Shown here: one piece after another, positions 1 to 64,000 of the stretch
How positions within the stretch are numbered: the stretch's first letter is position 1
How the letters are laid out: each line of letters begins with the position of its first letter
Program-made: the position numbers and the translations under genes
Origin: Escherichia phage vB_EcoS_FFH_1
Strand: one strand, 5' to 3'
DNA: 64,000 nucleotides
Sequence record: KJ190157
The notes under the pieces: generated by a model
Told to the model about the DNA's origin: nothing
Database searches by the model: none
Seen by the model: only the letters and a program-made list of their open reading frames with translations

Positions 1-148
1 TAGGGATTGTACTGTATATGTAGAAATTCTTTATATTACTCTCTCCGCCACAGAAATTTTTAGCAAATTCATACTCTTTATTAATGGTTGAGTCAAGTTT
101 AAAACAACCAGTAAGTAGGAATACAGATAGCAATAAAACTTTCTTCAT
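1..148 (-). CDS. Lipoprotein, N-terminal 49 codons only (runs off window edge)
   Basis: Reverse strand reads ATG at 148-146 then MKKVLLLSVFLLTGC..., a signal peptide with LTGC lipobox; no stop before position 1; a conserved early promoter sits just upstream at 181-209. Confidence 0.45.
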   Translation of the reverse strand, partial: MKKVLLLSVFLLTGCFKLDSTINKEYEFAKNFCGGESNIKNFYIYSTIP

Positions 149-180
149 TTTGCTTTCCTTCTCTTCACTTTATAAAATAT

Positions 181-209
181 ATTATACAGAGAATTAAGTA
201 AAATAGCAA
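181..209 (-). promoter_or_regulatory. Conserved early promoter (-35 TTGCTA, 17 nt spacer, -10 TATAAT)
   Basis: Plus strand shows attata at 181-186 and tagcaa at 204-209, i.e. TATAAT and TTGCTA on the minus strand. Confidence 0.6.
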
Positions 210-601
210 ATGAATTTTTAATAAATTTACTTATTGTGTAGGCCACCTGGAGGCTATGAACCCCACGGCTGACAAAGAAGTTTGCGAGACTTCTCTTAAA
301 AGCCAGAATAGACCCGCCGATCTATCGGAACCTACATAATAAGTAAACTTTATAGTGTCATTCTAGACAGGACTCGAACCTGTTATCACTTGTGCGGACT
401 TACGAGAACCATTCTTTCACTCGAATCGAACGAGCTTCTGCCCTAGCCAAGCTGGTTTCCCCATCAACCACGCTAGAATGTTTGATTGTTTTCAGTGCAA
501 GAGTCCGAGTCTTGGACACGACCGCTTCGCAAGTACATAGGCAGCTTATCATGAGTCAGCACTTCCGAATTGCTAGCCCCGTGTTCTGCACTGAAATTTT
601 A

Positions 602-949
602 TTAGTTTAACCGTAAAGTATTATCTACTTCACCATTAATTGTTCGGCATTCCTCTGGGATTGCCGGTGTAGCCTTGTATTCCCACCACTCAGCACCATC
701 ATATTCCCCACGTTCTAGCCAAGTTCCATCGGCAAACCATACATTACCATAAAGTAATTGTCCACCGTATCCAGAATCATATTCAAAGTCTAGGTTATTA
801 AGAAACCCCTCAATGTCTTCTTCTGTATAATCTAAAGGTAATACCCAGACTTTTTTGTCCCCATAATACCCAAATTCTATTTTAATACACTTAACTTTAG
901 AATTGGTATTTTTTAAGGCGAGTAACAGCTCTTCTTTAGCATTACGCAT
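602..949 (-). CDS. Hypothetical protein (115 aa)
   Basis: ORF in the same orientation as the tRNA cluster; no recognisable motif. Confidence 0.45.
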   Translation of the reverse strand: MRNAKEELLLALKNTNSKVKCIKIEFGYYGDKKVWVLPLDYTEEDIEGFLNNLDFEYDSGYGGQLLYGNVWFADGTWLERGEYDGAEWWEYKATPAIPEECRTINGEVDNTLRLN

Positions 950-974
950 AGTATATTCTCATACTGAATTAAGT

Positions 975-1051
975 TGGCGCGACCGATGGGATTTGAACCC
1001 ACATTCTCTCCCGTGACAGGGGAGTACCATTACCAAGCCAGCCCCGGTCGC
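975..1051 (-). tRNA. tRNA-Asp (anticodon GTC), CCA encoded
   Basis: Manual fold: 7 bp acceptor GCGACCG/CGGTCGC, anticodon loop CTGTCAC, T-arm GTGGG-TTCAAAT-CCCAT. Confidence 0.8.
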
Positions 1052-1060
1052 ATAATTCAT

Positions 1061-1246
1061 TTACTCAGCTTTGAGTTTTTCAATAGCTGCATTAAGTTCT
1101 TTAAGAAACTCTTTTCGTACATTAAGACGATTGAGACTTACTAGTATATCGTGTTTAAGTTCTTCGATGTATTTCTTTTCAACTTCAATATTGTTGATAG
1201 TGCTATCACGATGAACTTCTAGCTGCGCAATTACATTCTTGGACAT
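1061..1246 (-). CDS. Hypothetical protein (61 aa)
   Basis: Short ORF between tRNA genes. Confidence 0.35.
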   Translation of the reverse strand: MSKNVIAQLEVHRDSTINNIEVEKKYIEELKHDILVSLNRLNVRKEFLKELNAAIEKLKAE

Positions 1247-1348
1247 GCTTGTTTCCTCAGTTATTAATGAAAATGGTATCTGTGGCTGAATTCGATGTCA
1301 GCAATGATAGCTGGTTGGCTACCGGTTTACTTAACTCTACACAGAATT

Positions 1349-1431
1349 TGGCGGGCCGTGTAGGATTCGAACCTACGTTGTCTTTCGACATGGATTAACA
1401 GTCCACCGCCAAACCGCTTGGCTAACGACCC
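1349..1431 (-). tRNA. tRNA-Asn (anticodon GTT) with an atypical 13 nt variable arm
   Basis: Acceptor GGGTCGT/ACGGCCC, anticodon stem-loop GTGGA-CTGTTAA-TCCAT, T-arm GTAGG-TTCGAAT-CCTAC, CCA encoded; extra hairpin TGTC-GAAA-GACA in the variable region. Confidence 0.55.
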
Positions 1432-1583
1432 TAAATTTATATTGCTGACTAGGATTTTCACCTAGACGGAGTTAGCACCGTAGCGTGTAGCGGCATACCT
1501 CTCCAAACCGTGCCTCATCTTTCAATTACGGAGACAGTGTTCCTACGCGTGCCTGAATTGATTCAACAATTCTTCCAGCAAAT

Positions 1584-1659
1584 TGGACGACCGCATGAGA
1601 TTTGAACTCACATAAAAAGGATTTGCAATCCTTCGCCTAAGCCCTTCAGCCAACGGTCG
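1584..1659 (-). tRNA. tRNA-Cys (anticodon GCA), CCA encoded
   Basis: Acceptor CGACCGT/GCGGTCG, anticodon arm AAGGA-TTGCAAA-TCCTT, T-arm GTGAG-TTCAAAT-CTCAT. Confidence 0.75.
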
Positions 1660-1707
1660 GTTTATCTTGTTCTGTCATGTTGCTTCTCCAGTTCAATTTA
1701 TGTAATT

Positions 1708-1736
1708 ATTATACAGAACTTTTGGAAACTAAGCAA
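1708..1736 (-). promoter_or_regulatory. Conserved early promoter, positioned to drive the downstream tRNA genes
   Basis: Minus strand reads TTGCTT-17 nt-TATAAT (plus aagcaa 1731-1736, attata 1708-1713). Confidence 0.55.
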
Positions 1737-2016
1737 CTACATTTTTTAAGAATTTGATGCCTTTCTTTTTCTTCTTATATTTCCACGTTAATGGATTCTG
1801 TCGATTATGAACGCTTGAGATCTTTGTCTCGTCAAAGTTCTTCAATATCATGTAATCACAGGATAATTGTTCTAGTAGAATGTGATCACCGTCAAAAGCG
1901 TATACATAAGGCTGTTGACTAACACGATAATGATAGACTTTGTTAATTCTACGTTTCAGCGACTTATCAGCGCAGTAAATAAAGAAGTTTTCAGGATGCA
2001 TCAGCAGCTCCTTCAA
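1729..2016 (-). CDS. Hypothetical protein (95 aa, lysine-rich C-terminus)
   Basis: ORF; no recognisable motif. Confidence 0.4.
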   Translation of the reverse strand: MKELLMHPENFFIYCADKSLKRRINKVYHYRVSQQPYVYAFDGDHILLEQLSCDYMILKNFDETKISSVHNRQNPLTWKYKKKKKGIKFLKNVVA

Positions 2017-2018
2017 TT

Positions 2019-2093
2019 TGGTGCACCCTGTTCGTATCGAACGAACCTCTCAAGCTCTTCAGGCAAGCGCTAATCCATCTCAGCTAAAGGTGC
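2019..2093 (-). tRNA. Probable tRNA-Phe (anticodon GAA); anticodon stem imperfect
   Basis: Acceptor GCACCTT/AGGGTGC, loop CTGAAGA, T-arm GTTCG-TTCGATA-CGAAC, CCA encoded; only 3 of 5 anticodon-stem pairs. Confidence 0.5.
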
Positions 2094-2099
2094 AAATTT

Positions 2100-2176
2100 T
2101 GGCAAACCTACTAGGACTCGAACCTAGACCGTACGGTTTTGGAGACCGACATGCTGTCCAGTAACACTCTAGGAAT
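2100..2176 (-). tRNA. Possible tRNA-Trp (anticodon CCA); acceptor stem has two mismatches
   Basis: T-arm CTAGG-TTCGAGT-CCTAG, anticodon loop CTCCAAA, CCA encoded; T-T mismatches in acceptor stem as read. Confidence 0.4.
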
Positions 2177-2184
2177 GCAGAAAT

Positions 2185-2261
2185 TGGCGTCCTGTGCGGG
2201 GATCGAACCCGCAAATCCTACCTTGAAAGGGTAGTGACTTTACCAGTTTGTCTAACAGGAC
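2185..2261 (-). tRNA. tRNA-Glu (anticodon TTC), CCA encoded
   Basis: Perfect acceptor GTCCTGT/ACAGGAC, anticodon arm CTACC-CTTTCAA-GGTAG, T-arm GCGGG-TTCGATC-CCCGC. Confidence 0.8.
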
Positions 2262-2268
2262 TTAAATT

Positions 2269-2359
2269 TGGTGTTGGATGATGGAGTCGAACCACCCGAG
2301 ACCCTTCCGAGTCGGCAGATTTACAGTCTGCTTCGCTACCTCTACGATACTAATCCAAC
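2269..2359 (-). tRNA. tRNA-Tyr (anticodon GTA), long variable arm, CCA encoded
   Basis: Perfect acceptor GTTGGAT/ATCCAAC, anticodon arm GCAGA-CTGTAAA-TCTGC, T-arm GGTGG-TTCGACT-CCATC; 91 nt. Confidence 0.75.
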
Positions 2360-2489
2360 ATATTTAGAAGTATTCAAAAATTCTCATTTAAACACTTTTA
2401 AATATGTTTTCAAATTAGGTAACTATTATACCAAGTTTTAAGGCACTGAGCAAGTCAAATTTTAAAGAACTTGCTCAGTGCTATATTAG

Positions 2490-2765
2490 TTAGTCGAACT
2501 TAGGAGTGACAGTTAAGGAGAACGGAAGTTCGAAAACTTCTTCACCCTCATTACTAACGGTAACTACACGACCTTTAAGTTCAGACATTAAAATATCAAT
2601 ATCAGCTTTTGCATCTGGAGCCATGCCAGCTTCAATACATTTAGCTTTAACCTCCGGTAGAAGATCTACGTTATAGAGATAGAGCCACTCAATCTCACCT
2701 TCCCAGTCTTCCCAGGATTTGCAGATTGCACTTTCAATACCAGTTGCTGCAACACGATTTTGCAT
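2490..2765 (-). CDS. Hypothetical protein (91 aa)
   Basis: ORF; a long inverted-repeat hairpin lies just downstream at 2446-2482. Confidence 0.45.
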   Translation of the reverse strand: MQNRVAATGIESAICKSWEDWEGEIEWLYLYNVDLLPEVKAKCIEAGMAPDAKADIDILMSELKGRVVTVSNEGEEVFELPFSLTVTPKFD

Positions 2766-2855
2766 TCGTTAACTCCTTCATCAATTTATACAACTATTAT
2801 ATCAGAAATTTAAAGCAAAAGGCAAGTACATTTTTAAAAATTCTGTTTGGAGGAG

Positions 2856-3062
2856 CTAAACTCCAGATTCTTCAGCTAAGTCTAGGCTAATAAGAGTTAT
2901 AGCCATAATTGCTGCACCGTGTTCTTTTTCTCCGGTGTTTTTAGCAGAGTCTATAATAGTCTTAATCTGTTCGTAATAGCCTTTTACTTCTTGTTCAATA
3001 CCTGCCTCGGCTATCATGCCTTTAGTCATGATTCGTTGCATAGTAATTTCACGGTTAGCCAT
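2856..3062 (-). CDS. Hypothetical protein (68 aa)
   Basis: ORF. Confidence 0.4.
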   Translation of the reverse strand: MANREITMQRIMTKGMIAEAGIEQEVKGYYEQIKTIIDSAKNTGEKEHGAAIMAITLISLDLAEESGV

Positions 3063-3222
3063 GATGTTTCTCCAGCTTCATTTTTAATAGTTTACAAATG
3101 AAATCAACGTCTTCATCTGTACCTAGATCTCTATCTTCAAGAGTTGCCTTGAAGTTTTTAGTCAATTCCATGAGGATAACTTCTCTAGAACGACGTGTTG
3201 GCGGAGGTGGATGTCTATACAT
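3055..3222 (-). CDS. Hypothetical small protein (55 aa, MYRHPPPPTRR...), below the ORF-track cutoff
   Basis: Hand translation; ATG at 3222-3220 preceded by AAGGAAATAAG; its stop overlaps the start of the next gene. Confidence 0.3.
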   Translation of the reverse strand: MYRHPPPPTRRSREVILMELTKNFKATLEDRDLGTDEDVDFICKLLKMKLEKHHG

Positions 3223-3237
3223 CTTATTTCCTTAGTT

Positions 3238-3314
3238 TGGTAGGGGTGGTGGGATTCGAACCCACAAAACCTGAATTTTAAGTCCAGTACCTATGCCAAT
3301 TCGATTACACCCCC
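3238..3314 (-). tRNA. tRNA with anticodon TAA (Leu by anticodon) but a short class-I variable loop
   Basis: Acceptor GGGGGTG/CACCCCT, anticodon arm CTGGA-CTTAAAA-TTCAG, T-arm GTGGG-TTCGAAT-CCCAC, CCA encoded. Confidence 0.6.
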
Positions 3315-3321
3315 GTGTAGT

Positions 3322-3510
3322 TTAGTCAATTACTTTTGAGGCTTCAAGGTAGTCGATATAGTGTATGTTTTCTACCGTAATCATATAATCTGCCACTTTA
3401 TCCATAGCTTGGGCTTCAGAGGTAGCTCTGGCTAACCTATATCCTTTTTTATATTCATCCGGGTATTCTCTATCTTGGATAAACACAACATAAACTATAT
3501 ATAGATCCAT
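3322..3510 (-). CDS. Hypothetical protein (62 aa)
   Basis: ORF. Confidence 0.4.
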   Translation of the reverse strand: MDLYIVYVVFIQDREYPDEYKKGYRLARATSEAQAMDKVADYMITVENIHYIDYLEASKVID

Positions 3511-3529
3511 TTGTGACCTCTATTTAATT

Positions 3530-3607
3530 TGGTGGCTCCCCGAGGATTCGAACCTACGTACCTTCCGGTTATGAGCCGGGTGCTCATACCATATGAGCTT
3601 GAGAACC
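3530..3607 (-). tRNA. tRNA with anticodon CAT (Met, fMet or Ile2 type); weak T-stem
   Basis: Anticodon loop CTCATAA, D-arm GCTC...GAGC, acceptor GGTTCTC/GGGAGCC with G-U pairs, CCA encoded. Confidence 0.55.
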
Positions 3608-3613
3608 AGAATT

Positions 3614-3702
3614 TGGCGGAAGAAGCGGGAATCGAACCCACAAGGCTATATTTCAAACCGACAGATTAGCAATCTGCTGCAATACCGTTATGCTATTCTT
3701 CC
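3614..3702 (-). tRNA. tRNA-Ser (anticodon GCT), long variable arm, CCA encoded
   Basis: Perfect acceptor GGAAGAA/TTCTTCC, anticodon loop TTGCTAA, T-arm GTGGG-TTCGATT-CCCGC; 89 nt. Confidence 0.75.
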
Positions 3703-3723
3703 GAATTTATAAGATATATTATA

Positions 3724-4245
3724 TTAGAAATTTAGCTTCATAGCAAGAAAATTTTTCAAGTTTTCGGTAGACATCTCATCCACATCTACGGGAGAAACAA
3801 AGCCGTTTAATTTTCTAGCAAATTTTTCACCCGCAGGATCATTGTCCCCAACAGCTACCAATTTAAAAGGTAGTAATTTCAGTTGCTTTAATAACGCTTT
3901 TCCTGGAGAAGAACCCAACATTGCTAGGGCTGGATAACCAGCATTATGTAACGCAACTGCCTTAAATACAGATTCAGCAATCAATACTACTTTTTCATCT
4001 CCATTGAGAGTTTCTAGTCCCCATACACACTGGGTAGTAGAATAAGTAAAGTATTTAGCTTCAAAGGGGCACTTACCATGACCTTTTGGAGCAGAAGGAT
4101 TATAAGTTTGATAGCCCCTCAACATCCCGGAGAAGTCATACAACGGGACTGTTAGCCATCCTTCCGGACTTAACCAGCAATGATATTTATCTGTATCAAA
4201 TCCTCTAGATAAGAGGTGCTGTGTTAGCTCATCAACATTCATATT
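3724..4245 (-). CDS. Toprim-domain protein (DnaG-type fold), about 173 aa
   Basis: Conserved glutamate in LIAESVF and the acidic motif VGDNDPAGE; start taken at the internal ATG (4245) with RBS GAAAGAGGAA, because the longer ORF would overlap the promoter at 4273-4301. Confidence 0.55.
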   Translation of the reverse strand, partial: NMNVDELTQHLLSRGFDTDKYHCWLSPEGWLTVPLYDFSGMLRGYQTYNPSAPKGHGKCPFEAKYFTYSTTQCVWGLETLNGDEKVVLIAESVFKAVALHNAGYPALAMLGSSPGKALLKQLKLLPFKLVAVGDNDPAGEKFARKLNGFVSPVDVDEMSTENLKNFLAMKLNF

Positions 4246-4272
4246 TGGTTCCTCTTTCAAATTTATAGATAT

Positions 4273-4301
4273 ATTATACAGAGAATTTAGCATTCAAGCA
4301 A
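4273..4301 (-). promoter_or_regulatory. Conserved early promoter (TTGCTT-17-TATAAT)
   Basis: Plus attata 4273-4278 and aagcaa 4296-4301. Confidence 0.6.
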
Positions 4302-4417
4302 TCAAATTTTTTAACTTTTTAGAGGAAAATCATAGGGCACTTAAGGATAGCAGATAAGTGGTGAGGACCAAAATTTGTGACCCCACTAAAAATCCTGGGG
4401 CAATTTTTAAAGACCCC

Positions 4418-4446
4418 TTGACATTTTCGCTGGGGTAGTGTAAAGT
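4418..4446 (+). promoter_or_regulatory. Sigma70-type promoter with consensus -35 TTGACA (spacer 17, -10 TAAAGT)
   Basis: ttgacattttcgc at 4418-4430; the same 13-mer recurs at 33016; drives the antisense plus-strand cassette. Confidence 0.45.
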
Positions 4447-4509
4447 ATATGTTATGGATGAGTGATCAAATAGACACACATTTTCTATATACTAGGAGGT
4501 GTCAAAAAA

Positions 4510-5492
4510 TGACAGAAGAAGTAACTAAGAGTCCTGAGACCGTCGCTAGCGTTGCAGCAGAATTGCACCGTCACGAGGAATCAGATAAGAAAAAGTGGGA
4601 GAAGGTCAGAGCCTACGAAGAAAAACATCGTGAACACGATGATAAAGAAGATGATGATGAACATTGTCATAAATATGGAAAACATAAAATGCAAGAACCA
4701 GTAAACGTATTCACTAGTGGCTTCCCTGGCCTACTGGGTGGTTATCCAGCAAACGCAAGTGCTTTCGGTGGTGAAGGTATGGGACTATTCGGAGCTATCC
4801 TAATCGGTGCTCTATTAACAGGCGGATTCGGTGGTTTCGGTGGATTCGGCGGACGTGGTGTAGTTGGTGAAGGTACCGCAGTTGATGCAGTACTTCAGAA
4901 CCAAGATACCGCTAGTATTCTAGCAGCTATTAACACTACTCGTACAGAAGCTAACCAGGGTACTGGAGCTGTTTTAAGCGCAGTTAACAATGGTTTTAGC
5001 CAGACATCCCAAAACCAGAGCCGTGATACTCAGTCTGTACTGACTACGATCTATGGTACAGGTGCTAATCTGTCTAATCAGATCTGTCAGGAAACTCGCA
5101 ACGTTATTCAGGGTCAGTTCGATCTTTCTCGCCAGATTGATCAATCTTTCGCAGCTAATCAGATAGCTCGTGCACAAGATAAGTTTGATTCTGCACAGAT
5201 CGCTTTCCAGCAGACTTTACAAACTAATAACCAGTTTGCCGCTGTTCAGGCTCAGATGTGTGCTAATCAGAACTCTCTGGAACGTCAGATCGCTGAATGT
5301 TGCTGTGAACTTCAGACTGCGATCGCTGGTGTAACTACTGCGCGTATCCAGGATGAGTTAGATGCATGTCGTCTACGTGAAGCAATCGCTGCGGGTAACG
5401 GTGCTAACGGTCAGGTAATTAATCAAATCGCTGTAAGTCTTGGTGCTATAACTCAGACTCTGGCTGGTCTGCAGGCTAAACTGCCGGCTTAA
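4510..5492 (+). CDS. Low-complexity membrane protein: charged N-terminus, one hydrophobic helix followed by GGFGGFGGFGG, then an N/Q/T/S/A-rich C-terminal region
   Basis: Start taken at the ATG after GGAGG (4510); codon usage biased to GGT/GCT/CGT/CTG unlike neighbouring AT-rich genes; opposite strand to flanking genes. Confidence 0.5.
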
Positions 5493-5513
5493 TATTAAGG
5501 GGAGGAGCCCATT

Positions 5514-5930
5514 ATGAGTAAATATGGTTTTGTAAATAACGGACTTAATCAAAGTATGGGCTCCCAGCAGCCCCTGCCTGGTCTGGATAACCCCTACTTA
5601 CAACAATTGCAACAGCGTTTAGCAGAAGCGCAACAGATGCAGCAACAACTCCAGCAAAACCCTGGAAGTGTGAGTCCTATGCAAATGATGCAGCAAATGA
5701 GCGGGCAGTCGCAAATGCCTCAACAAATGCAGCAACAGGTGCCTCAGCAGCAAGTTCAGCAACAAACCCAACAACCGCAGGTTTCTGCGGAAGGACAGGC
5801 AGTACTAGCCCTTTTCGAAGACTTCGCAAAGACAGAGGATGGGAAACAGCTTGTATCACTTATGGGTAAGTTTAATAGCTTCTGCCAAAGCCAAGTTGCA
5901 AAAGCTCAAAATGGTGGTAATAACTCCTAA
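5514..5930 (+). CDS. Glutamine-rich low-complexity protein (138 aa)
   Basis: RBS GGGGAGGAG upstream; roughly 40 percent Q in the central region. Confidence 0.5.
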   Translation: MSKYGFVNNGLNQSMGSQQPLPGLDNPYLQQLQQRLAEAQQMQQQLQQNPGSVSPMQMMQQMSGQSQMPQQMQQQVPQQQVQQQTQQPQVSAEGQAVLALFEDFAKTEDGKQLVSLMGKFNSFCQSQVAKAQNGGNNS

Positions 5931-5939
5931 GGAGAAATT

Positions 5940-6134
5940 ATGTGTTGCAGAAAACCTGTTTCGTGCTGCCCAATGCCTGTAGCACGTTGTTGCTCTCCAG
6001 CAATGTTTACACAAATACCGGCGTTCAATCCCTTTGCCTTTAAGCCTACTCTTATCCTGCCCCCTAGAGTAGATTTTCAGTCAAGATTGGCCTCCCGTAT
6101 GGGTGGTTGCTGTACACCGAGAGTGTGGTTCTGA
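5940..6134 (+). CDS. Small cysteine-rich protein (64 aa; CC pairs)
   Basis: RBS AAGGAGAAA 5 nt upstream of ATG; followed by an intrinsic terminator. Confidence 0.4.
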   Translation: MCCRKPVSCCPMPVARCCSPAMFTQIPAFNPFAFKPTLILPPRVDFQSRLASRMGGCCTPRVWF

Positions 6135-6150
6135 AGAACCAAACAATAAA

Positions 6151-6186
6151 GCCCCTAGTCGAAAGACTTAGGGGCTTTTCTGTATT
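6151..6186 (+). terminator. Intrinsic terminator ending the plus-strand cassette
   Basis: GC hairpin gcccctag...ctaggggc followed by a T-run. Confidence 0.6.
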
Positions 6187-6190
6187 TAAG

Positions 6191-6230
6191 ATAAAAGAAA
6201 AGCCCTGCGCTCTCCAGGGAACGCAGGGCT
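6191..6230 (-). terminator. Intrinsic terminator downstream of the SPFH gene
   Basis: Hairpin agccctgcg...cgcagggct with an A-run on plus (U-run on the minus transcript). Confidence 0.5.
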
Positions 6231-6254
6231 TACTTCAGATGTTACATGCGGATA

Positions 6255-7202
6255 TTATTTATTACGCATATCCATGATCATTTGACCATCGTAGCCAGTA
6301 CCTACCACAGTCTGTGGTACACCACCTTGATATTTCTGAGCACGAATCATTTCGACTTCCAGTTGTTTCCAACGAATCATCTCAGGAGTAATGGTACGTT
6401 GCAGTGCGGCGTTAGCTTCAGCTTCTTTCTTAGCTGCGTACAGTTTAGCATCTGCGTCACGTTCATTAGCGATAGCTTGGTTGTTGCGAGCTTCACGATC
6501 TGCTTCTGCTTGTTTAACTTTTTGCTGTGCTTCCTGTTCAACACGAGCTAATTCAGCTTTAGCAGCATTAACCTGTTCTTCACGAACTTTGGTATTCTGT
6601 ACCTGTTCCATGATTACCGGTGGCAAAGTAATATCCTGAAGGAATACCTGCTTAACTGTGTAACCATATGGGCGTGCATACTCTTCAACTTCCTGTTGAA
6701 TTGCAGTTTGCAATTGAGCCTGAATTTTAGCATCAAACAAATCTTGTGCTTTAGGTACAGACTTACCAAACTCACGAATAGTAGACAGTAATTTTTCAGT
6801 TACATATTTGTCTAACGCTTGATCCTGAGTACCTGCGTTAATACGGTTAATTGGTGCCTTAGAACCATCAAACTGCAACATAACAGTCAGGTCAACAGTG
6901 GATTTAAACTTATCCTGGCTAGGAACCTGAAGTTTATCTAATTTTACAGCAATATCTTTTGTACTAAAAGTGTCGAAAGATGCAAATGGGTTTACAAGAT
7001 GGAAACCTGGTAATACTGGGTTAGGATCTACTTTACCCAGAAATGTTTGGGTTTTAACCGTACCATCAGAAACAATAGTATATGAATTAAAGGCTAGAAT
7101 CAAGCCTGCTAAACCAACTACAGCACCAATACCCCAACGTTTAATAGTACGAATTACTTTCTGCTCAGAAGTCAGTTCTTTCATATTTTTAGTATTAAAC
7201 AT
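6255..7202 (-). CDS. SPFH/band-7 (prohibitin/HflK-HflC-like) membrane protein
   Basis: N-terminal transmembrane helix, SPFH-like core, long coiled-coil A/E/Q/K-rich C-terminus; RBS AAGGAA. Confidence 0.65.
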   Translation of the reverse strand: MFNTKNMKELTSEQKVIRTIKRWGIGAVVGLAGLILAFNSYTIVSDGTVKTQTFLGKVDPNPVLPGFHLVNPFASFDTFSTKDIAVKLDKLQVPSQDKFKSTVDLTVMLQFDGSKAPINRINAGTQDQALDKYVTEKLLSTIREFGKSVPKAQDLFDAKIQAQLQTAIQQEVEEYARPYGYTVKQVFLQDITLPPVIMEQVQNTKVREEQVNAAKAELARVEQEAQQKVKQAEADREARNNQAIANERDADAKLYAAKKEAEANAALQRTITPEMIRWKQLEVEMIRAQKYQGGVPQTVVGTGYDGQMIMDMRNK

Positions 7203-7236
7203 ATATTTCCTTTGTTTTAGTTACAGTTAATAAAAT

Positions 7237-7311
7237 TGGCCGAGGTGACAGGATTCGAACCTGCATAAAGGAATTTAGAAGACTCCTGCCTCTCCCTTAG
7301 ACTACACCCCG
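7237..7311 (-). tRNA. tRNA-Arg (anticodon TCT), CCA encoded
   Basis: Acceptor CGGGGTG/CACCTCG, anticodon arm GGAGT-CTTCTAA-ATTCC, T-arm GCAGG-TTCGAAT-CCTGT. Confidence 0.7.
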
Positions 7312-7812
7312 TTTAAATATTTTTAAGAACTCTCGTAAAAACTCTTAAAAATACAGACGATACCGGGAGAGTCATAAGTCTCACTCATTAAGTATTTCAA
7401 GACAAAATACAGTAACGTCTATTATTTTCCAGTTTAAGTCAGGGTGACTTAGTGGTTATGTCCTGCGGTATATTGAGGACTCGGTTAGGCTTGGGGTCAT
7501 GACTTCCCGCCTTTTGCTGCTACTCAACAGGAGTTATCGCGAATTACCTGTGCTATTGTGCACCATTAGTGACATCTCTCATGTCAGCATTTCCCACTTT
7601 GTGGATAGCTTGAAAAACTACTCCGATATGGAGAAAAACTTCACTATCCTAGAATACCTTCTAAAGTTCTTCTTTAGCCTGGACATAGTTAAAGCGTAAT
7701 AAAACTATTCAGCAGACTGGTTGGTTAGTCTGGAACCAACTACCGCGTGGTTTAGGCAGTGCGCAACTAACCTCGGAAGCTTTTACGTTAAAAGCATCAG
7801 TTATCCAGTTCT

Positions 7813-7884
7813 TACCGACCGTAGGATTCGAACCTACATCTTCCACCAGTTACGGCTTGATAATACCAATTATACTAGGACGGC
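7813..7884 (-). tRNA. tRNA-like element or pseudo-tRNA; anticodon stem does not pair
   Basis: Good T-arm GTAGG-TTCGAAT-CCTAC and a 6 of 7 acceptor stem; no CCA encoded. Confidence 0.3.
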
Positions 7885-8122
7885 AGTGTTACTACATAAG
7901 TGATTTCCACACCCCACTATTTATAAATTAGAGAAGAGTTTAGGGGAGAGGTTTCAGACGCCTCATTTTACACGTTCTAGCCACTAACCGGGATTGCCGC
8001 CCCCTGTGTACTAGTTTTACAACTAACCCACCGACTCTATTCAACGAATCTTAGTGCTCGACGCATCTTACATTAAGACAAGTTCAGCGTAATCGGCTCG
8101 CTGTTCTCTAATTTATGAATAT

Positions 8123-8151
8123 ATTATACAGAATTTATAAGCATTTAGCAA
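8123..8151 (-). promoter_or_regulatory. Conserved early promoter (TTGCTA-17-TATAAT)
   Basis: Plus attata 8123-8128 and tagcaa 8146-8151. Confidence 0.6.
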
Positions 8152-8159
8152 ATAAATTT

Positions 8160-8603
8160 TTAATTAAATTCGCCAGCAATCTGAGCAGCAGTACCACCAT
8201 CGTAACGCCCAGGAAATTCTTCCTTAATCGCTTTCATCAGCATACCTTTTGTAATTCCAGGGTTTAGCTTAACTAATTCTGCAAAGTATTTACGAATCTC
8301 AGTATCAGATAACTGAGGAGGCAGATACTCCTGCAACCACTTATTTAGAATGTATTCATACTGAGCGGACTGCAAGCTATAACTATCAAGATCTTGACCA
8401 TGAAGTTTAGCTTTCATCTGGTTAATGCTTTTTAGTTGAGCTTTGAGATAAGACACAAATTGTTCAGAAGTGATGAAATCTTTATCAATACGCTGAAGAT
8501 CCCCGATTATGGTCTGATAGCTTTTAGCGACTTCTTTATCAGAACCATTAAACTTAGAATCCTGCAAAGCTCTACGCAAAACATCTAAAATATTCTCTTC
8601 CAT
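8160..8603 (-). CDS. GatB/YqeY-domain protein
   Basis: YLPPQLSDTEI and the C-terminal GITKGMLMKAIKEEFPGRYDGG pattern resemble the YqeY family as recalled from memory. Confidence 0.55.
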   Translation of the reverse strand: MEENILDVLRRALQDSKFNGSDKEVAKSYQTIIGDLQRIDKDFITSEQFVSYLKAQLKSINQMKAKLHGQDLDSYSLQSAQYEYILNKWLQEYLPPQLSDTEIRKYFAELVKLNPGITKGMLMKAIKEEFPGRYDGGTAAQIAGEFN

Positions 8604-8773
8604 TATTTCATTCCTAACGCTTGGTTAAAAGATTGTTCTGTCATAACTGCTGAGACTTTGGCGAAATCAAACTTTTTAGGGTTCGTAGTGATTTCAGCAA
8701 CGTTAGAAGTTTTAACAGTTTTCGTAGTACGAATACCGCGAGTGTTAACACCAATAATTACAACTGATTTCAT
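8603..8773 (-). CDS. Hypothetical small protein (56 aa), translationally coupled to the next gene
   Basis: Hand translation MKSVVIIGVNTRG...; RBS GAGAGGAAG; stop overlaps the next ATG (TAATG). Confidence 0.4.
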   Translation of the reverse strand: MKSVVIIGVNTRGIRTTKTVKTSNVAEITTNPKKFDFAKVSAVMTEQSFNQALGMK

Positions 8774-8804
8774 ATTTCGCTTCCTCTCATTAATTTATGG
8801 AAGT

Positions 8805-8833
8805 ATTATACGGAAATTTAAGTATTTAAGCAA
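8805..8833 (-). promoter_or_regulatory. Conserved early promoter
   Basis: Minus strand TTGCTT-17-TATAAT. Confidence 0.6.
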
Positions 8834-8841
8834 GTAAATTT

Positions 8842-9291
8842 TTAAGTTTTAGTGACAACAGGTTTATAAAACGTATGTCCCTTAATCTTAGTTGTTTTCT
8901 TAAACTTCTTTGTCCAGTAAGGTTTATCTTTACCACTATGGAAGTATAGTGCTCCATATGTAGGATCTTGTGGTAAATCAACGTAGTATATCACTCTAGC
9001 TAAATTCTTAGCGGTTTGCCAAGCCTCATCAGTTTTATCAACTTTTGGTCTCTTAGATACCCAAGAGAACTGGTTAGACTGATATACTACTTTACAGTAG
9101 GAATCTGGGAATTTACCGGAGTTTACACGGTTCTTAGTAACATGTGCAATCGCCGTCATTCCCTTTATGCCCTCACCACGACTTTCGAAATAGATATTTT
9201 TAGCAATGCAATCTATTTCTTTTGCATCGTGCGATGCCTGACTACTAAAGCTGAAGGTAAGGGCAGCTACTAAAAGCAAAGCTGCCTTCAT
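8842..9291 (-). CDS. Secreted cell-wall hydrolase, SleB/Hydrolase_2 family
   Basis: Signal peptide MKAALLLVAALTFSFSSQA and the IYFESRGE motif; start taken at the ATG preceded by AGGAG. Confidence 0.6.
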   Translation of the reverse strand: MKAALLLVAALTFSFSSQASHDAKEIDCIAKNIYFESRGEGIKGMTAIAHVTKNRVNSGKFPDSYCKVVYQSNQFSWVSKRPKVDKTDEAWQTAKNLARVIYYVDLPQDPTYGALYFHSGKDKPYWTKKFKKTTKIKGHTFYKPVVTKT

Positions 9292-9296
9292 TCTTT

Positions 9297-9614
9297 TTAC
9301 TCCTGCCAATCATATTCAACACGATTGGGATTTTCTTTATACCCTAAGTCAAGCAAATCATTACGCATAGTTTGCTTAGCTACGGGATTCGAGGTTACTA
9401 GTACCACTTTCTTTGGTCTCTGCCCAAACTCTAAGAGTAAACGAAGAATTTGATAACCTTCCATACCATCTACAGCCAAGTCATTATCCATATAAACGAA
9501 GTGGCCTGTGGTATCAGTTTTATTCAGAAACTTTACAGCGGCTTCTGGGGTTCGAATGATAATGTCCATTCCGTGAAGATTACGCACATCATCAATCAAA
9601 ATATGAAAAGTCAT
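9297..9614 (-). CDS. Small alpha/beta protein with a CheY-like receiver pattern (tentative)
   Basis: HILIDDV (acidic pair), FVYMDNDL, VVLVTSNP spacing resembles a REC domain; could instead be another Rossmann-like fold. Confidence 0.35.
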   Translation of the reverse strand: MTFHILIDDVRNLHGMDIIIRTPEAAVKFLNKTDTTGHFVYMDNDLAVDGMEGYQILRLLLEFGQRPKKVVLVTSNPVAKQTMRNDLLDLGYKENPNRVEYDWQE

Positions 9615-9644
9615 AATAGCCTCGTTTCATCAATTTAAAAATAT

Positions 9645-9673
9645 ATTATACATATAATGTAGTAGATTAGCAA
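9645..9673 (-). promoter_or_regulatory. Conserved early promoter
   Basis: Minus strand TTGCTA-17-TATAAT. Confidence 0.6.
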
Positions 9674-10056
9674 ATACATTTTTAAATTGTGAAACTAGTA
9701 AACCGATAAACAGCCTAGAGGCGCCACAGGCCATATCTTATGAGCCATGTACCTTTGATCTAGGGTTTGAATCATCAACGAATACTTTGCATCTTTTAGC
9801 TTTAGAAGTTTAGAAGTTTGAGTTCTTTAAACTTTTCAGCTTTCATACTTAAATGTTGATCTTTGAAGTTGTGTCGATAATATCAACGACGCTTTGTTCT
9901 TACGTGTCAGCTTAAAAGGCTGGTGTAATAAACATAATCTCCAATAGATTATACTTTATAGTATGGTCAGCGGTCTTATTTAACCTCGTATTTCAACCGC
10001 TGCTGCGAGGTAAGATGCTTGGGCTTTCGTCTACCGATTTACTAGCTTTTAAATTA

Positions 10057-10695
10057 TTACTCTACTTCAATGAGGGTAGAGGCGTTAGACTCGGACAGAA
10101 CAAAGTCAACATTTGTTGCAAAGTCCTGGTATTCCTCGTCATGCTGCTTAATCAGCTTCTCCAGTTCCAGCGGATCAATCAAGAATGGAGTATTCTTGAG
10201 TTCCAGCAGGTTGAGCTGCATTTTAACTTCATCTTCGGAAGTTTTCTTATCGCGGGTAGCCATACTATCCTGCAAACGCTCATATTTAGCATCAAACTGT
10301 GCTTTCTGCGTATTAAACTTAACCGTAGCGGCATGGAACTGCTTACGCATGTTAGCCAGCAATTGGGCTTTAAGTTCCATAGAACGCTTAGCTTCAATTG
10401 CTTCCGCAACAGTCATCTTACGAGAGCCAATCTCAACGATTGTTTCCGCATTGCTTTTAATCAGAGCAGCTTTGATACGATCACGCTGGGACATCATATC
10501 CAGCAGAGACTGGAAATCAGTCTTAATACGAGTAGACAGATCAGCTACTTCGATTGCAGCGCCAACTACAACCTGGTTTTTATCCTTACCTTCACCAACA
10601 GCGATCAGAAGCTGTTGTTCAGTAGCTTTACGGATTTTAGCTTCCAGAGATTTGATAGTTGCCAGAGCGCGAGTTTTAGAGATACGAGTAGTCAT
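10057..10695 (-). CDS. Hypothetical alpha-helical protein (212 aa)
   Basis: RBS AAGGAAG; same orientation as the operon; overlapping plus-strand ORFs judged spurious. Confidence 0.5.
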   Translation of the reverse strand: MTTRISKTRALATIKSLEAKIRKATEQQLLIAVGEGKDKNQVVVGAAIEVADLSTRIKTDFQSLLDMMSQRDRIKAALIKSNAETIVEIGSRKMTVAEAIEAKRSMELKAQLLANMRKQFHAATVKFNTQKAQFDAKYERLQDSMATRDKKTSEDEVKMQLNLLELKNTPFLIDPLELEKLIKQHDEEYQDFATNVDFVLSESNASTLIEVE

Positions 10696-10748
10696 TATTT
10701 GCTTCCTTATATGAAGTTTGAGATTTGAATTTGTTTAAATTTGGTCTA

Positions 10749-10931
10749 TTACAGACCAATTGCCAGCAGAGTGCGCAGAACAGTATCGTTACTGTTATCA
10801 ATTTTAGGATTAGCACGATTTAGCAGATCAAAGATTTTCTGGATACCTGATTGACGTTCAGCCATACGACGGATACCCAGATTACGAGTAGCTTTCTTAC
10901 CATTTTTACGAACATTTTTAGATACTGGCAT
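10749..10931 (-). CDS. Small basic protein (60 aa)
   Basis: RBS AAGAGGAAAA. Confidence 0.4.
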   Translation of the reverse strand: MPVSKNVRKNGKKATRNLGIRRMAERQSGIQKIFDLLNRANPKIDNSNDTVLRTLLAIGL

Positions 10932-10971
10932 ATTTGTTTTCCTCTTATTGTTTTCTCAAATTTATGAATAT

Positions 10972-11000
10972 ATTATACAGAATTTTGGGGCCGGAAGCAA
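10972..11000 (-). promoter_or_regulatory. Conserved early promoter
   Basis: Minus strand TTGCTT-17-TATAAT. Confidence 0.6.
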
Positions 11001-11001
11001 A

Positions 11002-11703
11002 TCAAATTTTCATTTTTTCGATCATAGCTGCAACACAATAGCTTTCAACTAAGGCATCAAATGCAGGATCATGCTTAACCGGATAGATCCCATAACGAAT
11101 AGTGTCCATCTTCTCCATTTTAGCTATTGCCCAGCTAATACCTTCGGTCTCTAGAGCCTTATAACTGTATCCAGCTTGCATCCAGAGATTACGAAGAGAT
11201 CGAACATTGCCCAAATTCCAGAATTTCCACGGAACTACCTCTTCATTGGTTCCAGCATGGAACGTATTTGCAGAGTAGATAGTCATATCAAACTCTGGGC
11301 CATTGCCATAGTACAAAGCATTGTCGCCTAGAGCCAATTCCATAATATTTTGAGCCATAGAGAAGGCAGCATAGTTAGAGCCAAGTTTATTAGTGCAATG
11401 ATGTTTACCATTTTGGAAGGCAATCAGTTTTGGATTACGTTCCTTCATAGCTTCCATAATGTGGATAGCAGACGGGCTATTTTTAGCTTGATCCATCCAG
11501 AATGCTAGAGTAGATGCTGTAACTTTAGCACCAGAATTAAACTGATCTTGCACATCCAAAGTAACAAATACTAGATCAGGGTCTTTATCAATTCCATGCA
11601 TAGCCACAAAAGCGAAAGAAGGCATTGCGATATGAGTAGTACCACAATCTCCTGGAGTTCCTAGAGATTCAATATCTAGCATACCAAATGGTTTTACTTT
11701 CAT
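11002..11703 (-). CDS. DEDDh-family 3'-5' exonuclease (DnaQ-like fold)
   Basis: Exo I-like MLDIESLG and Exo III-like H-x4-D (HDPAFDA); RBS AAGGA. Confidence 0.55.
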   Translation of the reverse strand: MKVKPFGMLDIESLGTPGDCGTTHIAMPSFAFVAMHGIDKDPDLVFVTLDVQDQFNSGAKVTASTLAFWMDQAKNSPSAIHIMEAMKERNPKLIAFQNGKHHCTNKLGSNYAAFSMAQNIMELALGDNALYYGNGPEFDMTIYSANTFHAGTNEEVVPWKFWNLGNVRSLRNLWMQAGYSYKALETEGISWAIAKMEKMDTIRYGIYPVKHDPAFDALVESYCVAAMIEKMKI

Positions 11704-11731
11704 AACTTATCCTTTATTGTGTAGAAAACTA

Positions 11732-11968
11732 TTAAAGAGCTGTCTCTTTAATAGACTCCCACTTCTTGGGGTCTTTAAAACCAGGAAGCATATCCTCACT
11801 GACATCCCAGTTCTCTTCCATAGAGAAGTCGGGCCATTCATTCCAGCTACCTTCCAGCTCTTCATAACAGGTATCCATTACCTCATGACTAGAAAGTCGT
11901 GTATAATCCCTAGCTGACTTATGGGTGCTAGCACGGTTAAAATCATTCTTTGCTACAAAATTACGCAT
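11732..11968 (-). CDS. Hypothetical acidic protein (78 aa)
   Basis: ORF with RBS GGAG. Confidence 0.4.
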   Translation of the reverse strand: MRNFVAKNDFNRASTHKSARDYTRLSSHEVMDTCYEELEGSWNEWPDFSMEENWDVSEDMLPGFKDPKKWESIKETAL

Positions 11969-12009
11969 AGTTTCTCCAAATAAGAGGGGCTTTCGCCCCC
12001 TGATTTAAA

Positions 12010-12225
12010 TCACTTGCCCAGCAGTTTAAGGATATTTTCCATAATAGTTTGGGCAGACTTTTCACTCTTGTTAGTTTCAGCCAACTTTAAAGCGAGTTCT
12101 TCCTGCTGTTTCTGAATATCAGCTGCGATTTTTTGATCAGCCTCAATACGAGCTTGAAGCTCATCAGTGATAGTGGTAAAGGAAGCAACGATTTCAGTAA
12201 CAGAACGTGGTTTCTTAGAGAACAT
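12010..12225 (-). CDS. Hypothetical protein (71 aa)
   Basis: ORF with RBS AAGGA. Confidence 0.4.
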   Translation of the reverse strand: MFSKKPRSVTEIVASFTTITDELQARIEADQKIAADIQKQQEELALKLAETNKSEKSAQTIMENILKLLGK

Positions 12226-12289
12226 AAAAAATATCCTTGATTAGTTAGAGAATTAGTCGATTGTAGGGGCTTTCGCCCCTACTTATCTA

Positions 12290-12805
12290 TTACTTCGCTT
12301 TACGCTTACGAACTGGTTTAGCAGATTTACGAGCAGAATCACCCGTGAACTTAATGCCTACACCGTAACACAGAGCACGAACATTATCTTTACTATACTC
12401 TACGCCAAAGATATTTGGCTTAACAGAACCAAACTGTCCACGAGTATCACGCAATACATCTGCTGTTGGTTTACGCTTCTGGTTAACTGCTTTCTCGTAA
12501 TCTTTCATGGCCATGCCATTACGAGGGAACAATTCTGCTCCAGCATTGAAACTCAGTGCTACTGGAACAGATTTGTGACCATAACCCTGTACATAGGTCA
12601 CAAGGCGGGCTACAGAACGAGTGGCATTCTTAGCCTTCGGCTTTTGACGAATCGGAGCCGGATTATTCAGTGCTTGAGCAGCCTGAGCATCAGTAGGGTG
12701 CTTGCGCAGGTGGCGTTCCAGACGAGCTTTGCGGTTAGCCTCAGTCTGCGGGAAAGTTTTAACTGTAGTAGCTGCTTGAGTTTTTGCGTTTTTCTGCTTA
12801 GCCAT
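12290..12805 (-). CDS. Basic lysine/arginine-rich protein, possibly nucleic-acid binding
   Basis: ORF with RBS AAGGAAA and its own promoter. Confidence 0.5.
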   Translation of the reverse strand: MAKQKNAKTQAATTVKTFPQTEANRKARLERHLRKHPTDAQAAQALNNPAPIRQKPKAKNATRSVARLVTYVQGYGHKSVPVALSFNAGAELFPRNGMAMKDYEKAVNQKRKPTADVLRDTRGQFGSVKPNIFGVEYSKDNVRALCYGVGIKFTGDSARKSAKPVRKRKAK

Positions 12806-12843
12806 TATTTGTTTTCCTTTTTGTTTATCAATTTATGAAGTAT

Positions 12844-12872
12844 ATTATACAAGAATTTGAAGCGTTTAGCAA
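12844..12872 (-). promoter_or_regulatory. Conserved early promoter
   Basis: Minus strand TTGCTA-17-TATAAT. Confidence 0.6.
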
Positions 12873-12888
12873 ATGAATTTTTTAAAAA

Positions 12889-13167
12889 TTATCTACCAAC
12901 CATCTTGGCTTGTTCTGCATCGGAAACATATTGATACGCTCCTTTATTATACGCTGGAGCAGTACACATTTTCTTACGCTCAATCTCTTCTTGAGCTTTT
13001 CTTTCGCGTTCAGCTAATTCTTCATCCAGATAAACTAAACGTTGTTCTGGAGGAGGTGGAAGACGTGTTTCTGGCTCACCAATATTAGCCTTTCTTATTT
13101 GACGAGGTGATTGTGCACGTTTTCTCAACGGTTTAAATCCTAATGAATTTGAGTTATAAATTCGCAT
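12889..13167 (-). CDS. Hypothetical basic protein (92 aa)
   Basis: RBS GAGGAGGG. Confidence 0.45.
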   Translation of the reverse strand: MRIYNSNSLGFKPLRKRAQSPRQIRKANIGEPETRLPPPPEQRLVYLDEELAERERKAQEEIERKKMCTAPAYNKGAYQYVSDAEQAKMVGR

Positions 13168-13194
13168 AAAGCCCTCCTCACTTTCAATACGAAT

Positions 13195-13223
13195 ATTATA
13201 CTAAATTAGAGGGCTTTAAGCAA
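13195..13223 (-). promoter_or_regulatory. Conserved early promoter
   Basis: Minus strand TTGCTT-17-TATAAT. Confidence 0.55.
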
Positions 13224-13243
13224 GAAGATTTTTAATTTATTTA

Positions 13244-13720
13244 TCACATCTCGGCAAGTTCTTGCTCAGTAATAACTGTGTTACACAATGCATCTACAGC
13301 TTCATTACCACTAATACCAGAATGTCCTTTAACCTTAATAAAGGTAGGATTAGTATTATGAAAGTTGATATACTGCTGTGTTAATTTAAATGCTTCCTGC
13401 CAAAGTTCTAGATTAAGAGGAACTTCACCATCTGCTTTCTTCCAGCCTTTCCTTTGCCAAGAAAACATCCAACTTTCCATACCATTTTTGCAATAAGCAG
13501 AGTCAGTATAGATAGCAATTGGTCTATTATCTTTTTTAACAGACCAACGTAGAGCTTCTACAATAGCTGTGAGTTCCATCTCATTATTTGTAGTTTTAGG
13601 ATTATAACCAGATTTAGAACCTAAACGATCGTCGTTATCATCATAGACAATAAAACCCCAAGCACCTGGACCTGGGTTAGACTTACAAGCACCATCTGTG
13701 TAAATGTGGAAAACCGACAT
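13244..13720 (-). CDS. rnhA: Ribonuclease H (RNase HI family)
   Basis: YTDGAC, NNEMEL, YTDS, KGHSG motifs; start at the ATG overlapping the upstream stop (TAATG) with RBS GGAGG. Confidence 0.85.
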   Translation of the reverse strand: MSVFHIYTDGACKSNPGPGAWGFIVYDDNDDRLGSKSGYNPKTTNNEMELTAIVEALRWSVKKDNRPIAIYTDSAYCKNGMESWMFSWQRKGWKKADGEVPLNLELWQEAFKLTQQYINFHNTNPTFIKVKGHSGISGNEAVDALCNTVITEQELAEM

Positions 13721-14001
13721 TATACCTCCCAACTAATTTTAAGACCCATGTCTACAAAGGCGGCTTCTCGGTAGTATTGTGAGAGATGATACCCCTTATC
13801 CGATAAGGTTTTTAGTACCGATTTAGCTGCTCCTGGCATTTCTCTAGGATTATATAGCCACCTAGCGTAAGGATTATCTCGAATAATTACTTCTGTATTT
13901 CCAGACTTAGCAGCTTCTACAATCTTTTCTTCTATAAACTTTAGAAATGCGGGTACTTCTGTTAATCCTGCAAGTTCTTGGGCTTCTTTGGCTGAAATCA
14001 T
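13720..14001 (-). CDS. Hypothetical protein (93 aa)
   Basis: ORF. Confidence 0.45.
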   Translation of the reverse strand: MISAKEAQELAGLTEVPAFLKFIEEKIVEAAKSGNTEVIIRDNPYARWLYNPREMPGAAKSVLKTLSDKGYHLSQYYREAAFVDMGLKISWEV

Positions 14002-14026
14002 TGTATACCTCCAATTTATAAAATAT

Positions 14027-14055
14027 ATTATATTTAAATTTCACTAAATAAGCAA
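14027..14055 (-). promoter_or_regulatory. Conserved early promoter
   Basis: Minus strand TTGCTT-17-TATAAT. Confidence 0.55.
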
Positions 14056-14096
14056 ATGAAATTTAAATATAATAGCCCCCGAAAGGGCTATTTGAG

Positions 14097-14936
14097 TTAA
14101 GAAGACATCTTAGCTTTAAGAGCTGGGTGAGGATCGTACCCCTCTAAATGGAATGACCAAGCTGCCGTATTATTTTCTAGTAAGTCGTAAAGATCTACAA
14201 ACTCTGGCATTACTAGAGTTGGTAAAGGACGAGGTTTACGTTTTACCTGTTCTTCTACCTGTTCCATGTGGTCATTATAGATATGAGTATCACCGCCACT
14301 AAAGATAAGATAACGAGGTTTTAATCCTGTCAGTTTTGCTAATATATGCGTTAATAAAGCATAACTAGCAATATTGAAAGGTAAACCGAGGAAACAATCC
14401 ACAGAGCGTTGTGTCCATTTAAGATCTAGGTATCCATCGTTACTTACATAGCACTGGAAGCCGTAGTGACAGGGTGGTAATGCCATTTTATCAAGTTCAG
14501 CTACGTTCCATGCAGAAACTAGATGTCTGCGGCCATGAGGATTATTCTTGAGTCCTTCAATAAGTTCTAGAATCTGATCTCGCCCACCAAAGTTGCGCCA
14601 CTGTTTACCATATACTGGTCCTAGATTACCCTTATCATACCCCATACTTATAGCTTGGTCTTCATAATTTGGAGTCCAGATGGTCCACTGTCCTTCGTCA
14701 CGACCAAATGTGAATACACGTAGATCATGGAGATTTGTGGAACCAGACAAGAACCATAAGAGTTCTCCTACTACGGATTTCCAAGCTAGACGTTTGGTAG
14801 TTACAGCCGGGAACCCTTCACGTAGGTCGAACTTAGCATAGGAATCAAAAATTGAAACTGTGCCTGTTCCTGTACGGTCATTACGGGGTTCACCTAGTAA
14901 AATTACATCTGTCAAAATTTTTAAGTATTGTTGCAT
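14097..14936 (-). CDS. thyA: Thymidylate synthase
   Basis: Active-site PPCH motif and overall ThyA-like sequence. Confidence 0.9.
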   Translation of the reverse strand: MQQYLKILTDVILLGEPRNDRTGTGTVSIFDSYAKFDLREGFPAVTTKRLAWKSVVGELLWFLSGSTNLHDLRVFTFGRDEGQWTIWTPNYEDQAISMGYDKGNLGPVYGKQWRNFGGRDQILELIEGLKNNPHGRRHLVSAWNVAELDKMALPPCHYGFQCYVSNDGYLDLKWTQRSVDCFLGLPFNIASYALLTHILAKLTGLKPRYLIFSGGDTHIYNDHMEQVEEQVKRKPRPLPTLVMPEFVDLYDLLENNTAAWSFHLEGYDPHPALKAKMSS

Positions 14937-15469
14937 TAATAAGTAACCAATTCCTGTACAAATCGCAGGCTGTTATCACTGTTTGCGCCAACTGCATAGA
15001 CTAATCGAGTGGATTCATAGTTATAATCCAGTATCATACTATCTAGGTGTATATCTGCCTCTAGCTTCTGTTCGCTAAAGATTGTAGATACAAAAGCACT
15101 TTCAATATGCCCATGTTGGTACATTTCTAGAAGAAGATTAGCTCCACCTAGAACTACTGTTTGCTGATCTTTTAGAAAAGTAGGTAATGTATCACCTATC
15201 ATTGATATGGGAGTGTAAATATCATGTGTAATATCATCTGGCAGTGGACGATCAGCACGAATAAATAGGTCAGAAGCTCCAATCATACGTTCCCTAACGG
15301 CGTATGGAAGAGCTAAATAAGTACCAGCACCAATGATGATGTTATCTGGATTCAACACGTCCAGTTGAGAATAGAAAGCATTCAGTTCTTCTTTGAAAGA
15401 GCCCCAAGGGAGCTTACCTCGGAGGCCGAACTCCCCATTCGGCCCAACTGCGTACATTGCTGTAATCAT
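14936..15469 (-). CDS. Dihydrofolate reductase
   Basis: DHFR-like 177 aa protein directly upstream of thyA, overlapping both neighbours. Confidence 0.8.
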   Translation of the reverse strand: MITAMYAVGPNGEFGLRGKLPWGSFKEELNAFYSQLDVLNPDNIIIGAGTYLALPYAVRERMIGASDLFIRADRPLPDDITHDIYTPISMIGDTLPTFLKDQQTVVLGGANLLLEMYQHGHIESAFVSTIFSEQKLEADIHLDSMILDYNYESTRLVYAVGANSDNSLRFVQELVTY

Positions 15470-16611
15470 AAGAAATCTCCAAATTCATTACCCAGATCTT
15501 TCAGAGTATCAGTAGAGGTCTCAGTTACCTGACCTACACGGTAGGCTGCACCAATCTGGATTTCTTGTGGAGCAGGCTGTAGAGAAGTAGTATCCAACCA
15601 GTTCATAATCCACGGAATAGGGTTTTTAGTGATTACTGGTAAGTGACTAGGCCATTCTACACCAATGTGCATAAATGCATTACGCCCTACAAAGTACAAG
15701 TATTCTTCTAGAAGTTCTGCATTCAAACCAATCAGACTACGACCTTTGAAAATGAAATGACCCCATTCAATTTCAGTTTTCAGAGTTTTCAGGAGCTGTG
15801 CTGGTGCTTTAGCCACTGCTTCGTCTACCAGATCTTTGTCAAACTGCTGGAACATAATCTGGATGATTGCTTTGGACATCTGAGTGTGCAGAGCTTCATC
15901 TTTAGCGATTAATTGCAGATTTTTAGCAATACCTTGCAGAATATCGTTCTCTGCTAATGCAAAGGTACATGCAAAGGATGCGTAGAACTGCATTGCTTCC
16001 AGACCGTAGATTGCAAAATAAGCATCTAACAGTTTAGCCTGAGTTTCACGCTTAACTTCAGGGAACTCCGTTTCTGGGTATGTATTGTCACCACGATGAT
16101 CACGTACTGCGATGAAATACTGACCTAACTGGTACAGTTCATCGAATAGTTCAACAGAATCAGCGATGCGTGCGAATGCTTCTTGGTTTTTGGTTACAGA
16201 ATCAATAAATTCTGCTGGATCAGTTAGCACATTACGAATAATATTGCTATAAGCACGACTGTGCAGATCTTCGAAGTAGCTCCACTGCTTGAGCATACCT
16301 TCCAATTCTGGACGACTTACAAGCGGCATAATAGCTGCTTCAGGAGCACGACTGATGAAGGAATCTGTTTGAGTCTGCCATGCTAAGTTCAGGAGTGTAA
16401 TTTCCTGAATTTCTCGTGGGAGATTAGGCCATTGTTTCTTATCTGCTTCCAGACTGATTTCAGTTTCAGTCCAAAATTGAGAGCGTTGCAGAAGTGCCAG
16501 ACGTTCTAGTTCTGGATGTGCTACACGTACATAATCTGCGATACCTAGAGAATCTCCCAGGAAAAGGTCAGCGTTAGTATGATCCCAATTCAGGTTTAGT
16601 AAAGTAGTCAT
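15466..16611 (-). CDS. nrdB: Ribonucleotide reductase class Ia beta subunit
   Basis: Ferritin-like di-iron protein of NrdB size and pattern; RBS AGAGGAAAA. Confidence 0.9.
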   Translation of the reverse strand: MTTLLNLNWDHTNADLFLGDSLGIADYVRVAHPELERLALLQRSQFWTETEISLEADKKQWPNLPREIQEITLLNLAWQTQTDSFISRAPEAAIMPLVSRPELEGMLKQWSYFEDLHSRAYSNIIRNVLTDPAEFIDSVTKNQEAFARIADSVELFDELYQLGQYFIAVRDHRGDNTYPETEFPEVKRETQAKLLDAYFAIYGLEAMQFYASFACTFALAENDILQGIAKNLQLIAKDEALHTQMSKAIIQIMFQQFDKDLVDEAVAKAPAQLLKTLKTEIEWGHFIFKGRSLIGLNAELLEEYLYFVGRNAFMHIGVEWPSHLPVITKNPIPWIMNWLDTTSLQPAPQEIQIGAAYRVGQVTETSTDTLKDLGNEFGDFL

Positions 16612-16641
16612 TGATTTTCCTCTTTCTCACTATTTCAGGAA

Positions 16642-16670
16642 TATTATAGCAAATCTGGTAGCGATTAGCA
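16642..16670 (-). promoter_or_regulatory. Conserved early promoter upstream of nrdB
   Basis: Minus strand TTGCTA-17-TATAAT. Confidence 0.6.
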
Positions 16671-16677
16671 AATAAAA

Positions 16678-17160
16678 TTATAAACTATCAAGCTCCAATA
16701 GTTTAGCATCGCGCCATTCTATAGCATCCTCTAATTCTTTGAATGTTTTAGTATGTTTTACACCTTTTCTAGCAATCTGGACTTGGTAAGATCCGCTTGC
16801 TTTTTGGTGTATATTTTTAATACCTAACTTATTGTCTTTGTGCGCTCCGACATTCTTTCCATTGTTAAATCTATCAGATGCTAATAAATTAATTGCTCTA
16901 TTATCATGACGTATTCTGTTGTCATGGTCTACTTCTTTTGGAATGTATCCATGGGTGATATAGAATGCTAAGATATGTGCATAGTATTTTTTACCCCTTA
17001 CTTGCATTACTATGTATCCTGAACATTTTTCTAGAGAACCTGCTTCTTTGTCAGCAAACTTAGTATTAAAGGATTTATCTTCTCTAGGTCTGTGGGTAAA
17101 GATTCCGGTTTCTGGATTATAGTCAAATAACTCAGCTATTTCTTTGTATTTTTCTTCCAT
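16678..17160 (-). CDS. HNH homing endonuclease with a C-terminal AP2-like DNA-binding domain
   Basis: HNH motif EVDHDNRIRHDNRAINL; free-standing between nrdA and nrdB; weak RBS and no promoter of its own. Confidence 0.8.
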   Translation of the reverse strand: MEEKYKEIAELFDYNPETGIFTHRPREDKSFNTKFADKEAGSLEKCSGYIVMQVRGKKYYAHILAFYITHGYIPKEVDHDNRIRHDNRAINLLASDRFNNGKNVGAHKDNKLGIKNIHQKASGSYQVQIARKGVKHTKTFKELEDAIEWRDAKLLELDSL

Positions 17161-17191
17161 AATCTAAAATTACAGCCGTTATAGGCCTAAT

Positions 17192-17216
17192 AAAAGGGGC
17201 TTTCGCCCCCTTATTT
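17192..17216 (-). terminator. Conserved GGGGC-TTTC-GCCCC hairpin acting as terminator downstream of nrdA
   Basis: aaaaggggctttcgccccc on plus; a U-run follows the hairpin on the minus transcript. Confidence 0.55.
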
Positions 17217-17217
17217 A

Positions 17218-19551
17218 TTATAATTGGCAACCACCTGATGCGCATCCAGCAGCAGCTTCCTCTCCTGCACCTCCACCGTTTGCGGTGTTGAAGTTAGCAT
17301 AATAGAAAGTTTTCCACCCGTACTTAACAGCAGTCATGAAATCACGAACTACTACTGGGCCAGGAATAATTTCATTCTCAAACTTGGTGTAGTCGTAGTA
17401 CATATTAGTACTGATAGACTGGCTGAAGAATTTCTGCATAGTTGCTACCCATTTGATCCACTCGATACGATCTACATCATAAGCCAATTTATAGCTCATT
17501 AACGTTTCCCAATCGGTTGCACCTGGAGCAATTGCAATTACTTTATTTACTGCACTACCCTTGATAGATACAATCTTACGTGGTGGTTCGATAGAGTTAG
17601 TAACACCTAACAGAACAGAAGAACTTTCTCCCGGCATCTGAGCAGTCAGAACAGAGTTACGCATACCATATTTCAGAATATCTGCACGTAGAGACTCCCA
17701 ATCCATTTCTAGACCTATGGATACCAGTTCATCAACAGTTTTCTTGTACGTGTCGATTACCAAAATTCCCTTAGATGGTTTAGTACGATCAAACCACTCA
17801 CATGCACCCTGTTCTTTAGCTAGGCGTACAGAGGCTTTATGCAGGAAGTAAGACAGTTTTTCAGCCTCACGGTGAATCCAGTTACGTGCTTCAATACCTT
17901 CATAAGCCAGACCTTCTGCGGCCATTGCACCTGCTGCGTTCATTAGGCCAATACCAACATTACGACGTTTCTTAGCCGTATATTCCATAGTTGGGAACGG
18001 ATAATCCTGAATTTCGATAATTGTATCAATGAATTTCAGAAGGATGTAGCAAGTTTTTTCCCACTCAGCCAGAGATTCCATGCGTCCAAGTACAACACCA
18101 CCTAAGTTACACAGAGATACTTCACCAATATCCTCCGGCTTCATTTGATCAAGCTGCTCTTTTGTCTTATACAGCTCTGTGATATGATGGAACGGGCGTG
18201 TAGGCTGAGTAATCTCAACACAAAGGTTTGTCATACGGATCGGATCAAGGAAATTACCATGACGATTAGACTCCCCAATGTGATGAGCATACATACGTCC
18301 TGTTTCCATTCGGATACGTAGCCAAGTATCTAGGATTTCTTTTGCAGAGACTTTAGGAGCTGCTGGAACTGTTTTTCCTTTGTGGTCGATCTTTGTAAGA
18401 GATGCCACACGTTTCTCCGCTGCCACATAGATTTCTTCAAATTTAGCCTCGTCATCACTATAAAACGCTTCATGAACTTCTGGAGCATAGAAGTATGACA
18501 TTAGCGTAATATCTTCATTTTTCAGATAACGTTTTAACAAAAGATTGTTGAAGCTCAGAGAATAATCCATCTTATCGATTTTATTCTCATCTGTAGCACG
18601 TTGTTGCTTAACCTGCATCAATTGAATGATTTCAGGGTCAAAGTATGGATAAGACACTGTAGCAGAACCACCACGAGTTTGCTGAGTATTGGCCTTTACT
18701 GAGCGGTCAATGTGTCGATAATATGGCAGTTTTCCGGAATGCGGGAATGCCCCATTTCGCACCGGATCAGCAATTGATCTGCTCTCAAGATGATACCCGA
18801 TTCCCGCTCTGGCTGCGACCATTTTGAAGACGATGTGCTCGGCGGTGTCGATTGAATCCAACGTGTCAGTGGAATCCACGAGGCAGCAACTAGCAAATCC
18901 ACGGTCACTAGAGCGCAGACCAACCAGTGGCGGCGTAGGAACGTTGATTTTGTGGAGCGACATTGCGTTGTAGAGGTCGATTGCATCTAGAATTGTCCAG
19001 TTAGGTTGAGATAACATCGCCATTGCCATACCCATGTAGGCAAACTGCGGGGTTTCATAAATTTCACCAGTGGCTATGTTACGACGGGAATACTTATCAA
19101 AGAACTGCTTCAGCCCACCACTAGTAAAAAGACGGTCACGATCATGGTCGATAACCTGATTCAGAGCTTCAAATTGCTCATCGGTAATCCATGCACTCAT
19201 GTCTTCCCATGCACCTACGCTAACCATGTGGTCATGGAAGAAACGTAGAGAAGGTGGTTCGAAGGAGTCATAAAGGCGCTTACGCATTTGCGCAAGACGT
19301 AATTCCTTTGCTGGCACATCGTATGCTGGGTTATCTTTGATAAGACTTTCAGCAGCTTTAATTAATGCGTCCATCAGAGTGTCGGAATCTACAACCCCTT
19401 TAGGTAGAGTTTTTTGAGCAGCCATAGTAATGGCTGACCAACTTACATCAACTGTTTTGCAACCATACTCTGCCCAACCATTGAGTTTTTCAGGAGCAAA
19501 GTCTTCTACAGTACCGTCACGTTTAATTACTTTTTCAATGCGATGGCTCAT
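17218..19551 (-). CDS. nrdA: Ribonucleotide reductase class Ia alpha subunit
   Basis: Clear colinear similarity to E. coli NrdA as recalled (ATP-cone start, C-terminal cysteine pair); start set at MSHRIEKVIKRDG with RBS AAGGAAAG. Confidence 0.9.
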   Translation of the reverse strand: MSHRIEKVIKRDGTVEDFAPEKLNGWAEYGCKTVDVSWSAITMAAQKTLPKGVVDSDTLMDALIKAAESLIKDNPAYDVPAKELRLAQMRKRLYDSFEPPSLRFFHDHMVSVGAWEDMSAWITDEQFEALNQVIDHDRDRLFTSGGLKQFFDKYSRRNIATGEIYETPQFAYMGMAMAMLSQPNWTILDAIDLYNAMSLHKINVPTPPLVGLRSSDRGFASCCLVDSTDTLDSIDTAEHIVFKMVAARAGIGYHLESRSIADPVRNGAFPHSGKLPYYRHIDRSVKANTQQTRGGSATVSYPYFDPEIIQLMQVKQQRATDENKIDKMDYSLSFNNLLLKRYLKNEDITLMSYFYAPEVHEAFYSDDEAKFEEIYVAAEKRVASLTKIDHKGKTVPAAPKVSAKEILDTWLRIRMETGRMYAHHIGESNRHGNFLDPIRMTNLCVEITQPTRPFHHITELYKTKEQLDQMKPEDIGEVSLCNLGGVVLGRMESLAEWEKTCYILLKFIDTIIEIQDYPFPTMEYTAKKRRNVGIGLMNAAGAMAAEGLAYEGIEARNWIHREAEKLSYFLHKASVRLAKEQGACEWFDRTKPSKGILVIDTYKKTVDELVSIGLEMDWESLRADILKYGMRNSVLTAQMPGESSSVLLGVTNSIEPPRKIVSIKGSAVNKVIAIAPGATDWETLMSYKLAYDVDRIEWIKWVATMQKFFSQSISTNMYYDYTKFENEIIPGPVVVRDFMTAVKYGWKTFYYANFNTANGGGAGEEAAAGCASGGCQL

Positions 19552-19589
19552 TTGGCTTTCCTTTTTATAGTTATCAGGATTTAAGGAAT

Positions 19590-19618
19590 ATTCTACTTTA
19601 TTATCGGTCATTAGGCAA
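19590..19618 (-). promoter_or_regulatory. Early promoter upstream of nrdA (TTGCCT-17-TAGAAT)
   Basis: Plus attcta 19590-19595 and aggcaa 19613-19618. Confidence 0.5.
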
Positions 19619-19692
19619 ATAAAATTTTCTGATAGAAAAGGCCCGAGTATTTTCATACCCAGGCCTGTATATTACCAGTCTAGCTTTTTAGC

Positions 19693-19914
19693 TTATTCAA
19701 TTACTTTAGCTCTAGCTACTTCTTTTAATAGAATATCTATAGAGGTGCTCAGCTCATTATAATTGAATGGTTTATTTGGATTTGAGGTTACAATTTTCCA
19801 CGCTAGGGTTGTCTTAGGACTTTCTTCCCCTTCCTTACGTGTAATCATATTAGCAGCACTCAGTGAAGTACGATGTATTTTAGTTTTACGGCTCAGATGA
19901 ACGACGTTTCCCAT
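19693..19914 (-). CDS. Hypothetical protein (74 aa), coupled to phoH
   Basis: Start at the internal ATG with RBS GAAGGTG; overlaps the phoH stop (TAATG). Confidence 0.4.
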   Translation of the reverse strand: MGNVVHLSRKTKIHRTSLSAANMITRKEGEESPKTTLAWKIVTSNPNKPFNYNELSTSIDILLKEVARAKVIE

Positions 19915-19915
19915 A

Positions 19916-20677
19916 TTACACCTTCCCCATGTCTTTAAAAATGTCATAGAATGCTTTAGACTCAACAGAACGAACGTTATCAATCAATTCGATCATTGAG
20001 AAGGGGGCATTTTCGTATTTCTCATAGACTTCCATAAGGAGTGCTAGACCTGAGTCACCTTTAATGTCTTTCTGAGCTATATCTCCGCAGATAATTAAAC
20101 GGCAGTCTTGTCCTACACGGGTTAGGAGACAAATCATTGCCTCAACGGAAATATTCTGAGCTTCATCGACAATTACATAGGAGTTGTTGAAAGTTCTGCC
20201 ACGAGCATGTTCGATAGCCAAAAATTTAATTTTCTGACGTTCGACATATCCTTTATATGCATGATCGCCGATGGCCCATTTCATACCATCAGCTATTGGC
20301 TCCAACCAAGGCTCTAGCTTTTCCGCTAGATCACCAGGAAGCATACCAAGAGACTTACCTAGAGGTTCATTAGGACGTACGAGAATCACTTGCTCAATAT
20401 CTGAGTGAATGTCTACTAGTTCCTGAGCTGCAAGAACGGACGGAATAAAGGTTTTACCAGTACCTGGCTCACCGATACCCACAGTCACTGTGTTGTTCTT
20501 GATCATATTGATATATGATTTTTGCTCGCGGTTTTTACCTACTAGGGATTTAGCAACTGGGTTAGCGTAATCATTAGAAAAATCAGCCTGAATTACGTTA
20601 TTCTCATATTTGTTGCCACGCTTTCTTGAACCATTGCGGTTCTCTCTTTTTTGACGTGCTTTTCCCATAAATAACAC
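19916..20677 (-). CDS. phoH: PhoH-like ATPase
   Basis: Walker A GEPGTGKTF and PhoH-like layout; RBS AGGAG. Confidence 0.85.
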   Translation of the reverse strand: MLFMGKARQKRENRNGSRKRGNKYENNVIQADFSNDYANPVAKSLVGKNREQKSYINMIKNNTVTVGIGEPGTGKTFIPSVLAAQELVDIHSDIEQVILVRPNEPLGKSLGMLPGDLAEKLEPWLEPIADGMKWAIGDHAYKGYVERQKIKFLAIEHARGRTFNNSYVIVDEAQNISVEAMICLLTRVGQDCRLIICGDIAQKDIKGDSGLALLMEVYEKYENAPFSMIELIDNVRSVESKAFYDIFKDMGKV

Positions 20678-20744
20678 TCCTATAGTGTACTTCGCTTCTA
20701 ACAGAGGATCAACAAAGAGATCTTGTTTATCAACTTACAAATAT

Positions 20745-20773
20745 ATTATAACAAGGTTTACAGCAAAAAGCAA
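20745..20773 (-). promoter_or_regulatory. Conserved early promoter upstream of phoH
   Basis: Minus strand TTGCTT-17-TATAAT. Confidence 0.6.
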
Positions 20774-20965
20774 GTATAATTTTAAATAAACCTATGATAT
20801 TGCTTTTAAGTAAAAAATTTACTTGCTTTTAACGTGAGATGTACGATACTAGATAATCATTTTATATCGCGTGCACGAGTGCGTGATTATACAATTTTTA
20901 ATAGAGGTTGGCAAATAAAATTTTTTGACTCAGATCATGTTACAGAACTTTATAGTAAAATATTA

Positions 20966-20994
20966 TTGACATCCGCCCTCGAATGAGTTATAAT
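20966..20994 (+). promoter_or_regulatory. Consensus sigma70 promoter (TTGACA-17-TATAAT) upstream of nrdD
   Basis: ttgaca 20966-20971 and tataat 20989-20994, then RBS GAAGGAGGG and ATG at 21024. Confidence 0.65.
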
Positions 20995-21023
20995 AGTAGT
21001 CTTAGTTAGAGAAGGAGGGTGTA

Positions 21024-22898
21024 ATGAATCGTAATGAAGAACTAAAATATAAAGAAATGCAGGCGTTAATTAGAAACTGCAAAGAGATTATCGAAGGGTC
21101 AGCAGATGAAGAGCTGCTGTTTAATAATGCTAATAAACCCTCAGAACGTTTCCCTACACAAAGGGATATGCTTGCAGGTGAATTGAGTAAGTATCTAATT
21201 CTAGAAGAAATGCCTATCCAGATTCGAAATGCTCATATGATTGGGGATATTCATTTCCACGATGCTGATTATGCTGCATTAGGCATGACTAACTGTTGTC
21301 TGGTAGCTTTGGAAGATATGTTGAAGAATGGTATGAAGGTTGGTAATGCTGAAATTAGCACTCCAAACTCTATCACTACTGCGGCGGCTATTACTGCTCA
21401 GATTATCACTCAGGTTAGCTCCCATCAGTATGGCGGTACTTCTGTAGATCGCCTTGATGAAGTATTAGCCCCTTATGTTCGTAAATCCTATGACAAAAAT
21501 CATGCGTTTGCAAAACGTTGGACTAAGGATGAAGCCAAAGCATCAGTAATGGCTACGGAGATGACTGAAAAAGAAGTCTATGACGCTTGTCAGGGTTTAG
21601 AATATGAAATCAATACCATGTTCAACTCTAATGGTCAGAGTCCATTTATTACCTTTGGTTTTGGTCTAGGAACTTCCTGGGAAGCACGTCTAGTACAGAA
21701 AGCAGTACTGAAAGTACGCATGGATGGTTTAGGTATCAATAAACGTACAGCTATCTTCCCGAAACTGGTATTTGTACTTCGCGATGGCGTAAATATGAAA
21801 CCAGGAGATGTTAATTATGACATCAAGAAGTTAGCTATGAAATGTACTGCTGAACGTATGTATCCAGATTATATCAGCTATGACAAGGTTGTAGAAGTTA
21901 CTGGAGACTATAAAGTTTCTATGGGCTGCCGTTCATTCCTAGCTGCTGCAGAAGATGGTGAAACTGCTGGCCGTAATAACTTAGGTGTTGTTTCTGTAAA
22001 CTTGCCTAGAATTGCTATCGAAGCTGAAGGAAATATTGATCTATTCTTTGATTTGCTTGAGCTACGTGTGGATACAGCGTTAAAAGCATTGGAGTGGAGA
22101 GTTGATCGCTTAAAATACATCCAAGCTAAAGCTGCACCCATCCTCTATATGTCAGGAGCCTTTGGGTTACGCTTGGAGCCTGATGAATATGTATTCGATC
22201 ATTTCTATAACCGTGCTTCTGTATCTCTAGGGTATATTGGTTGCCATGAAATGCTACAGTTCATGTTCGGCAAAGATGTAGACACAATGTCAGAGACCTG
22301 CATCAAGTTTGTTCAGCGTGTATTGCAGTACATGCGAGATAGAGTCGATCAGAAGAAGGAAGAGACTAAGTTAGGTTATAGCCTGTATGCTACACCGTCA
22401 GAGTCCCTATGTGATAGGTTTTGCCGTTTAGACCGTGAATATTTCCCAGAGCATGAAGATATTCTGTCTAAAGGATACTACACTAACTCGCACCACCTTG
22501 ATGTAGAGCGTAAAGTTGCTCCTAACGTGAAATTTGATTATGAATCTAACTTTACGCCTATTGCTTCTGGTGGGTGCATTTCCTATGTAGAACTACCGGA
22601 TATGAAACGATTCCCAGATGCACTGGAATGGGTTATTAATTATGCTGCTAGTAAGGTTCATTACTTCGGTATTAATACCCCAGTGGATTCTTGTGGTAAA
22701 TGTGGATTCTTAGGTGAAACAATAGCATCCGAAGATGGATTCAAGTGCCCTATCTGTGGTAATCATGACCCCGAAACTCTTGAAGTAACTCGTCGAGTTT
22801 GTGGGTATCTTGGAAATCCAGGTGCTCGTCCGTTTAACCCAGGAAAACAACATGAGGTTATGGGCAGGGTGAAACATCAGGATATTCGAGCTAAGTAA
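21024..22898 (+). CDS. nrdD: Anaerobic ribonucleoside-triphosphate reductase (class III)
   Basis: C-terminal glycyl-radical motif RVCGYLG and Zn-ribbon CPICG. Confidence 0.9.
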   Translation: MNRNEELKYKEMQALIRNCKEIIEGSADEELLFNNANKPSERFPTQRDMLAGELSKYLILEEMPIQIRNAHMIGDIHFHDADYAALGMTNCCLVALEDMLKNGMKVGNAEISTPNSITTAAAITAQIITQVSSHQYGGTSVDRLDEVLAPYVRKSYDKNHAFAKRWTKDEAKASVMATEMTEKEVYDACQGLEYEINTMFNSNGQSPFITFGFGLGTSWEARLVQKAVLKVRMDGLGINKRTAIFPKLVFVLRDGVNMKPGDVNYDIKKLAMKCTAERMYPDYISYDKVVEVTGDYKVSMGCRSFLAAAEDGETAGRNNLGVVSVNLPRIAIEAEGNIDLFFDLLELRVDTALKALEWRVDRLKYIQAKAAPILYMSGAFGLRLEPDEYVFDHFYNRASVSLGYIGCHEMLQFMFGKDVDTMSETCIKFVQRVLQYMRDRVDQKKEETKLGYSLYATPSESLCDRFCRLDREYFPEHEDILSKGYYTNSHHLDVERKVAPNVKFDYESNFTPIASGGCISYVELPDMKRFPDALEWVINYAASKVHYFGINTPVDSCGKCGFLGETIASEDGFKCPICGNHDPETLEVTRRVCGYLGNPGARPFNPGKQHEVMGRVKHQDIRAK

Positions 22899-22903
22899 GC
22901 TAA

Positions 22904-22940
22904 TCAGCCGGGTTGCTAGTCGACCTGGCTTTTATTTTAT
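22904..22940 (+). terminator. Intrinsic terminator after nrdD
   Basis: Hairpin agccggg...cctggct followed by ttttatttta. Confidence 0.5.
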
Positions 22941-22969
22941 TTGCTTTCAGCCAAAAATTTATATATAAT
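22941..22969 (+). promoter_or_regulatory. PN25-like early promoter
   Basis: TTGCTTTCAG...TATAAT-AGATTTATAAATTTGAGGAGG, very similar to the T5 PN25 sequence recalled from memory. Confidence 0.65.
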
Positions 22970-22998
22970 AGATTTATAAATTTGAGGAGGTAGGAATT

Positions 22999-23379
22999 AT
23001 GACTTTAAAACCGTATATAGTGGAGTCTACGTGTGGCAGTTTCCACCTGGGTGTGGATGATATTGCTGAGGCTGTCTTTGCTGCCACAGGTGATTACTCT
23101 CATATAGGGGGTGCTGGGTACCCCACCGTTATTGGCGATTGGGTGGAAACAAATCTAGATGTGTCGCCTTATAACCCGTATTGCTTGTTTGATGAAGACA
23201 GAGATGAGGTAAAGTGTAATCTTGAATTTGTGTATAATAGAGTATTAAAAGTATACCAACGTAGTCCCGAGGGGTACGGAGATATTACTTGTAGTATTAA
23301 ACAGTATCTTAAAGATGTATACTCTAGTTTTTCTGACGAAGGCCTAGAAACAGTTGCAGTGGAGTTTAATAATGACTAA
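22999..23379 (+). CDS. Hypothetical protein (126 aa); no radical-SAM CxxxCxxC motif, so not an obvious NrdG
   Basis: ORF with RBS GAGGAGG. Confidence 0.5.
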   Translation: MTLKPYIVESTCGSFHLGVDDIAEAVFAATGDYSHIGGAGYPTVIGDWVETNLDVSPYNPYCLFDEDRDEVKCNLEFVYNRVLKVYQRSPEGYGDITCSIKQYLKDVYSSFSDEGLETVAVEFNND

Positions 23380-23578
23380 GAATGTGAAACACCTTAAATA
23401 TCGCTTAATCTATAACGGACGTATGGAAACAGAAGATCTGGCCCAATTAGCTATTAATTCTAATGAGGTTATGGTGCGTGCGCTAGCAATTGAAAAGTTG
23501 CGTGCTTCTTATGAAAATCGTGTTATGGAACTAGAGGAGAAACTGTATGGACTTCTTGAATCAGAGTCTAAAAAGTAA
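23372..23578 (+). CDS. Hypothetical protein (about 68 aa)
   Basis: Start taken at the internal ATG (MTKNVKHL...). Confidence 0.4.
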   Translation: MTKNVKHLKYRLIYNGRMETEDLAQLAINSNEVMVRALAIEKLRASYENRVMELEEKLYGLLESESKK

Positions 23579-23741
23579 TCCAGAAAACATGCTTATTGAG
23601 CAATGGAACTTTGGTTATAATGCCGGTATAGCTACTTGTATTGCTAGATTGGATATGCTTATTAAGCAAGAAAAGGTACGCCCGGAGGAAGCAATTTTAC
23701 TCCGAAATATTATCGAAGGATTTAAGCAAGGAATCGTATAG
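23547..23741 (+). CDS. Hypothetical protein (64 aa)
   Basis: RBS GGAG upstream. Confidence 0.4.
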   Translation: MDFLNQSLKSNPENMLIEQWNFGYNAGIATCIARLDMLIKQEKVRPEEAILLRNIIEGFKQGIV

Positions 23742-24565
23742 TGCGTAGACTAATTATTATTAGCGGTGCGGGTTTGAGTGTTGAAAGTGGTGTACGAGCT
23801 TTTCGTACTGATACTGCTAGTGGTAAAGCATTGTGGGATGATTATAATCTAGAAGAAGTATGTAATATTCATGCCTTTCGTGGTAATTTTTATCATAAAA
23901 CCCATATGTTTTACAACAAGCGACGTGAAGAGTTAGAAACTGTTGAACCTAACCTTGCGCATCTTCGTATTGGTGAGTGGTATAAGAAATATCCGGGTCA
24001 AGTAGTAAATTTGACTACTAACATTGATGACCTTATTGAGCGTGCTGGTGTTCCACATAATGATATTCTCCACATTCATGGATACTTAAAGGAGGTTGTT
24101 GTAGCTGATAGCTACAATAGTAGTAATAAACGAATTATTGATGTTGGGTATAACTCTATTGACCCAGAGGATTATAAATGGGTTAAACCTAACGTTATCT
24201 TCTTTGGTGAGCATGCTCCAGCATATACAGAAATGTACAATGTTTTTGATGGTATTACCAGTCAAGATATGATCATTGTGGTTGGTTGCTCTAACCAAGT
24301 AATTAACTTCTACTGGGAATTATTTCCTGTTCTTAATTTGACTGCTGCCAAATTAATGGTAGTTAACTACTACGATAGTGCCCTAGCGGCAGAACCAGGC
24401 TATCAAGGTATGACTCGTAGTGAGATGTACCAGTTGGAAGATCGTGGTATTCCTTACTGGAGTAAAGGTGCGGTAGATGCTTTTAGTGACCCTGATTTTA
24501 TTGCTCGTGTGGAAGCCCATTTAGAGGGTAGACCTTACGTGCCAGGGAAACAAATATGTCCATAA
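23741..24565 (+). CDS. Sir2-family protein (NAD-dependent deacylase / ADP-ribosyltransferase fold)
   Basis: Motifs GAGLSVESGVRAFR, TTNIDDL, HIHG; GTG start with RBS AAGGAA. Confidence 0.75.
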   Translation: MRRLIIISGAGLSVESGVRAFRTDTASGKALWDDYNLEEVCNIHAFRGNFYHKTHMFYNKRREELETVEPNLAHLRIGEWYKKYPGQVVNLTTNIDDLIERAGVPHNDILHIHGYLKEVVVADSYNSSNKRIIDVGYNSIDPEDYKWVKPNVIFFGEHAPAYTEMYNVFDGITSQDMIIVVGCSNQVINFYWELFPVLNLTAAKLMVVNYYDSALAAEPGYQGMTRSEMYQLEDRGIPYWSKGAVDAFSDPDFIARVEAHLEGRPYVPGKQICP

Positions 24566-24738
24566 TTAAATCTGTGTATACACACCCTGATGATATATTT
24601 GTATGGGCGGACGGTAGTTGGTGCTATCGCTGTGAACTGTGGGAAATGGACTATAAATCCGATGACTATGGTGTCATATATGTTGATACGGCTGAGTATG
24701 ATACGTTCTTAGAAAGGAACAAAAATGGAAATAAGTAA
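24556..24738 (+). CDS. Hypothetical small protein (60 aa)
   Basis: ORF overlapping both neighbours. Confidence 0.35.
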   Translation: MSIIKSVYTHPDDIFVWADGSWCYRCELWEMDYKSDDYGVIYVDTAEYDTFLERNKNGNK

Positions 24739-25231
24739 TACTCCAATTATTTTTCTAGACATTGATGGGGTGCTCAATTCGAGCATCTCCCACCATCATG
24801 CACCTGATGATGAAAAGATTTTCTTTGGAAGTGACTGGGTTTTCAAACCGCTTCTCAAGGCTTTTCAGGACTTTATTCGTCCTTCTCCGATAATGATTGT
24901 TGGGGTATCCTCATGGTTCTCTGTCAGGAATGAGATGGAGAACGTTCAGATTATGACCGGATTAGGTCTTATCGATCGTTTTCTTGGTACAACGGATTTT
25001 ACTGGTGGTGGGCTATCTAGGGGTAATTCTGTTCTTCGCTTCGTTGAAAAGCATAAGCTCAAACATTGGTGTGTACTGGATGACGCTGGTGCTATGATGT
25101 ATCAGTATCCAACGGTTATAGTCAATGGTAGAACTGGAATAAATCTTCAAGATTTAAAAGCTGTTAGCTATATGCTAGAATTTAGCCCAGATCTTGAAAT
25201 GTGTAAATCCTTACAACAATTTAAGGTGTAA
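24725..25231 (+). CDS. HAD-superfamily phosphatase-like protein
   Basis: N-terminal FLDIDGVLN (DxDG motif I); RBS AGGAA. Confidence 0.55.
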   Translation: MEISNTPIIFLDIDGVLNSSISHHHAPDDEKIFFGSDWVFKPLLKAFQDFIRPSPIMIVGVSSWFSVRNEMENVQIMTGLGLIDRFLGTTDFTGGGLSRGNSVLRFVEKHKLKHWCVLDDAGAMMYQYPTVIVNGRTGINLQDLKAVSYMLEFSPDLEMCKSLQQFKV

Positions 25232-25233
25232 AT

Positions 25234-25662
25234 ATGTTCAATAATGTATTCTCTAAAGAAGCTAACCCAATTTTGGTTAACTTTTGGCGTACTCTCCCAG
25301 CTAGCCTGTATAATGAGGCTATTAACTCTTTGAAAATATGGTGTGAGAATAACGAAATCTCCTTTGCTTTTAAAGATGATATTGATGAGGCTCCCTGTAT
25401 TGTTTTAATTGTGCAGGTAGAGGAGGGTCTTGAAGAGATTGTGGGCTGGAAAGAGTTAGACGAAATGGGCTTAGTTTTTGCGTTAAATTATAAACTGTTT
25501 ATGCCTGCTAAGCATCGCCTTGTTGTTAACTATAAAACTAGTGAATCTCCTGGTTTTCAGGTTAATGAACGTTATGGTTGGTCTTACTCACCGGAAGAAG
25601 TAAATGAGGGGATTCAGAAACTTCGACGTTTCGGGTATATGATCCCGGGTTTAACTGCTTAA
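25234..25662 (+). CDS. Hypothetical protein, paralog A of a tandem pair
   Basis: Shares WKELDEMGLVFALNYKLFMP and C-terminal YMIPGLT with the next ORF. Confidence 0.5.
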   Translation: MFNNVFSKEANPILVNFWRTLPASLYNEAINSLKIWCENNEISFAFKDDIDEAPCIVLIVQVEEGLEEIVGWKELDEMGLVFALNYKLFMPAKHRLVVNYKTSESPGFQVNERYGWSYSPEEVNEGIQKLRRFGYMIPGLTA

Positions 25663-25671
25663 GGAGGCAGG

Positions 25672-26064
25672 ATGGAACAAGTATATTGGCGTCAGATTGA
25701 CCCTAGTTTGGTGAAACGTGCGGAGAAGCTGCTACAACGTTGGTTGGGGGTAAGGCAAGCCTCCTTCTCTTTTCCGGAGCAGCAAACGGATGATCCATGC
25801 ATTGGCGTTTTCCTGTCTGGATATGCCGGGGAATGGGAGATGGATTGGAATGAATTGTCCGCTATGGGTTTAATTGTTGCCCTAAATTTCTCTTTGTTCC
25901 ATCCACGTGGTTTGGCCATATGTCGTGTGCCTGATGACGGTTGTTCGCCCCATCTTTTACAGGTGGAAGATGATATTTGGGAGTACACTCCAGATATTCT
26001 CAAAGAAGCTAAAGAACAATTAAACCGTGTTGGGATTTATGTTCCAGGCCTAAATGATGAATGA
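25672..26064 (+). CDS. Hypothetical protein, paralog B of a tandem pair
   Basis: WNELSAMGLIVALNFSLFHP and YVPGLN match the previous ORF; RBS AAGGAGG. Confidence 0.5.
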   Translation: MEQVYWRQIDPSLVKRAEKLLQRWLGVRQASFSFPEQQTDDPCIGVFLSGYAGEWEMDWNELSAMGLIVALNFSLFHPRGLAICRVPDDGCSPHLLQVEDDIWEYTPDILKEAKEQLNRVGIYVPGLNDE

Positions 26065-26088
26065 TTTTTACTAGCTGAACTCTGATTA

Positions 26089-26113
26089 CCGAGTCAAAAT
26101 GACTCGGTTTTAT
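26089..26113 (+). terminator. Intrinsic terminator
   Basis: Hairpin ccgagtc-aaaat-gactcgg followed by ttttat. Confidence 0.55.
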
Positions 26114-26155
26114 CCGTACTCAAGACCAATGATAGCACCATCCGGAAAATTTTAC

Positions 26156-26184
26156 TTGCAGGATGCCCAAAATCTTGATATAAT
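26156..26184 (+). promoter_or_regulatory. Early-type promoter (TTGCAG-17-TATAAT) with no ORF for about 490 nt downstream
   Basis: ttgcag 26156-26161 and tataat 26179-26184 followed by the conserved ATATTTATATTGAGAG box. Confidence 0.5.
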
Positions 26185-26676
26185 ATTTATATTGAGAGAC
26201 ATTAGTAAAAATTGATTTTGCTAATTTTTCTTGTTTACAATCCGCGATACGGAACAGTTAGGCTGCCCCATTAAGGGTTGTTTTAACTATTACTAGTGTT
26301 TATATTGCATTAGTTAATCTTCAATTAAGTGATCTGTGTACCCTGAATTCGGAAAGGTAAATCCAAACCGTGCATATTTAGCTCGTTATATAGGCAGAGC
26401 TTTATATGGGGGTGCGAACGAAAAGAGCAGCGAATGGCGGCACGTACAGTAGTCACCTACCAATAGGATAGTGAGGACAAATAGAATCGGCTTAGCGGCC
26501 AATGACCTAGGTTCTATTCTGTATATGAGCGAAGAGAGCACAGCACTGAGATATGATAACTTATTCATATTGTTTGATGATAATTGATGTTTACGTAAAT
26601 AGTAGTAATAGTTGTTCTATTCTTTCTGAATAGTCCTAAAGAAAAGATTTCTATTAATCAACACAGGAGTATTGTT

Positions 26677-29466
26677 GTGTTTTCTATCCTCCAAGGTCAC
26701 GCCGGTTTTTCTCGTGATTTAGCAACAGGTATTTGGCGAGAAATCAAAGCGGAAGATTATACCTTTGCCAAACGATTCTCGAAAGAGCATCCAGAAGGTA
26801 AACCAGCTTCTATGCCCTTCAAATTTGATGTAATAGAAGAGCACGACCCACAAAGCCTTGCCGAAATGTTACCACTTATGAGACGTTTAACGTCTGACCC
26901 TCATATCGTTGCGGTACGAGGTCGATGTCTTGCACCTAAAAATAATGTGCGACGTAAGAAAGGTAACTTTAATGTATCCAACCCTAGCAATATTATTGCT
27001 ATGGACGTGGATGGTATCCTAGATACCGGTGGGTATGACAAGTTTAATCTTGTAGGTATGGCTCGCCACATTATTAAGATGTTGAATAGTATTAGTGAGG
27101 ATATGTTTCCTCTTGATGCAGGGTTTATTGCTCATGCATCGTCTTCGGCTGGCCTAAAACCAGGTATCCGAATGCACTTAATGCTAGAATCTAACGTCAA
27201 GGTAACTCAAGGTCAGTTAAAGTTCTTATTTACGTCTATCAATGATAGTAGTAAGCAAAAATTCGGTTTTGATATTGCCGACTTAGCTTATTACTCATCT
27301 GTCCAGCTTCACTATTTTGCCGACCCTTTATTTAGCGATGGTATTGTTGATCCGTTTAAAGCGGAGAGTAAGCCACGTCTGGTATATGTTAAAGGTTCGA
27401 AGGTAAATTTGCCCAATAATCTGGTTGACTATGAAACAACTAGAGGGGAATTTAAGGAAGAGTTTTATTCTTTACTTGATCAAATTAAAGGCAAAAAGAT
27501 TGCTTCTGATAAAGTAGAAGAAACCATCAGCGAATTGGAAGAAGCCGAGGATGGGGTGTACTTGCGTATTATCCCCAAACTCTACCATAGAGCATTAGAG
27601 GATGGTGTTGATTTCGCATGGCTAGAACGCGAGATTAAACCCGCTTTATCTGAATATATTGCAACTAAAGATAACAGTCGTAATATTCAAGATTACTTTA
27701 ATAACGGTCGTAAGCAGGCTCTCAAAGCGTTTGTTAATAATTCTAAACGTGAGATCCCATTAAATCTGAAGGGTGTTCCACTCAAGAAATTAGAAGTGGA
27801 TTCTCCACCAGAAGTTCCGTACCTGAAGATTAACATTGTGCCTCCAAAAGGCCATATAACATTTGTTAAGGCAAGTCTTGGTACTGGTAAGACTACGGCA
27901 GTAACTAAATGGCTGGACGCAGGTGTTCTTCCTGGCAACTTTTTAGCAGTTACAAATACTAGAGCACTGGTATCTTCAAACGCTAAGAAATTTAGCGCAG
28001 GACAATATGATAAGTCTGTAGATATGCTCAACTTTAAACGTGGAGCTATTGATCGTATGTCTACAACTATCCACTCTTTGCATAAGTTCAAAAGTTTTAT
28101 TGGTCAAATAGATACCATTTTTATTGATGAATGTGATGCTGTAATGAATGATCTATTATTCGCACCTGTTGTTAAGCAACGTCGCGAATGTATTCAAGTT
28201 CTACGTGACATCCTCATGACAGCTAAAACTGTAATTCTATCAGATGGTGATATTAGTGCCGAAACTATTGAAGCATATGGTTCTCTAATTGATTTTGATA
28301 AACCAGTAGCATTTTATAATCATCACCGTAAGATGCTGTCAAAAGCTCATGCTTATGAGTTCCCGGATGAATCCAGTATTTGGGTTGCACTTCAGACCTC
28401 TCTAGAGATGGGTGAGAAATCTATCCTAGTATCTGATTGTGGGCCGGATGAACTGAATGAGAAGGGCATGGCATTGCGTCGTAATACGGGTGCGCTAGTT
28501 AAGGAAATCCACTCAAACTCCACTTCAGATGTGGATATTAGACGTATTCTGGATTATACGACTAATGAGTTAATTGATCAACAAATTGACTGCTTATTAT
28601 GTAGTCCATCCGTAACGAGTGGCGTTGATTTCAACTATTTTGATAACGTATTTGTTATTACTAGAACTAGTAATCAAGCGCCAAACATGCGTTTCCAAGC
28701 AATTAGGCGCGACCGTGGTGCTCAGAATATCTATTATTTTATTGATAAATCTACGAGTGGATTCTCCGCAGGTTCTGAACAATATAATATTGATGAGGGT
28801 TGGCTGGAGTTAGCACAGCAATTATACGCACGTCGCAGAGAGCTAGAATCTAGGAACTATACTAGTACTTTACGTTATTACTTGCTTGATCAGGGTGCAA
28901 CTATTGATATTTTCAGTGAAAGTTGGGGAACTATTGAAGGTGCTGGTAAAGAGTACACAGAAGAGCGAATTAAAGCTATTCTACATTCAACTCCTGATTA
29001 TTGTGCTCCACGTCATGCGGATGCGTATGAAGCTAAACTACTTCTTGTCCGCTATTATCATCTTGAGTCTATTAAAGATGTAACAGTTGAGCATGTTGAA
29101 CAATATATCAAAGATAAACCGAATGATCGAGCTGCATTCTTCCATAAGATGCACGAGATGTTCTGGGAAGATATTAAGAAGTGTTCAAATGTGACCATTA
29201 AACCATTCATAGAGGCTCTGAAAGGTAAGAAGAAAGACTTCTTCCTTAAAACAGGTCAGAGTGCTAACCCAAAATATGCTAGAATGTATCTTGGTATGAT
29301 GGGTATTGGTAAGGATATGAACACTGAAAATATTGTAGACTGGTACAGAACCTATTGTAAAATCGAGTGTATGCCAATCCCATATAAGTTTATGACTGAT
29401 GAGGAGAAACATATGCATGATGAAGCAATGGCAGAGCTAGGTGCTAGAAATGACAGTGAAGAATAA
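26677..29466 (+). CDS. Large SF2-type helicase / replication-origin-binding-type protein (929 aa)
   Basis: Walker A KASLGTGKTT and DExD-like IFIDECD; GTG start after AGGAG; follows a 600 bp noncoding region. Confidence 0.55.
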   Translation: MFSILQGHAGFSRDLATGIWREIKAEDYTFAKRFSKEHPEGKPASMPFKFDVIEEHDPQSLAEMLPLMRRLTSDPHIVAVRGRCLAPKNNVRRKKGNFNVSNPSNIIAMDVDGILDTGGYDKFNLVGMARHIIKMLNSISEDMFPLDAGFIAHASSSAGLKPGIRMHLMLESNVKVTQGQLKFLFTSINDSSKQKFGFDIADLAYYSSVQLHYFADPLFSDGIVDPFKAESKPRLVYVKGSKVNLPNNLVDYETTRGEFKEEFYSLLDQIKGKKIASDKVEETISELEEAEDGVYLRIIPKLYHRALEDGVDFAWLEREIKPALSEYIATKDNSRNIQDYFNNGRKQALKAFVNNSKREIPLNLKGVPLKKLEVDSPPEVPYLKINIVPPKGHITFVKASLGTGKTTAVTKWLDAGVLPGNFLAVTNTRALVSSNAKKFSAGQYDKSVDMLNFKRGAIDRMSTTIHSLHKFKSFIGQIDTIFIDECDAVMNDLLFAPVVKQRRECIQVLRDILMTAKTVILSDGDISAETIEAYGSLIDFDKPVAFYNHHRKMLSKAHAYEFPDESSIWVALQTSLEMGEKSILVSDCGPDELNEKGMALRRNTGALVKEIHSNSTSDVDIRRILDYTTNELIDQQIDCLLCSPSVTSGVDFNYFDNVFVITRTSNQAPNMRFQAIRRDRGAQNIYYFIDKSTSGFSAGSEQYNIDEGWLELAQQLYARRRELESRNYTSTLRYYLLDQGATIDIFSESWGTIEGAGKEYTEERIKAILHSTPDYCAPRHADAYEAKLLLVRYYHLESIKDVTVEHVEQYIKDKPNDRAAFFHKMHEMFWEDIKKCSNVTIKPFIEALKGKKKDFFLKTGQSANPKYARMYLGMMGIGKDMNTENIVDWYRTYCKIECMPIPYKFMTDEEKHMHDEAMAELGARNDSEE

Positions 29467-29683
29467 AAAATGGGAAACAAGGAAGTTCCCAGTAAAAGAA
29501 CGTAAAGTTCCTGTTTATGATACTTCGGAAAAGCTATGTAGGGTGGTACCGCATAGATTAGCTGGTATCCCTAACATATCCGAATGGTTACTTAAACAAC
29601 GGAAAACAAACGTGTCTCTTCGCATCGGCTTTGAGTTAGATAAAGTCTATGCTGAACTTGCTTCTTTGCTCAAGGAATCGTAA
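29441..29683 (+). CDS. Hypothetical protein (80 aa)
   Basis: ORF overlapping the end of the previous gene. Confidence 0.35.
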   Translation: MLEMTVKNKKWETRKFPVKERKVPVYDTSEKLCRVVPHRLAGIPNISEWLLKQRKTNVSLRIGFELDKVYAELASLLKES

Positions 29684-29691
29684 AAATTTAT

Positions 29692-29720
29692 TTGCATAGT
29701 TCAAAAAATTTCTGTATAAT
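29692..29720 (+). promoter_or_regulatory. PN25-like strong early promoter
   Basis: AAAAATTTATTTGCAT...TCTGTATAAT-AGATTCATAAATTTGAGAGAGGAGTT, matching the T5 PN25 sequence recalled from memory across the -10 and downstream box. Confidence 0.75.
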
Positions 29721-29751
29721 AGATTCATAAATTTGAGAGAGGAGTTTAAAT

Positions 29752-30456
29752 ATGGCTGGTTCTCGCAGAAAGAAACATATCCATGAAATCCCGGATGAAG
29801 TCTTTAAAAAAGTTATAGAGCATCTGGAGAACGGTGGTACTAAGAAAGCAGCATGTGAAATGCTTGGCGTATCATCCAACCCAACTATGGAAAGGATGAT
29901 AGAAGAGTGGCAAGATCGCCAAATTCAAGTTGCCGAGATGAAGAAAAAGAAACGTGGCACACTCATTGAAGGCATTGAGTTGGCCAACGTTATTGAACAG
30001 TATCTATCTGGCGATTCTTTTGAAGAGATTGCCGATCGTAATTACCGCTCTGTAGCAATGGTTAAATCTGTTCTGGAACGCTATGGTGCTCTGCTTCGTT
30101 TGAACGATATTGTAGATCCATTGAATCCACCAATTATTCCTGATGATGCTGTAGCAGAAGAATTTGAGGTAGGTGAGCTTGTTTGGGTTCCTGGATACCA
30201 GTGTATCGGTGAAATCAAAAAAGCAATGGATACCCCTGTTGGTTGTTACCGTGTATGGCTTCTATCAGAAGGCAAACAACAGAACGTTCATTATATGAAT
30301 TATGAGTTGGCTTCTGTTAAACATCTGGAAAAGCTAGGGGTTGATGTAAAATCTCTAGGGTATAAGTGGACTCGTGAAGAAGTTATTACGTTGATTAACG
30401 AAGCTGTTAAGGCTGCCTTGAAACTTGATAAAGAAAAAGGAAAACGCCGTGAGTAG
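29752..30456 (+). CDS. DNA-binding protein with N-terminal helix-turn-helix (possible T5 D5 analogue)
   Basis: HTH-like GGTKKAACEMLGVS; driven by the PN25-like promoter with RBS GAGGAG. Confidence 0.5.
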   Translation: MAGSRRKKHIHEIPDEVFKKVIEHLENGGTKKAACEMLGVSSNPTMERMIEEWQDRQIQVAEMKKKKRGTLIEGIELANVIEQYLSGDSFEEIADRNYRSVAMVKSVLERYGALLRLNDIVDPLNPPIIPDDAVAEEFEVGELVWVPGYQCIGEIKKAMDTPVGCYRVWLLSEGKQQNVHYMNYELASVKHLEKLGVDVKSLGYKWTREEVITLINEAVKAALKLDKEKGKRRE

Positions 30457-30700
30457 ACTAACTGATTTACTTAAAGATGGGGAAATAAAAACACTATATC
30501 GTAGAAGCTGGGATAACGATAATAACGGCTTAGTGTTACTAACTTTAGATGCTGACTCGGATGTAGCTACTCAGCATACCTGGGTAGCCGGTAACTATCC
30601 ATATAGCGAGGTTGTTTCATTAACAGTATGCGAAGCTATTGCAGATGATTGGGAGGTTGCCAGCATCGAGGATATGCTCGCTGTTGGCCTGGTGGAGTAA
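30449..30700 (+). CDS. Hypothetical protein (about 83 aa)
   Basis: GTG start with RBS AAGGAA; overlaps the previous stop. Confidence 0.4.
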   Translation: MSRLTDLLKDGEIKTLYRRSWDNDNNGLVLLTLDADSDVATQHTWVAGNYPYSEVVSLTVCEAIADDWEVASIEDMLAVGLVE

Positions 30701-30717
30701 CTACTTAAAAATTTCAG

Positions 30718-30746
30718 TTGCTTAATCCTACAATTCTTGATATAAT
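30718..30746 (+). promoter_or_regulatory. Conserved early promoter
   Basis: TTGCTT-17-TATAAT. Confidence 0.6.
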
Positions 30747-30803
30747 ATTCTCATAGTTTGAAAGAACTATTCTGTTTAATTCTTAATTAAGGAAATATAA
30801 AAT

Positions 30804-31214
30804 ATGACTACTCCAACTCAGTGGACTGATGAACTGTTCGAAAAAATGTCTTCCGAATACGTTGCTCGTATGGAGCAATTCCCAGAGGATGAACGTCCGG
30901 GTGTTAGCATGGAAATTGTTAGCGAAATTGCCCAGGAAAACGGTGTAACTCCGAACGGTTTTCGTATGAAGCTGACTAAAGCAGGTTTGTATATTAAGAA
31001 AGCTGCTGGTTCTACTTCTAAATCTAGCGCATCTACTGGAGAAAAAGCTTCTGGTGGTTCTCGTACCTCCAAAGCTCAAGCCCATGCCGACCTTCGCGCA
31101 GCATTCTCTGACGCTGGCTTAGCACCAGATTTTCTGGATGATGCAATTATCGACAAACTGACCGGTAAAGCGGCTGCTCATCTGGCAGAAGCAATCCGAG
31201 CTATCACTAAGTAA
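30804..31214 (+). CDS. Hypothetical protein (136 aa) with host-like codon usage
   Basis: RBS AAGGAAA; Ser/Ala/Gly-rich linker. Confidence 0.5.
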   Translation: MTTPTQWTDELFEKMSSEYVARMEQFPEDERPGVSMEIVSEIAQENGVTPNGFRMKLTKAGLYIKKAAGSTSKSSASTGEKASGGSRTSKAQAHADLRAAFSDAGLAPDFLDDAIIDKLTGKAAAHLAEAIRAITK

Positions 31215-31250
31215 TTTTTAGATAAATCCACCAACAAAAGGAACACAGTT

Positions 31251-31547
31251 ATGACCAAAGCTGAAATTATCGCACAATGTGAAAAATTTGGTGAGTTTTA
31301 TCTTCATTACGAGAAACTTCGTCAGAAAGGAACCACGTACCTTCAGGGTACGATGGAATTTGATCCAGCCCAAGATAAATATCTGGCTGAGCGTATTAAA
31401 CGTGAACGTATTCGTAAAGCGAAAGATGATGAGATCCTTGTCTTCTCTCGTACTAATGATAGCTTCCGTTTTATTCCTGTTGAGAAAGTCCGTCGTGTGA
31501 CTAGCCTCCAATCAGAGTTAGATCGTGCTTCTCCAGTAGGCCGATAA
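31251..31547 (+). CDS. Hypothetical protein (98 aa)
   Basis: RBS AAGGAA. Confidence 0.5.
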   Translation: MTKAEIIAQCEKFGEFYLHYEKLRQKGTTYLQGTMEFDPAQDKYLAERIKRERIRKAKDDEILVFSRTNDSFRFIPVEKVRRVTSLQSELDRASPVGR

Positions 31548-31557
31548 GAAACCAATT

Positions 31558-31586
31558 AGCCCCTATATGGGGCTTTTTGTGTATTT
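31558..31586 (+). terminator. Intrinsic terminator
   Basis: Hairpin agcccc-tatat-ggggct followed by ttttgtgtattt. Confidence 0.55.
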
Positions 31587-31597
31587 GGGATATGTAA

Positions 31598-31906
31598 ATG
31601 AGCGAACAGGTAAATCAAAACTATGAAGGACACGTTGATGACCAGTCCATCATACTTTGGGAGAAGGAGGGGGAACAAGTAAGATTAACAGTATCGGAAT
31701 TTCGTGGGAATCTATACATGGGTATTCGTTACTGGCTTCTTGATATTAATGATGAATGGTTTCCAACGAAATCTGGCTTCTCTTTTCCTTACACCCTAGA
31801 AACAACATCACAGCTTTTCTACGCGTTTACACAGATTCTTAGTGAATCTGAGGTTTTACATGAGGTACAGAAACGAGCTGAAGAACTCAAAGCCAAGAAT
31901 GCCTAG
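31598..31906 (+). CDS. Hypothetical protein (102 aa)
   Basis: ORF; terminator hairpin spans its stop codon. Confidence 0.45.
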   Translation: MSEQVNQNYEGHVDDQSIILWEKEGEQVRLTVSEFRGNLYMGIRYWLLDINDEWFPTKSGFSFPYTLETTSQLFYAFTQILSESEVLHEVQKRAEELKAKNA

Positions 31907-31933
31907 TTCTTGGCTTTTTCTTTATAAATGTAT

Positions 31934-31962
31934 TTGCTTTCAACTCAGTTTTGTTATATAAT
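31934..31962 (+). promoter_or_regulatory. Conserved early promoter upstream of the ligase N-terminal ORF
   Basis: TTGCTT-17-TATAAT. Confidence 0.6.
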
Positions 31963-31993
31963 ATTTATATAAATTGATGAGAGATACAAATAA

Positions 31994-32965
31994 ATGACTA
32001 ATGTAAAAAACTTTATTAAACGTTGCCAAGAAGCGTACTACCAGGGAATGTCTTTAATCTCTGACGAAGAATATGATCGTCTGATTAAAAGATTTCCGTT
32101 AGAAGAAGAGATCGGTCCTAAGGGCGATATTCCACATCTGTATCGTATGTATTCTTTACAGAAAGTTTATTATAATCGTGGAGATAAACCTCCGTTTAAC
32201 CCATTAGGTCAGGTAGAAACTGATAAGTTAGATGGTTGTGCGATTTCTCTGCTATATATTAATGGCGAATTTGTTCAAGCACTAACTCGTGGTAATGGTA
32301 TTCTAGGGAATGATGTCACAAGCAACGTAAGATTGCTGAACATTCCTAAAAAGATTTCCCAAAAAGTACCTACTCAAATCACTGGTGAAGTTCTAATTAC
32401 AAAAGAAGTAGAAAATAAACGTAACTTTGCCTCTGGTGCTATTAACCTCAAAGATAGTGATGATTTCGTACAACGTATCGGGGAAGGTGGTTTAATCTTT
32501 GTTGCATATGGTATCCAGTGTTCTGCTGAATCTGTAGGTATTACAGAAGCATATTTAAAAGATATGCTTTGGCTAGAGAATGAGAACTTCTTAACAGTTG
32601 TTAATGTACGTTCCTTCTTTAAATGGATTCCGACGGACGGTAAAGTTGTTCGTATTAATGACAACAACAAATTCTTCCGCGAAGGCTGGACTAATAAATT
32701 CCCTCGCGGGGCGTTCGCTATTAAAGAGGATGAAGAAGGCGAGATTACAACTCTTACTAAAGTTGAATGGCAGGTAGGGGCTTCTGGTAAAGTAACTCCA
32801 GTTGGTTATTTCGAACCGGTAATTATTGATGATGCTACAATTGTTAAAGCGACTCTTAATAACGTTGATTATATTAACTCTCTCTATCTAGAGATCGGTT
32901 GCCAGATTCGAGTGATTCGTGCTGGTGGTGTAATCCCGTGTATAGTAGAGCGAGTATACGATTAA
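31994..32965 (+). CDS. NAD-dependent DNA ligase, N-terminal part (Ia and adenylation domains plus OB)
   Basis: ISDEEYDRL (Ia domain) and the KxDG adenylation motif TDKLDGCA. Confidence 0.75.
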   Translation: MTNVKNFIKRCQEAYYQGMSLISDEEYDRLIKRFPLEEEIGPKGDIPHLYRMYSLQKVYYNRGDKPPFNPLGQVETDKLDGCAISLLYINGEFVQALTRGNGILGNDVTSNVRLLNIPKKISQKVPTQITGEVLITKEVENKRNFASGAINLKDSDDFVQRIGEGGLIFVAYGIQCSAESVGITEAYLKDMLWLENENFLTVVNVRSFFKWIPTDGKVVRINDNNKFFREGWTNKFPRGAFAIKEDEEGEITTLTKVEWQVGASGKVTPVGYFEPVIIDDATIVKATLNNVDYINSLYLEIGCQIRVIRAGGVIPCIVERVYD

Positions 32966-33015
32966 TACATAACCCTTTGCTACCCATCTACCATATCGGA
33001 ATTATAAAGTGGTTA

Positions 33016-33044
33016 TTGACATTTTCGCCGCTTAGGTATATACT
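33016..33044 (+). promoter_or_regulatory. Sigma70-type promoter TTGACA-17-TATACT inside the ligase split
   Basis: Shares the 13-mer ttgacattttcgc with the promoter at 4418. Confidence 0.45.
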
Positions 33045-33108
33045 ATTATCATTCAGTTGAGGGATAGAAAGTTATGGCGAGGGTAAGCAAAGTTAGTTAA
33101 AATTGTAG

Positions 33109-33137
33109 TTGCTAAATGCTTAAATACTTGCTATAAT
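33109..33137 (+). promoter_or_regulatory. Conserved early promoter upstream of the ligase C-terminal ORF
   Basis: TTGCTA-17-TATAAT. Confidence 0.6.
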
Positions 33138-33164
33138 ATTTATATAAATTGATAAGGAAGAAAT

Positions 33165-33947
33165 TTGATGAAAATCGAAATTCCAACACAATGTCCCTCT
33201 TGTGGTTCTAAGCTAGATCTTGTCAACGGACAATTATTCTGTCGTAATAAGTCCAACTGTCCAGCGCAATCAAGCAAGTTAATTGAGAACTTCTGTTCAA
33301 AAATGAAGTTAAAGGGCTTTGGCCCAAAAACTATTGAGAAGCTGGAGCTGACGAAGATTTCAGAACTATTTTACCTAACCGAAGAAGATTTGGTTAGAGT
33401 CGTGGGTAGCAAGGTTGCCGCTAAGTTAATTAGCGAATTAAATACTAAAGTTCGCGGAGACATTGACTTTGGTTCAGTTCTCGGTTCTTTAGGAATCCCT
33501 CTAATTGGAGAGGTTGCAGCAAAGAAATTATCCCAAAATTGCACTAGCTTCCACGATGTGAAGGCTGACGGCAAGGCTGGAGAAAATTACAAAGCCTGGC
33601 TAAATTCCCCACAAGGCAAGGATGTTATTGAACTACCGTGGAAATTTTCAACTGGTATTAAGGGCACTAAAGCTGACGTCATCATTACAGATGAATTAGT
33701 TGCCCAGCCAAATGGAATCGCGGTATGTATTACCGGATCTTTGCAAGATTTTGCAAATCGAACGGATGCAACAAACTATTTAGAAGGTCTAGGGTATACG
33801 GTTAAGAAATCCGTTACTAAAGACGTCAAATACCTAATCTGTGAGGATGAATCAAAACGTTCTTCCTCATCTTATAAGAAAGCCGAAACGAATGGGATAG
33901 AAATCCTGTCGATTAAAGAACTATTGGAGAAAAATAATAATGTCTAA
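33165..33947 (+). CDS. NAD-dependent DNA ligase, C-terminal part (Zn-finger, HhH, BRCT-like)
   Basis: Cys4 zinc finger CPSCGS...CRNKSNCPAQ, HhH-like FGPKTIEKL, C-terminal BRCT-like region. Confidence 0.7.
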   Translation: MMKIEIPTQCPSCGSKLDLVNGQLFCRNKSNCPAQSSKLIENFCSKMKLKGFGPKTIEKLELTKISELFYLTEEDLVRVVGSKVAAKLISELNTKVRGDIDFGSVLGSLGIPLIGEVAAKKLSQNCTSFHDVKADGKAGENYKAWLNSPQGKDVIELPWKFSTGIKGTKADVIITDELVAQPNGIAVCITGSLQDFANRTDATNYLEGLGYTVKKSVTKDVKYLICEDESKRSSSSYKKAETNGIEILSIKELLEKNNNV

Positions 33948-34707
33948 ACTGAACTGGAACGTAGAAGGTGTAACCGAGTCTCTGAAAGCAAAAGCCACTG
34001 CTCTGGGTGTTGCTGTAATCTCTCAAGAACAAGTAGCTGCTATCGCTGCTGAACTGGCTGCTGAAACTGGTAAAGACGTTACAGCTCGCTCTGTTGGCTC
34101 TAAACTGCGTAAAGAAGGTTTTGAAGTACAGAAAGCTAACGAAGTACAGAAATCCCCGTGGACTCCTGAGCAGGAAGCTGAACTGGTTGATTTCCTGAAC
34201 GCTCATGCTGGTCAGTATACCTATGCTGAAATCGCTGCTGCTGTAGCTGGTGGTCAGTTCGGTGCTAAACAGGTACAGGGTAAGATCCTGAGTCTGGAAA
34301 TGACCGCTTCTGTTAAACCAACTGAAAAAGCTGCTGCTGTTCGTTCCTTCACTCCTGATGAAGAAACTGATTTTGTTAATCAGGTTGTTGCTGGTGCTAC
34401 TATTGAAGCTATCGCTGCTCACTTCGGTCGTAATATCAAGCAGATCCGTGGTAAAGCTCTGAGCCTGCTTCGTGAAGGTCGTATCGCTGCTATGCCGGTA
34501 CAGGAAACCTCAAGTGCTAAAACTCGTGAAGATCTGTTAGAAGGTCTGGATCTGGCTAACATGACTGTTGCTGAGATCGCTGAGAAAACTGGTAAATCTG
34601 AGCGCGGTGTTAAATCTATGCTGTCTCGTCGTGGTCTGGTTGCTAAGGACTATGATGGTGCTGCTAAGCGTGCTAAACTGGATGCAAAAGCTGCGGCTGC
34701 TGAATAA
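33940..34707 (+). CDS. Protein with three tandem helix-turn-helix-like repeats and host-like codon usage
   Basis: Repeats TYAEIAAAVAG...LSLEM, TIEAIAAHFGRN...LSLLREG, TVAEIAEKTGKS...LSRRGL; strong GCT/CTG/GGT codon bias. Confidence 0.5.
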   Translation: MSKLNWNVEGVTESLKAKATALGVAVISQEQVAAIAAELAAETGKDVTARSVGSKLRKEGFEVQKANEVQKSPWTPEQEAELVDFLNAHAGQYTYAEIAAAVAGGQFGAKQVQGKILSLEMTASVKPTEKAAAVRSFTPDEETDFVNQVVAGATIEAIAAHFGRNIKQIRGKALSLLREGRIAAMPVQETSSAKTREDLLEGLDLANMTVAEIAEKTGKSERGVKSMLSRRGLVAKDYDGAAKRAKLDAKAAAAE

Positions 34708-34738
34708 TCTGGTAAATTAAACCTAAGGGGAGGGGGCT

Positions 34739-36262
34739 ATGCTCCTTCCCCTTTTTGCATTTAGAAGGCACGAAAGCGTGCAAAGGAGAATGACCTTGTT
34801 TAACGTGCAAGCTGTAGTGTTGAAGATGCTTCTAGCTTCCGAACAGAAGCAGATAGCATTGGAAACATTCTCAAAACTGCATAAAGATCATTTTAATGAC
34901 GCTTTCTCCTCAATTTACCAAGCCGTCCAGAATTATTATAAAAAATATAACACAATGCCGTCCATTGACGCACTGATGCTTGAGGCTAATAGGAACGCCC
35001 GCCTTTCTCAAGCTCTAGTCGTTTTAGCTAACACTCAAATTCCAGAAGTTAGCATGGAACAGGCACTTGAAGTCCTAGAGGCCGAGTATACACAGGATTT
35101 ATTCCTGAAGCTTCTAGAAACAGACGTGCTTCAAGATTTAACAATGCTGGATCAGGGAGAAATTCTTAACCGAGTTGCCTCCCTTCACTTAAAATTAGAA
35201 GAGAAAGTAACGAATACTGGAAAAGTATTCAACGCAGATAACATGCGTATTTTCCAGAGAGAAGAAGATACCAAACTGAACTTAATCGCTCTTGGTATTT
35301 GTAATGAGTTCGACGCTCAAATTGGTTTAGCTCGCACAGAAACGTTACTGCTTGGTGGTTGGCGTGGTACTGGTAAATCCATTATCTGTTCAAACATACA
35401 GGTTCAGCAATATTTGAATGGAGATATTGCTCCATACTTCTCAATTGAGATGAAAGAACATGAAGTATTTAGACGTAATCTAGCCATGTTAGCTGGTGTA
35501 TCCGCACTAGCAATGCGTAATAATACTCTAGAAGGTGCAGCTCTGTTGAGATTAGCCAGAACTAGAGCTAGGATGTTTAACGGTGGTGAAGAGCTTTTCG
35601 ATAACTTCGTTAAACAGTACACAATGGCTAAGATGAGTGATTTCTACGATATGGAGAGTAAGCTAATAGAAGGATATGAGCTACATACTCCTATGATTAT
35701 TGTTTATGATCCTGAGCTGTCTATTACAACAGTTGACGTAGAATTAAATAAATTAGTTGCTAGATATGGAGATAAAGTTACAGTAGCTTTACTGGACTAT
35801 ATTAACCAAACCCGACTTCCAGACTCTAAAACCATTGATATGTATGACTGGAAAGAACAGATGGTTGTTAGCTCGTCTTTCAAATCTATCTGCCAGAAAC
35901 ATAACGTGGCTGGTGTAGCTCCTTACCAGATCGATCAAGATGGTAGAACACGTATGTCAAAGGGGATTCTTGATTCCGCAGACATGGCTGCTAATCTTAA
36001 TGCTGCAAAAGCTGATAATGGTCAAGGTGCTATTATGTTTGACTTCGTTAAGACTCGTTCTTCTGATAGCGTGAAGTTTATGCCTAAGATGAACTGGGAA
36101 ACTCTGCGAATGGATAATACAACTAACCTAGCAATGGAAGATATATCTCAAATGGAAGCTGAGTTCGTTATCCCTATTGAGAAGGATAAGCCGGCTCAAC
36201 CTAAACGTGCTAAGAAAGACAAAACTGAAAATTCAACAGGTGAACAGGCCAGCGATATATGA
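34739..36262 (+). CDS. DnaB-like replicative helicase (RecA-fold ATPase); start codon uncertain
   Basis: Walker A-like LLLGGWRGTGKS; sits directly upstream of primase; possible TTG start near 34797. Confidence 0.55.
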   Translation: MLLPLFAFRRHESVQRRMTLFNVQAVVLKMLLASEQKQIALETFSKLHKDHFNDAFSSIYQAVQNYYKKYNTMPSIDALMLEANRNARLSQALVVLANTQIPEVSMEQALEVLEAEYTQDLFLKLLETDVLQDLTMLDQGEILNRVASLHLKLEEKVTNTGKVFNADNMRIFQREEDTKLNLIALGICNEFDAQIGLARTETLLLGGWRGTGKSIICSNIQVQQYLNGDIAPYFSIEMKEHEVFRRNLAMLAGVSALAMRNNTLEGAALLRLARTRARMFNGGEELFDNFVKQYTMAKMSDFYDMESKLIEGYELHTPMIIVYDPELSITTVDVELNKLVARYGDKVTVALLDYINQTRLPDSKTIDMYDWKEQMVVSSSFKSICQKHNVAGVAPYQIDQDGRTRMSKGILDSADMAANLNAAKADNGQGAIMFDFVKTRSSDSVKFMPKMNWETLRMDNTTNLAMEDISQMEAEFVIPIEKDKPAQPKRAKKDKTENSTGEQASDI

Positions 36263-37149
36263 GTAGAATAACAGAACTACTTGATCTGAAAGGCATTGAA
36301 TATAAAGACACAGGTGGGGACATCCTCATCTGTTGTCTCAATCCAGATCATGACGATAAACACCCAAGTTTGCGTATTGATCCTGAAACAGGTATTATGC
36401 ACTGCTTGAGTTGTGGCTTCGGTAAAGGTATACCGAGCATTTACCATTATTTTAATGAGACTCAGTACCGACAGTCTCCAAGACTATCACAGGTACGTAA
36501 AAAGATTTCAGAGATTAGGAATGGATCAACGAATCTTGCAATTCCTGAATCTGCTTACCTTTTCGAAGGTGATTTCCGAGGTATAAGTTCTAAGACCTTG
36601 AAGAAATATTTTGCTTTCCAACACCAAGCAGACTGGGAAGGCAGAATTGTATTCCCAATCACAGATGCTGTTGGACGCAATATCCTATTTTTGGGTCGTT
36701 CTATAAACAGTTCTGCCCCTCCTAAATACTTAGTAAAACCAAAACAAGTTTCACCGCCAATTTTTCCTGTACGATATAATACTCCAGTTCTTATTCTAGT
36801 TGAAGGCATCTTTGATATGCTGAACCTAGAGGATAATGGTATAGACTATGCTTCTTGCTGCTTTGGTACACATCAGTTTACTTCGGATAACATTGCAGAT
36901 AAGTTCAGTCCTTATATTATTGCTGGGGTAAAAGTTGTTGTTATCTTACTAGATAATGATGCTTCTGGTAATAAAGCTGCACAAGCATTGGCTAAGCTAA
37001 TTCGTACAAAAACGCGTTTAACACCTGTAGTTGCTAACTTCCTCCTGCCTGAAGGCAAAGATCCAGGTGATTTAAACAAAGATGAAATTGATATGTTAGC
37101 AAAACGTATTGAAATTTTAGTTGCTGAATCGCTTAAAGATTTGGTATAA
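36259..37149 (+). CDS. DNA primase (zinc-binding plus Toprim, DnaG-like)
   Basis: Zn motif CLNPDHDDKHPS...HCLSCG and Toprim acidic motif LLDNDASGNKAA. Confidence 0.8.
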   Translation: MSRITELLDLKGIEYKDTGGDILICCLNPDHDDKHPSLRIDPETGIMHCLSCGFGKGIPSIYHYFNETQYRQSPRLSQVRKKISEIRNGSTNLAIPESAYLFEGDFRGISSKTLKKYFAFQHQADWEGRIVFPITDAVGRNILFLGRSINSSAPPKYLVKPKQVSPPIFPVRYNTPVLILVEGIFDMLNLEDNGIDYASCCFGTHQFTSDNIADKFSPYIIAGVKVVVILLDNDASGNKAAQALAKLIRTKTRLTPVVANFLLPEGKDPGDLNKDEIDMLAKRIEILVAESLKDLV

Positions 37150-37211
37150 TATATTGGTAAGTTAGAGAAGAAACACTGAAGTTATACTTACTTACCAAGA
37201 GGAGATTAAAT

Positions 37212-39779
37212 TTGAAAATCGCAGTAGTTGATAAAGCTCTAAATAACACTCGTTACGATAAACATTTCCAGCTATACGGCGAGGAAGTTGATGTATTCCA
37301 TATGTGTAACGAGAAGTTATCTGGTCGTTTGCTTAAAAAGCACATTACTATTGGAACACCAGAAAACCCATTTGATCCGAATGATTATGATTTTGTTATA
37401 CTAGTAGGTGCTGAACCTTTCCTGTATTTCGCAGGTAAGAAAGGCATTGGTGACTATACTGGTAAACGTGTAGAGTATAATGGATATGCTAACTGGATTG
37501 CGAGTATCAGCCCAGCCCAGTTACACTTTAAGCCTGAAATGAAACCAGTTTTCGATGCAACAGTAGAGAATATCCACGATATTATCAATGGTCGTGAGAA
37601 GATTGCAAAAGCTGGTGATTACCGTCCTATTACTGACCCTGACGAGGCGGAAGAATATATCAAGATGGTGTATAATATGGTTATCGGACCTGTCGCATTC
37701 GACTCCGAAACCTCAGCACTATACTGTCGAGATGGTTATCTGCTTGGTGTTTCTATATCTCACCAAGAGTATCAGGGTGTATATATCGATTCTGATTGTC
37801 TCACAGAGGTTGCAGTATATTATCTCCAGAAAATTCTGGATAGTGAAAACCACACTATTGTTTTTCACAACTTGAAGTTTGATATGCACTTTTATAAGTA
37901 CCATCTGGGACTTACTTTTGATAAGGCACATAAAGAACGTAGGCTCCACGATACCATGTTGCAGCACTACGTTCTAGATGAACGTCGTGGTACTCATGGC
38001 TTGAAATCTCTAGCAATGAAGTATACCGATATGGGTGACTATGACTTTGAACTAGATAAGTTCAAGGAGGATTACTGCAAAGCACATAAAATCAAGAAAG
38101 AAGATTTCACATATGATTTAATTCCGTTTGATATTATGTGGCCTTACGCTGCAAAAGATACCGATGCCACCATACGTTTGCACAATTTCTTCTTACCAAA
38201 AATTGAGAAGAATGAAAAACTTTGCAGTCTGTATTATGATGTTCTAATGCCTGGTTGTGTATTTCTCCAGCGTGTTGAGGATCGTGGTGTACCTATTTCT
38301 ATTGATCGTTTAAAAGAAGCTCAGTACCAGTTAACCCATAATCTGAATAAAGCTCGTGAAAAGCTGTATACTTATCCAGAAGTCGTTCAGCTAGAGAAAG
38401 ATCAGAACGAAGCGTTTAACCCAAACTCTGTTAAGCAGCTACGTGTTCTTCTGTTTGATTATGTTGGCTTAACTCCAACAGGTAAATTGACGGATACTGG
38501 AGCAGACTCTACAGATGCAGAAGCTCTGAACGAACTGTCTACGCAGCATCCAATTGCTAAAACTCTGCTAGAGATTCGTAAGCTAACTAAGCTGATCTCT
38601 ACTTACGTTGAGAAGATTCTTCTGAGCATTGATGCTGATGGTTGCATTCGTACTGGCTTCCATGAACACATGACTACTTCTGGTCGTCTGAGTTCTTCTG
38701 GTAAACTGAACCTGCAACAGTTACCTCGTGATGAATCTATTATCAAGGGTTGTGTAGTAGCTCCTCCAGGGTATCGTGTAATCGCATGGGACTTAACAAC
38801 TGCGGAAGTTTATTATGCTGCTGTTCTATCTGGTGATAGAAATATGCAACAAGTATTTATCAACATGAGAAATGAACCTGATAAATACCCTGACTTCCAC
38901 TCTAACATCGCCCACATGGTATTTAAACTGCAATGTGAACCTCGTGATGTTAAGAAGCTGTTCCCAGCTCTACGTCAAGCAGCTAAGGCAATTACCTTTG
39001 GTATTTTGTATGGTTCTGGCCCGGCTAAAGTAGCACATTCTGTTAACGAAGCATTGCTAGAACAAGCAGCCAAAACTGGTGAACCGTTTGTTGAATGTAC
39101 TGTTGCAGATGCTAAAGAGTACATTGAAACTTACTTCGGTCAGTTCCCGCAGCTTAAGCGTTGGATTGATAAGTGCCACGATCAGATCAAGAATCATGGA
39201 TTTATCTATAGTCACTTTGGTCGTAAGCGTCGTCTGCACAATATCCACTCCGAAGACCGTGGTGTTCAGGGTGAAGAAATTCGTTCTGGATTTAACGCAA
39301 TCATTCAGTCTGCTTCCTCTGATAGCCTTCTTTTAGGTGCTGTAGATGCAGATAATGAGATCATTTCTCTTGGCCTGGAACAAGAGATGAAGATTGTTAT
39401 GCTAGTTCACGACTCCGTAGTTGCTATTGTTCGTGAAGACTTGATTGATCAATACAATGAAATCCTGATTCGTAATATTCAGAAAGACCGTGGTATCAGT
39501 ATTCCTGGCTGTCCGATTGGTATTGATTCAGATTCTGAAGCTGGAGGTTCTCGTGACTACTCTTGTGGTAAGATGAAGAAACAGCACCCATCAATCGCTT
39601 GTATTGATGATGATGAATATACTCATTATGTCAAGGGTGTATTACTTGATGCAGAATTCGAGTATAAGAAACTAGCTGCAATGGATAAAGAGCATCCAGA
39701 TCATAGCAAATACAAGGATGATAAGTTTATTGCTGTATGTAAAGATTTGGATAACGTGAGAAGGATTCTCGGTGCTTGA
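37212..39779 (+). CDS. Family A DNA polymerase with 3'-5' exonuclease domain
   Basis: Exo motifs FDSETS and YAAKD; Pol motif B RQAAKAITFGILYG; motif C VHDS; 855 aa matches the T5 polymerase length as recalled. Confidence 0.9.
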   Translation: MKIAVVDKALNNTRYDKHFQLYGEEVDVFHMCNEKLSGRLLKKHITIGTPENPFDPNDYDFVILVGAEPFLYFAGKKGIGDYTGKRVEYNGYANWIASISPAQLHFKPEMKPVFDATVENIHDIINGREKIAKAGDYRPITDPDEAEEYIKMVYNMVIGPVAFDSETSALYCRDGYLLGVSISHQEYQGVYIDSDCLTEVAVYYLQKILDSENHTIVFHNLKFDMHFYKYHLGLTFDKAHKERRLHDTMLQHYVLDERRGTHGLKSLAMKYTDMGDYDFELDKFKEDYCKAHKIKKEDFTYDLIPFDIMWPYAAKDTDATIRLHNFFLPKIEKNEKLCSLYYDVLMPGCVFLQRVEDRGVPISIDRLKEAQYQLTHNLNKAREKLYTYPEVVQLEKDQNEAFNPNSVKQLRVLLFDYVGLTPTGKLTDTGADSTDAEALNELSTQHPIAKTLLEIRKLTKLISTYVEKILLSIDADGCIRTGFHEHMTTSGRLSSSGKLNLQQLPRDESIIKGCVVAPPGYRVIAWDLTTAEVYYAAVLSGDRNMQQVFINMRNEPDKYPDFHSNIAHMVFKLQCEPRDVKKLFPALRQAAKAITFGILYGSGPAKVAHSVNEALLEQAAKTGEPFVECTVADAKEYIETYFGQFPQLKRWIDKCHDQIKNHGFIYSHFGRKRRLHNIHSEDRGVQGEEIRSGFNAIIQSASSDSLLLGAVDADNEIISLGLEQEMKIVMLVHDSVVAIVREDLIDQYNEILIRNIQKDRGISIPGCPIGIDSDSEAGGSRDYSCGKMKKQHPSIACIDDDEYTHYVKGVLLDAEFEYKKLAAMDKEHPDHSKYKDDKFIAVCKDLDNVRRILGA

Positions 39780-40269
39780 TTTCAAATTGCCCGTATATGC
39801 TTTACGGGCTTTTGTATCAATTGAGCAAGAAGGTGATTATTCCGTAATTACAACAAGATATAATAAATATGTGCTAGATAACAGGAAGTTGCCTGGCACG
39901 TTTTCTCAACGTAGGCTTATTCTATTTGAGAAACGGAAAGAATTACCATACAAGCTCTATCCTATTAGGGGTAGAATATCAATGTTGTCTCAATTAGTTG
40001 GGTCAAAGCGTAACCAATTTATAGATTCTGATGGAAATCTTATTAATTGGAAGAAAACTACGTTCTATGATGTTGTCACCTCTAAAGTTTTGCATTCAGC
40101 TAGAATTTATAATGGAAAGTACCAATGCTATGTGGCTAAAGTTCCTTATCCATTTGTACTATCCTATGTTCCAGCTTATATAAGCTATATTCTGGTAAAT
40201 AATAGCCCTGTTATTTATCAAGTCCATCAAGAGGAGCCTGAAATTCCTAGACTTAGAATAAAATTATGA
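39772..40269 (+). CDS. Hypothetical protein (165 aa)
   Basis: ORF overlapping polymerase stop. Confidence 0.45.
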   Translation: MLDFKLPVYALRAFVSIEQEGDYSVITTRYNKYVLDNRKLPGTFSQRRLILFEKRKELPYKLYPIRGRISMLSQLVGSKRNQFIDSDGNLINWKKTTFYDVVTSKVLHSARIYNGKYQCYVAKVPYPFVLSYVPAYISYILVNNSPVIYQVHQEEPEIPRLRIKL

Positions 40270-41618
40270 AGGTTGTTATATCTAATAAAGCCTATTTCAA
40301 GCCCGATGATGAACTTTGGGATTATTGTAGTAAGCAAACCACTTATCATATAGAGACAATGACTAGTAAATACCCTATTATGTATAAGAATAGTGGTGTT
40401 GTTGCCAAAGAGATTAAGTGGATTCCTATTACGCGTCTGGACTTACTGGATGCTAAAGGAGTAAAATACGAATTAGTCGATAAACGCACATTAGCTCCGG
40501 TAGGTATACCAAAACCTAAGTTCAAGCTGCGTGAAGAAGATCAGCTTCCAATATACGAAGAATGCGATGATACCTGTATTATTAATGGTAAGCCTGGATT
40601 TGGTAAAACTATCCTAGCCCTTGCACTTGCGTATAAATTTGGCCAGAAAACTTTGGTAATTTGTACCAACACATCTATTCGTGAAATGTGGGCGGCAGAA
40701 GTTCGTAAATGGTTTGGGTTTGAACCAGGTATCATAGGTTCTGGGAAATACAATATTGATCCACCAATTGTGGTCAGTAATATTCAAACAGTGAATAAAC
40801 ATGCGAATAATCTTTCTAAAGTATTCGGTACTGTTATAGTTGATGAAGTTCACCATTGTGTGGCTACAACTTTCACTAACTTCCTAGAAATATCATGTGC
40901 TCGCTATAAGATTGGGCTATCTGGAACATTAAAACGTAAAGATGGTCTACAAGTTATGTTCAAAGATTTCTTTGGATATAAGATATTTAGCCCACCGGTT
41001 AATAATACTGTTGCACCTACAATCCATAGATACTCCGTACCTGTTGAGTTATCAGGGAACCAAAACGTACCATGGGCATTACGTGCTAACGATGTATATA
41101 ATCATCCTGAATATCGAGAGAATATTATAAATCTAGCACATTTATATGTGAATATGGGGCATAAAGTACTCATTGTAAGTGACAGAACAGAGTTAATCCA
41201 AACAGTACTAGAAGCTCTTGCGCAGCGTGGTGTTACAACATATGAAATTATAGGGGCAACTCACTTAGATGACCGATTAAAAATTCAGGAAGATATAGCA
41301 AAAGGTGGACCTTGTGTACTTGCAGCAGCTCAAAGTATCTTCTCTGAAGGTATTTCCCTTAATGAGCTATCTTGTTTAATAATGGGAAGCCTCATTAATA
41401 ATGAATCTCTCATTGAACAGCTTGCAGGCCGTGTTCAACGTATTGTCGATGGTAAACTCGACCCTATTGTTGTGGATCTGATTATGAAAGGTGGCACTGG
41501 ACTAAGACAGGCTTCTGGACGTATGGCAGTATATCGTAACAACGGGTGGAAAACTATTACTATGACTCCAGAGAAAGCAGTTCAATTAGCTAAAATTGCA
41601 TTTGGCAACAGCTTATAA
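40266..41618 (+). CDS. SF2 DNA helicase (DEVH box)
   Basis: Walker A GKPGFGKT and Walker B VIVDEVHH. Confidence 0.8.
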   Translation: MKVVISNKAYFKPDDELWDYCSKQTTYHIETMTSKYPIMYKNSGVVAKEIKWIPITRLDLLDAKGVKYELVDKRTLAPVGIPKPKFKLREEDQLPIYEECDDTCIINGKPGFGKTILALALAYKFGQKTLVICTNTSIREMWAAEVRKWFGFEPGIIGSGKYNIDPPIVVSNIQTVNKHANNLSKVFGTVIVDEVHHCVATTFTNFLEISCARYKIGLSGTLKRKDGLQVMFKDFFGYKIFSPPVNNTVAPTIHRYSVPVELSGNQNVPWALRANDVYNHPEYRENIINLAHLYVNMGHKVLIVSDRTELIQTVLEALAQRGVTTYEIIGATHLDDRLKIQEDIAKGGPCVLAAAQSIFSEGISLNELSCLIMGSLINNESLIEQLAGRVQRIVDGKLDPIVVDLIMKGGTGLRQASGRMAVYRNNGWKTITMTPEKAVQLAKIAFGNSL

Positions 41619-41630
41619 ATGATGTATAAT
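41602..41630 (+). promoter_or_regulatory. Early promoter P1 of a tandem pair (TTGGCA-17-TATAAT)
   Basis: Followed by the conserved box ATATACATAAATTTGAGAGAG but no ORF. Confidence 0.5.
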
Positions 41631-41701
41631 ATATACATAAATTTGAGAGAGAAAGTTTCGGATTGATAAGAAAGTCCAAAGCAGAAAAATAAAAATTTTA
41701 G

Positions 41702-41731
41702 TTGCTAAATTCTCTCGAAATATAGTATAAT
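41702..41731 (+). promoter_or_regulatory. Early promoter P2 of a tandem pair (TTGCTA-18-TATAAT)
   Basis: Followed by ATATACATAAATTCGAGGAG. Confidence 0.5.
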
Positions 41732-41837
41732 ATATACATAAATTCGAGGAGAAAACAAAATTAAATTCTTCAATTATGAAAAGCTATACTTATTAGCTAG
41801 AGGAAATTCCGACCTAATTATTAAGCTATTCAAAAGA

Positions 41838-42122
41838 ATGCTTACAGAGCCTGATGCTCACCAATTATTGGTAGGTTCCTCATTCATTTTGAATGAATCA
41901 ACAATAGTTGATAATCCAAATAAATTGTCTAATAGACAACTGGCAGAATATCTAGGAATTTTAAGTCTACGAAATTATGCCGAATACAAGTTTACAAACG
42001 ATCCTAGTTTGGACATACAATATGTTCCAGTATGGATACCACGTTTAGTAATCGACACTAACCCACTAATCGCAATTAACAAATCGAAATTAATCTTTAA
42101 AGAGGAAATAAAATATGGCTAA
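41838..42122 (+). CDS. Hypothetical protein (94 aa)
   Basis: ORF with weak RBS. Confidence 0.35.
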   Translation: MLTEPDAHQLLVGSSFILNESTIVDNPNKLSNRQLAEYLGILSLRNYAEYKFTNDPSLDIQYVPVWIPRLVIDTNPLIAINKSKLIFKEEIKYG

Positions 42123-42888
42123 GTCTTGGGGCGAAACTACTGGCGGTTCTAACGATAAAATCGAATTCCTGAAGTTCAACAACGGTATCACTCGTGTTCG
42201 TATCGTTTCTGGTGTTCTTCCACGTTATGTCTATTGGCTGACTAATAAAGAGGGTAGCGTAGCTCCTTTCGAATGTCTTCGTTTCAACCGTGACAAAGAG
42301 AGCTTTGTTCGTGGTAAAGCTGATCCGGTTCATGAGATGGGCTTCTTTGAGAAGGAGCTGGATAAAGATGGTAATCGGGTTCCGCTGAAACCGAAGAAAA
42401 ACTATATCGCTTTTGTTATTGACCGTTCTGATAACAAACTGAAAGTAATGGAAGTCAAGGCTACTATTCTGAAAGGCATCCAGTCTATCATGAAGCAGTT
42501 GAACCTGGCAACTCCGTTTGATATTGATATTTCTATCGAGAAAAAAGGTAAAGGTTTCGATACTGAGTATGATGTACAGCAGATTGCTGCTATGCAGTTC
42601 CAGATTAAGCTGCAAGATCCTAACAGTGCGGAATCTAAGCAATATGCTGCGGATGTAGATCTGATCGGTGAAGCTATGTGTGATGAAGATGGCGACATCA
42701 TTAAGTTCGAAAAAGTTCCTTCTCTGGAACAAACCTATCCGGTTCCTACCTATGAAGAGCAGAAAGAAGCAATTCTAGCCTTCATGGAAGGTCGTGAGAA
42801 TAAAGATGATGATGCCAAATCTGGTAATAGCAATGCAGGTTCCCAGAAAGGTATTGACTCAGAAGCTGCAAGCGATCTGGACGACTAA
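42115..42888 (+). CDS. Probable single-stranded DNA-binding protein
   Basis: Acidic C-terminal tail ending DSEAASDLDD; host-like codon usage; position within the replication module. Confidence 0.5.
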   Translation: MAKSWGETTGGSNDKIEFLKFNNGITRVRIVSGVLPRYVYWLTNKEGSVAPFECLRFNRDKESFVRGKADPVHEMGFFEKELDKDGNRVPLKPKKNYIAFVIDRSDNKLKVMEVKATILKGIQSIMKQLNLATPFDIDISIEKKGKGFDTEYDVQQIAAMQFQIKLQDPNSAESKQYAADVDLIGEAMCDEDGDIIKFEKVPSLEQTYPVPTYEEQKEAILAFMEGRENKDDDAKSGNSNAGSQKGIDSEAASDLDD

Positions 42889-42894
42889 TAAATA

Positions 42895-42920
42895 GAGGGG
42901 CTTCGGCCCCTTTCTTTTTA
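42895..42920 (+). terminator. Intrinsic terminator (ggggc-ttcg-gcccc plus T-run)
   Basis: GC tetraloop hairpin followed by tttcttttta. Confidence 0.65.
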
Positions 42921-42924
42921 ACCA

Positions 42925-43902
42925 ATGAGAATATTATTTAGTGCTGATCATCATATCAAACTAGGACAAGATAAAGTTCCAAAGGAATGGCAGAAGCGTC
43001 GTTTCCTGATGCTAGGAGAACGGTTAAATGATATATTCCATAATCATAACTGTGATCTTCATATTGCTGGTGGTGATATACTTGATGTTGCCGACCCGTC
43101 GTCAGAAGAAATAGAACTGCTTGAACAGTTCATGTCAAGACTCGACCATCCAGGAAAAATCTTTACTGGAAATCATGAAATGCTAACTAAAACCATTTCA
43201 TGTCTATATCATTATGCAGGAGTTATTAATAAAGTAACTAGTGGGAAGTGGGAAGTAATTACCAAACCATATCGTTCCCCTGAATTTGATATTGTTCCGT
43301 ATGATGAGATTCATAAACCTAAGTGGAAACCATCTGAATCAAAACTATGTTTCACGCATGTTCGTGGTGAAATCCCTCCGCATGTAAAACCAGAAATTGA
43401 TCTAACTAAGTATAACTGTTATGATACTGTAATTGCTGGCGATTTACATTCTTATACTAATAGTCAGACTATCGGATCTACTAGACTTCTCTACCCAGGG
43501 TCTCCATTAACTACATCGTTCCATAGAGAACGCACAAAAGGTACAAATGGTTGCTTTATCGTTGATACCGACACATTAAAAGTAGAATGGATTGAACTAG
43601 GTGATTTACCACAACTGATTCGTAGAACAATCGGAGCCGGTGAAGAGATGGAACCTAGTGATTATGATCGTGTAGTCTATGAAGTTACTGGTGACGTTGT
43701 TCAATTAAAGTCTATCAAAGACTCTGATTTATTAGATAAGAAGATTAACCATCGAGTTACTAAAGACGCTAAGTTAAATCTTGTTGATCTTGATATGTTA
43801 GGTGAACTTGAACTTTACTTCCGTGAAGTCGAGAAGCTATCTCAAGGCGACATTGATAGAATCTTGGCTAGAGCTGCGAAATATGTCAAAGATTACAATT
43901 AA
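42925..43902 (+). CDS. Mre11/SbcD-like nuclease (calcineurin-like phosphoesterase)
   Basis: Motifs SADHH, GGDILD, GNHE. Confidence 0.8.
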   Translation: MRILFSADHHIKLGQDKVPKEWQKRRFLMLGERLNDIFHNHNCDLHIAGGDILDVADPSSEEIELLEQFMSRLDHPGKIFTGNHEMLTKTISCLYHYAGVINKVTSGKWEVITKPYRSPEFDIVPYDEIHKPKWKPSESKLCFTHVRGEIPPHVKPEIDLTKYNCYDTVIAGDLHSYTNSQTIGSTRLLYPGSPLTTSFHRERTKGTNGCFIVDTDTLKVEWIELGDLPQLIRRTIGAGEEMEPSDYDRVVYEVTGDVVQLKSIKDSDLLDKKINHRVTKDAKLNLVDLDMLGELELYFREVEKLSQGDIDRILARAAKYVKDYN

Positions 43903-45721
43903 GACACTAAAATTTAGTAACGTTATGTCTTACGGTAAAGACATCGTAATTCATTTCGATAAGAATCCAGTTACTCAACTAATTGGTGGCAATGGGCTAG
44001 GGAAATCTACTATCGCCACGGTTATAGAAGAGCTATTCTATAATAAAAATTCTCGCGGTATTAAAAAGGATGCATTGTTCTCTTGGAATGCCCCTAAGAA
44101 AGAATATGATATGCACGCTTATTTCTCGAAAGATGATGATGAGTATGAGCTGCATAAAGTAGTTAAGTCAACTGCTAAAGTAACGTTGATTAAGAATGGG
44201 GAAGATATTAGTGGACACACTGCAACCCAAACATACAAGATGATTGAAGAGATTATGGGTGGTGACTTTCAAACATTCACCAAACTGATTTATCAATCAG
44301 TGGGTTCCAACCTAGATTTTCTAAAAGCAACGGATGCAACACGTAAGGCTTTTCTTGTTAACTTGTTCAATCAAGAGCAATACAAAGAAATGTCGGAAAC
44401 TGTTAAGGCTGACCGTAAAGAAATAGCAAATACCTTAAATAATTTGCAGGGCCAGATGGCTGTAATTACGAAAATCCTTAATGGGAAAAATAATCTAGGA
44501 ACTTTGCAGGAACCTGTAGAAGTACCGGAGTTTGATGAAGAACCATTAGCACAAGAACTTACTGAATCGAAAATTAAGGCGGCATTAGCCAAGTCTCAAG
44601 AGGCTAATATTACTAAATTGCGTAATTTGGACAAAGCTGTACAAGTTGCCGAACAATCTTTCGAGCCTTTCAAAAATTTGCCTGCGCCCACTGACCAAAA
44701 TGAAGAGATCTCGAGTGTTACGCGTGACCTAACGATTGTGACCTCACGTGCGAGCGAAGTTAAGAAACGTTATCAGAAGTTCAAGCAAGAGGCTTCAAAT
44801 ACTGAATGCCCTACTTGCGGTACTCACCTGGATACAACTGCTGCTAAAAAAGCAATGGATATGGCTAGAGTAGAATATGATCCTCTGTTCAAAGAGAAGC
44901 AATCTCTTGAAGCTAAGCTAGAACAGTTGAAGAAAGAACAACTTGAGTACGTTGCGTATACTAGAGCAAAGGATGCTTTGGATAAAGCAGTGGTAGCTAG
45001 AGACGAGTTCAAAAATTCAATGAGTGATGCTTCTTTTGAAGAACTCAATGTGCAAATCCTACAGGTGCAAATCCGACAATTAGAACAGGAAATCGCTGAT
45101 GGCCGCTCTAAAGTTGCAATTGCCAAAGAGCATAATGCAAATGTTGAATTAGCCAATGCAAAATATAAAGCGAAACTAGAACAGATTGAGAAAGCTGAGG
45201 CAGAAATGTCTGAGATTACTTCCAAACTGGATGGAGTATCAGAGGCTGTTGCTGATCTGGATATTCTGATCGCCGCATTGAAAAATCTGGTAGGGTATAA
45301 ACTAGAACATAGTGTGAAAGTATTTGAAGAGCTTATCAATAAATACCTTTCCATTATGACTGGCGGTAAGTTCGCACTTGGATTTGAGCTTGATGAAACA
45401 AAATTACAAGTAGTAATCTTCAATGATGGAAACCGTACCAGTATGGAGAACTGCTCTACTGGCCAGCAAAGTCGAATCAACCTAGCAACTCTGTTAGCTA
45501 TTCGAATGCTACTAACATCTATTAGTAAAGTTAATATTAATCTTCTATTCCTTGATGAAGTAATTAGCTTTATTGATACTAAAGGACTTGACACTCTTGT
45601 TGAACTATTAAATGAGGAAGAAAGTCTAAACTCTATCATTGTTTCTCATGGGCATACGCATCCATTAGCTCATAAGATTACTGTCAAAAAAGATGCAGAA
45701 GGATTTTCCTACTTAGAATAA
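43883..45721 (+). CDS. Rad50/SbcC-like ATPase
   Basis: Walker A GGNGLGKST, long coiled coil with CPTCG zinc-hook-like motif, C-terminal LLFLDEV. Confidence 0.8.
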   Translation: MSKITIKTLKFSNVMSYGKDIVIHFDKNPVTQLIGGNGLGKSTIATVIEELFYNKNSRGIKKDALFSWNAPKKEYDMHAYFSKDDDEYELHKVVKSTAKVTLIKNGEDISGHTATQTYKMIEEIMGGDFQTFTKLIYQSVGSNLDFLKATDATRKAFLVNLFNQEQYKEMSETVKADRKEIANTLNNLQGQMAVITKILNGKNNLGTLQEPVEVPEFDEEPLAQELTESKIKAALAKSQEANITKLRNLDKAVQVAEQSFEPFKNLPAPTDQNEEISSVTRDLTIVTSRASEVKKRYQKFKQEASNTECPTCGTHLDTTAAKKAMDMARVEYDPLFKEKQSLEAKLEQLKKEQLEYVAYTRAKDALDKAVVARDEFKNSMSDASFEELNVQILQVQIRQLEQEIADGRSKVAIAKEHNANVELANAKYKAKLEQIEKAEAEMSEITSKLDGVSEAVADLDILIAALKNLVGYKLEHSVKVFEELINKYLSIMTGGKFALGFELDETKLQVVIFNDGNRTSMENCSTGQQSRINLATLLAIRMLLTSISKVNINLLFLDEVISFIDTKGLDTLVELLNEEESLNSIIVSHGHTHPLAHKITVKKDAEGFSYLE

Positions 45722-45724
45722 AAC

Positions 45725-46207
45725 ATGGCTGTAGATAGTAGAGAGAAAGGTAAACGTGGTGAATATCAGGTAAGAGATATTTTACGTGAACGTACGGGTC
45801 TTGAGTGGGAACGTGTTCCTGGTTCTGGTGCTTTTGGCCAGAGCCACGGATTGAAGGGTGACATCTACCTTCCACCACAAAGCGGACACATTAGTAAATA
45901 CTGCTTCGAAGTTAAGTGGTATAAAGATGATAATATATCAAGTAATTTATTTAATGTTGGTGAATCCACTCTAGAGAAATGGTGGCAGCAGTGCTCACGT
46001 GAAGGTGAGCAGATGAACTCTAAACCTGCATTAATATTCAAAAAAGACAGAGGACAGTGGTTAATAGCTTTGGATAGCTCAGACCCGATGGTTGACAACT
46101 TAATGAGTCGTACCCATATGGTGTTAAATAAGAAAGACATGGAAATCGTAATTGGTTTATTTGAGCCGTGGCTACATCATGCATCTGTTGAGGACTTAGT
46201 TAAATAA
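45725..46207 (+). CDS. Putative PD-(D/E)xK-fold nuclease (tentative)
   Basis: GDIYL ... FEVKW spacing resembles a D...ExK motif. Confidence 0.35.
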   Translation: MAVDSREKGKRGEYQVRDILRERTGLEWERVPGSGAFGQSHGLKGDIYLPPQSGHISKYCFEVKWYKDDNISSNLFNVGESTLEKWWQQCSREGEQMNSKPALIFKKDRGQWLIALDSSDPMVDNLMSRTHMVLNKKDMEIVIGLFEPWLHHASVEDLVK

Positions 46208-47082
46208 TGAGTAAATCCTGGGGAAAATTTATTGAAGAAGAGGAAGCTGAAATGGCTTCCCGTCGTAACCTAATGATTGTCGATGGAACTAACTTAGGCT
46301 TTCGCTTCAAACATAACAATAGTAAAAAACCATTTGCCTCAAGTTATGTTTCCACTATTCAGTCTCTAGCAAAATCTTATTCTGCTAGAACTACAATAGT
46401 TTTAGGGGATAAAGGGAAGTCTGCATTTCGCCTAGAACATCTTCCAGAGTATAAGGGGAATCGAGATGAGAAATACTCTCAGCGTACGGAAGAGGAGAAA
46501 GCGTTAGATGAGCAGTTCTTCGAGTATTTGAAAGATGCTTTCGAACTATGTGAAACTACATTCCCAACCTTCACTATTCGTGGCGTAGAAGCAGATGATA
46601 TGGCAGCTTATATTGTTAAGCTGATTGGGCATCTATATGATCATGTTTGGCTAATTTCTACCGATGGTGACTGGGATACTTTATTAACTGATAAAGTTTC
46701 TCGCTTCTCTTTCACAACACGTCGTGAATATCATCTTCGTGATATGTATGAGCATCATAATGTTGACGATGTAGAGCAGTTCATCTCCCTGAAAGCAATT
46801 ATGGGTGATCTAGGGGATAATATCCGAGGTGTTGAAGGTATTGGGGCAAAACGCGGATATAATATTATTCGTGAATTTGGTAACGTTCTGGATATTATTG
46901 ATCAGCTTCCACTGCCTGGAAAACAGAAATATATACAGAATTTAAATGCTTCGGAAGAATTGCTTTATCGAAACCTAATTCTGGTTGATTTACCTACCTA
47001 CTGTGTGGATGCTATTGCTGCTGTAGGTCAAGATGTATTAGATAAGTTTACAAAAGATATTTTGGAGATTGCAGAACAATGA
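46207..47082 (+). CDS. Flap endonuclease / 5'-3' exonuclease
   Basis: N-terminal LMIVDGTNL and FEN-like acidic clusters; 291 aa matches the T5 D15 exonuclease length as recalled. Confidence 0.85.
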   Translation: MSKSWGKFIEEEEAEMASRRNLMIVDGTNLGFRFKHNNSKKPFASSYVSTIQSLAKSYSARTTIVLGDKGKSAFRLEHLPEYKGNRDEKYSQRTEEEKALDEQFFEYLKDAFELCETTFPTFTIRGVEADDMAAYIVKLIGHLYDHVWLISTDGDWDTLLTDKVSRFSFTTRREYHLRDMYEHHNVDDVEQFISLKAIMGDLGDNIRGVEGIGAKRGYNIIREFGNVLDIIDQLPLPGKQKYIQNLNASEELLYRNLILVDLPTYCVDAIAAVGQDVLDKFTKDILEIAEQ

Positions 47083-47525
47083 TTAAAATTAAACTAACCC
47101 ATCCAGATTGTATGCCTAAGATTGGTTCCGAAAATGCTGCAGGTATGGATCTGCGAGCATTCTTTGGTACTAACCCTGCTGCAGATTTACGTGCTATTGC
47201 ACCAGGCAAATCCTTAATGATTGACACCGGTGTCGCGGTGGAAATTCCGCGAGGTTGGTTCGGTTTGGTAGTTCCACGTAGTTCTTTAGGTAAACGCCAT
47301 CTGATGATTGCAAATACCGCAGGTGTGATCGACTCAGATTATCGTGGGACTATTAAGATGAACCTGTTTAACTACGGTTCTGAAATTCAAACTCTGGAAA
47401 ATTTTGAAAGACTTTGTCAGTTGGTAGTAGTACCACACTACTCAACACATAATTTTGAAATTGTTGATGAACTAGGGGAAACTGATCGTGGTGAAGGCGG
47501 GTTTGGAAGCTCCGGAAGCAGATAA
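47079..47525 (+). CDS. dut: dUTPase
   Basis: Motifs AGMDLRA, PRSS, GVIDSDYRG. Confidence 0.9.
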   Translation: MIKIKLTHPDCMPKIGSENAAGMDLRAFFGTNPAADLRAIAPGKSLMIDTGVAVEIPRGWFGLVVPRSSLGKRHLMIANTAGVIDSDYRGTIKMNLFNYGSEIQTLENFERLCQLVVVPHYSTHNFEIVDELGETDRGEGGFGSSGSR

Positions 47526-47754
47526 TTTTAGTGATCCTAATATGGTAGGTATTGATACTAGTATGTCAGCTTATCAGATTAAAACTACTAAACCAGAAAC
47601 GTTTGTGCTAAAAACAGATAAAGAAGGTAATGTTACTTTCTGGGATCCTGAAGGTTTTGTAGAGTTTTGTACTAATACTAATAATGAGCATTTAAAAATA
47701 CTATTAACTATCTATAATCTTGGTATTATAGAAGGTTGTAGAAGCAAGTAATAT

Positions 47755-47795
47755 AAAAACCCCAGCGGACAAAATCCGCTGGGGTTTCTTTTTAC
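47755..47795. terminator. Bidirectional intrinsic terminator between the early (plus) and late (minus) modules
   Basis: 10 bp GC stem ccccagcgga/tccgctgggg flanked by an A-run and a T-run. Confidence 0.7.
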
Positions 47796-47874
47796 TATGC
47801 GTATATAATTATCTATCTGGATTATTGAGCTGGTTCACAAGTTTTTCAGTTCGATTAATTCTTGCTCAAATTTG

Positions 47875-49617
47875 TTAGGAACCATTCGCTTCTTTTAATG
47901 CAGCTAATTCTGCTTCTAGGTTTTCCACCTTTTCCATCAAAGCAAGTATCGCCTCGTGGTGCAGTGCAGCTGCTACACCTGGCGTATTAACAGATTTTAT
48001 GTTATCCAACGTCGAACCGTCGCGCAGAGTAACAGGTGATGACTGAGTTTCAGATACTGCTTCAGGAAAGTCTTTCTCTACATCCTGAGCAATAAATCCA
48101 TACCCAACTGAGCCGTTTGTTTCTAGCACCCATTTAACCCCTTTAATGTTTCGCATCTTAGATAGTGGATCGTTTATACGCTCAATATTACTTTTAATGC
48201 GTTTGTCGGATAAGTTTCTCCATTCTTGACCTTTTGCTATACCATCCGTCCCAAAAAGATAAGATGCAGCTCCTCCGATTCCGTTATAGACATTAAGCTG
48301 TACTCTATCTAACAACGTATTACCGGAGCGAATACCACCAAACATCCAGTTTCCATCGTACCAATCGCCGCTTATAGTGTTTACATAATACCCTTCTGAC
48401 ACATTCGCGTAGTTAATCATTCTGATGGCGTTTCTTTCTATAGCGGCAACTCCAACAGAGTTTAATGGCTGTGCAACGAAGTCTTTTGCTCGTATGTATG
48501 CGTTAACCTGTAGCTCGCCATCAGACCTTAGCGTGCCAATTTGAGTTTCTGCGCTTGGGAAGTACAAAGTCCCAGCTTGATTAAATGACCACTCTTGAAC
48601 CCCGTTTGATATAACTGCACCTTGTTCAGACGTCAATCCATCAATCTTTCCGTAAGATTGCAGATATGCTTGATGCGTAGTAGTTGTGCCAATCTTGTAT
48701 TCTGACTTCACACTACCACCCCTTACAACTGTCCCAGTAGGAGGTTTGACAGCATCAGCGTTTATTACACTCCATGATGTATTTGCCGCAACGAAACCAC
48801 CGGACGCCCGTATTACCCACACCCCGACAAAGTTTCGTGTAAGAATCTCGTCGGTTGATGCTCCGTAAATCGGACTTGACATTGAGGCATTGAAGTCGCA
48901 GGTATTATAACGCCCGGCGAGCGCCGCTGTGCCTGGGGGTATACCGTCTCCTTTTCCTTCCGGAAATACATTATTACTTGCGGTAAAAGAACCGCCTGTC
49001 ATACCTAATACCTGGCCGTAAGTTTGAGCGGAATATGTGGTGAAAAAGCCTGTAATATTAGGCGCAGCAGATTCGAACAGTTGCCCATTTGCACCACTAT
49101 TCCCGCCATCTCCACGGCCATAAAGAGCACGTATTGATCCCTCCTGCACCCCATTCTTATCTGGAACACGAAAAGTTGTTGCTCCGTCACCATTAGAGTA
49201 TTTGCCACGCTGGAATTTATCCGCTAACCATACGGAATCCTCTATAACACCAACCATTTGAGCGTATGCCCAAAGCTCCGGCCAGTCAGCCCTGTTAAGA
49301 AGCTGCCCATCAGAAACTACTTCATAAGGTTGAATATACGCACGGCTATCGCGAAGGTGGAAATCACCAACACCGTAATTCATAACACCATTCATAGTGG
49401 GACCGACTGTACCGGTGTTAATCTTATTCTCTACCCAACGTTTAGTTGCGGCATCATAGTCCCCAACAGGATCTCCCGCAAGAGGGGTGGACCCAATAGG
49501 ACGCACATTTAACCATGCTGCTGCACGGTCTGCAAGATCGGATAAATTGTTGTTTTTATCCATCTTTTCGTCTTTAAGTTTTGTAATATCCTGGGGGATA
49601 TTAGTATAAGTAGTCAT
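47875..49617 (-). CDS. L-shaped tail fibre distal component with C-terminal intramolecular chaperone (self-cleaving S74-like) domain
   Basis: C-terminal region resembles the auto-processing chaperone domain of T5 pb1 and endosialidases as recalled. Confidence 0.65.
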   Translation of the reverse strand: MTTYTNIPQDITKLKDEKMDKNNNLSDLADRAAAWLNVRPIGSTPLAGDPVGDYDAATKRWVENKINTGTVGPTMNGVMNYGVGDFHLRDSRAYIQPYEVVSDGQLLNRADWPELWAYAQMVGVIEDSVWLADKFQRGKYSNGDGATTFRVPDKNGVQEGSIRALYGRGDGGNSGANGQLFESAAPNITGFFTTYSAQTYGQVLGMTGGSFTASNNVFPEGKGDGIPPGTAALAGRYNTCDFNASMSSPIYGASTDEILTRNFVGVWVIRASGGFVAANTSWSVINADAVKPPTGTVVRGGSVKSEYKIGTTTTHQAYLQSYGKIDGLTSEQGAVISNGVQEWSFNQAGTLYFPSAETQIGTLRSDGELQVNAYIRAKDFVAQPLNSVGVAAIERNAIRMINYANVSEGYYVNTISGDWYDGNWMFGGIRSGNTLLDRVQLNVYNGIGGAASYLFGTDGIAKGQEWRNLSDKRIKSNIERINDPLSKMRNIKGVKWVLETNGSVGYGFIAQDVEKDFPEAVSETQSSPVTLRDGSTLDNIKSVNTPGVAAALHHEAILALMEKVENLEAELAALKEANGS

Positions 49618-49627
49618 TAATCACCTC

Positions 49628-49894
49628 TTATGCCCATTTGCGTACACCGGGATTCTCAATAATGAATTGTTCGATGTCTGACAAGTCTATATTATCTCCT
49701 ACTATCCTTATATTTATGTAATAACCTTCTTTACCAATAATAGCAGGGGTTTTACTTTTAGGGTCGTCTACCACAGGGATAAAACCAATTTCATCTATAA
49801 ACACGTTACCGTAGTTTGTCTTAAGCCACCCACTATCAACGACAACATCCAGATAATGTTTTTCATCCTTGAATTGTAAATTAATATCTTTCAC
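49628..49894 (-). CDS. Hypothetical small protein (88 aa) between the two fibre genes
   Basis: ORF. Confidence 0.4.
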   Translation of the reverse strand: MKDINLQFKDEKHYLDVVVDSGWLKTNYGNVFIDEIGFIPVVDDPKSKTPAIIGKEGYYINIRIVGDNIDLSDIEQFIIENPGVRKWA

Positions 49895-52345
49895 TTAAAC
49901 TTTCTCCCGCATTTGACTATCTGTTAATACTCTATTCCATATTCTAAGGTTTCGCACATGACCATATAATTTAGTTGAATCGGAGGGTCTTCCTCCTATC
50001 TCCAGCAAGGAATCCGGAGGTAGCCCTTCCCACGTTGAACCGGAGGATGTTATATTCTTAAGACCATTCAAAAACGATGTTACATCTCCATCTTTTGTAT
50101 GAATGAACCCCCATATAGACGGGACACCTACCCCACTAAATGAAGATCCGTTCGATCCTATGGAGGTTCCAGTTTCTTTATTTAAAAAGTAAACGCTGGG
50201 AACCCTTGTACCTATGACAACTTCGGATACAAAAGATTCACCAGCAGTATTGTAACGGTTGTTATCAATTATCATCGGGTATGTATTATCCAATTGAAAG
50301 CTATCCCAGTTAGTGCTTACCTCAACAAGGAATGAAATGTTCAACCCTGAGAAATTATTTCTTGCGGGTATAGTAACATAATCTAGAGCCCTTGTTGCAG
50401 GAGTGCTTCCCGTAATAATGAAGGAGGATGCACAAAAACCCTTTTCAAATTGTGGAGTACAAAATGATATCGTGTCCCCAACTTGCACAGGTTGATCATT
50501 ATTCCGACAATAATTTACAGATCCAATAGAACTACCTCCACGTTCTACAAATTTACACATAGCTTCAACTTTCAACCATCCGTTGTCTTCTCTATATATT
50601 CTATGTGCTATAGTCCCTCTCCCTTCTACTATAGAAGAAACTTCGCCGGTTTCGCAATTTATGAAAGATCTAGCGCCGAGAATAAGACCCCCATCCTCAC
50701 CTACTAAATAAAATTGTGGGGTGATATAGATATCCAAGTTTGCCTTTACTCGTATAGATAAAGAAACGTATTCATTTTGCTGACAGTTGATTGCATTTAC
50801 TGTTTCACAATAAAATAATGGGGGATACTCACCTTGTGACTTTTCGTTTGCTGTCGCCGTTGCATATGCAAAACCATACTTATCGACATTATAAGTAACA
50901 TCACTACGGTATTTATCTGTATTTAATGAAGCGGGGTCATTACTGAAAGTAATGTGATTTGTCCTCTGGCCCTCAATCAAGAGTCCTTGCTTTTCAAATC
51001 TAGGTTCATCGATATTAGCAATGCAAAATTCACCATGCTTATTTATGTATGTTGCATTTGACGCACGTGAGAAACTAACAACCTTATCAGAAGGCATTGT
51101 AATAACATCTGCACCAACTGTTATTTTCTTATAGCCGGGTGAGTAACCTGCTAGCATATCAAGCGAGTCATTAAATGGAATCCATACGTCAGGGAATGGT
51201 TGAAGATCCGGAGCCCTGTTAGCTGCAATTTCCGCACGGTCTGCTTCTGCTTTTGCACGGTCTGCTTCTGCTTTAGAGCTGTTTGCACTACCAGCAGCAT
51301 TGCTAGCTTGTTGCCCGGCCTCAATAGCACTATTACCAGCTTGTGTAGCAGAAGCAGCAGCTTGGTTTTTTAAAGCTGTTGTATCAGATACCGCGCTATC
51401 CTTAATACCTTGTGTATCCGTTTTTAATTGCTCAACATCTGCTTTTAAAGTTGTTATCTCGGATACCGCGCTATTTTTAATGGCCTGGGTATCAGATTTT
51501 AACTGTTCTACATCCGCTTTTAAAGCTGTTGTCTCTGTTACAGCACTATTTTTAATGGCCTGGGTATCAGATTTTAACTGTTCGACATCTGATTTAAGTC
51601 CTTGAATAGCAGCTACAGATTGGCTGGCAGAAGTTGCAGATCCCGCAGCATTAGTTTCACTAGCCTTAGCTTTTGTTTCCGAGGTTTTTGCATTGGTTTC
51701 AGAGATTTTTGCCGCAGATGCCGATGCAGCAGCTTGCCCAGAAAATATTTCCGCCTCATTCCTAAAACCGCTAGAATCATCCGCTGATTGAGCTGCATTA
51801 GTCTCACTGACCTTTGCGTTACCCTCGCTAAGTTTTGCATCAGCCGCTGATTGAGCTGCATTAGTCTCACTTGCCTTTGCATTAGTCTCACTAATTTTTG
51901 CAGCAGCAGCTGATGCGTCAGCGTTAGTTTCACTAGTCTTTGCATTAGTTTCACTAGTCTTCGCATTAGCTTCACTAGTCTTCGAGTTAGTCTCGGATGT
52001 TTTAGCTGCGGCAGCGGATTCTGCAGACTTATTGGCTGATGCTGCAGACTGAGTAGCAGAAGTAGCTGATTGAGTAGCAGAAGCTTCTGAAGCTCCAGCG
52101 GAAATAGCAGCATCATTTTCAGATTCTTTAGCATTAAGTTCTGAGGTTTTAGCAGCTACTTCAGAATCTTTTGCAGCCGCAGCAGATTTAGCGGCGGCCT
52201 CTATAGAAGATACTAACTCATTAGCAGTAATAGAGCTAATAGAATTTCCAAGAGTTACTGTGTATCTAGGAAATTTACTAGCAGTAGTTTTAGTATCATC
52301 AATATTTAATATTTGTTGTACAATAATCTTAGTAGTTATTGCCAT
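49895..52345 (-). CDS. L-shaped tail fibre proximal component, rich in tandem repeats
   Basis: Coiled-coil repeat block of 25 aa (x3), 7 aa KTSETNA repeats, C-terminal beta-rich domain. Confidence 0.65.
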   Translation of the reverse strand: MAITTKIIVQQILNIDDTKTTASKFPRYTVTLGNSISSITANELVSSIEAAAKSAAAAKDSEVAAKTSELNAKESENDAAISAGASEASATQSATSATQSAASANKSAESAAAAKTSETNSKTSEANAKTSETNAKTSETNADASAAAAKISETNAKASETNAAQSAADAKLSEGNAKVSETNAAQSADDSSGFRNEAEIFSGQAAASASAAKISETNAKTSETKAKASETNAAGSATSASQSVAAIQGLKSDVEQLKSDTQAIKNSAVTETTALKADVEQLKSDTQAIKNSAVSEITTLKADVEQLKTDTQGIKDSAVSDTTALKNQAAASATQAGNSAIEAGQQASNAAGSANSSKAEADRAKAEADRAEIAANRAPDLQPFPDVWIPFNDSLDMLAGYSPGYKKITVGADVITMPSDKVVSFSRASNATYINKHGEFCIANIDEPRFEKQGLLIEGQRTNHITFSNDPASLNTDKYRSDVTYNVDKYGFAYATATANEKSQGEYPPLFYCETVNAINCQQNEYVSLSIRVKANLDIYITPQFYLVGEDGGLILGARSFINCETGEVSSIVEGRGTIAHRIYREDNGWLKVEAMCKFVERGGSSIGSVNYCRNNDQPVQVGDTISFCTPQFEKGFCASSFIITGSTPATRALDYVTIPARNNFSGLNISFLVEVSTNWDSFQLDNTYPMIIDNNRYNTAGESFVSEVVIGTRVPSVYFLNKETGTSIGSNGSSFSGVGVPSIWGFIHTKDGDVTSFLNGLKNITSSGSTWEGLPPDSLLEIGGRPSDSTKLYGHVRNLRIWNRVLTDSQMREKV
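51365..51600. repeat. Roughly 75 nt tandem direct repeats (about 3 copies) inside the proximal fibre gene
   Basis: Repeated taaagctgttgtatcagataccgcgct... units encoding ALKADVEQLKSDTQAIKNSAV. Confidence 0.6.
51640..52000. repeat. 21 nt tandem repeats inside the proximal fibre gene
   Basis: Repeated tttgcattagtttcactagtc-like units. Confidence 0.55.
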
Positions 52346-52767
52346 TATCTAGTTACCCCATCACTGATAAATACTTTACCCTCCATTATACGAAAAGAGC
52401 TAATAGCTGATCCTATGACATCTCGTGTCATAATTATATCATAGTATCCTGCAAAACGTTGGCGAGGGTTATACTTATCTCTCTCTTTGGTAGCTTTTTC
52501 GCCGATATTATCTACCGCCTCTACAGGTAAACTTATAGCTATAGCACCTTGAGCAGCATCAATAATTTTAGTAGTAAAAGATGCCAAAGTTTCCGCGTCC
52601 TCATCAAGCCCGGCCTTTATAGTACCCCTTAGGGAATACCCTGTTAAGTTAACAGGGGTATTTGTAGGTGGATAAGTACTATCATCAACATCTAAGAATT
52701 GCATCATTAGACCATAAGGTACTTTCTCATCTATCACTAAGTCTATAACTCTATTTTCAGTACTCAT
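52345..52767 (-). CDS. Tail collar protein (T5 p132-like by position; 140 aa)
   Basis: Position between the fibre gene and pb4-like gene; naming is from memory of T5 gene order. Confidence 0.5.
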
Positions 52768-52773
52768 TATTTA

Positions 52774-54846
52774 TTACCTTATATGGATATACCCACTATT
52801 TAGGTCTATCTTCATCTTGTAGTATGCCTCAGGGTTTCCGGATAATGCAGCGTTCCTATCATAAATGATGTTAACACCGATCTGGGATAAAAAAGCATTT
52901 CCTGCTACAATTTTATCTGCCGTCACCGTTCCGTTAACAATCATGTTTCCGTGGAGAACCATTGCAGGGTTAACCCACCCAGATCCATTCCATTGTCTGG
53001 TAAATGCTGATTGGGGGGCATTACTATTAAATTCAGTTAATACATCGTATTTAACTGGTGGAGAACCGAAGTTACTTTGAAAGAAGGAATTAGCTTGTCC
53101 ATCATCCCAACCACCTAAACCTGCTATACCTACAGAATACATCCCAGGACCACGTTGTCCATCATGCCCTATAGTACCTTCAGTACCACTCCACTGAACT
53201 ACATCCGACCAGCTAGTACCCTCTAATAACCTATTAGTAACTGGATCAAGCGTACCTGTAGTGGCATAGATATTTTGTGCCATATCTGTACGGTTAGGCG
53301 GAGTTTTTGACCAACCAGGAGGCGGATAATCTTGTTCTAGTGGTTTAGCAGGTAGAGATGTTGCTAACTTATAAACAAATACTGTTTGCTTACCTTGCAT
53401 ACCAGTACCCAGATCTACATCGCCATTAGGAGTTCCAATTACTACACCACTAGAGATACGCAAAGTAGTACCATCATAACGTATCCATTGTGTAGCGTTA
53501 CCAATGTCTAGTTTAGCTTTGGCAGAAGTATTATCCATACCCATCCAAATACCGGAGTTATTATCACCCCAAGATTTACCTTGAGTGTAAATTGCTGGAT
53601 TATCCTTACCAGATAAGTTAGTCATGATAAAGCTCGCAGCATTAATATCTCTAGTAATTACTTTACCATCAACGTTAACAACACGGTTTATAGGGTCAAA
53701 AGAAATAGGTGCTTTTCCTTCTTCATCTAGCAGACCAATGTTAATAGCACCAGTAGCTGCGTCGATTAAGAATGTCTGTCTCCAGATTTCTCCATCTTTC
53801 ATGCTGCCCTTAATAAAGGCATAGTTAACATCAATACCAGTCTCATTGACAAAGCTGTTGTCTAGAGGAGTATCTTCATTTAATATAAATGTTACAGGAG
53901 CTGATTCTGTTATATCTTGCTTATTTGGTCCCCAGGCAATTGATGATACCTTAAAAGTATGCTCAACTTTCCACGGGAATGATATAATCGTTGCAGCTCT
54001 AGCAGCCCCAACGTTTATCTTTTGAGCTTTAGCCCAGCCAGTCTTAGCGTATTCTTCAGAGTTTATATAAGTAACCAGAAATTCACGGACATTAGCACCC
54101 GCACCACGTTCCCAGTCCCACTCTATTCTGACATCATATCGTTCCTTACCATCTGCAATTCGTGCAGCTTTAAAGGCAATGTTAGTAGGTGCAGTAGGTG
54201 GTACAAAATTATAAGCTACAGTGAAAATGCTAGGATATTCATAATAACCAGATGAGTCAACTGTAACACCATCTGGCATCGTAATTTGACCAGATATTCT
54301 GATCTTATAGTCGCCAACAGGAACACCACCAAATTTGATAGTAGGTCCCAGTGCGCCTATATAATATTTAACCCATTCACTATCTTCTGATGCAGTACTT
54401 TTTAATTCAATAGTGCAGTAACTAGCTTCACCAGCAGTCTCTACAACAACTATTGGAGCACCAACACCAACGTCAACGGGTTCTGATTCAGATCTTGCTG
54501 CAGTAATTATTGGCTTTTCCTTTGTTCTAAAGTTAGTTTCATTAGAGAGGTTGATACCAATCTTAGCTTCCAGTAACTCTGAGTCAATAATTGAGTCATA
54601 GAAAGCCCCCTGAATCTCATAGGAGGTAGAGGGGGTTAGATTATTAATCATTACGAAGAAAGTATCTATACCGGTGTAATCACGTCTATCTATACTTTCT
54701 CCTATTTTTAACCAAAAAGATCTACCAATAACATCATAATCAGTATAAATGGAGTGCTGGACATAAGCCAAAGTATATCCAGTCATTATACTATTTAAGA
54801 CCATTTTGGCTGGTGCATTATTTGAAATCATTAAATGGATGCCCAC
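52774..54846 (-). CDS. Baseplate central fibre protein (T5 pb4-like, 690 aa)
   Basis: Size and position downstream of the hub gene. Confidence 0.55.
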   Translation of the reverse strand: MGIHLMISNNAPAKMVLNSIMTGYTLAYVQHSIYTDYDVIGRSFWLKIGESIDRRDYTGIDTFFVMINNLTPSTSYEIQGAFYDSIIDSELLEAKIGINLSNETNFRTKEKPIITAARSESEPVDVGVGAPIVVVETAGEASYCTIELKSTASEDSEWVKYYIGALGPTIKFGGVPVGDYKIRISGQITMPDGVTVDSSGYYEYPSIFTVAYNFVPPTAPTNIAFKAARIADGKERYDVRIEWDWERGAGANVREFLVTYINSEEYAKTGWAKAQKINVGAARAATIISFPWKVEHTFKVSSIAWGPNKQDITESAPVTFILNEDTPLDNSFVNETGIDVNYAFIKGSMKDGEIWRQTFLIDAATGAINIGLLDEEGKAPISFDPINRVVNVDGKVITRDINAASFIMTNLSGKDNPAIYTQGKSWGDNNSGIWMGMDNTSAKAKLDIGNATQWIRYDGTTLRISSGVVIGTPNGDVDLGTGMQGKQTVFVYKLATSLPAKPLEQDYPPPGWSKTPPNRTDMAQNIYATTGTLDPVTNRLLEGTSWSDVVQWSGTEGTIGHDGQRGPGMYSVGIAGLGGWDDGQANSFFQSNFGSPPVKYDVLTEFNSNAPQSAFTRQWNGSGWVNPAMVLHGNMIVNGTVTADKIVAGNAFLSQIGVNIIYDRNAALSGNPEAYYKMKIDLNSGYIHIR

Positions 54847-57680
54847 TCCACAGACTGTTCTCCATCATCCCCTTCAGCCCTAATACGAAAATACAATTTT
54901 CTATTTATACCTAGAGCACCACTGTTCTGGAGAGCAAAGTCTGCCTTATTATACGTTAATAAATAGTCATAAGTATACTGATTTTCAATACGTACACTTC
55001 TTAACATCCTATTTTGTGAATCGTGTATTTCAAGGGTATAAAATATACTCTCTATTATATCTTCTTCAGGTATTCTATCCCAGGCTAGTTTCACATCTGG
55101 GCCAACAAACTCAGTTACATCTCCGGAAGCAGTATTAGTTACCCTAAAATTAGATACTACACTAAGGTTTTTAGCAGAGTTAAGTTCTATAGACAGAGTC
55201 ACCGGGGAACTTCTTCTACCATTAATATCTACTGCCCTTATCTCAAATATAGCCAGACCTGCTGGTTCTCCAATTATTTCTTGGATCATACGTTCGTTAG
55301 GGTTGGTCTCTAACTGTTGTACTATGTAAGGTTCGGCATGGCCTGAGTGCACGATAGAGTAATAAACTACATTATTGGTTAGACTCGGAAGCCAGGATAA
55401 CTCACCATTTTTACCTATAGAACCAACTAAGCCACCGGGTGTAGGAGTATACTTAAAATCTCTAGGAGGAAGAACATTGTTACTAATATCTGGTATATCA
55501 TTACCGCTATTATCAACCTGCTCAGAGTTAATGAATACATCTTCTCCATACTCCTGTAGAGTAACATTTATCTTACCCTCTCTAGAGTTTTCAACCTCAT
55601 CAACTAGGAAATACTTTTTGTCCCATCCATAACGATCATATGTGAATGCAATAGCATCATTAGGCTCAATACCAATGAATTGATATGGCAATGAGAAAGA
55701 AAGTGTTCTTGAGTATCTGGATTTCTTAAGTTCTCTATCCGCAAAACTTCTTGCAGTATAGTAATTAGTAATATTAGCAAAAGATAGTTGTAATTTTTTA
55801 TCCAGGTTCTTGTCCTGTTCCTTATACTTGGAGTTATAGAATGTAATGGAATTAGTTTTCCAGCTAAGGGCTGGGTCTACGATAGATGCTTGAACTGAGT
55901 TGAATTTATTTCTACCAGTAGTATCTGATAGCTCCAAATCACCATAAGTATCTAGAAAATTAATCTCTAATGGAGTATTAGAGTATTTTTCTACAGTAAC
56001 CCTGTACTGGCCAGATAAGTTGTTAATAGCCCCACCGTAGGACTCTAATAAACCTTGCACATTTTTAAATACTGATTCAGATGTATCCAGAATAGTATTC
56101 ATTTGTACTATTTGTCTATTTTCTGCTAGTGGATCAGTCCACCCAACGTATCTCCAATATGGCTGCCAAGATACCTGATAGGATTCATCTATAATATCTA
56201 AAATAGCTGCTTCCTGTATTAATTGCTGAAGGGGGAACTGATCAATGGTAATATTAGCGCCATATCTATCAGAGGTTAAGTAATCAAGTGTTTGCCAAAT
56301 ACCATTTAAACTAGTACTATTAGCAGTTACTCTACCATCAGAATGATAGACTTTTACTTTTTTACCTTGAATTTCAGCACTAACTTCAGGAATCTCAGTC
56401 CTATTTTCATTAATAGTGAAGCGCACCACTGCGTATGCAGTATCTAATAGTTTATACCTAGCATCCCAGTACTCCGGTCCATTGCCATTCATATTCTGAA
56501 GGTAGAACCCACGTTCTTTAGCTATATCTACTAGTACTTCAGAAGCCGTTTGATCAGATTTTCCATGATACGTCCAAATTCTTATGTCACCATTACCATC
56601 ATTATACTTATATTCCTGCCCATGCACGGAAGGACTACTAGAAGGTGTTCCTGACGCTATTCTTTGCATGGTGTCCCCAGCCACTTTTTTAGTACCAAAG
56701 CAGGTTCTAGCGGAGCTATCATTAGCATCTACGCAGATCATAGGGTTATCACCAAAGGAGAAATCAAGAAAACCATCAATCTCCCCCTCAGCAAAGGCAT
56801 ATACGACATAAACTATGTTGGGATTGTGTAGTTCTGTATCAGCAAAAATGGGTATTCCAGGAATTTTTTGAACTCCATAAACCACCGGTATGTATTTAGC
56901 AGCAAGGTTAAAATCTATATCCACTTCCTTAGTGACAGTTTCATAGTATTTTTTAAGGCTGTAGCTTCTAGATAAACCAAATAGCTTTTTCTTAGACTTT
57001 AGCTTGTATCTTTCTTCCTGTACCTGATATTTTGCTAGAATAGAGATACTTTTATTGGCATGAAAGAACCCATAATCTTCTTGGTATTCAAGTCTTTTAG
57101 CCCCGTTAGATGGAACTAACTGCCCTGCTACAACCTCAAGCCCTCTATGAGAAGCATCATCAGTAAATCTACCATTAACCCTATCAAAATCATAGAACTG
57201 GTTAGAACAATTCCAAGTAATTGTGGATGTTCCAACCCCAGAAGTACTAATGTTGTCCTTAATACCACCACCGGTAATTCTTCCTCTAAAGTATAATAAA
57301 GGGCCATTTGTGTCTGGGTCTACCGGTAAAATAGAACCATCTTCTGTAATAATTGCTTGGTGGATTGATACTATTCTATCTAAAAAGGACACACCATTCT
57401 GCACTAATTTAAGTACTTCATCCTGCGCTGTACCTGTAATAGTAAAAGATAGACTGCCAATAGATAAATCTCTATTTTGTTTATGTGTGCTAATGGACTT
57501 AACCTTACCGGCCTGGTACAAAATACCATTATATAGTACATCTCTAAAATAATCAGTTAAATAAATAAAAGCAGTACTAGTACCAGTAGAGCCAGGTAAT
57601 TCTAGGGAAATTAGACTAGCAGTTTTTATTCTGCTATTATTTTTTAAGTAGTTTCTAGCACTATCTAGTATTTTCTTCAT
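54831..57680 (-). CDS. Baseplate hub protein (T5 pb3-like)
   Basis: 949 aa, the length recalled for T5 pb3; sits between Dit and the central fibre. Confidence 0.65.
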   Translation of the reverse strand: MKKILDSARNYLKNNSRIKTASLISLELPGSTGTSTAFIYLTDYFRDVLYNGILYQAGKVKSISTHKQNRDLSIGSLSFTITGTAQDEVLKLVQNGVSFLDRIVSIHQAIITEDGSILPVDPDTNGPLLYFRGRITGGGIKDNISTSGVGTSTITWNCSNQFYDFDRVNGRFTDDASHRGLEVVAGQLVPSNGAKRLEYQEDYGFFHANKSISILAKYQVQEERYKLKSKKKLFGLSRSYSLKKYYETVTKEVDIDFNLAAKYIPVVYGVQKIPGIPIFADTELHNPNIVYVVYAFAEGEIDGFLDFSFGDNPMICVDANDSSARTCFGTKKVAGDTMQRIASGTPSSSPSVHGQEYKYNDGNGDIRIWTYHGKSDQTASEVLVDIAKERGFYLQNMNGNGPEYWDARYKLLDTAYAVVRFTINENRTEIPEVSAEIQGKKVKVYHSDGRVTANSTSLNGIWQTLDYLTSDRYGANITIDQFPLQQLIQEAAILDIIDESYQVSWQPYWRYVGWTDPLAENRQIVQMNTILDTSESVFKNVQGLLESYGGAINNLSGQYRVTVEKYSNTPLEINFLDTYGDLELSDTTGRNKFNSVQASIVDPALSWKTNSITFYNSKYKEQDKNLDKKLQLSFANITNYYTARSFADRELKKSRYSRTLSFSLPYQFIGIEPNDAIAFTYDRYGWDKKYFLVDEVENSREGKINVTLQEYGEDVFINSEQVDNSGNDIPDISNNVLPPRDFKYTPTPGGLVGSIGKNGELSWLPSLTNNVVYYSIVHSGHAEPYIVQQLETNPNERMIQEIIGEPAGLAIFEIRAVDINGRRSSPVTLSIELNSAKNLSVVSNFRVTNTASGDVTEFVGPDVKLAWDRIPEEDIIESIFYTLEIHDSQNRMLRSVRIENQYTYDYLLTYNKADFALQNSGALGINRKLYFRIRAEGDDGEQSVEWASI

Positions 57681-58291
57681 AAACTTTCCCGTAAATTTAA
57701 TGAGATGCCGGAATATGTTCCGTTATTATTTAATGTAGATCCGAAAGCATCACCATTCATGAGTTTTGTTCTAAATAGTATTCCGTTAAATACGGGTTTC
57801 TCAGCCCCAGTAGTAGTTATAAATAAATCAGGATATAAGTTTATAGACCACGTATTACCTGATTTATTGAATGATGTTATTTTATATACTTTTGGATGGT
57901 TAGATAGCTTAAATAGATCCCCTGGTTTTGGAGTACCGATAAGAAGTCCTTTTGTATCCATAGTTATATTAGAACCCTTCTGTCCAGCAGGTATATTTAC
58001 TAGACTAGTATTACCTCTAACTCTAAAAGCTTCGTATTGTGGTAATATAACATCTATATAACTACCAGTCCTTTTGTATTCTAGAATAAAAGCATCTAGA
58101 ACATTATATTCATCTGGAAATAATTCTGGATAAGAAATATTTATACCCCAGTATTGAGCAGATACCTTAACTTCGTTAACTTTACCATTTGGTAACTCAT
58201 CACGAATTACTGGGTCATTATCAATCAGGTTAACACTTTCGAATCCTAATCCTGAAAGTTCTGGATTCGTGTATGGGTCTGGTAATCTCAT
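57677..58291 (-). CDS. Distal tail protein Dit (T5 pb9-like)
   Basis: 204 aa immediately downstream of the tape measure gene. Confidence 0.6.
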   Translation of the reverse strand: MRLPDPYTNPELSGLGFESVNLIDNDPVIRDELPNGKVNEVKVSAQYWGINISYPELFPDEYNVLDAFILEYKRTGSYIDVILPQYEAFRVRGNTSLVNIPAGQKGSNITMDTKGLLIGTPKPGDLFKLSNHPKVYKITSFNKSGNTWSINLYPDLFITTTGAEKPVFNGILFRTKLMNGDAFGSTLNNNGTYSGISLNLRESL

Positions 58292-58400
58292 AGTTAATTT
58301 CTCCTCTTTAATAACAATATTATAATAGTATTAGAAAATTTTATCAAGAAATTTTTATTTTTCCATAAAGAAAAGGAGGACTCAAAGTCCTCCTCCAGTT

Positions 58401-61400
58401 TTAAGAATTTCCTAATGTTTTCAGACTAGCACCGTTCTCATTCAGAGCTAATTCTACTGCGTCTCTTAGAGCACCACTATTACTAGAAGCAAACTCTCTA
58501 AAACTTGCAGCATCCATAGCACTAATATTCAGGATGATAGGTCTTCCTGAAGTTGAGTTAGACGAGGTTTTTAGCTCATCATTAGGTGTAGCTTTCATAG
58601 GAACCATAGGGGTAACTACTTCTGTACCATGCTCACCCATTTGATAGCTAACCCCTGGATACATATTACCACCCTCAGCACGAGGAACGAAAGAGTTGGC
58701 ACTACCTATACCTTGATCGCCACGAATATAAGATAGTTCACCTGCATTAGCAGACATGGACACATCTATATTCTTCTGACGCTCTCCTAAGGTTAAGTAA
58801 CTAGTTGTATCCGCCCCAGAATCAGCAATACTTGACATACCAGATGCAGAAGATGCTTGTGCTAATGCCAATGCACCCGCTAAACCTGCCGCAACCATTA
58901 AAGGAATAGAGAACGGGTATGGTACAGCTGTTGCCGCTTGCATTACAGCTACTGCAGTTTGGATGATAATCTGCTTCTTAGCTGCGTCTTGTTGAATCTT
59001 CAGCTTTTCAGCTTCCAACTTCTTCAACTTAGCTTTAGATGCTTCTGATTTACCATCACGTTTCTGTTCTGCTGCGATAGCTGCATCAATAGCACTAACC
59101 TGTTGACTAGTACTATACTGAATCATAGAAGATACAGTTTGCATGCCAGAAGCAATCAAGGAGGTAGTATCTAGGGATCCCTGAGAGAACTGGATCATAG
59201 CGTTAGTTAAGTTACCCATACTTTGAGCCACAGCGGTTGCTTCAGAATTTAATTCAGATAGCTTAGAGATTGCCTGATCATAAGAAGCCATTCTATTTTG
59301 CATATCTGCAAAATCTTTGTCTTCCCCCGATAGTCCAGTTGTAGGAGTGTACACAGCACCCACAGAAGATCCTACCTGTTGCTGCATTTGGCCTTCTCTT
59401 TGCTTTCTAAGTTGCTCTAGAGCAGCAGCAGTTTTATAGATCTCATTACGATACTTGATCTCTTCTTCGGTATTGCCCTTAGATAGTTCTAGCTGTTCTT
59501 GCAAAACAGATAATCTTTCCGTAAGAATCTGAGCTTGGCCAGTAACATTTCTTTGTGTTTGGCTGACTTCTAGTGCATCCATGAGAGCTGATACATGTGA
59601 GGCAGTTGCCTGCTTCTCCGTTTCCCATAGTTCCCTACTTATTTGTGCTTGAGCACGTCTAGACTGTTCCGCCTCTTTCTGTTTGTCCGCTTGTTTTGTA
59701 TACCATTCGTACTTCTCTTTCTCTACAGTTAGTTCTAGTTTTAGCTGAGCTAATCTATATTGAGTAGTAGTCATAGTACGGTCATTCAGAAGAGCTATCT
59801 CACGATCTACACCAAGAATTTTATCTGTGTAATCCTTGACCTTCTTCTGAGCTTCCATACCCTGATTGGTAAGTTTAAGTTTCTCCAGCTGAATTTTTTC
59901 AATTTCTTTCTCAACAGCTTTATTCCCCTGGTTTGTTTGAAGAACACGGCGTAAAGCAGCTTCTTGCTCTTCTAACTGTTGCAACTCTAAACGTCTACCA
60001 GCTTCCTGAGCCTTTTCCTTATCCTTAGTTTGAGTGTATACATCAGCTATCTTCTGTTGAACTGCTAACTGATTTTTAGTTTCATTACCAGTTAGTTTAA
60101 CATACTCAGATAGAGCCTGAGATGCAGTTTTCATTTCAGACAGGGTGTTATAACCCAGGTTAAGGTTTTTAACATACTCATCGGCACTCTTACCGGTACC
60201 TAAGGATAGAGATTCTATATTTTTTATAGCATCAGCTAAAGTGGCACTAGTTTTAGCCGCAGTATCTGTATTCTGAGCAACGTTCTGTATATCATTAGCT
60301 AAGTCACTAGCAGTTTTCTTAGTTTGATTATACGCTTTCTGTTGTTCAGTTAGTCCTTTTAATACTGTGGAGTTAAAGTCATATACAGCACCAGGATCAG
60401 TAGTATCCCTCTGTAGATTAATTTGCTTCTGAAACTCTGGACTAGCCTTTGCAGCAGCGGCCCCAGCAGCTTGATACGCTGATTTCCAAGCATTGAGATT
60501 CTCTGTAGAATCCTCTACTTCCTTACCAAGTCTAGTTACTTGTAGACCCATAGCTGCAGTTTCTGCTACAAATTGCTTATTGGCCTCCGAAGCACCTGCT
60601 GCTGCAAGACCAACAGGAATACCTTCACCAACTTGACGTATAGCTAGTTTTGTATAGAAATCTGCTTGTTCCATTCGTTTATCGAACTCAGATTTTAGCT
60701 TATTACGCTTATCAAGAGATTCCTTATACATATCTAGAGCTTTATTATACCCTTCTTCAGAAGCGGCTAAACTTAAAGCAACAGCACCAACGTTGGTAGG
60801 ATCTATCTGTCTATTAGTTTTTTCTTGAGCTCTAGCTGCTTCAGCAGATACAGAAGCCTGAGAAGTATAAAATACTGTGTTGATAGCATCAATTACGGGC
60901 CCTAAGTATTTAGCAGCAGCCTGCTGAATCTTTCTCAGTGCGGCATCAGCATTAGCGGCAAATTGCTCCCACGGAGTAGCACGTAAAACTTCATCTAAGT
61001 AGCCAAAACGTTTAGTAGACTCTGCTATAACAGCATTAGCATACGCCTGCTGTTTCTGGAAAGTAGTAAGGCTGTTAATATTATATGTTATACCTGTGTT
61101 TGCAGCATTTAACTGCTTAACGTAATCAGCATAAGCATCATTAAGACGAATAGTAACACCAAGTTCATCCAGAAGTTCGATTTCTTGTTTAGATACACCC
61201 TTAATTACACGGTTAAGTGCATCAGTCATATCAACGCCAAGAACAGCAGCAGCACGACGAGCTACTAAACCAAATTTATTAAGTTGTTCGGCGTCAAATC
61301 CATAAGCGGACGCTGAGGATGCTTGCCTCATAGCTTCTTCAAAAGAGATTGCATAGCCAGCTGCCTCTTGTAGTGATCTAGCAAGGGACTGAACAGGAGT

Positions 61401-62081
61401 ACCTGTCTGAGTACCTACTATAACACCAAATTTTTCTAGACGATTTAGCTGATCACCTAGTTTAAGTTGCTCGAATGCAGATTGCAAAACGAAGATGTTG
61501 GAAGCAAGAGCTGCGTACATAATAGGTAAACTACCACCGATCTTAGCCATTGCTGCAAAATCACGAGTTGCACCGCGTGCCGAACCAGAAGTATTACCGA
61601 TAGCTCTGGAAGCTCTTCCAGCAGCACCAGTAGTATCATTAAAGCCCTTAGCTGTACCACCTAAAGCTCTATTAGTATCGTATAACCTATCTTGAACTTT
61701 CTCTGTTGCAGCTGCAACATCATTGCCCATTGTTTTAACAGATCTAGAAACTCCATCGAATCCAACTTCTAGTTTATCTGCTACTTCAATCATTGTAATA
61801 GCTAGGTCATCCAGCTTAGTCCCTATATCATTAATAGATTTAGTAATACTAAGCATGCCCCTACTAGCCTGCATTTTAGTAAGACTTTTCGCTGCTCTAT
61901 CTGCTGCCCTCTCAATGGAATAAAGAGTTCTGGGCATTTTACCTAACTGCTCATTTGTCAGTTCGGAAGCAGCAGCAGCATTTTCCAACGCATCAGATAC
62001 GTTTTCAATAGACTTTGCAGTACGAGTTGCCCCCTTCTGTTTAACGTCTATTAGTAATTCTCGTATTAGCTTATCAGTCAT
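58401..62081 (-). CDS. Tail tape measure protein (T5 pb2-like)
   Basis: 1226 aa, alpha-helical coiled-coil-rich, hydrophobic segment, C-terminal Gly-rich region. Confidence 0.85.
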   Translation of the reverse strand: MTDKLIRELLIDVKQKGATRTAKSIENVSDALENAAAASELTNEQLGKMPRTLYSIERAADRAAKSLTKMQASRGMLSITKSINDIGTKLDDLAITMIEVADKLEVGFDGVSRSVKTMGNDVAAATEKVQDRLYDTNRALGGTAKGFNDTTGAAGRASRAIGNTSGSARGATRDFAAMAKIGGSLPIMYAALASNIFVLQSAFEQLKLGDQLNRLEKFGVIVGTQTGTPVQSLARSLQEAAGYAISFEEAMRQASSASAYGFDAEQLNKFGLVARRAAAVLGVDMTDALNRVIKGVSKQEIELLDELGVTIRLNDAYADYVKQLNAANTGITYNINSLTTFQKQQAYANAVIAESTKRFGYLDEVLRATPWEQFAANADAALRKIQQAAAKYLGPVIDAINTVFYTSQASVSAEAARAQEKTNRQIDPTNVGAVALSLAASEEGYNKALDMYKESLDKRNKLKSEFDKRMEQADFYTKLAIRQVGEGIPVGLAAAGASEANKQFVAETAAMGLQVTRLGKEVEDSTENLNAWKSAYQAAGAAAAKASPEFQKQINLQRDTTDPGAVYDFNSTVLKGLTEQQKAYNQTKKTASDLANDIQNVAQNTDTAAKTSATLADAIKNIESLSLGTGKSADEYVKNLNLGYNTLSEMKTASQALSEYVKLTGNETKNQLAVQQKIADVYTQTKDKEKAQEAGRRLELQQLEEQEAALRRVLQTNQGNKAVEKEIEKIQLEKLKLTNQGMEAQKKVKDYTDKILGVDREIALLNDRTMTTTQYRLAQLKLELTVEKEKYEWYTKQADKQKEAEQSRRAQAQISRELWETEKQATASHVSALMDALEVSQTQRNVTGQAQILTERLSVLQEQLELSKGNTEEEIKYRNEIYKTAAALEQLRKQREGQMQQQVGSSVGAVYTPTTGLSGEDKDFADMQNRMASYDQAISKLSELNSEATAVAQSMGNLTNAMIQFSQGSLDTTSLIASGMQTVSSMIQYSTSQQVSAIDAAIAAEQKRDGKSEASKAKLKKLEAEKLKIQQDAAKKQIIIQTAVAVMQAATAVPYPFSIPLMVAAGLAGALALAQASSASGMSSIADSGADTTSYLTLGERQKNIDVSMSANAGELSYIRGDQGIGSANSFVPRAEGGNMYPGVSYQMGEHGTEVVTPMVPMKATPNDELKTSSNSTSGRPIILNISAMDAASFREFASSNSGALRDAVELALNENGASLKTLGNS

Positions 62082-62164
62082 GTTTTATTTTTCCCAATAA
62101 AAAAGGCTCTGGGCAAATCACCCAGAGCCAAGCCTCATCGTGGAACGCCCATTGGAGGAAACTT

Positions 62165-62533
62165 TTACCGTGCACGAGATCTAGCATGTGGCTTAACGTT
62201 AGGAATCCTTCCGTTTTGCGGTTTATGCTTCTCAGCACGTTTACGTGCAGCATCTACAGCTTTAGCATCAAATATATTGATAATGTGTAGAACAAATTCT
62301 TTCTCTATAGGATCAGTAATCCCATAAATATCAAATAAAACACCTAGAGCAGCCTTATCTTTACCTATAAAGATAGGAAAGTCACCTGGTATGAAGCAGT
62401 CAATTAGACTGTTATAAATATTCATACTAGTAGCTACAATAGGTGGAAAGTCTTCAAGTTCAACAGGCATGGCCTTAGGATCAGGCTCTATACCCATTGA
62501 TTCACAAAGTATTAAATATTGTTGTTTAGTCAT
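62165..62533 (-). CDS. Probable tail assembly chaperone
   Basis: Small ORF between tail tube and tape measure genes. Confidence 0.45.
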   Translation of the reverse strand: MTKQQYLILCESMGIEPDPKAMPVELEDFPPIVATSMNIYNSLIDCFIPGDFPIFIGKDKAALGVLFDIYGITDPIEKEFVLHIINIFDAKAVDAARKRAEKHKPQNGRIPNVKPHARSRAR

Positions 62534-62594
62534 TTTAGATGCTGAGCTTTTAATACACTTATCTGCAAAATCAGCAACAGCATCTAGGAGTTCT

Positions 62595-63014
62595 TTACGC
62601 TTTTGGGCTACGAAAAGTGTCTAAGTGGAACACTGTCTGGTTGATCCAAGAATCAAACGCAGCAGAGTTCTGCATGAGCATTATAGCATTATCGCGGCTA
62701 AAAGGAACTTCAGTAGCAGGATCAGCATCTGTTTCAATCAGCATCAGTTTTTCAACGTCACCTACAGTCAAACCGGTCCAACCTTTAATAGCTGCGTCAA
62801 CGAAGGCTTCAATGAACTTATCATCATCCTGTACCTGAATCAAAGTACCATTAACCCATTCATCGCGTTTAGCAGAAGAAATAACACGTTTAGAGGTAGC
62901 ACGAGACATATAGTTAAGTTCTAATTTAAAGTTCGGCATACCTGGGTAGGAAAGAGTAATAGTACGAGTATCAAGAGTAATATCTTTTAAATTAATCATT
63001 TTTAATTTCTCCAA
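62595..63014 (-). CDS. Probable tail assembly chaperone
   Basis: Small ORF between tail tube and tape measure genes. Confidence 0.45.
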   Translation of the reverse strand: MEKLKMINLKDITLDTRTITLSYPGMPNFKLELNYMSRATSKRVISSAKRDEWVNGTLIQVQDDDKFIEAFVDAAIKGWTGLTVGDVEKLMLIETDADPATEVPFSRDNAIMLMQNSAAFDSWINQTVFHLDTFRSPKA

Positions 63015-63894
63015 AGAAATCTATTCTCACTGGGTCTGAAGAAGCAGTAGGTATAATATCCCACTCAACTCTATACACATCTGAGAAATCTAGGCGTTTT
63101 GTAATACGTGCTGAAGGAAAATCTATAGAAATATTATTATTTCTTATATTTAAAGGTACATCTGTCTCCGGTTCGATATTGTAAACCATACCTCCTGCAA
63201 AACGTTTTAAGTAATATAGAGAAATGGTTGCCGAAGCATTCATTTCATTTACATAAGCTCTTTTATTATTATAAATTTTATTTATATCAAAAACACTCTT
63301 ATCCTCTCTCCAGGAGCACTGCTGTTGGAAAGATAAAGAGGCAGAAATAAGACCGGGTAAGATGCTGCCATTAGTAGAAGCTATTACTGGGCTGTAAGAC
63401 ATTACTTCACCCTGTATAATAGAAGCTGCTTCTCTATAGGTAGATACTTCTGAGAATTTCCCAGACTCAATACCAACATTAAGAATTGGTATGTTCTTAT
63501 CTAAAGAAAAATCTACCGTAGATACATAACAGTTTTCAAAATATACACAGTTATTATCTTTATTTACTATATAGATATTGAACATAATAGGTTCAATATT
63601 ACTACTATATAGTGGGAGTAAGAAAGTATTACCTTTTCTATCAAAACCTAACCATTCAAAGAAGTTAGCCTCTGTAAGAGTATTACTGAAATTTATTGCT
63701 AGAGAGATAGAAGAGGGGGTTTGAGCATTTATAATAGAGTCTGCATAGTTAGTTCTACGATGAACAGTCCTACGAAGAGTCTTGAATTCCTCGTAGGAAG
63801 TCTGTATATCATAGTTTGATAGGGCATCAAAATGAAATGCCCTACCATCATACTCAACTATAACTTTTGACTCTCGCATTAGAGAGTAGTACAT
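62992..63894 (-). CDS. Tail tube-associated protein (T5 p140-like by position; 300 aa)
   Basis: Immediately downstream of the partial tail tube gene. Confidence 0.45.
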   Translation of the reverse strand: MYYSLMRESKVIVEYDGRAFHFDALSNYDIQTSYEEFKTLRRTVHRRTNYADSIINAQTPSSISLAINFSNTLTEANFFEWLGFDRKGNTFLLPLYSSNIEPIMFNIYIVNKDNNCVYFENCYVSTVDFSLDKNIPILNVGIESGKFSEVSTYREAASIIQGEVMSYSPVIASTNGSILPGLISASLSFQQQCSWREDKSVFDINKIYNNKRAYVNEMNASATISLYYLKRFAGGMVYNIEPETDVPLNIRNNNISIDFPSARITKRLDFSDVYRVEWDIIPTASSDPVRIDFFGEIKND

Positions 63895-63898
63895 TTAT

Positions 63899-64000
63899 TT
63901 AACCACCAGCACTAACTGTGATAGTTTTAGTACCTTCTACACCAGAACCGTCTTTAGCTACAGCCTTCACAGTAACTGCACCAGTTTTAGAAACATCAGC
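63899..64000 (-). CDS. Tail tube protein, C-terminal end only (T5 pb6-like)
   Basis: Reverse frame ends ...KAVAKDGSGVEGTKTITVSAGG then stop at 63901-63899. Confidence 0.45.
   Translation of the reverse strand, partial: ADVSKTGAVTVKAVAKDGSGVEGTKTITVSAGG

What the first reader, a model, noticed from the sequence alone, without database searches (positions are those of the whole stretch)
359..480. Two T-arm-like hairpins enclosed by an 8 bp inverted repeat
The minus strand carries two elements resembling tRNA T-arms (GCTCG-TTCGATT-CGAGT and ACAGG-TTCGAGT-CCTGT), but neither has a matching acceptor stem. The only acceptor-like pairing, CATTCTAG/CTAGAATG, spans about 120 nt. This could be a degenerate or fused tRNA, a tRNA-like processing signal or a structured ncRNA.
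Basis: seen in the sequence. Interest (0 to 1): 0.4.

Follow-up and report, generated by a model that had tools for sequence, protein, structure and literature searches.

The report
Phage T5 "RNA2": tRNA-shaped small RNA
The two T-arm-like hairpins belong to the already-annotated phage T5 "RNA2" gene, a small RNA built like a tRNA whose anticodon loop is replaced by a highly conserved 55-base two-hairpin module of unknown function.

Summary
Window 356-480 (minus strand) is 96% identical to bacteriophage T5 rna2, which GenBank annotates as "tRNA-like stable RNA with unknown functions"; BF23 and Salmonella phage 5 carry the same annotation. The window is a T5-like phage, 99.8% identical to Escherichia phage SP15.

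The 8-bp inverted repeat is a true acceptor stem. Together with a D arm, a 5-bp anticodon-type stem (called P3 below) and the 3' T arm, it forms a complete tRNA cloverleaf. The other "T arm" (hp1) sits inside a 55-nt insert that takes the place of the 7-nt anticodon loop.

Covariation across 22-26 homologues supports five of the six helices: 23-27 of 33 pairs carry compensatory changes. The homologues come from Demerecviridae, Acinetobacter T4-like phages and metagenomes. The hp2 stem is only weakly supported. The insert sequence is far more conserved than the scaffold helices (0.84-0.94 against 0.31-0.42 identity). ARAGORN and Rfam miss the element, but ARAGORN calls a tRNA once a 7-nt loop is substituted for the insert.

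It is not a decoding tRNA, a pseudogene, a tmRNA or a coding region. The most likely reading is a tRNA-scaffolded non-coding RNA that is processed like a tRNA and acts through its insert. The function remains unknown. The feature is already known; the structure model and the wider family are the added value.

The parts
356..480 (-). Whole RNA2 homologue (125 nt, using the ends annotated in T5: C(-1)AUUCUAG ... CUAGAAUG-ACA)
   Evidence: 96% identical to NC_005859 rna2 at 32959-33083. Covariance model R1 scores it 146.7 bits. Conservation in diverged relatives starts and stops at these ends.
473..480 (-). Acceptor stem, 5' strand (C-1 plus AUUCUAG)
   Evidence: Pairs with 359-366. All 8 pairs carry compensatory changes: AUUCUAG/CUAGAAU, AGACAAU/AUUGUCU, UACGGGG/UCCCGUA, GACUUUG/CAAAGUC, UACUGAC/GUCAGUA.
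453..470 (-). D arm: UGGUU-GAUGGGGA-AACCA
   Evidence: 4-5 of 5 pairs covary: UGGUU/AACCA, UGGUG/CACCA, UGACU/AGUCA, CGACU/AGUCG. The loop carries a run of G.
448..452 (-). P3 (the anticodon-type stem), 5' strand GCUUG
   Evidence: Pairs with 388-392. Variants are GCUUG/CAAGU, GCCUG/CAGGU, GCCAU/GUGGU, CCCAU/AUGGG. 4-5 of 5 pairs are compensatory.
436..447 (-). J1 linker GCUAGGGCAGAA, start of the insert, with a conserved GG(G)
   Evidence: G39 and G40 are invariant in alignment A2. Mean pairwise identity is 0.58.
   Evidence: The stem covaries: GCUCG/CGAGU, GCUUG/CAAGU, UACGG/CCGUA, GUUGG/CCAAU, GAUGG/CCAUU. 4 of 5 pairs are compensatory in A3. Loop identity is 0.94.
412..418 (-). J2 linker GAAAGAA
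   Evidence: Mean pairwise identity 0.85 across 11 lineages.
393..411 (-). hp2: UGGUU-CUCGUAA-GUCCG plus CA, with the near-invariant motif GGUUCNCGUAARUCCGCA
   Evidence: Identity is 0.84. The stem is only weakly supported: two invariant G-C pairs, one U.U mismatch, 78% of cells paired.
388..392 (-). P3, 3' strand CAAGU
   Evidence: See P3 5' strand.
367..383 (-).
   Evidence: 3 of 5 pairs are compensatory and 97-98% of cells are paired. It abuts the acceptor 3' strand directly.
359..366 (-). Acceptor stem, 3' strand CUAGAAU plus G73 (G73 pairs with C-1)
   Evidence: See acceptor 5' strand. T5 has CUAGGAU, which keeps the pair as U.G.
356..358 (-). 3' tail ACA. Relatives have ACU, ACC or ACCA; the Pantoea and some Klebsiella phage homologues encode N73-CCA.

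Best explanation
Window 356-480 (minus strand) is the rna2 gene of a T5-like phage, a non-decoding small RNA built on a tRNA scaffold.

Shown here. The RNA has a full cloverleaf frame: a 7-bp acceptor stem (plus a -1:73 pair), a 5-bp D stem, a 5-bp anticodon-type stem (P3) and a 5-bp T arm with a UUCGAGU loop. In place of the 7-nt anticodon loop it carries a 55-nt insert: J1 (GCUAGGGCAGAA), hp1 (a second T-loop hairpin), GAAAGAA, hp2 (loop CNCGUAA), then CA. In the scaffold only the pairing is conserved. In the insert the sequence itself is conserved, across T5-like siphoviruses and Acinetobacter T4-like myoviruses.

Inferred. The RNA is transcribed as part of the early tRNA-cluster operon, because there is no promoter of its own between the upstream ORF and RNA2. 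Host tRNA enzymes would then cut it out: RNase P at the 5' end, and exonucleases plus the CCA-adding enzyme at the 3' end. This would yield a stable species of about 121-125 nt. The scaffold would provide processing and stability. The insert, possibly forming a second tRNA-like elbow with hp1 and the J1 G run, would be the working part that binds a conserved host or phage factor that recognises tRNA. It could act as a decoy or a titrator.

Its identity as the RNA2 homologue and the fold are near certain. The specific mode of action is a guess.
For: Identity. The region is 99.8% identical to phage SP15 and 96% to T5, and it maps onto the T5 misc_RNA rna2, "tRNA-like stable RNA with unknown functions". 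BF23 carries the same annotation.

Fold. On the MAFFT alignment A2 (22 sequences), 90.4% of cells are paired, against 30-45% when partners are slid. 23 of 33 pairs are compensatory, and 0 of 500 shuffles reach the observed values. On the CM alignment A3 (26 sequences), 27 of 33 pairs are compensatory.

tRNA shape. Model R1 aligns genuine tRNAs end to end at 20-34 bits. ARAGORN calls a tRNA in 7 of 7 lineages once a 7-nt loop replaces the insert.

The insert is the selected part. Mean pairwise identity is 0.94 for the hp1 loop, 0.85 for J2 and 0.84 for hp2, against 0.31 for the acceptor, 0.42 for the D arm and 0.40 for P3.

Modular, tRNA-like placement. The unit sits in tRNA arrays with spacers of about 6 nt next to tRNA CCA ends or the next tRNA. 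The Pantoea and Klebsiella phage homologues encode N73-CCA.

No own promoter. The only strong sigma-70 match nearby (209 to 181) lies downstream and corresponds to T5 P13a.
Against: No expression or processing data could be examined here. "Stable RNA" rests on the GenBank annotation alone.

The single-sequence folding energy is unremarkable (z = -0.8 to -0.9), and the MFE fold does not recover hp1.

The hp2 stem is weak.

Four T4-like homologues (L008, L039, L040, L043) lack an acceptor stem. tRNA-type end processing therefore cannot be universal in the family.

No binding partner, target complementarity or known motif was found.

T5 tolerates large deletions in the tRNA region under laboratory conditions (Glukhov et al. 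2018, as cited in PMC11464382). That source does not state whether rna2 itself is dispensable.
Confidence: 0.6

Rival explanations
1. A decaying or fused tRNA pseudogene: a former tRNA disrupted by an insertion or partial duplication, with no function of its own.
For: ARAGORN and Rfam do not call it. There is no anticodon loop. In T5-likes the 5' strand CAUUCU can also pair with an internal AGAAUG, which hints at an origin by duplication (sequence). The tRNA region of T5 tolerates deletions.
Against: The element is kept in more than 480 phage records and in Acinetobacter T4-like phages. There are compensatory changes in every helix except hp2. The insert is the most conserved segment, which is the opposite of what decay would produce.
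Confidence: 0.05
2. A pure processing signal: a tRNA-like punctuation element that exists only to direct RNase P or RNase E cleavage of the polycistronic tRNA/mRNA transcript.
For: It has a tRNA-shaped scaffold, lies between an ORF and other RNA genes, and has no promoter or terminator of its own.
Against: A cleavage signal needs only the acceptor and T-arm stack. That does not explain 26 nearly invariant nucleotides in J2 and hp2 shared across phage families. It also does not explain the homologues that keep the insert but have lost the acceptor stem.
Confidence: 0.1
3. An intron-containing tRNA: the 55-nt insert is removed to give a decoding tRNA.
For: The insert sits exactly where the anticodon loop would be. 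The first 7 nt of J1 (GCNAGGG) loosely resemble an anticodon loop.
Against: U33 is absent and J1 varies with indels. ARAGORN in intron mode finds nothing consistent: 2 discordant calls in 26 sequences. No match to any Rfam family, which includes the group I introns and the small self-cleaving ribozymes, was reported at E <= 10. No splicing machinery for such an insert is known in E. coli (background knowledge). The insert is more conserved than the exons.
Confidence: 0.03
4. A miniature tmRNA relative or mimic: a tRNA-like domain plus a PK1-like pseudoknot. E. coli tmRNA has GCCGAGGG...CUCGUAAA...CCGCA in the same order and topological position.
For: The words are colinear with E. coli ssrA PK1, most clearly in the Epseptimavirus homologues.
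Against: The similarity is not above shuffles. For the window and T5, 348-385 of 2000 shuffles score at least as high; for the best case, 83 of 2000. The implied PK1 pairing shows uncompensated changes at the J1 G/U site and at the variable N of CNCGUAA. There is no tag ORF, no G3:U70, and no ARAGORN tmRNA call. A D stem is present here, unlike in tmRNA.
Confidence: 0.03
5. A protein-coding region, as annotated ("hypothetical protein") over this stretch in several phage records.
For: Short ORFs overlap it (400-552 on the minus strand, 392-610 on the plus strand). Some GenBank records annotate a CDS here.
Against: Close relatives differ by 1-nt indels (A2 columns 18, 37, 79). The substitutions are pairwise compensatory rather than following codon positions. 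Conservation stops exactly at the RNA ends.
Confidence: 0.01

Closest known systems
Bacteriophage T5 / BF23 / Salmonella phage 5 rna2 (RNA2), GenBank NC_005859, AY543070, AJ604530, AJ604531
   Same: It is the same gene: 120 of 125 nt are identical to T5. The position is the same, after the tRNA-Asp/ORF T5.067 block and before rnaIV and promoter P13a. The ends are the same.
   Different: There are five substitutions. Two keep pairs as wobbles (T5 has U.G and G.U where the window has U-A and A-U). The other three lie in unpaired positions (26, J1 and the T loop). The public annotation gives no structure, family or function. Rfam 15 reported no family match here.
Phage T4 small stable RNAs RNAC/RNAD (species 1 and 2) from the T4 tRNA cluster
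   Same: They are small RNAs of about 120-140 nt encoded inside a phage tRNA cluster, with a T-arm-like hairpin near the 3' end (rnaC ends ...CCGGGUUCGAAUCCCGG...ACA). Their biological role is unknown (PMC3014915).
   Different: There is no convincing homology: R1 gives 16.4 bits, E = 0.05, on rnaC only. The conserved J2-hp2 motif is absent.
Canonical tRNA (Rfam RF00005)
   Same: Acceptor, D, anticodon-type and T helices lie in the standard order and spacing. The T loop is UUCGAGU and the D loop has a GG run. The gene sits in a tRNA array.
   Different: There is no 7-nt anticodon loop and no anticodon. The length is 121-125 nt. ARAGORN and Rfam do not detect it.
Engineered "tRNA scaffold" RNAs (anticodon arm replaced by a cargo RNA for stable expression in E. 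coli; Ponchon and Dardel approach, recalled from background knowledge and not checked here)
   Same: The architecture and presumed logic are the same: the cloverleaf frame gives processing and nuclease resistance, and the cargo sits where the anticodon loop was.
   Different: This one is natural and conserved, and its cargo has no known function.
tmRNA tRNA-like domain; bacterial YrlA (Y RNA-like tRNA mimics)
   Same: Both are non-decoding RNAs that reuse the tRNA acceptor/T-arm/elbow architecture.
   Different: tmRNA has no D stem, carries a tag ORF and pseudoknots, and has G3:U70. In YrlA (from background knowledge) the 5'/3' ends lie at the Ro-binding stem rather than at the acceptor. No Rfam hit to either was reported, and the tmRNA resemblance was not significant.

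Membership tests
T5 rna2 (RNA2) tRNA-like RNA | Sequence homology to the annotated T5/BF23 rna2 over its full length | tested here: met
   120 of 125 nt identical to NC_005859 32959-33083. R1 gives 146.7 bits for the window and 143.8 bits for T5.
T5 rna2 (RNA2) tRNA-like RNA | Same genomic position in the early tRNA gene region | tested here: met
   The order tRNA-Asp, ORF (T5.067 homologue, 602-949), RNA2, rnaIV, promoter P13a is preserved.
T5 rna2 (RNA2) tRNA-like RNA | Accumulates as a stable RNA in infected cells | not testable with these tools
   Only the GenBank note states this. No open-access paper describing it was found.
Canonical tRNA | Cloverleaf helices: 7-bp acceptor, D stem, anticodon stem, 5-bp T stem with a T loop | tested here: met
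   All four helices are supported by covariation. ARAGORN accepts the scaffold when a 7-nt loop is substituted.
Canonical tRNA | 7-nt anticodon loop with U33 and an anticodon; length about 70-95 nt | tested here: not met
   A 55-nt insert replaces the loop and the total length is 121-125 nt.
Canonical tRNA | Detected by tRNA models (ARAGORN, Rfam RF00005) | tested here: not met
   No call at 356-480, even at E <= 10 or with intron mode.
tmRNA | Tag-peptide reading frame with a resume codon, pseudoknots, G3:U70, no D stem | tested here: not met
   No ARAGORN tmRNA call. The 3:70 pair is U-A. A D stem is present. The PK1-like similarity is not significant and does not covary.
T4 RNAC/RNAD | Sequence and structure homology to T4 rnaC or rnaD | tested here: inconclusive
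   R1 matches the rnaC region at 16.4 bits, E = 0.05, and does not match rnaD. The resemblance is limited to the T arm and the ACA tail.
Intron-containing tRNA (group I or other) | Recognisable intron or ribozyme core and exon junctions that restore an anticodon loop | tested here: not met
   No Rfam match. ARAGORN -i gives 2 discordant calls in 26 sequences. J1 lacks U33 and has indels.

The most novel reading that the evidence does not exclude
The RNA2 family may be a natural tRNA-scaffold RNA. On this reading its near-invariant 55-nt cargo (a second T-loop elbow plus the GAAAGAAUGGUUCNCGUAARUCCGCA module) has been exchanged horizontally between T5-like siphoviruses and Acinetobacter T4-like myoviruses. 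It would work as a decoy or inhibitor for a conserved tRNA-recognising host factor, for example a tRNA-targeting defence nuclease or a tRNA-processing or modification enzyme. That would add a non-decoding RNA to the known role of phage tRNA clusters in evading tRNA-directed immunity.
Probability: 0.15. Interest if true: 0.7.

Novelty: already known. Interest (0 to 1): 0.35.

Why it matters
The gene itself is old news: it has been annotated in T5, BF23 and Salmonella phage 5. Its function is still unknown, however, no Rfam family match was reported for it, and most T5-like genome records leave it blank or annotate a spurious ORF over it.

The analysis here gives a fold tested by covariation. 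It shows that selection acts on the insert rather than on the tRNA frame. It also links the T5 RNA to homologues in Acinetobacter T4-like phages. Phage tRNA clusters are now known to counter tRNA-cleaving defence systems such as PARIS and retron Ec78. A conserved non-decoding member of these clusters is therefore a reasonable candidate for experiments.

Tried and rejected
(1) Rfam at gathering threshold on the whole window and at E <= 10 on 150-960: no family match within 150-960.

(2) ARAGORN in standard and intron modes: no consistent call.

(3) Single-sequence MFE folding: not better than shuffles, and it mis-folds the insert. The structure had to come from comparative data.

(4) tmRNA PK1 mimicry (GCCGAGGG/CUCGUAAA/CCGCA colinear with E. 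coli ssrA): alignment scores lie within the shuffle range and the implied pairs do not covary.

(5) Antisense pairing of the invariant J2-hp2 segment to E. coli 16S, 23S, 5S, RNase P RNA or tmRNA: no duplex better than shuffled queries.

(6) Pairing of J1 CGAGG or GGG with the hp2 loop (pseudoknot), and J1 AGAA with UUCU: the variable N of CNCGUAA and the J1 G/U polymorphism are not compensated.

(7) hp2 as an anticodon-loop mimic (CUCGUAA resembles a tRNA-Thr(CGU) loop, from memory): position "33" is the one variable base (U/G/C/A), so this is not supported.

(8) Homology to T4 rnaC/rnaD and to T5 RNA1: only weak CM scores.

(9) Literature searches for a functional study of T5 RNA2: none found in the open-access library.

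(10) Pattern scans of genome and metagenome collections added two new lineages (L043, L052). No copy was seen outside phage-like tRNA arrays or phage-sized contigs.

Full report
**Observation**

The minus strand of window 356-480 reads CAUUCUAG-CG-UGGUUGAUGGGGAAACCA-GCUUG-GCUAGGGCAGAA-GCUCGUUCGAUUCGAGU-GAAAGAA-UGGUUCUCGUAAGUCCG-CA-CAAGU-GAUA-ACAGGUUCGAGUCCUGU-CUAGAAUG-ACA.

The inverted repeat alone is not remarkable. The window holds 61 such repeats, and shuffles give 43-74. T-arm-type hairpins are remarkable: there are 14 in the window, all on the minus strand, against a mean of 0.72 in shuffles. Eleven lie in called tRNAs and two are the hairpins of this finding.

**Identity**

The window is a T5-like phage. 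Bases 150-960 are 99.8% identical to Escherichia phage SP15 and 96% to T5.

In the T5 reference record the matching stretch carries two misc_RNA features. One is rna2, "tRNA-like stable RNA with unknown functions" (32959-33083). The other is rnaIV, just downstream. A pairwise alignment puts rna2 exactly on window 356-480, with 5 differences in 125 nt. Two of them keep stem pairs as wobbles. The BF23 tRNA-region record annotates the same unit as "RNA2, tRNA-like RNA with unknown functions", followed 6 nt later by a tRNA-Gly. The feature is therefore already known and named.

ARAGORN, Rfam at gathering thresholds and Rfam at E <= 10 all fail to report anything here. Many phage records leave the stretch blank or place a hypothetical protein on it.

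**Homologues**

BLAST finds the unit in about 480 phage records. In the more diverged Epseptimavirus genomes the match begins and ends at the RNA2 boundaries. More distant copies were found in:
- Pectobacterium phage DU_PP_V;
- Pantoea phage AAS21;
- Klebsiella Sugarlandvirus phages;
- Acinetobacter T4-like phages ZZ1/Henu6, Acj9 and 133, plus an uncultivated relative;
- one metagenome contig and one phage-like contig in a binned "bacterium" assembly.

In every case where flanking annotation or tRNA scans were available, the unit sits in or beside a tRNA array. It is often about 6 nt from a tRNA CCA end.

**Structure**

A MAFFT alignment of 22 distinct homologues (A2) was scored against a structure I wrote down from inspection. 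The structure has an 8-bp acceptor (7 bp plus a -1:73 pair), a 5-bp D stem, a 5-bp anticodon-type stem (P3), hp1, hp2 and the T arm.
- 90.4% of cells form standard pairs, against 30-45% when partners are slid by 1-3 columns.
- 23 of 33 pairs show changes on both sides.
- No shuffle out of 500 reaches any observed measure.

The acceptor stem is entirely different in sequence between lineages yet always pairs: AUUCUAG/CUAGAAU, AGACAAU/AUUGUCU, UACGGGG/UCCCGUA, GACUUUG/CAAAGUC, UACUGAC/GUCAGUA. hp1 switches between GCUCG/CGAGU, GCUUG/CAAGU, UACGG/CCGUA and GUUGG/CCAAU.

A covariance model built from this alignment (R1) scores family members at 75-148 bits. It scores ordinary tRNAs at 20-34 bits, aligned end to end with the insert skipped. 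The model-based alignment of 26 sequences gives 27 of 33 compensatory pairs; that alignment leans towards the model. hp2 is the weak helix, with two invariant G-C pairs, a U.U mismatch and 78% pairing.

When the insert is replaced in silico by an arbitrary 7-nt loop, ARAGORN calls a tRNA in all seven lineages tested. In the T5-type sequences it places A1-U72 through G7-C66 with G73 as discriminator. The 8-bp repeat is therefore the acceptor stem of a genuine cloverleaf. The 3' hairpin is its T arm. The other hairpin lies inside a 55-nt insert that replaces the anticodon loop.

**What is conserved**

Mean pairwise identity was computed across 11 lineage representatives.

| Segment | Mean pairwise identity |
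|---|---|
| Acceptor stem | 0.31 |
| D arm | 0.42 |
| P3 | 0.40 |
| hp1 loop | 0.94 |
| J2 | 0.85 |
| hp2 | 0.84 |

Selection keeps the pairing of the frame and the sequence of the insert.

Four T4-like homologues (L008, L039, L040, L043) keep the D-like region, P3, the insert and the T arm but have no acceptor pairing. They follow a tRNA directly or end in a hairpin plus a U run. Aminoacylation is therefore unlikely to be the shared function. The Pantoea and Klebsiella phage copies encode N73-CCA. The T5-type copies have ACA, ACU, ACC or ACCA after G73.

**Expression context**

On the minus strand the order is tRNA-Asp (975-1051), an ORF (602-949), a conserved ~110-nt module (about 486-596), RNA2 (356-480), the rnaIV homologue (about 235-337), and then a strong promoter match at 209-181 that corresponds to T5 P13a. 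No promoter or intrinsic terminator flanks RNA2. It must be cut out of a longer early transcript, as the neighbouring tRNAs are. This step is inferred.

**Mechanism**

The following are shown: the tRNA frame, the structured insert, and the conservation pattern.

The following are inferred:
- RNase P and 3' trimming with CCA repair release a stable RNA of about 121-125 nt.
- The frame serves processing and stability.
- The insert is the active part and binds a conserved partner.

The insert contains a second T-loop hairpin next to a conserved G run in J1, so it could form a second tRNA-like elbow. The nature of the partner is unknown. I could not find complementarity to host stable RNAs or any known motif.

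**Rejected ideas**

- Pseudogene or fused tRNA. Its conservation and covariation argue against this, and the insert is the best-conserved part.
- Intron-containing tRNA. No consistent anticodon loop can be restored, there is no intron signature, and ARAGORN -i fails.
- tmRNA-like. The colinear words shared with E. coli PK1 are not above chance, and the implied pairing does not covary.
- Coding. There are 1-nt indels among close relatives, and the substitutions are compensatory.
- Homology to T4 RNAC/RNAD. This is not supported (16 bits, E = 0.05), although they are the nearest functional analogy: small RNAs of unknown role in a phage tRNA cluster (PMC3014915).

**Verdict**

The finding is real and is correctly sensed as tRNA-like. 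It is the known T5 RNA2 gene. The new content is a covariation-backed model (a tRNA scaffold with a conserved 55-nt cargo in place of the anticodon loop) and the recognition of a family that reaches Acinetobacter T4-like phages. Function remains open. No open-access study of it was found.

Noticed in passing
window ~486-596 (-): A discrete, highly conserved ~110-nt module (AAUUUCAGUGCAG...CUUGCACUGAAAA) lies directly upstream of RNA2. It is closed by a 10-12 bp long-range stem, and its MFE z-score is -2.7. In other T5-like phages it starts right after a tRNA CCA end, so it behaves like an independent RNA gene. It is not annotated in T5.
   Followed up: partly
window ~235-337 (-): Homologue of T5 rnaIV ("stable RNA with unknown functions"). 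It folds into a multi-branch structure closed by a 5'/3' acceptor-like stem with an ACA tail; z = -3.0.
   Followed up: partly
window ~1274-1346 (-): By coordinate offset this is the homologue of T5 rna3 ("putative tRNA-like RNA"), next to tRNA-Asn. Neither ARAGORN nor Rfam calls it.
   Followed up: no
window 3533-3607 (-) and 7813-7884 (-): Two tRNAs are reported by Rfam (40.3 and 35.5 bits) but not by ARAGORN.
   Followed up: no
window 410-415 versus 475-480 (-): In T5-type sequences the 5' strand CAUUCU can also pair with an internal AGAAUG (in J2/hp2). Together with hp1 this gives an alternative 71-nt tRNA-sized fold. The internal motif is invariant, but the acceptor differs in other lineages, so the alternative pairing is lineage-specific. 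It may be a trace of an origin by duplication.
   Followed up: partly
L001 1247-1390 (-) (T5 rna1, outside the window): T5 RNA1 (144 nt) also looks like a tRNA frame. It has a class-II-type D arm (GCCGGAAUUGGUAGACGG), a T arm (GAAGGUUCAACUCCUUC) and a long internal insert. T5 may therefore carry more than one tRNA-scaffolded RNA.
   Followed up: no
L043 7053-7127 (-) (phage-like contig in a 'bacterium' bin): ARAGORN calls the tRNA immediately upstream of the RNA2-like element as anticodon CUA ("tRNA-Pyl"), which is a possible amber-suppressor tRNA. The 167-kb contig carries a large tRNA array and looks like a T4-like phage binned as a bacterium.
   Followed up: no
window 392-610 (+), 400-552 (-): Short ORFs overlap RNA2, and several GenBank phage records annotate "hypothetical protein" here. 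These are probably mis-annotations of the RNA gene.
   Followed up: partly

What the first reader, a model, noticed from the sequence alone, without database searches (positions are those of the whole stretch)
4418..6186. Antisense three-gene cassette of low-complexity proteins with its own promoter and terminator
Three plus-strand ORFs sit inside a minus-strand early/tRNA region. Upstream is a consensus -35 TTGACA promoter; downstream is a strong intrinsic terminator. Products are a membrane protein with a GGFGGFGGFGG tract and an N/Q-rich tail, a roughly 40 percent glutamine protein, and a 64 aa Cys-rich peptide. Codon usage is host-like, unlike the AT-rich neighbours. No characterised phage family that I can name has this architecture; it could be a moron, a membrane/envelope-targeting module or a superinfection-exclusion system.
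Basis: seen in the sequence. Interest (0 to 1): 0.8.

Follow-up and report, generated by a model that had tools for sequence, protein, structure and literature searches.

The report
Mobile three-gene moron in T5-like phage
This is a real, self-contained accessory gene cassette with its own promoter and terminator; it moves as a unit between unrelated phages and encodes three odd proteins of unknown function, and phage T5 grows in the laboratory without it.

Summary
The window is a T5-like phage, about 98.5% identical to SP15. At 4353-6198 it carries a plus-strand unit: a sigma-70-type promoter (TTGACA-17-TAAAGT), three tightly spaced genes, and a strong terminator. Gene A is 327 aa, B is 138 aa and C is 64 aa. 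T5 already annotates the same unit as promoter P12, T5.077, T5.078, an unnamed CDS and an efficient terminator.

It is a moron by comparative test. Gostya9 and Bas33 lack it, and the indel edges bracket promoter to terminator exactly. Phage rutana carries NadR/PnuC genes in the same slot. Only about half of T5-like records have gene A.

The same A-B-C trio also sits in N4-like, two lambdoid (between Q and the lysis genes), KPP23-like and other backbones. In those it usually has a divergent Zn-ribbon gene upstream.

A has a charged or His-rich head, a Gly-zipper hydrophobic segment and a roughly 150-200-residue continuous helix with an invariant ECCC motif. That motif defines a larger uncharacterised viral superfamily. 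B is a helix, a Q/P linker and a small domain. C is an MCC-initiated peptide with vicinal Cys pairs.

No Pfam, NCBIfam, PADLOC or PDB match was found. The T5Mos deletion shows the cassette is dispensable. Function is unproven; my best guess is an envelope-anchored accessory complex. The claim of host-like codon usage is not supported.

The parts
4353..6198 (+). Extent of the inserted unit (moron) relative to T5-like genomes that lack it
   Evidence: Alignment with Gostya9's empty site: homology ends at window 4352 and resumes at 6199, and Gostya9 has 46 nt in between. Bas33 also has an empty site.
4418..4446 (+). Sigma-70-type promoter, TTGACA-17 nt-TAAAGT, equivalent to T5 promoter P12
   Evidence: Scores 10 of 12 in the scan. 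Coincides with the 'promoter P12' feature of AY543070. Identical hexamers and spacing occur in the distant relative L004.
4509..5492 (+). Gene A (T5.077 homologue), 327 aa. It has a charged/His-rich N-terminal helix, an EPVNVF motif, a Gly-zipper hydrophobic segment (aa 90-115), and a long continuous helix with hendecad (11-residue repeat) periodicity. It also carries an invariant ECCC motif (aa 263-266) and an invariant C-terminal NGQxINQIAVSLGAIxQTLAxLQxK tail.
   Evidence: (alignment and invariant columns). PHROG 8119, function unknown. pN/pS 0.17-0.23. Fop 0.68.
5514..5930 (+). Gene B (T5.078 homologue), 138 aa. It has an N-terminal helix YLQQLQQRLAEAQ, a variable Q/P-rich linker, and a conserved C-terminal domain LALFEEFAKTEDGKQLVxxxGKFNxFCQS.
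   Evidence: PHROG 7894, function unknown. pN/pS 0.05-0.18.
5940..6134 (+). Gene C (the unnamed third CDS of T5), 64 aa. It starts MCC, has four vicinal Cys pairs, and is 16% Pro and 9% Phe. It has no signal peptide or lipobox.
   Evidence: (present in L001, L002 and all of L011-L028). Counterparts exist in KPP23, L004, L005, L006/7, L034 and L035. It is not annotated in SP15 RefSeq.
6148..6185 (+). Intrinsic terminator of the cassette: a 13-bp GC-rich stem with one bulge, a GAAA loop and a U-tract
   Evidence: dG -23.2 kcal/mol, z -7.2. T5 annotates an 'efficient bidirectional rho-independent transcription terminator' here.

Best explanation
SHOWN. The region is a moron: an autonomous, horizontally mobile accessory transcription unit made of a promoter, three translationally close-packed genes and a terminator. 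It occupies a hypervariable slot between the SPFH gene and the Toprim gene of T5-like phages. The same A-B-C trio has been captured by at least five other phage backbones. The unit is not needed for lytic growth in the laboratory.

INFERRED. The three products work together as one complex.
- A is made in large amounts, judged from its optimal-codon bias. It oligomerises into a coiled-coil rod about 20-30 nm long. The rod is held at the inner membrane by A's glycine-zipper hydrophobic segment, with the charged, His-rich head in the cytoplasm.
- B has the shape of a tether: a coiled-coil helix, a flexible Q/P linker and a small conserved domain.
- C is a small peptide rich in Cys and Pro. Its vicinal thiols, together with the invariant CCC of A and the invariant Cys of B, cross-link or metal-bridge the assembly.

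My committed guess for the role is an envelope-associated accessory structure. It would be made early in infection, or from a prophage, and would alter the infected cell's envelope to the phage's advantage. The most likely benefit is exclusion of, or competition with, other phages. This role is not shown by any result here.
For: Moron status:
- The cassette has its own promoter and terminator.
- The indel edges at 4352/6199 bracket the unit.
- Empty sites exist in Gostya9 and Bas33, and NadR/PnuC is alternative cargo in rutana.
- A is found in 221 phage records, against 430 records with the flanking SPFH gene at >=90% identity.

Mobility of the trio as a unit:
- KPP23-like Pseudomonas phage.
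- A Gamaleyavirus-like N4-type phage; none of its GenBank relatives appeared among the tblastn hits for A.
- Two different lambdoid phages, in both cases between the Q antiterminator and the holin/lysozyme/Rz genes.
- L035 and the distant T5-like L004.

Dispensability:
- The T5Mos deletion 30661-38625 removes P12 and the first 562 nt of T5.077, yet the phage is viable (PMC11464382). I validated that the paper's coordinates match AY543070.

A complex rather than three independent genes:
- Intergenic gaps are 21 nt and 9 nt.
- The trio is co-inherited across synonymous-site saturation, with pS about 0.9-1.2.

Rod:
- AlphaFold2 predicts one uninterrupted helix for aa 195-327 (pLDDT 78, pTM 0.33) and for 174-324 in the full-length model.
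- Hydrophobic periodicity is 3.67 residues, not 3.5 (power 48.6 against 1.4 for aa 130-230).

Anchor: KD19 is 1.72 over 26 uncharged residues.

Abundance: Fop 0.68, the 96th percentile in the window.

Invariant Cys in A (C251, C264-266) and in B (C124); C starts Met-Cys in six of the seven backbones.
Against: - No experiment or homology links the proteins to exclusion or to the envelope.
- The hydrophobic segment is only a marginal TM helix. It shrinks to 10-16 uncharged residues in the lambdoid, KPP23 and N4-like versions.
- B and C have no export signal. If they dock on the most conserved part of A, its C-terminal tail, the rod must be cytoplasmic. That would undercut a periplasm-spanning model.
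- The periodicity signal is modest: 22 of 500 shuffles reach it over aa 130-327.
- AlphaFold2 on the full-length protein has low confidence (pLDDT 47).
- No PADLOC match.
- Strictly lytic carriers (T5-like, N4-like) show that prophage-style lysogenic conversion cannot be the whole story.
Confidence: 0.35

Rival explanations
1. A cytoplasmic Cys/His-based metal- or redox-linked scaffold. In this reading A is not membrane-spanning; its hydrophobic Gly-rich patch is an oligomerisation or monotopic element. A, B, C and the Zn-ribbon protein would form a soluble or membrane-peripheral filament or lattice. That lattice would bind soft metals or sense redox state, or would organise some step of infection.
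For: - B, C and the Zn-ribbon protein all lack signal peptides.
- A and B carry invariant Cys, and C is rich in vicinal Cys pairs.
- The head of A is His-rich, for example HHYHHHHHEH in Epseptimavirus versions and HNHDHDEEHE in remote relatives.
- The hydrophobic segment is too short for a TM helix in several members.
- The nearly invariant C-terminal tail of A is specific to the trio-linked proteins. It is therefore a candidate docking site for the unexported B and C.
Against: - In the window's own version the segment passes a classical TM threshold (KD19 1.72, 26 uncharged residues).
- C is not metallothionein-like in detail: it is 12.5% Cys with 7 aromatic residues.
- No metal-binding family match was found.
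Confidence: 0.2
2. A host-takeover or anti-defence module. The complex would bind and neutralise a host envelope or cytoplasmic factor, for example a membrane-bound defence effector or a stress-response component, instead of acting on other phages.
For: - Accessory, sporadically distributed early-region cassettes in virulent phages often have such roles (general knowledge).
- The tRNA region of T5 already holds one anti-defence determinant, tRNA-Lys against PARIS (PMC11464382).
- The cassette is dispensable on laboratory K-12 strains, as expected if its target is absent there.
Against: - No similarity to any known anti-defence protein or fold.
- A three-protein, low-complexity, apparently abundant structural assembly is atypical for such inhibitors.
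Confidence: 0.15
3. A lysis accessory resembling a spanin pair. A would act like an i-spanin (a membrane-anchored coiled coil with Cys) and C like a proline-rich o-spanin, fusing or disrupting the membranes at lysis.
For: There is an architectural resemblance. A has an N-proximal hydrophobic anchor followed by a long helical, Cys-bearing domain. C is about 60 aa with 16% Pro, as Rz1 is (Rz/Rz1 features from established knowledge).
Against: - C has no signal peptide or lipobox.
- There is no PF03245 match.
- T5-like phages already have a separate holin/endolysin/i- and o-spanin cassette (PMC4342426, PMC11664485).
- Both lambdoid carriers encode a PF03245 Rz next door, on the other strand.
- The cassette has an early-type sigma-70 promoter.
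- A carries a 90-aa cytoplasmic head that spanins do not have.
Confidence: 0.04
4. Not a functional unit: chance ORFs or decaying low-complexity remnants.
For: The low-complexity composition is compatible with this, and there are no database family matches.
Against: - Purifying selection acts on all three ORFs.
- The trio is retained across at least seven backbones at saturated synonymous divergence.
- Invariant motifs are present.
- A profile search finds about 100 remote relatives sharing the ECCC domain.
Confidence: 0.01

Closest known systems
Phage morons (for example lambda bor and lom, HK97 gp15, and the stx genes in the Q-S slot of lambdoid phages)
   Same: An autonomous promoter-gene(s)-terminator unit inserted between conserved genes. 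It shows presence/absence polymorphism among otherwise syntenic genomes, higher GC than its surroundings, and dispensability. In two lambdoid phages it sits in the same Q-to-lysis interval that carries stx.
   Different: The cargo is a co-inherited three-protein set (four with the Zn-ribbon gene) with no known function. It is carried mostly by strictly virulent phages (T5-like, N4-like), and in the lambdoids it is oriented against late transcription.
Two-component spanins Rz/Rz1
   Same: A membrane-proximal anchor plus a long helical Cys-containing domain (A), and a roughly 60-aa proline-rich partner (C).
   Different: There is no lipobox on C, no Pfam Rz match, and no location in a lysis cassette. 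The carriers already encode canonical spanins. A has a 90-aa cytoplasmic head, and a third Q-rich protein is present.
Superinfection-exclusion membrane proteins (T4 Imm and Sp, HK97 gp15, P22 SieA, lactococcal Sie2009)
   Same: A small accessory unit expressed early or from a prophage, predicted to be anchored in the inner membrane, dispensable and sporadically distributed.
   Different: Those are single small proteins. There is no sequence similarity, and no exclusion phenotype has been tested for this cassette.
Exchangeable apolipoproteins, perilipins and LEA proteins (11- and 22-residue amphipathic repeat helices)
   Same: A shows 3.67-residue hydrophobic periodicity and a visible 22-residue repeat pattern. 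One remote relative (P0174) gives a sub-threshold Pfam Apolipoprotein match (E 3e-10, 40.5 bits against a cut-off of 90).
   Different: The window protein itself has no such Pfam match. The resemblance is one of repeat type, not homology.
Keratin with keratin-associated and cornified-envelope proteins (an analogy of composition only, from my own knowledge)
   Same: A Gly-loop (GGFGGFGG) segment next to a coiled-coil rod (A), a Gln-rich partner (B), and a small protein with CC-x-P motifs that starts MCC (C).
   Different: These are eukaryotic proteins with no homology. The cytoplasmic redox state in bacteria would not support disulfide cross-linking. This is offered only as a lead for a 'cross-linked structural material' idea.
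Tether proteins such as ZipA, TolA and TonB
   Same: The layout of anchor or helix, extended P/Q-rich or helical spacer, and small conserved C-terminal binding domain fits B, and fits A overall.
   Different: No sequence or profile similarity was detected.

Membership tests
Phage moron | Own promoter upstream of the cargo | tested here: met
   TTGACA-17-TAAAGT at 4418-4446. Annotated as P12 in T5. Conserved in L004. Activity itself was not measured here.
Phage moron | Own factor-independent terminator downstream | tested here: met
   6148-6185, dG -23.2 kcal/mol, z -7.2. Terminators also follow gene C in L006 and KPP23.
Phage moron | Present in some and absent from other closely related, otherwise syntenic genomes, with indel edges around the unit | tested here: met
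   Gostya9 and Bas33 have empty sites. The homology break lies at 4352/6199. Rutana has NadR/PnuC in the slot.
Phage moron | Nucleotide composition differs from the flanking genes | tested here: met
   GC 0.46-0.49 against a window median of 0.395 (92nd-100th percentile). GC3 is only modestly raised, so much of the shift comes from amino-acid composition.
Phage moron | Transcribed independently of the neighbouring operons (for example in a lysogen, or early in infection) | not testable with these tools
   This needs RNA-seq or transcription-start mapping. The one T5-like data set I located uses Bas33, which lacks the cassette (PMC13250531).
Two-component spanin (Rz/Rz1) | The o-spanin is an outer-membrane lipoprotein with a signal peptide and a lipobox Cys | tested here: not met
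   C starts MCC with no hydrophobic h-region or lipobox in any of the seven backbones.
Two-component spanin (Rz/Rz1) | The i-spanin matches PF03245, or is a type II protein with an N-terminal TM domain and a periplasmic coiled coil, encoded in the lysis cassette | tested here: not met
   No PF03245 hit. The anchor lies 90 aa from the N-terminus. The cassette is outside the lysis cassette. The carriers have their own Rz (PMC4342426, PMC11664485).
Known anti-phage defence systems (PADLOC-DB) | Profile match to a defence-system protein | tested here: not met
   No match for A, B or C at E <= 1.
Superinfection-exclusion proteins | Blocks DNA entry or adsorption of a second phage | not testable with these tools
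   This family is defined by phenotype, and there is no shared sequence signature to test.
Integral (bitopic) inner-membrane protein | A hydrophobic segment long enough to span the bilayer, conserved across the family | tested here: inconclusive
   The window version has KD19 1.72 and 26 uncharged residues. The lambdoid, KPP23 and N4-like versions have only 10-16 uncharged residues and KD19 of 1.3-1.46.
Apolipoprotein A1/A4/E (PF01442) | Pfam match above the gathering score | tested here: not met
   No hit for the window protein. The remote relative P0174 scores 40.5 bits against a cut-off of 90. Only the 11-residue periodicity is shared.
Metallothionein-like peptide (for C) | Very high Cys content with few or no aromatic residues (my own knowledge of the class) | tested here: not met
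   C is 12.5% Cys with 6 Phe and 1 Trp. Metal binding as such was not tested.

The most novel reading that the evidence does not exclude
The cassette is the T5 copy of a previously unrecognised, promiscuously mobile four-gene phage module: a divergent Zn-ribbon regulator plus A, B and C. The module would build a new kind of intracellular or periplasm-spanning structure in infected bacteria. That structure would be a thiol- or metal-cross-linked coiled-coil lattice, functionally reminiscent of intermediate filaments with their Cys-rich cross-linkers. It would be founded on the 'ECCC' helical domain, which defines a large uncharacterised viral protein superfamily.
Probability: 0.15. Interest if true: 0.8.

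Novelty: new member of a known kind. Interest (0 to 1): 0.45.

Why it matters
T5 is a model phage, and these three genes have stood as 'hypothetical' since the 2004 annotation. This work adds two things. First, they form a discrete mobile unit that selection keeps intact while moving it between T5-like, N4-like, lambdoid and Pseudomonas siphophage genomes. That pattern argues for a portable, host-directed or competitor-directed function. Second, A belongs to a much larger viral 'ECCC' domain superfamily that has no Pfam model, no structure and no literature.

Natural carriers and non-carriers already exist in the BASEL collection (Bas32 has the cassette, Bas33 lacks it), and T5Mos is a ready-made promoter/5'-deletion mutant. 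The function is therefore cheaply testable. If it proves to be an exclusion or envelope-remodelling device it would add a new multi-protein type to that class. If not, it is one more moron of unknown role.

Tried and rejected
- Family searches. Pfam, NCBIfam, PHROGs and PADLOC scans of A, B and C gave only function-unknown PHROGs 8119 and 7894.
- Solved structures. PDB sequence-profile searches with the A, B and ECCC-domain alignments found nothing at E <= 1.
- AlphaFold2, full-length A. Confidence was too low to use (pLDDT 47).
- AlphaFold2, A residues 195-327. The model is a single 128-residue helix (pLDDT 78). Foldseek against the PDB returned no match, as expected for a lone helix.
- Rfam on the cassette gave only sub-threshold noise. 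The 5' UTR fold is not better than shuffles (z -0.47).
- Spanin hypothesis: rejected (no lipobox, and the carriers have their own spanins).
- 'Host-like codon usage, recent host origin': rejected because of GC3, and because no relatives turned up in three searches:
  - a pattern scan of 185,579 GTDB species genomes, which used only two narrow peptide patterns;
  - E. coli complete genomes, by megablast with the lambdoid version only;
  - plasmids.
- Profile search seeded with the ECCC domain, to obtain named relatives: only 7 unnamed metagenomic proteins.
- Literature. Searches for T5.077/078/079 and T5p07x found nothing. No pangenome paper describing the slot was found. The Bas33 transcriptome/proteome paper is not usable because Bas33 lacks the cassette.
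- Solo remote relatives (L008-L010) have no B-like or C-like neighbours, so they gave no functional context.
Full report
WHAT IS THERE

The window is a T5-like phage of the genus Tequintavirus. The 2-kb region is 98.5% identical to Escherichia phage SP15, and 349 phage records match it. The cassette lies inside a minus-strand block of tRNA genes and small ORFs. It contains three plus-strand ORFs:
- A is 4449..5492. Its probable start is ATG 4509, 8 nt after AGGAGG, which gives 327 aa.
- B is 5514..5930 (138 aa).
- C is 5940..6134 (64 aa).

The gaps between the genes are 21 and 9 nt, and each holds a Shine-Dalgarno sequence. Upstream lies TTGACA-17 nt-TAAAGT at 4418-4446. Downstream, at 6148-6185, is a bulged GC-rich hairpin followed by a U-tract. 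Its dG is -23.2 kcal/mol and z is -7.2. This hairpin sits back to back with the terminator of the convergent SPFH (Band 7 family) gene at 6231-6200.

The promoter scan is not enriched over shuffles. Three things make this particular site credible: its consensus -35 hexamer, its identity in a distant relative (L004), and its coincidence with 'promoter P12' in T5 record AY543070. That record also lists T5.077, T5.078, an unnamed third CDS and an 'efficient bidirectional rho-independent transcription terminator'.

B is 28% Gln overall and 50% in its central 60 residues. The 'host-like codon usage' claim fails. GC is high, 0.46-0.49, the 92nd-100th percentile of 51 window ORFs. GC3, however, is only 0.31-0.40, so much of the shift comes from Ala/Gly/Gln/Pro/Cys content. 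Only A is enriched in E. coli optimal codons (Fop 0.68, 96th percentile; the optimal-codon list is from my own knowledge). That pattern fits a highly expressed phage gene better than a recent host import.

IT IS A MORON, SHOWN BY COMPARISON

The flanking SPFH gene occurs at >=90% identity in 430 phage records. Gene A occurs in only 221. Three states of the slot were seen:
- In Gostya9, SPFH sits directly next to the Toprim gene. Gostya9's notes equate those genes with DT57C genes 58 and 57.
- Bas33 (HildyBeyeler) has the same empty arrangement.
- The Epseptimavirus rutana has NadR-like and PnuC-like genes in the same slot.

Aligning Gostya9's empty site to the window shows homology ending at 4352 and resuming at 6199. 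The indel is thus exactly promoter through terminator. It leaves the SPFH terminator with the backbone. T5 and BF23 do carry the cassette.

THE TRIO TRAVELS AS A UNIT BETWEEN UNRELATED PHAGES

Homologues of A at 36-45% identity lie on phage-sized metagenomic contigs. In each case they are followed by a B homologue and an MC-initiated, CC-rich peptide ORF (one starts MSC):
- L004, a distant T5-like phage.
- L005, a Gamaleyavirus-like N4-type phage with vRNAP upstream. None of its GenBank relatives appeared among the tblastn hits for A.
- L006/L007 and L034, two different lambdoid phages. In both the unit sits between the Q antiterminator and the holin/lysozyme/Rz genes, on the opposite strand. 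This is the interval that carries stx in Stx phages.
- L035.
- The cultured Pseudomonas siphophage KPP23, ORF074-072.

Synonymous sites between these versions are saturated (pS about 0.9-1.2), while pN/pS stays at 0.3-0.5. Within T5-likes pN/pS is 0.05-0.23 for A and B, and 0.08 for C against an Epseptimavirus (these are approximate counts). C is intact in every T5-like locus inspected.

In five non-T5 backbones a 48-67-aa Zn-ribbon gene lies divergently, 80-110 bp upstream of A. Its pattern is CxxC-x6-CxxC ... CxPxCRxRK plus a basic tail. The same small gene also occurs alone in other phages. T5-likes lack it and have the consensus-like promoter instead.

No relatives were found in a pattern scan of GTDB species genomes, in E. 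coli complete genomes (near-identity search with the lambdoid version only) or in plasmids. These absences are only as strong as those search modes.

THE PROTEINS

None matches Pfam, NCBIfam, PADLOC or any PDB sequence. PHROGs 8119 and 7894 have unknown function.

Protein A, from the family alignment, has five parts:
- a conserved N-terminal helix, VAAELxRHExxDKK;
- a variable acidic or His-rich stretch;
- an EPVNVFTNG motif;
- a Gly-zipper hydrophobic segment;
- a long Q/N/A/S/T-rich helical region with invariant C251, an invariant ECCC at 263-266, the motif DELDxxRL, and an almost invariant tail NGQxINQIAVSLGAIxQTLAxLQxK.

The hydrophobic segment has a Kyte-Doolittle hydropathy over a 19-residue window (KD19) of 1.72 across 26 uncharged residues in the window version. 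In the lambdoid, KPP23 and N4-like versions it has only 10-16 uncharged residues. Membrane spanning is therefore plausible here but not secure for the family.

AlphaFold2 gives low confidence for the whole protein (pLDDT 47; helix 174-324). For residues 195-327 it gives one uninterrupted 128-residue helix (pLDDT 78, pTM 0.33). A lone helix of about 19 nm implies oligomeric coiled-coil packing. Hydrophobic periodicity in aa 130-230 is 3.67 residues, an 11-residue (hendecad) repeat, with power 48.6 against 1.4 at 3.5. Significance is modest over aa 130-327, where 22 of 500 shuffles reach it.

An exhaustive profile search found only five close full-length representatives. It also found about 100 remote hits, 75 of which carry the CCC motif. 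These share a roughly 70-aa domain...AAIQLEAxKNxxxLxxQLAECCCELKExI...RLRDxL.... They often also have the Gly-rich hydrophobic segment and a His-rich head. All come from unannotated metagenomic contigs; the longest run 38-99 kb, but many are only 1-3 kb. None has a Pfam match above threshold, and those inspected have no B or C neighbours.

Protein B has an N-terminal helix, a variable Q/P linker and a conserved C-terminal domain with one invariant Cys.

Protein C varies greatly in sequence but always has several CC doublets and is rich in Pro and Phe. It starts Met-Cys in six of the seven backbones. It has no signal peptide or lipobox.

DISPENSABILITY

T5Mos carries the deletion 30661-38625 and is viable (PMC11464382). 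The paper's coordinates match AY543070: its fragment 31885-32870 contains tRNA-Val, -Lys, -fMet and -Pro. The deletion therefore removes P12 (37954-38028) and the first 562 nt of T5.077 (38064-39029).

HOW IT MOST LIKELY WORKS

Shown: this is an autonomous, mobile, dispensable accessory unit under purifying selection.

Inferred: the three products form one complex. This follows from tight gene spacing and co-inheritance. A is abundant and oligomerises into a long coiled-coil rod, tethered by its Gly-zipper segment to the inner membrane with the charged head in the cytoplasm. B has a tether-like layout. The vicinal thiols of C, the CCC of A and the single Cys of B suggest thiol- or metal-mediated linkage.

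I commit, at about one chance in three, to an envelope-associated accessory structure that benefits the phage in competition, that is, in exclusion or envelope conversion. The grounds are that this is what small anchored moron products in both lytic and temperate phages usually do, and that the lambdoid copies occupy a classic conversion slot.

The main rival (0.2) is a cytoplasmic Cys/His metal- or redox-linked scaffold. It is favoured by the lack of export signals on B, C and the Zn-ribbon protein, and by the weak hydrophobic segment in several members. An anti-defence or host-takeover role (0.15) cannot be separated from these by sequence.

A spanin-like role is rejected. C has no lipobox and there is no PF03245 match. 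T5-like phages have their own holin/endolysin/spanin cassette (PMC4342426, PMC11664485), and both lambdoid carriers encode Rz next door.

COMPARISON WITH KNOWN SYSTEMS AND NOVELTY

As a genetic element it meets every testable criterion of a moron. Its cargo belongs to no described family. Four resemblances concern architecture or composition, not homology:
- spanins;
- single-protein exclusion factors;
- 11-mer repeat apolipoprotein-like helices;
- keratin with its Cys-rich associated proteins (composition only).

I file it as a new member of a known kind (a moron), with uncharacterised cargo. What appears to be new is the recognition of the trio as a unit shared across phage families, with the Zn-ribbon gene making a quartet, and of the wider ECCC superfamily. 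My literature searches found no mention of either.

VERDICT

The codon-usage argument is wrong, and the function is still open. Interest is moderate at 0.45. It is cheaply testable because natural carriers, non-carriers and a deletion mutant already exist, but at present it is one more conserved hypothetical cassette.

Noticed in passing
L003 4266-4412(-), L005 5756-5911(-), L006/L007 5716-5919(-), L034 4744-4917(-), L035 4759-4914(-): A small Zn-ribbon gene (CxxC-x6-CxxC...CxPxCRxRK plus a basic tail) lies divergently, 80-110 bp upstream of gene A, in five non-T5 backbones. It is absent from T5-likes. It also occurs alone in Pollock gp80, Sucellus, P400 and Segz_1. It could be a regulator or a fourth subunit.
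   Followed up: partly
L006 about 5957-5980 and L034 about 4955-4978 (Zn-ribbon/A intergenic region): The near-perfect palindrome GGTGCTAAtaCTTAGCA(C/A)C is conserved between the two lambdoid versions. It lies between the divergent Zn-ribbon gene and gene A and could be an operator or a 5'-UTR hairpin.
   Followed up: no
L003 5936-6118 (KPP23); L001 6640-6834 (SP15); B homologues in several records: Three annotation problems. KPP23 ORF072 is annotated in the wrong frame (5938-6132) and so misses the MCC peptide. SP15 RefSeq does not annotate gene C at all. B is labelled 'cAMP-dependent protein kinase catalytic subunit' in several records, which is probably a low-complexity artefact. The SPFH neighbour is labelled 'lipoprotein'.
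   Followed up: partly
window 4294-4352 / 6199-6254; L030 4446-6912: The interval between the SPFH and Toprim genes is a hypervariable cargo slot in T5-like phages. It is empty in Gostya9 and Bas33, holds the A-B-C cassette here, and holds NadR-like, PnuC-like and one more gene in rutana. Some Epseptimaviruses (100268_sal2) seem to carry both cargoes.
   Followed up: partly
window 3533-3607(-) and 7813-7884(-): Rfam finds two tRNA genes above the gathering score that ARAGORN did not report. The first corresponds to the tRNA-Met/Ile2(CAU) annotated in SP15 and T5.
   Followed up: partly
whole window; 6207-6211(-): The motif RGCGC, the T5 nick-site consensus according to the AY543070 annotation, is strongly under-represented: 42 sites against 102 +/- 12 in shuffles. 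One copy lies in the SPFH terminator next to the cassette, where T5 annotates a major single-strand interruption.
   Followed up: no
proteins P0152-P0252 (remote hits); L008-L010: There is a large uncharacterised viral 'ECCC' superfamily with the motif QLAECCCELKEKI...RLRDxL, and 75 of 105 hits carry CCC. Some members are up to 685 aa, with apolipoprotein-like repeats (P0174) or repeated xERNG units (P0166, P0227). Members have no Pfam model and are not accompanied by B or C.
   Followed up: partly
window 6255-7202(-): The SPFH/Band 7 gene next to the cassette is shared at 60-78% amino-acid identity with large Klebsiella, Cronobacter, Citrobacter and Aeromonas phages (about 160-180 kb). This points to separate horizontal movement of that gene.
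   Followed up: no
window 33940-34707(+) and 30804-31214(+): These two ORFs have the highest optimal-codon fractions in the window (Fop 0.85 and 0.75). They are presumably very highly expressed late genes and were not examined.
   Followed up: no

Follow-up and report, generated by a model that had tools for sequence, protein, structure and literature searches.

A phage T5.080 orthologue is a single-gene SPFH/band-7 protein that may form a periplasm-facing dome

The minus-strand gene at positions 6255..7202 of the window (the whole 64,000-nucleotide stretch of phage DNA analysed here) encodes an SPFH/band-7 protein and, judged by its sequence, is the orthologue of gene T5.080 of phage T5. The explanation we favour, with moderate confidence, is that this accessory gene supplies a periplasm-facing SPFH dome that sequesters a membrane protein, each copy being modelled with a basic cytoplasmic N-tail, an uncleaved anchor, the SPFH domain, two long helices and a conserved tail. 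The SPFH identification, which the original prediction had made from the sequence alone, is right and was already known at annotation level: GenBank records such as VAH1, oldekolle and JLBYU43 already name the gene an SPFH/band 7 family protein, and Nolan et al. 2006 gave its homologues in the T4-like phages 44RR, Aeh1 and RB43 this Pfam domain (PMC1524935). To this we add the refutation of a lipoprotein label, a reasoned case for periplasmic orientation, the definition of a clade without partner genes and the documentation of dispensability.

The Pfam Band_7 profile (PF01145) matched residues 52-225 (6528..7049, minus strand) at E=2e-17, scoring 64.2 bits where the curated cut-off is 23.6, so the profile search came out significant by 40 bits and upheld the view that the phage encodes an SPFH protein. 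PHROG 200 was matched at 1.7e-86, and a sequence search of the PDB gave QmcA (1.8e-6) and prohibitin-2 (8.6e-5) as best matches, along with prohibitin-1 and an archaeal stomatin. We built an AlphaFold2 monomer model on a 25-sequence alignment of the family (mean pLDDT 77.5), in which residues 12-39 form a helix and 41-192 a globular alpha/beta SPFH domain; two further helices (195-270 and 273-290) lead into a C-terminal tail, whose candidate cap segment has pLDDT <50. Compared with the PDB by Foldseek, this model aligned with SPFH cage protomers at probability 1.00 over about 270-325 columns. Its matches were erlin1/2 (2.5e-14), PHB (1e-12), the HflK/C chains of FtsH complexes (7vhq, 7wi3 and 9cz2; 1e-9 to 1e-11) and flotillin (6e-8), and they also included stomatin, QmcA-YbbJ and the vault shoulder; every top match was a cage-forming SPFH protein. 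The model thus shows the T5.080 orthologue with the complete protomer layout of cage-forming SPFH proteins, matching them over almost all of its length, and "prohibitin-like", the wording of the original prediction, fairly describes the fold.

Hydropathy, charge counts and the model helix at 12-39 all point to a hydrophobic N-terminal anchor at residues 23-43 (WGIGAVVGLAGLILAFNSYTI; 7074..7136, minus strand), the sole hydrophobic segment of the protein (Kyte-Doolittle mean 1.79), as would be expected of the membrane protein that had been proposed. The 22-residue N-tail before it is basic, with six lysine or arginine residues (K/R), and we read the segment as a predicted uncleaved type II signal anchor, N-in. 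Residues 195-290 (6333..6620, minus strand), delimited by model secondary structure, the family alignment and Foldseek, comprise a long helix rich in Ala, Glu and Gln (195-270) and a second helix (273-290), which in the model take the place of the CC1 and CC2 wall in SPFH cages. In the 25-sequence alignment no part of the family is better conserved than this helical region, and invariant columns lie mostly in the helices and the tail (in the helices, for example, A245, E247, R248, L254, K259, E260, N264, L267, Q268, T270 and T272). Where relatives carry insertions in the helical region, these measure exactly 11 (four cases) or 22 residues (one case) and amount to whole helical repeats, which would fit a helix packed into a wall that can grow or shrink only in register. 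Helix conservation and the 11- and 22-residue insertions therefore lend indirect support to the predicted cage assembly. The conserved C-terminal tail (residues 291-315; 6258..6332, minus strand), seen in both the alignment and the model, has near-invariant Y291, G293, P296, T298, G301, D311 and R313 and was given short strands of low confidence by the model; it is a candidate cap-forming segment.

Many RefSeq product names and the description of PHROG 200 instead call the protein a lipoprotein, and a minority of its relatives do have a lipobox. For the T5.080 copy we consider this label ruled out and the reading behind it practically impossible, because the SPFH protein has zero cysteines; with no cysteine there is no lipobox, and lipid modification there cannot occur. 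Among close homologues a lipobox was present in only 1 of 117, that of Morganella phage Mm5, while a PROSITE-type lipoprotein signal replaces the anchor in 14 of 118 distant full-length representatives of the clade. The label probably came from relatives.

The reading frame for the 315-aa protein, identified from the list of open reading frames and by its Pfam, PHROG and T5.080 matches, starts with ATG and ends with a stop codon at 6255-6257, within its span, exactly where the original prediction had placed it; a Shine-Dalgarno sequence, AAGGA, can be read 5 nt 5' of the ATG (7208..7212, minus strand). Its product is 99.4% identical in amino acids to T5.080 (YP_006908.1; phage T5, NC_005859). 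The 5-kb surroundings share 99.1% identity with Escherichia phage SP15 and 97-99% with many other Tequintavirus records among the matches listed, which by sequence identifies the source of the window as a T5-like phage and agrees with the predicted phage context.

Signals around the gene suggest that it closes a transcription unit. An intrinsic terminator hairpin, found by a terminator scan and visible in the sequence (6200..6231, minus strand), lies 24 nt past the stop codon and has a 13-bp G+C-rich stem with 8 G-C pairs followed by a T-run; in its 3' arm, at ~6210/6211, is GA/GCGC, the equivalent of a site that the T5 record marks as a major single-strand interruption (nick). Beyond it lies a second hairpin (AAAAGCCCCTA...TAGGGGCTTT; 6148..6179, strand not given), recognised from the sequence and the T5 annotation as the counterpart of T5's "efficient bidirectional rho-independent terminator". 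On the other side, a tRNA-Arg(tct) gene (7237..7311, minus strand; ARAGORN, Rfam and T5 annotation) shares the strand of the SPFH gene and lies 34 nt upstream of it. The nearest promoter 5' of the gene on its own strand is a sigma-70-type promoter-like site (8123..8151, minus strand; TTGCTA-17-TATAAT, 10/12 matches), located by sequence scan and T5 annotation as the counterpart of T5 promoter "P 16-17"; the promoter scan returned no promoter-like site on the minus strand from 7203 to 8122, and an Rfam scan of the intervening "rnaX" region gave tRNA-type matches only. The SPFH gene, which lies in the phage's tRNA region, is thus probably the last cistron of a promoter-rnaX-tRNA-Arg-SPFH unit, and would probably be transcribed with rnaX and tRNA-Arg from the host-type promoter P16-17.

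The 6148..6179 hairpin parts the SPFH gene from the antisense low-complexity cassette beside it, T5.077-079. The original prediction had taken this adjacency as a hint to function, and here it did not hold up. T5.077 was found in 221 records, all of them T5-like save for one partial match in Pseudomonas phage KPP23, against 724 for the SPFH gene, and none of the T4-like SPFH carriers has the cassette, so the arrangement is specific to one lineage. The two units are transcribed convergently with terminators between them, and their adjacency is therefore not evidence of common function; on these grounds we set aside, as unsupported, a functional link between the SPFH gene and T5.077-079.

Two observations bear on whether the phage needs the gene. 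In a genome-wide CRISPRi-ART screen of T5, T5.080 was scored "Not Fit" (PMC11879866, supplementary file 16). The Epseptimavirus NG_S8, a viable sewage isolate, retains only the last 42 codons of the SPFH gene; most of T5.076 and the T5.077-079 cassette are missing there as well. The SPFH gene is apparently kept in every other T5-like record to which the 5-kb region matched. Because of the screen result, the loss in NG_S8 and the retention elsewhere, we regard T5.080 as an accessory gene that is maintained in nature and that the phage can do without in the laboratory.

A tblastn search detected the SPFH protein in 724 phage records that span several families, a distribution far beyond chance. 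Carriers include T5-like phages of Salmonella and Escherichia, T4-like phages of Klebsiella, Enterobacter, Cronobacter and Pantoea (72-78% identity) and of Aeromonas (~60%), and, more distantly, Vibrio N4-like and Aeromonas Angelvirus phages. The window protein is 78% identical to the Klebsiella T4-like copies versus 73% to an Epseptimavirus T5-like copy, and in a neighbour-joining tree (without support values) it lies nearer to the Klebsiella T4-like copies than to the Epseptimavirus copy. This grouping indicates that the SPFH gene has been exchanged between unrelated virulent phage families. An exhaustive profile search of 1.84 billion representatives returned only 85 clusters at E<=1e-30, 339 at 1e-10 and 1,940 at 1e-3, and by these sequence criteria T5.080 belongs to a small separate SPFH clade that spans T5-like, T4-like and N4-like virulent phages and some Gammaproteobacterial chromosomes. 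Chromosomal members occur in Morganella and Providencia (57-59% identity), the Morganella gene lying between TetR/ADH genes and an HlyD/ABC-C39 exporter, and in methylotrophic and other Gammaproteobacteria (33-41%); the order accD-folC-SPFH was fixed in 11 loci of this second group, and no prophage context was found among the chromosomal loci examined. Other phages, and giant viruses too, commonly encode SPFH folds.

The clade is set apart from characterised SPFH proteins in both sequence and gene organisation. Run against E. coli, the family profile scored QmcA at 32.8 bits, HflC at 18.1 and HflK at 1.1, with no match to YqiK; the NCBIfam scan gave no family at E<=1, and hence no curated HflK, HflC or QmcA equivalog, and the PADLOC scan gave no defence-protein family at E<=1. 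On these comparisons the protein is not HflK, HflC, QmcA or flotillin. We rejected an HflK/HflC orthologue on the NCBIfam result and the low HflC and HflK scores, and a flotillin of the YqiK type on the unmatched YqiK, a length of 315 aa against ~500 aa and a Foldseek match of only 6e-8. Whether in T5, the T4-like and N4-like phages or the 61 bacterial loci, the clade's genes have no second SPFH gene beside them, and no NfeD partner was found in the window or in other phage loci, nor did a tblastn search with YbbJ match in 61 bacterial loci; in E. coli, by contrast, ybbJ adjoins qmcA and hflK and hflC are paired. The clade is therefore a single-gene SPFH system with no partner gene in the loci examined.

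The SPFH domains of HflK and HflC face the periplasm, whereas those of QmcA and YqiK face the cytoplasm. In the 15 residues before the anchor, all 25 aligned family members have one to five K/R (T5.080 has four), and the E. coli controls have two in HflK, two in HflC and none in QmcA or YqiK. Simply comparing the number of K/R on either side of the anchor is a weak rule, mispredicting both the HflK and the HflC control, and our reading used only the presence or absence of K/R on its N-terminal side. In the lipoprotein-anchored relatives the domain would lie outside the cytoplasm, an argument that concerns those members rather than T5.080 itself. Because of the basic N-tail and these relatives we favour a periplasmic orientation, and the comparison suggests that the SPFH domain and helices face the periplasm as in HflK/C, prohibitin and erlin. 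The opposite arrangement, a stomatin- or QmcA-type scaffold (N-out, C-in) organising a microdomain on the cytoplasmic face, draws on QmcA being the best sequence match among both solved structures and E. coli paralogues, yet we hold it to be very improbable: QmcA and YqiK lack the K/R that the family has before the anchor, a 22-residue tail with six K/R would need to cross the membrane, some clade members are lipoproteins, and the NfeD partner is absent although QmcA-type genes pair with NfeD (ybbJ-qmcA).

Under the periplasm-facing reading that we prefer, the SPFH domain and helices would stand in the periplasm, oriented as in HflK/C, prohibitin and erlin; many copies would assemble into a homo-oligomeric dome fencing off a patch of inner membrane; and during infection this dome may sequester or shield a membrane protein of host or phage, presumably to the benefit of the phage. 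By analogy with HflK/C, the best single candidate client would be host FtsH. The original prediction's suggestions of action on FtsH, membrane quality control or exclusion may fit the predicted periplasmic orientation and are speculative; its interpretation is partly supported, right on the domain and conjectural on function. Lambda CIII provides an example of a phage targeting FtsH, and one specific version of the idea is that the phage product mimics HflK/C, with a cage that encloses or displaces FtsH hexamers on the periplasmic side, alters FtsH access to membrane substrates and stabilises membrane proteins of phage or host. Its predicted orientation is that of HflK/C, and its fold matches the HflK/C chains in FtsH complexes. 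HflK SPFH domains touch the FtsH periplasmic domain, for example through HflK Arg191 (PMC12048511), the pairwise similarity to HflK being too low to place an equivalent of Arg191 reliably. Against FtsH as the client, the family profile is nearer to cytoplasm-facing QmcA than to HflC or HflK, and distance from HflK/C in sequence, with no NCBIfam HflK/HflC match, together with single-gene organisation argues against simple mimicry of an obligate hetero-oligomer made from two adjacent paralogues. The carriers seen (T5-, T4- and N4-like) are virulent phages, to which the classical CII/lysogeny argument does not extend, and knockdown gave no laboratory phenotype; the single-gene coding of the chromosomal members also hints that these have a function of their own and are not HflK/C mimics. 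We therefore regard the HflK/C mimic as possible but unlikely.

A role in superinfection exclusion or as a barrier to injection, in which a periplasmic cage would block entry of secondary phage DNA (in the manner of T4 Imm or Sp) or mask an entry factor, strikes us as distinctly improbable, and we know of no SPFH protein that acts in this way. It would suit an accessory and probably early gene for a membrane protein with a predicted periplasmic domain, one that is conserved in nature, neutral in single-phage laboratory assays and, as the 78% identity of T5-like to Klebsiella T4-like copies indicates, passed horizontally between unrelated virulent phages that share hosts, a pattern typical of competition genes. 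In T4-like phages of the RB43/Slopekvirus type, moreover, the SPFH gene follows rI and rI.-1, a superinfection-sensing module, and this placement in enterobacterial T4-like phages is suggestive, if weakly, of periplasmic or lysis-inhibition biology. The adjacency is absent in the Aeromonas T4-like phage 60AhydR15PP, however (its 87-aa upstream gene belongs to PHROG 9870 and is not RI), and lies in a hyperplastic region; there is no PADLOC match, and the stable chromosomal orthologues in housekeeping contexts (accD-folC-SPFH) point to a general membrane role. A part in membrane or lysis timing is a further conceivable function. A broader proposal, that the partner-less periplasmic dome serves as weapon or shield in conflicts between phages or between phage and defence, is likewise a long shot. 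Its target might be an inner-membrane entry factor, a membrane-acting abortive-infection effector or FtsH, and if FtsH were walled off, short-lived phage membrane proteins might survive. Such a role would explain the swapping of the gene between phage families, its near-universal retention in T5-like phages and its neutrality in a defence-poor strain, and, if true, it would give both virus-encoded SPFH proteins and the bacterial clade their first assigned function.

Our literature search found no function reported for a phage SPFH protein, with terms for T5.080 and SPFH returning passing annotations only, and the HIDEN-SEQ preprint does not cover T5.080. Many phages and giant viruses encode SPFH proteins, and T5 offers a tractable model with a compact single-gene copy. 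Study of T5.080 could reveal what a viral SPFH cage encloses, and would inform the Morganella, Providencia and methylotroph members of the clade. The practical value is limited to a corrected "lipoprotein" label and a proposed periplasmic orientation.

Among known genes, T5.080 and its Tequintavirus and Epseptimavirus orthologues show no substantive difference from the window gene, and in T5 the gene lies on the same strand and in the same place, between tRNA-Arg and the bidirectional terminator. The T4-like genes RB43 ORF139c, 44RR ORF098c, Aeh1 ORF064c and GAP161_127 belong to the same clade (60-78% identity) and have the same length and architecture, but they sit in unrelated myoviruses in the setting tk, rI, rI.-1, SPFH, natV. 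Chromosomal members share the NSYT(I/V)V start of the domain past the anchor and the absence of a partner gene, and differ in occupying stable housekeeping neighbourhoods rather than phage genomes.

HflK/HflC is a 12+12 hetero-oligomer that forms an FtsH-associated periplasmic SPFH cage. The phage protein resembles it in fold, protomer layout and N-terminal anchor and, as predicted, would share its periplasmic orientation; it differs in being encoded by a single gene rather than two adjacent paralogues and in its very low sequence similarity. QmcA-YbbJ (PDB 8z5g) is the closest solved structure by sequence, QmcA having 305 aa and the same fold; however, QmcA lacks the basic N-tail and is encoded beside the NfeD gene ybbJ, whereas the phage gene has no NfeD neighbour. 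Prohibitins and erlins are type II anchored with a non-cytosolic SPFH domain, and their cages are linked to membrane protein quality control. They are the top structural matches to the phage model (erlin 2.5e-14, PHB 1e-12), and differ in being two-paralogue hetero-oligomers of organelle membranes with only 15-19% identity to the phage protein.

The SPFH gene probably shares a transcript with the counterpart of rnaX (window ~7312-8030, minus strand), which lies directly upstream of it between promoter P16-17 and tRNA-Arg and is placed from the T5 record, where rnaX is annotated as a stable RNA, 719 nt long and of unknown function. An Rfam scan of this region returned a single tRNA-like match (window 7813-7884, minus strand; 35.5 bits, against a gathering score of 29 for the tRNA model) and no other family at E<=1. 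ARAGORN called no tRNA at window 7813-7884, and some GenBank records list a "tRNA-OTHER" at the corresponding position; these coordinates may mark a degenerate tRNA or a tRNA-like element embedded in rnaX.

Farther upstream, we detected several genes on the same strand with recognizable domains. The orthologue of T5.083 (window 8842-9309, minus strand), from which the SPFH gene lies three genes downstream, encodes a cell-wall hydrolase of the SleB type (Hydrolase_2 at 3.8e-25). The N-terminus of this protein resembles a Sec signal peptide, MAGVKRMKAALLLVAALTFSFSSQAS, and the product would be a secreted muralytic enzyme. The T5.084 orthologue (window 9297-9614, minus strand) has a domain matching cREC_REC, the "cyclic-phosphate processing receiver", at 1.9e-14, and that of T5.081 (window 8160-8603, minus strand) is YqeY/GatB-like and matches a PHROG annotated as "tRNA amidotransferase". 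Because both of these genes sit within the tRNA gene region, there are hints of tRNA or RNA-repair functions for the two proteins.

On the other side, the T5.077-079 cassette in the ORF list (window 4449-6134, plus strand) is convergent to the SPFH gene, and its products are compositionally unusual: T5.077 has an N-terminal part rich in His/Asp/Glu, a hydrophobic stretch rich in Gly (GFGGFGGFGG), and a C-terminal part rich in Gln, T5.078 is Gln-rich, and T5.079 is a 64-aa ORF with numerous cysteines, including CC pairs. A Pfam search of the cassette gave zero matches, and its PHROG matches were only to families of unknown function. T5.077 was found in just 221 records, all T5-like except for Pseudomonas phage KPP23 (a partial, 60% match). 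All three cassette genes were scored "Not Fit" in CRISPRi-ART, a genome-wide T5 knockdown screen (PMC11879866). The supplementary table of that screen lists T5.076 as "anti-defense, Known" and "Semi-Fit" (PMC11879866); its orthologue here (window 3724-4293, minus strand) is a short "DNA primase"-like protein with Toprim as its sole domain (Toprim_2 at 2.6e-5). A deletion or replacement affects this stretch in the natural T5-like E. coli phage isolate NG_S8 (LC788711.1, 3750-4400), which lacks the entire T5.077-079 cassette and most of T5.076, and retains only the last 42 codons of the SPFH gene, the 5' part being replaced by an unrelated 66-aa ORF.

A protein 73% identical to the SPFH protein is encoded on a 178,077-bp contig (NZ_JBHSCL010000010.1) of a "Flagellimonas marina" (Flavobacteriia) assembly. 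The contig is probably a phage contaminant of that assembly, because its length fits the genomes of Enterobacterial T4-like phages, at about 178 kb. Just past the SPFH gene, the window retains GA/GCGC (~6210-6211, minus strand) in the 3' arm of that gene's terminator stem (hairpin 6200-6231). The equivalent position in the T5 record, 44-45 nt past the T5.080 stop, is annotated as a "major DNA single-chain interruption", a nick with consensus Pu/GCGC.
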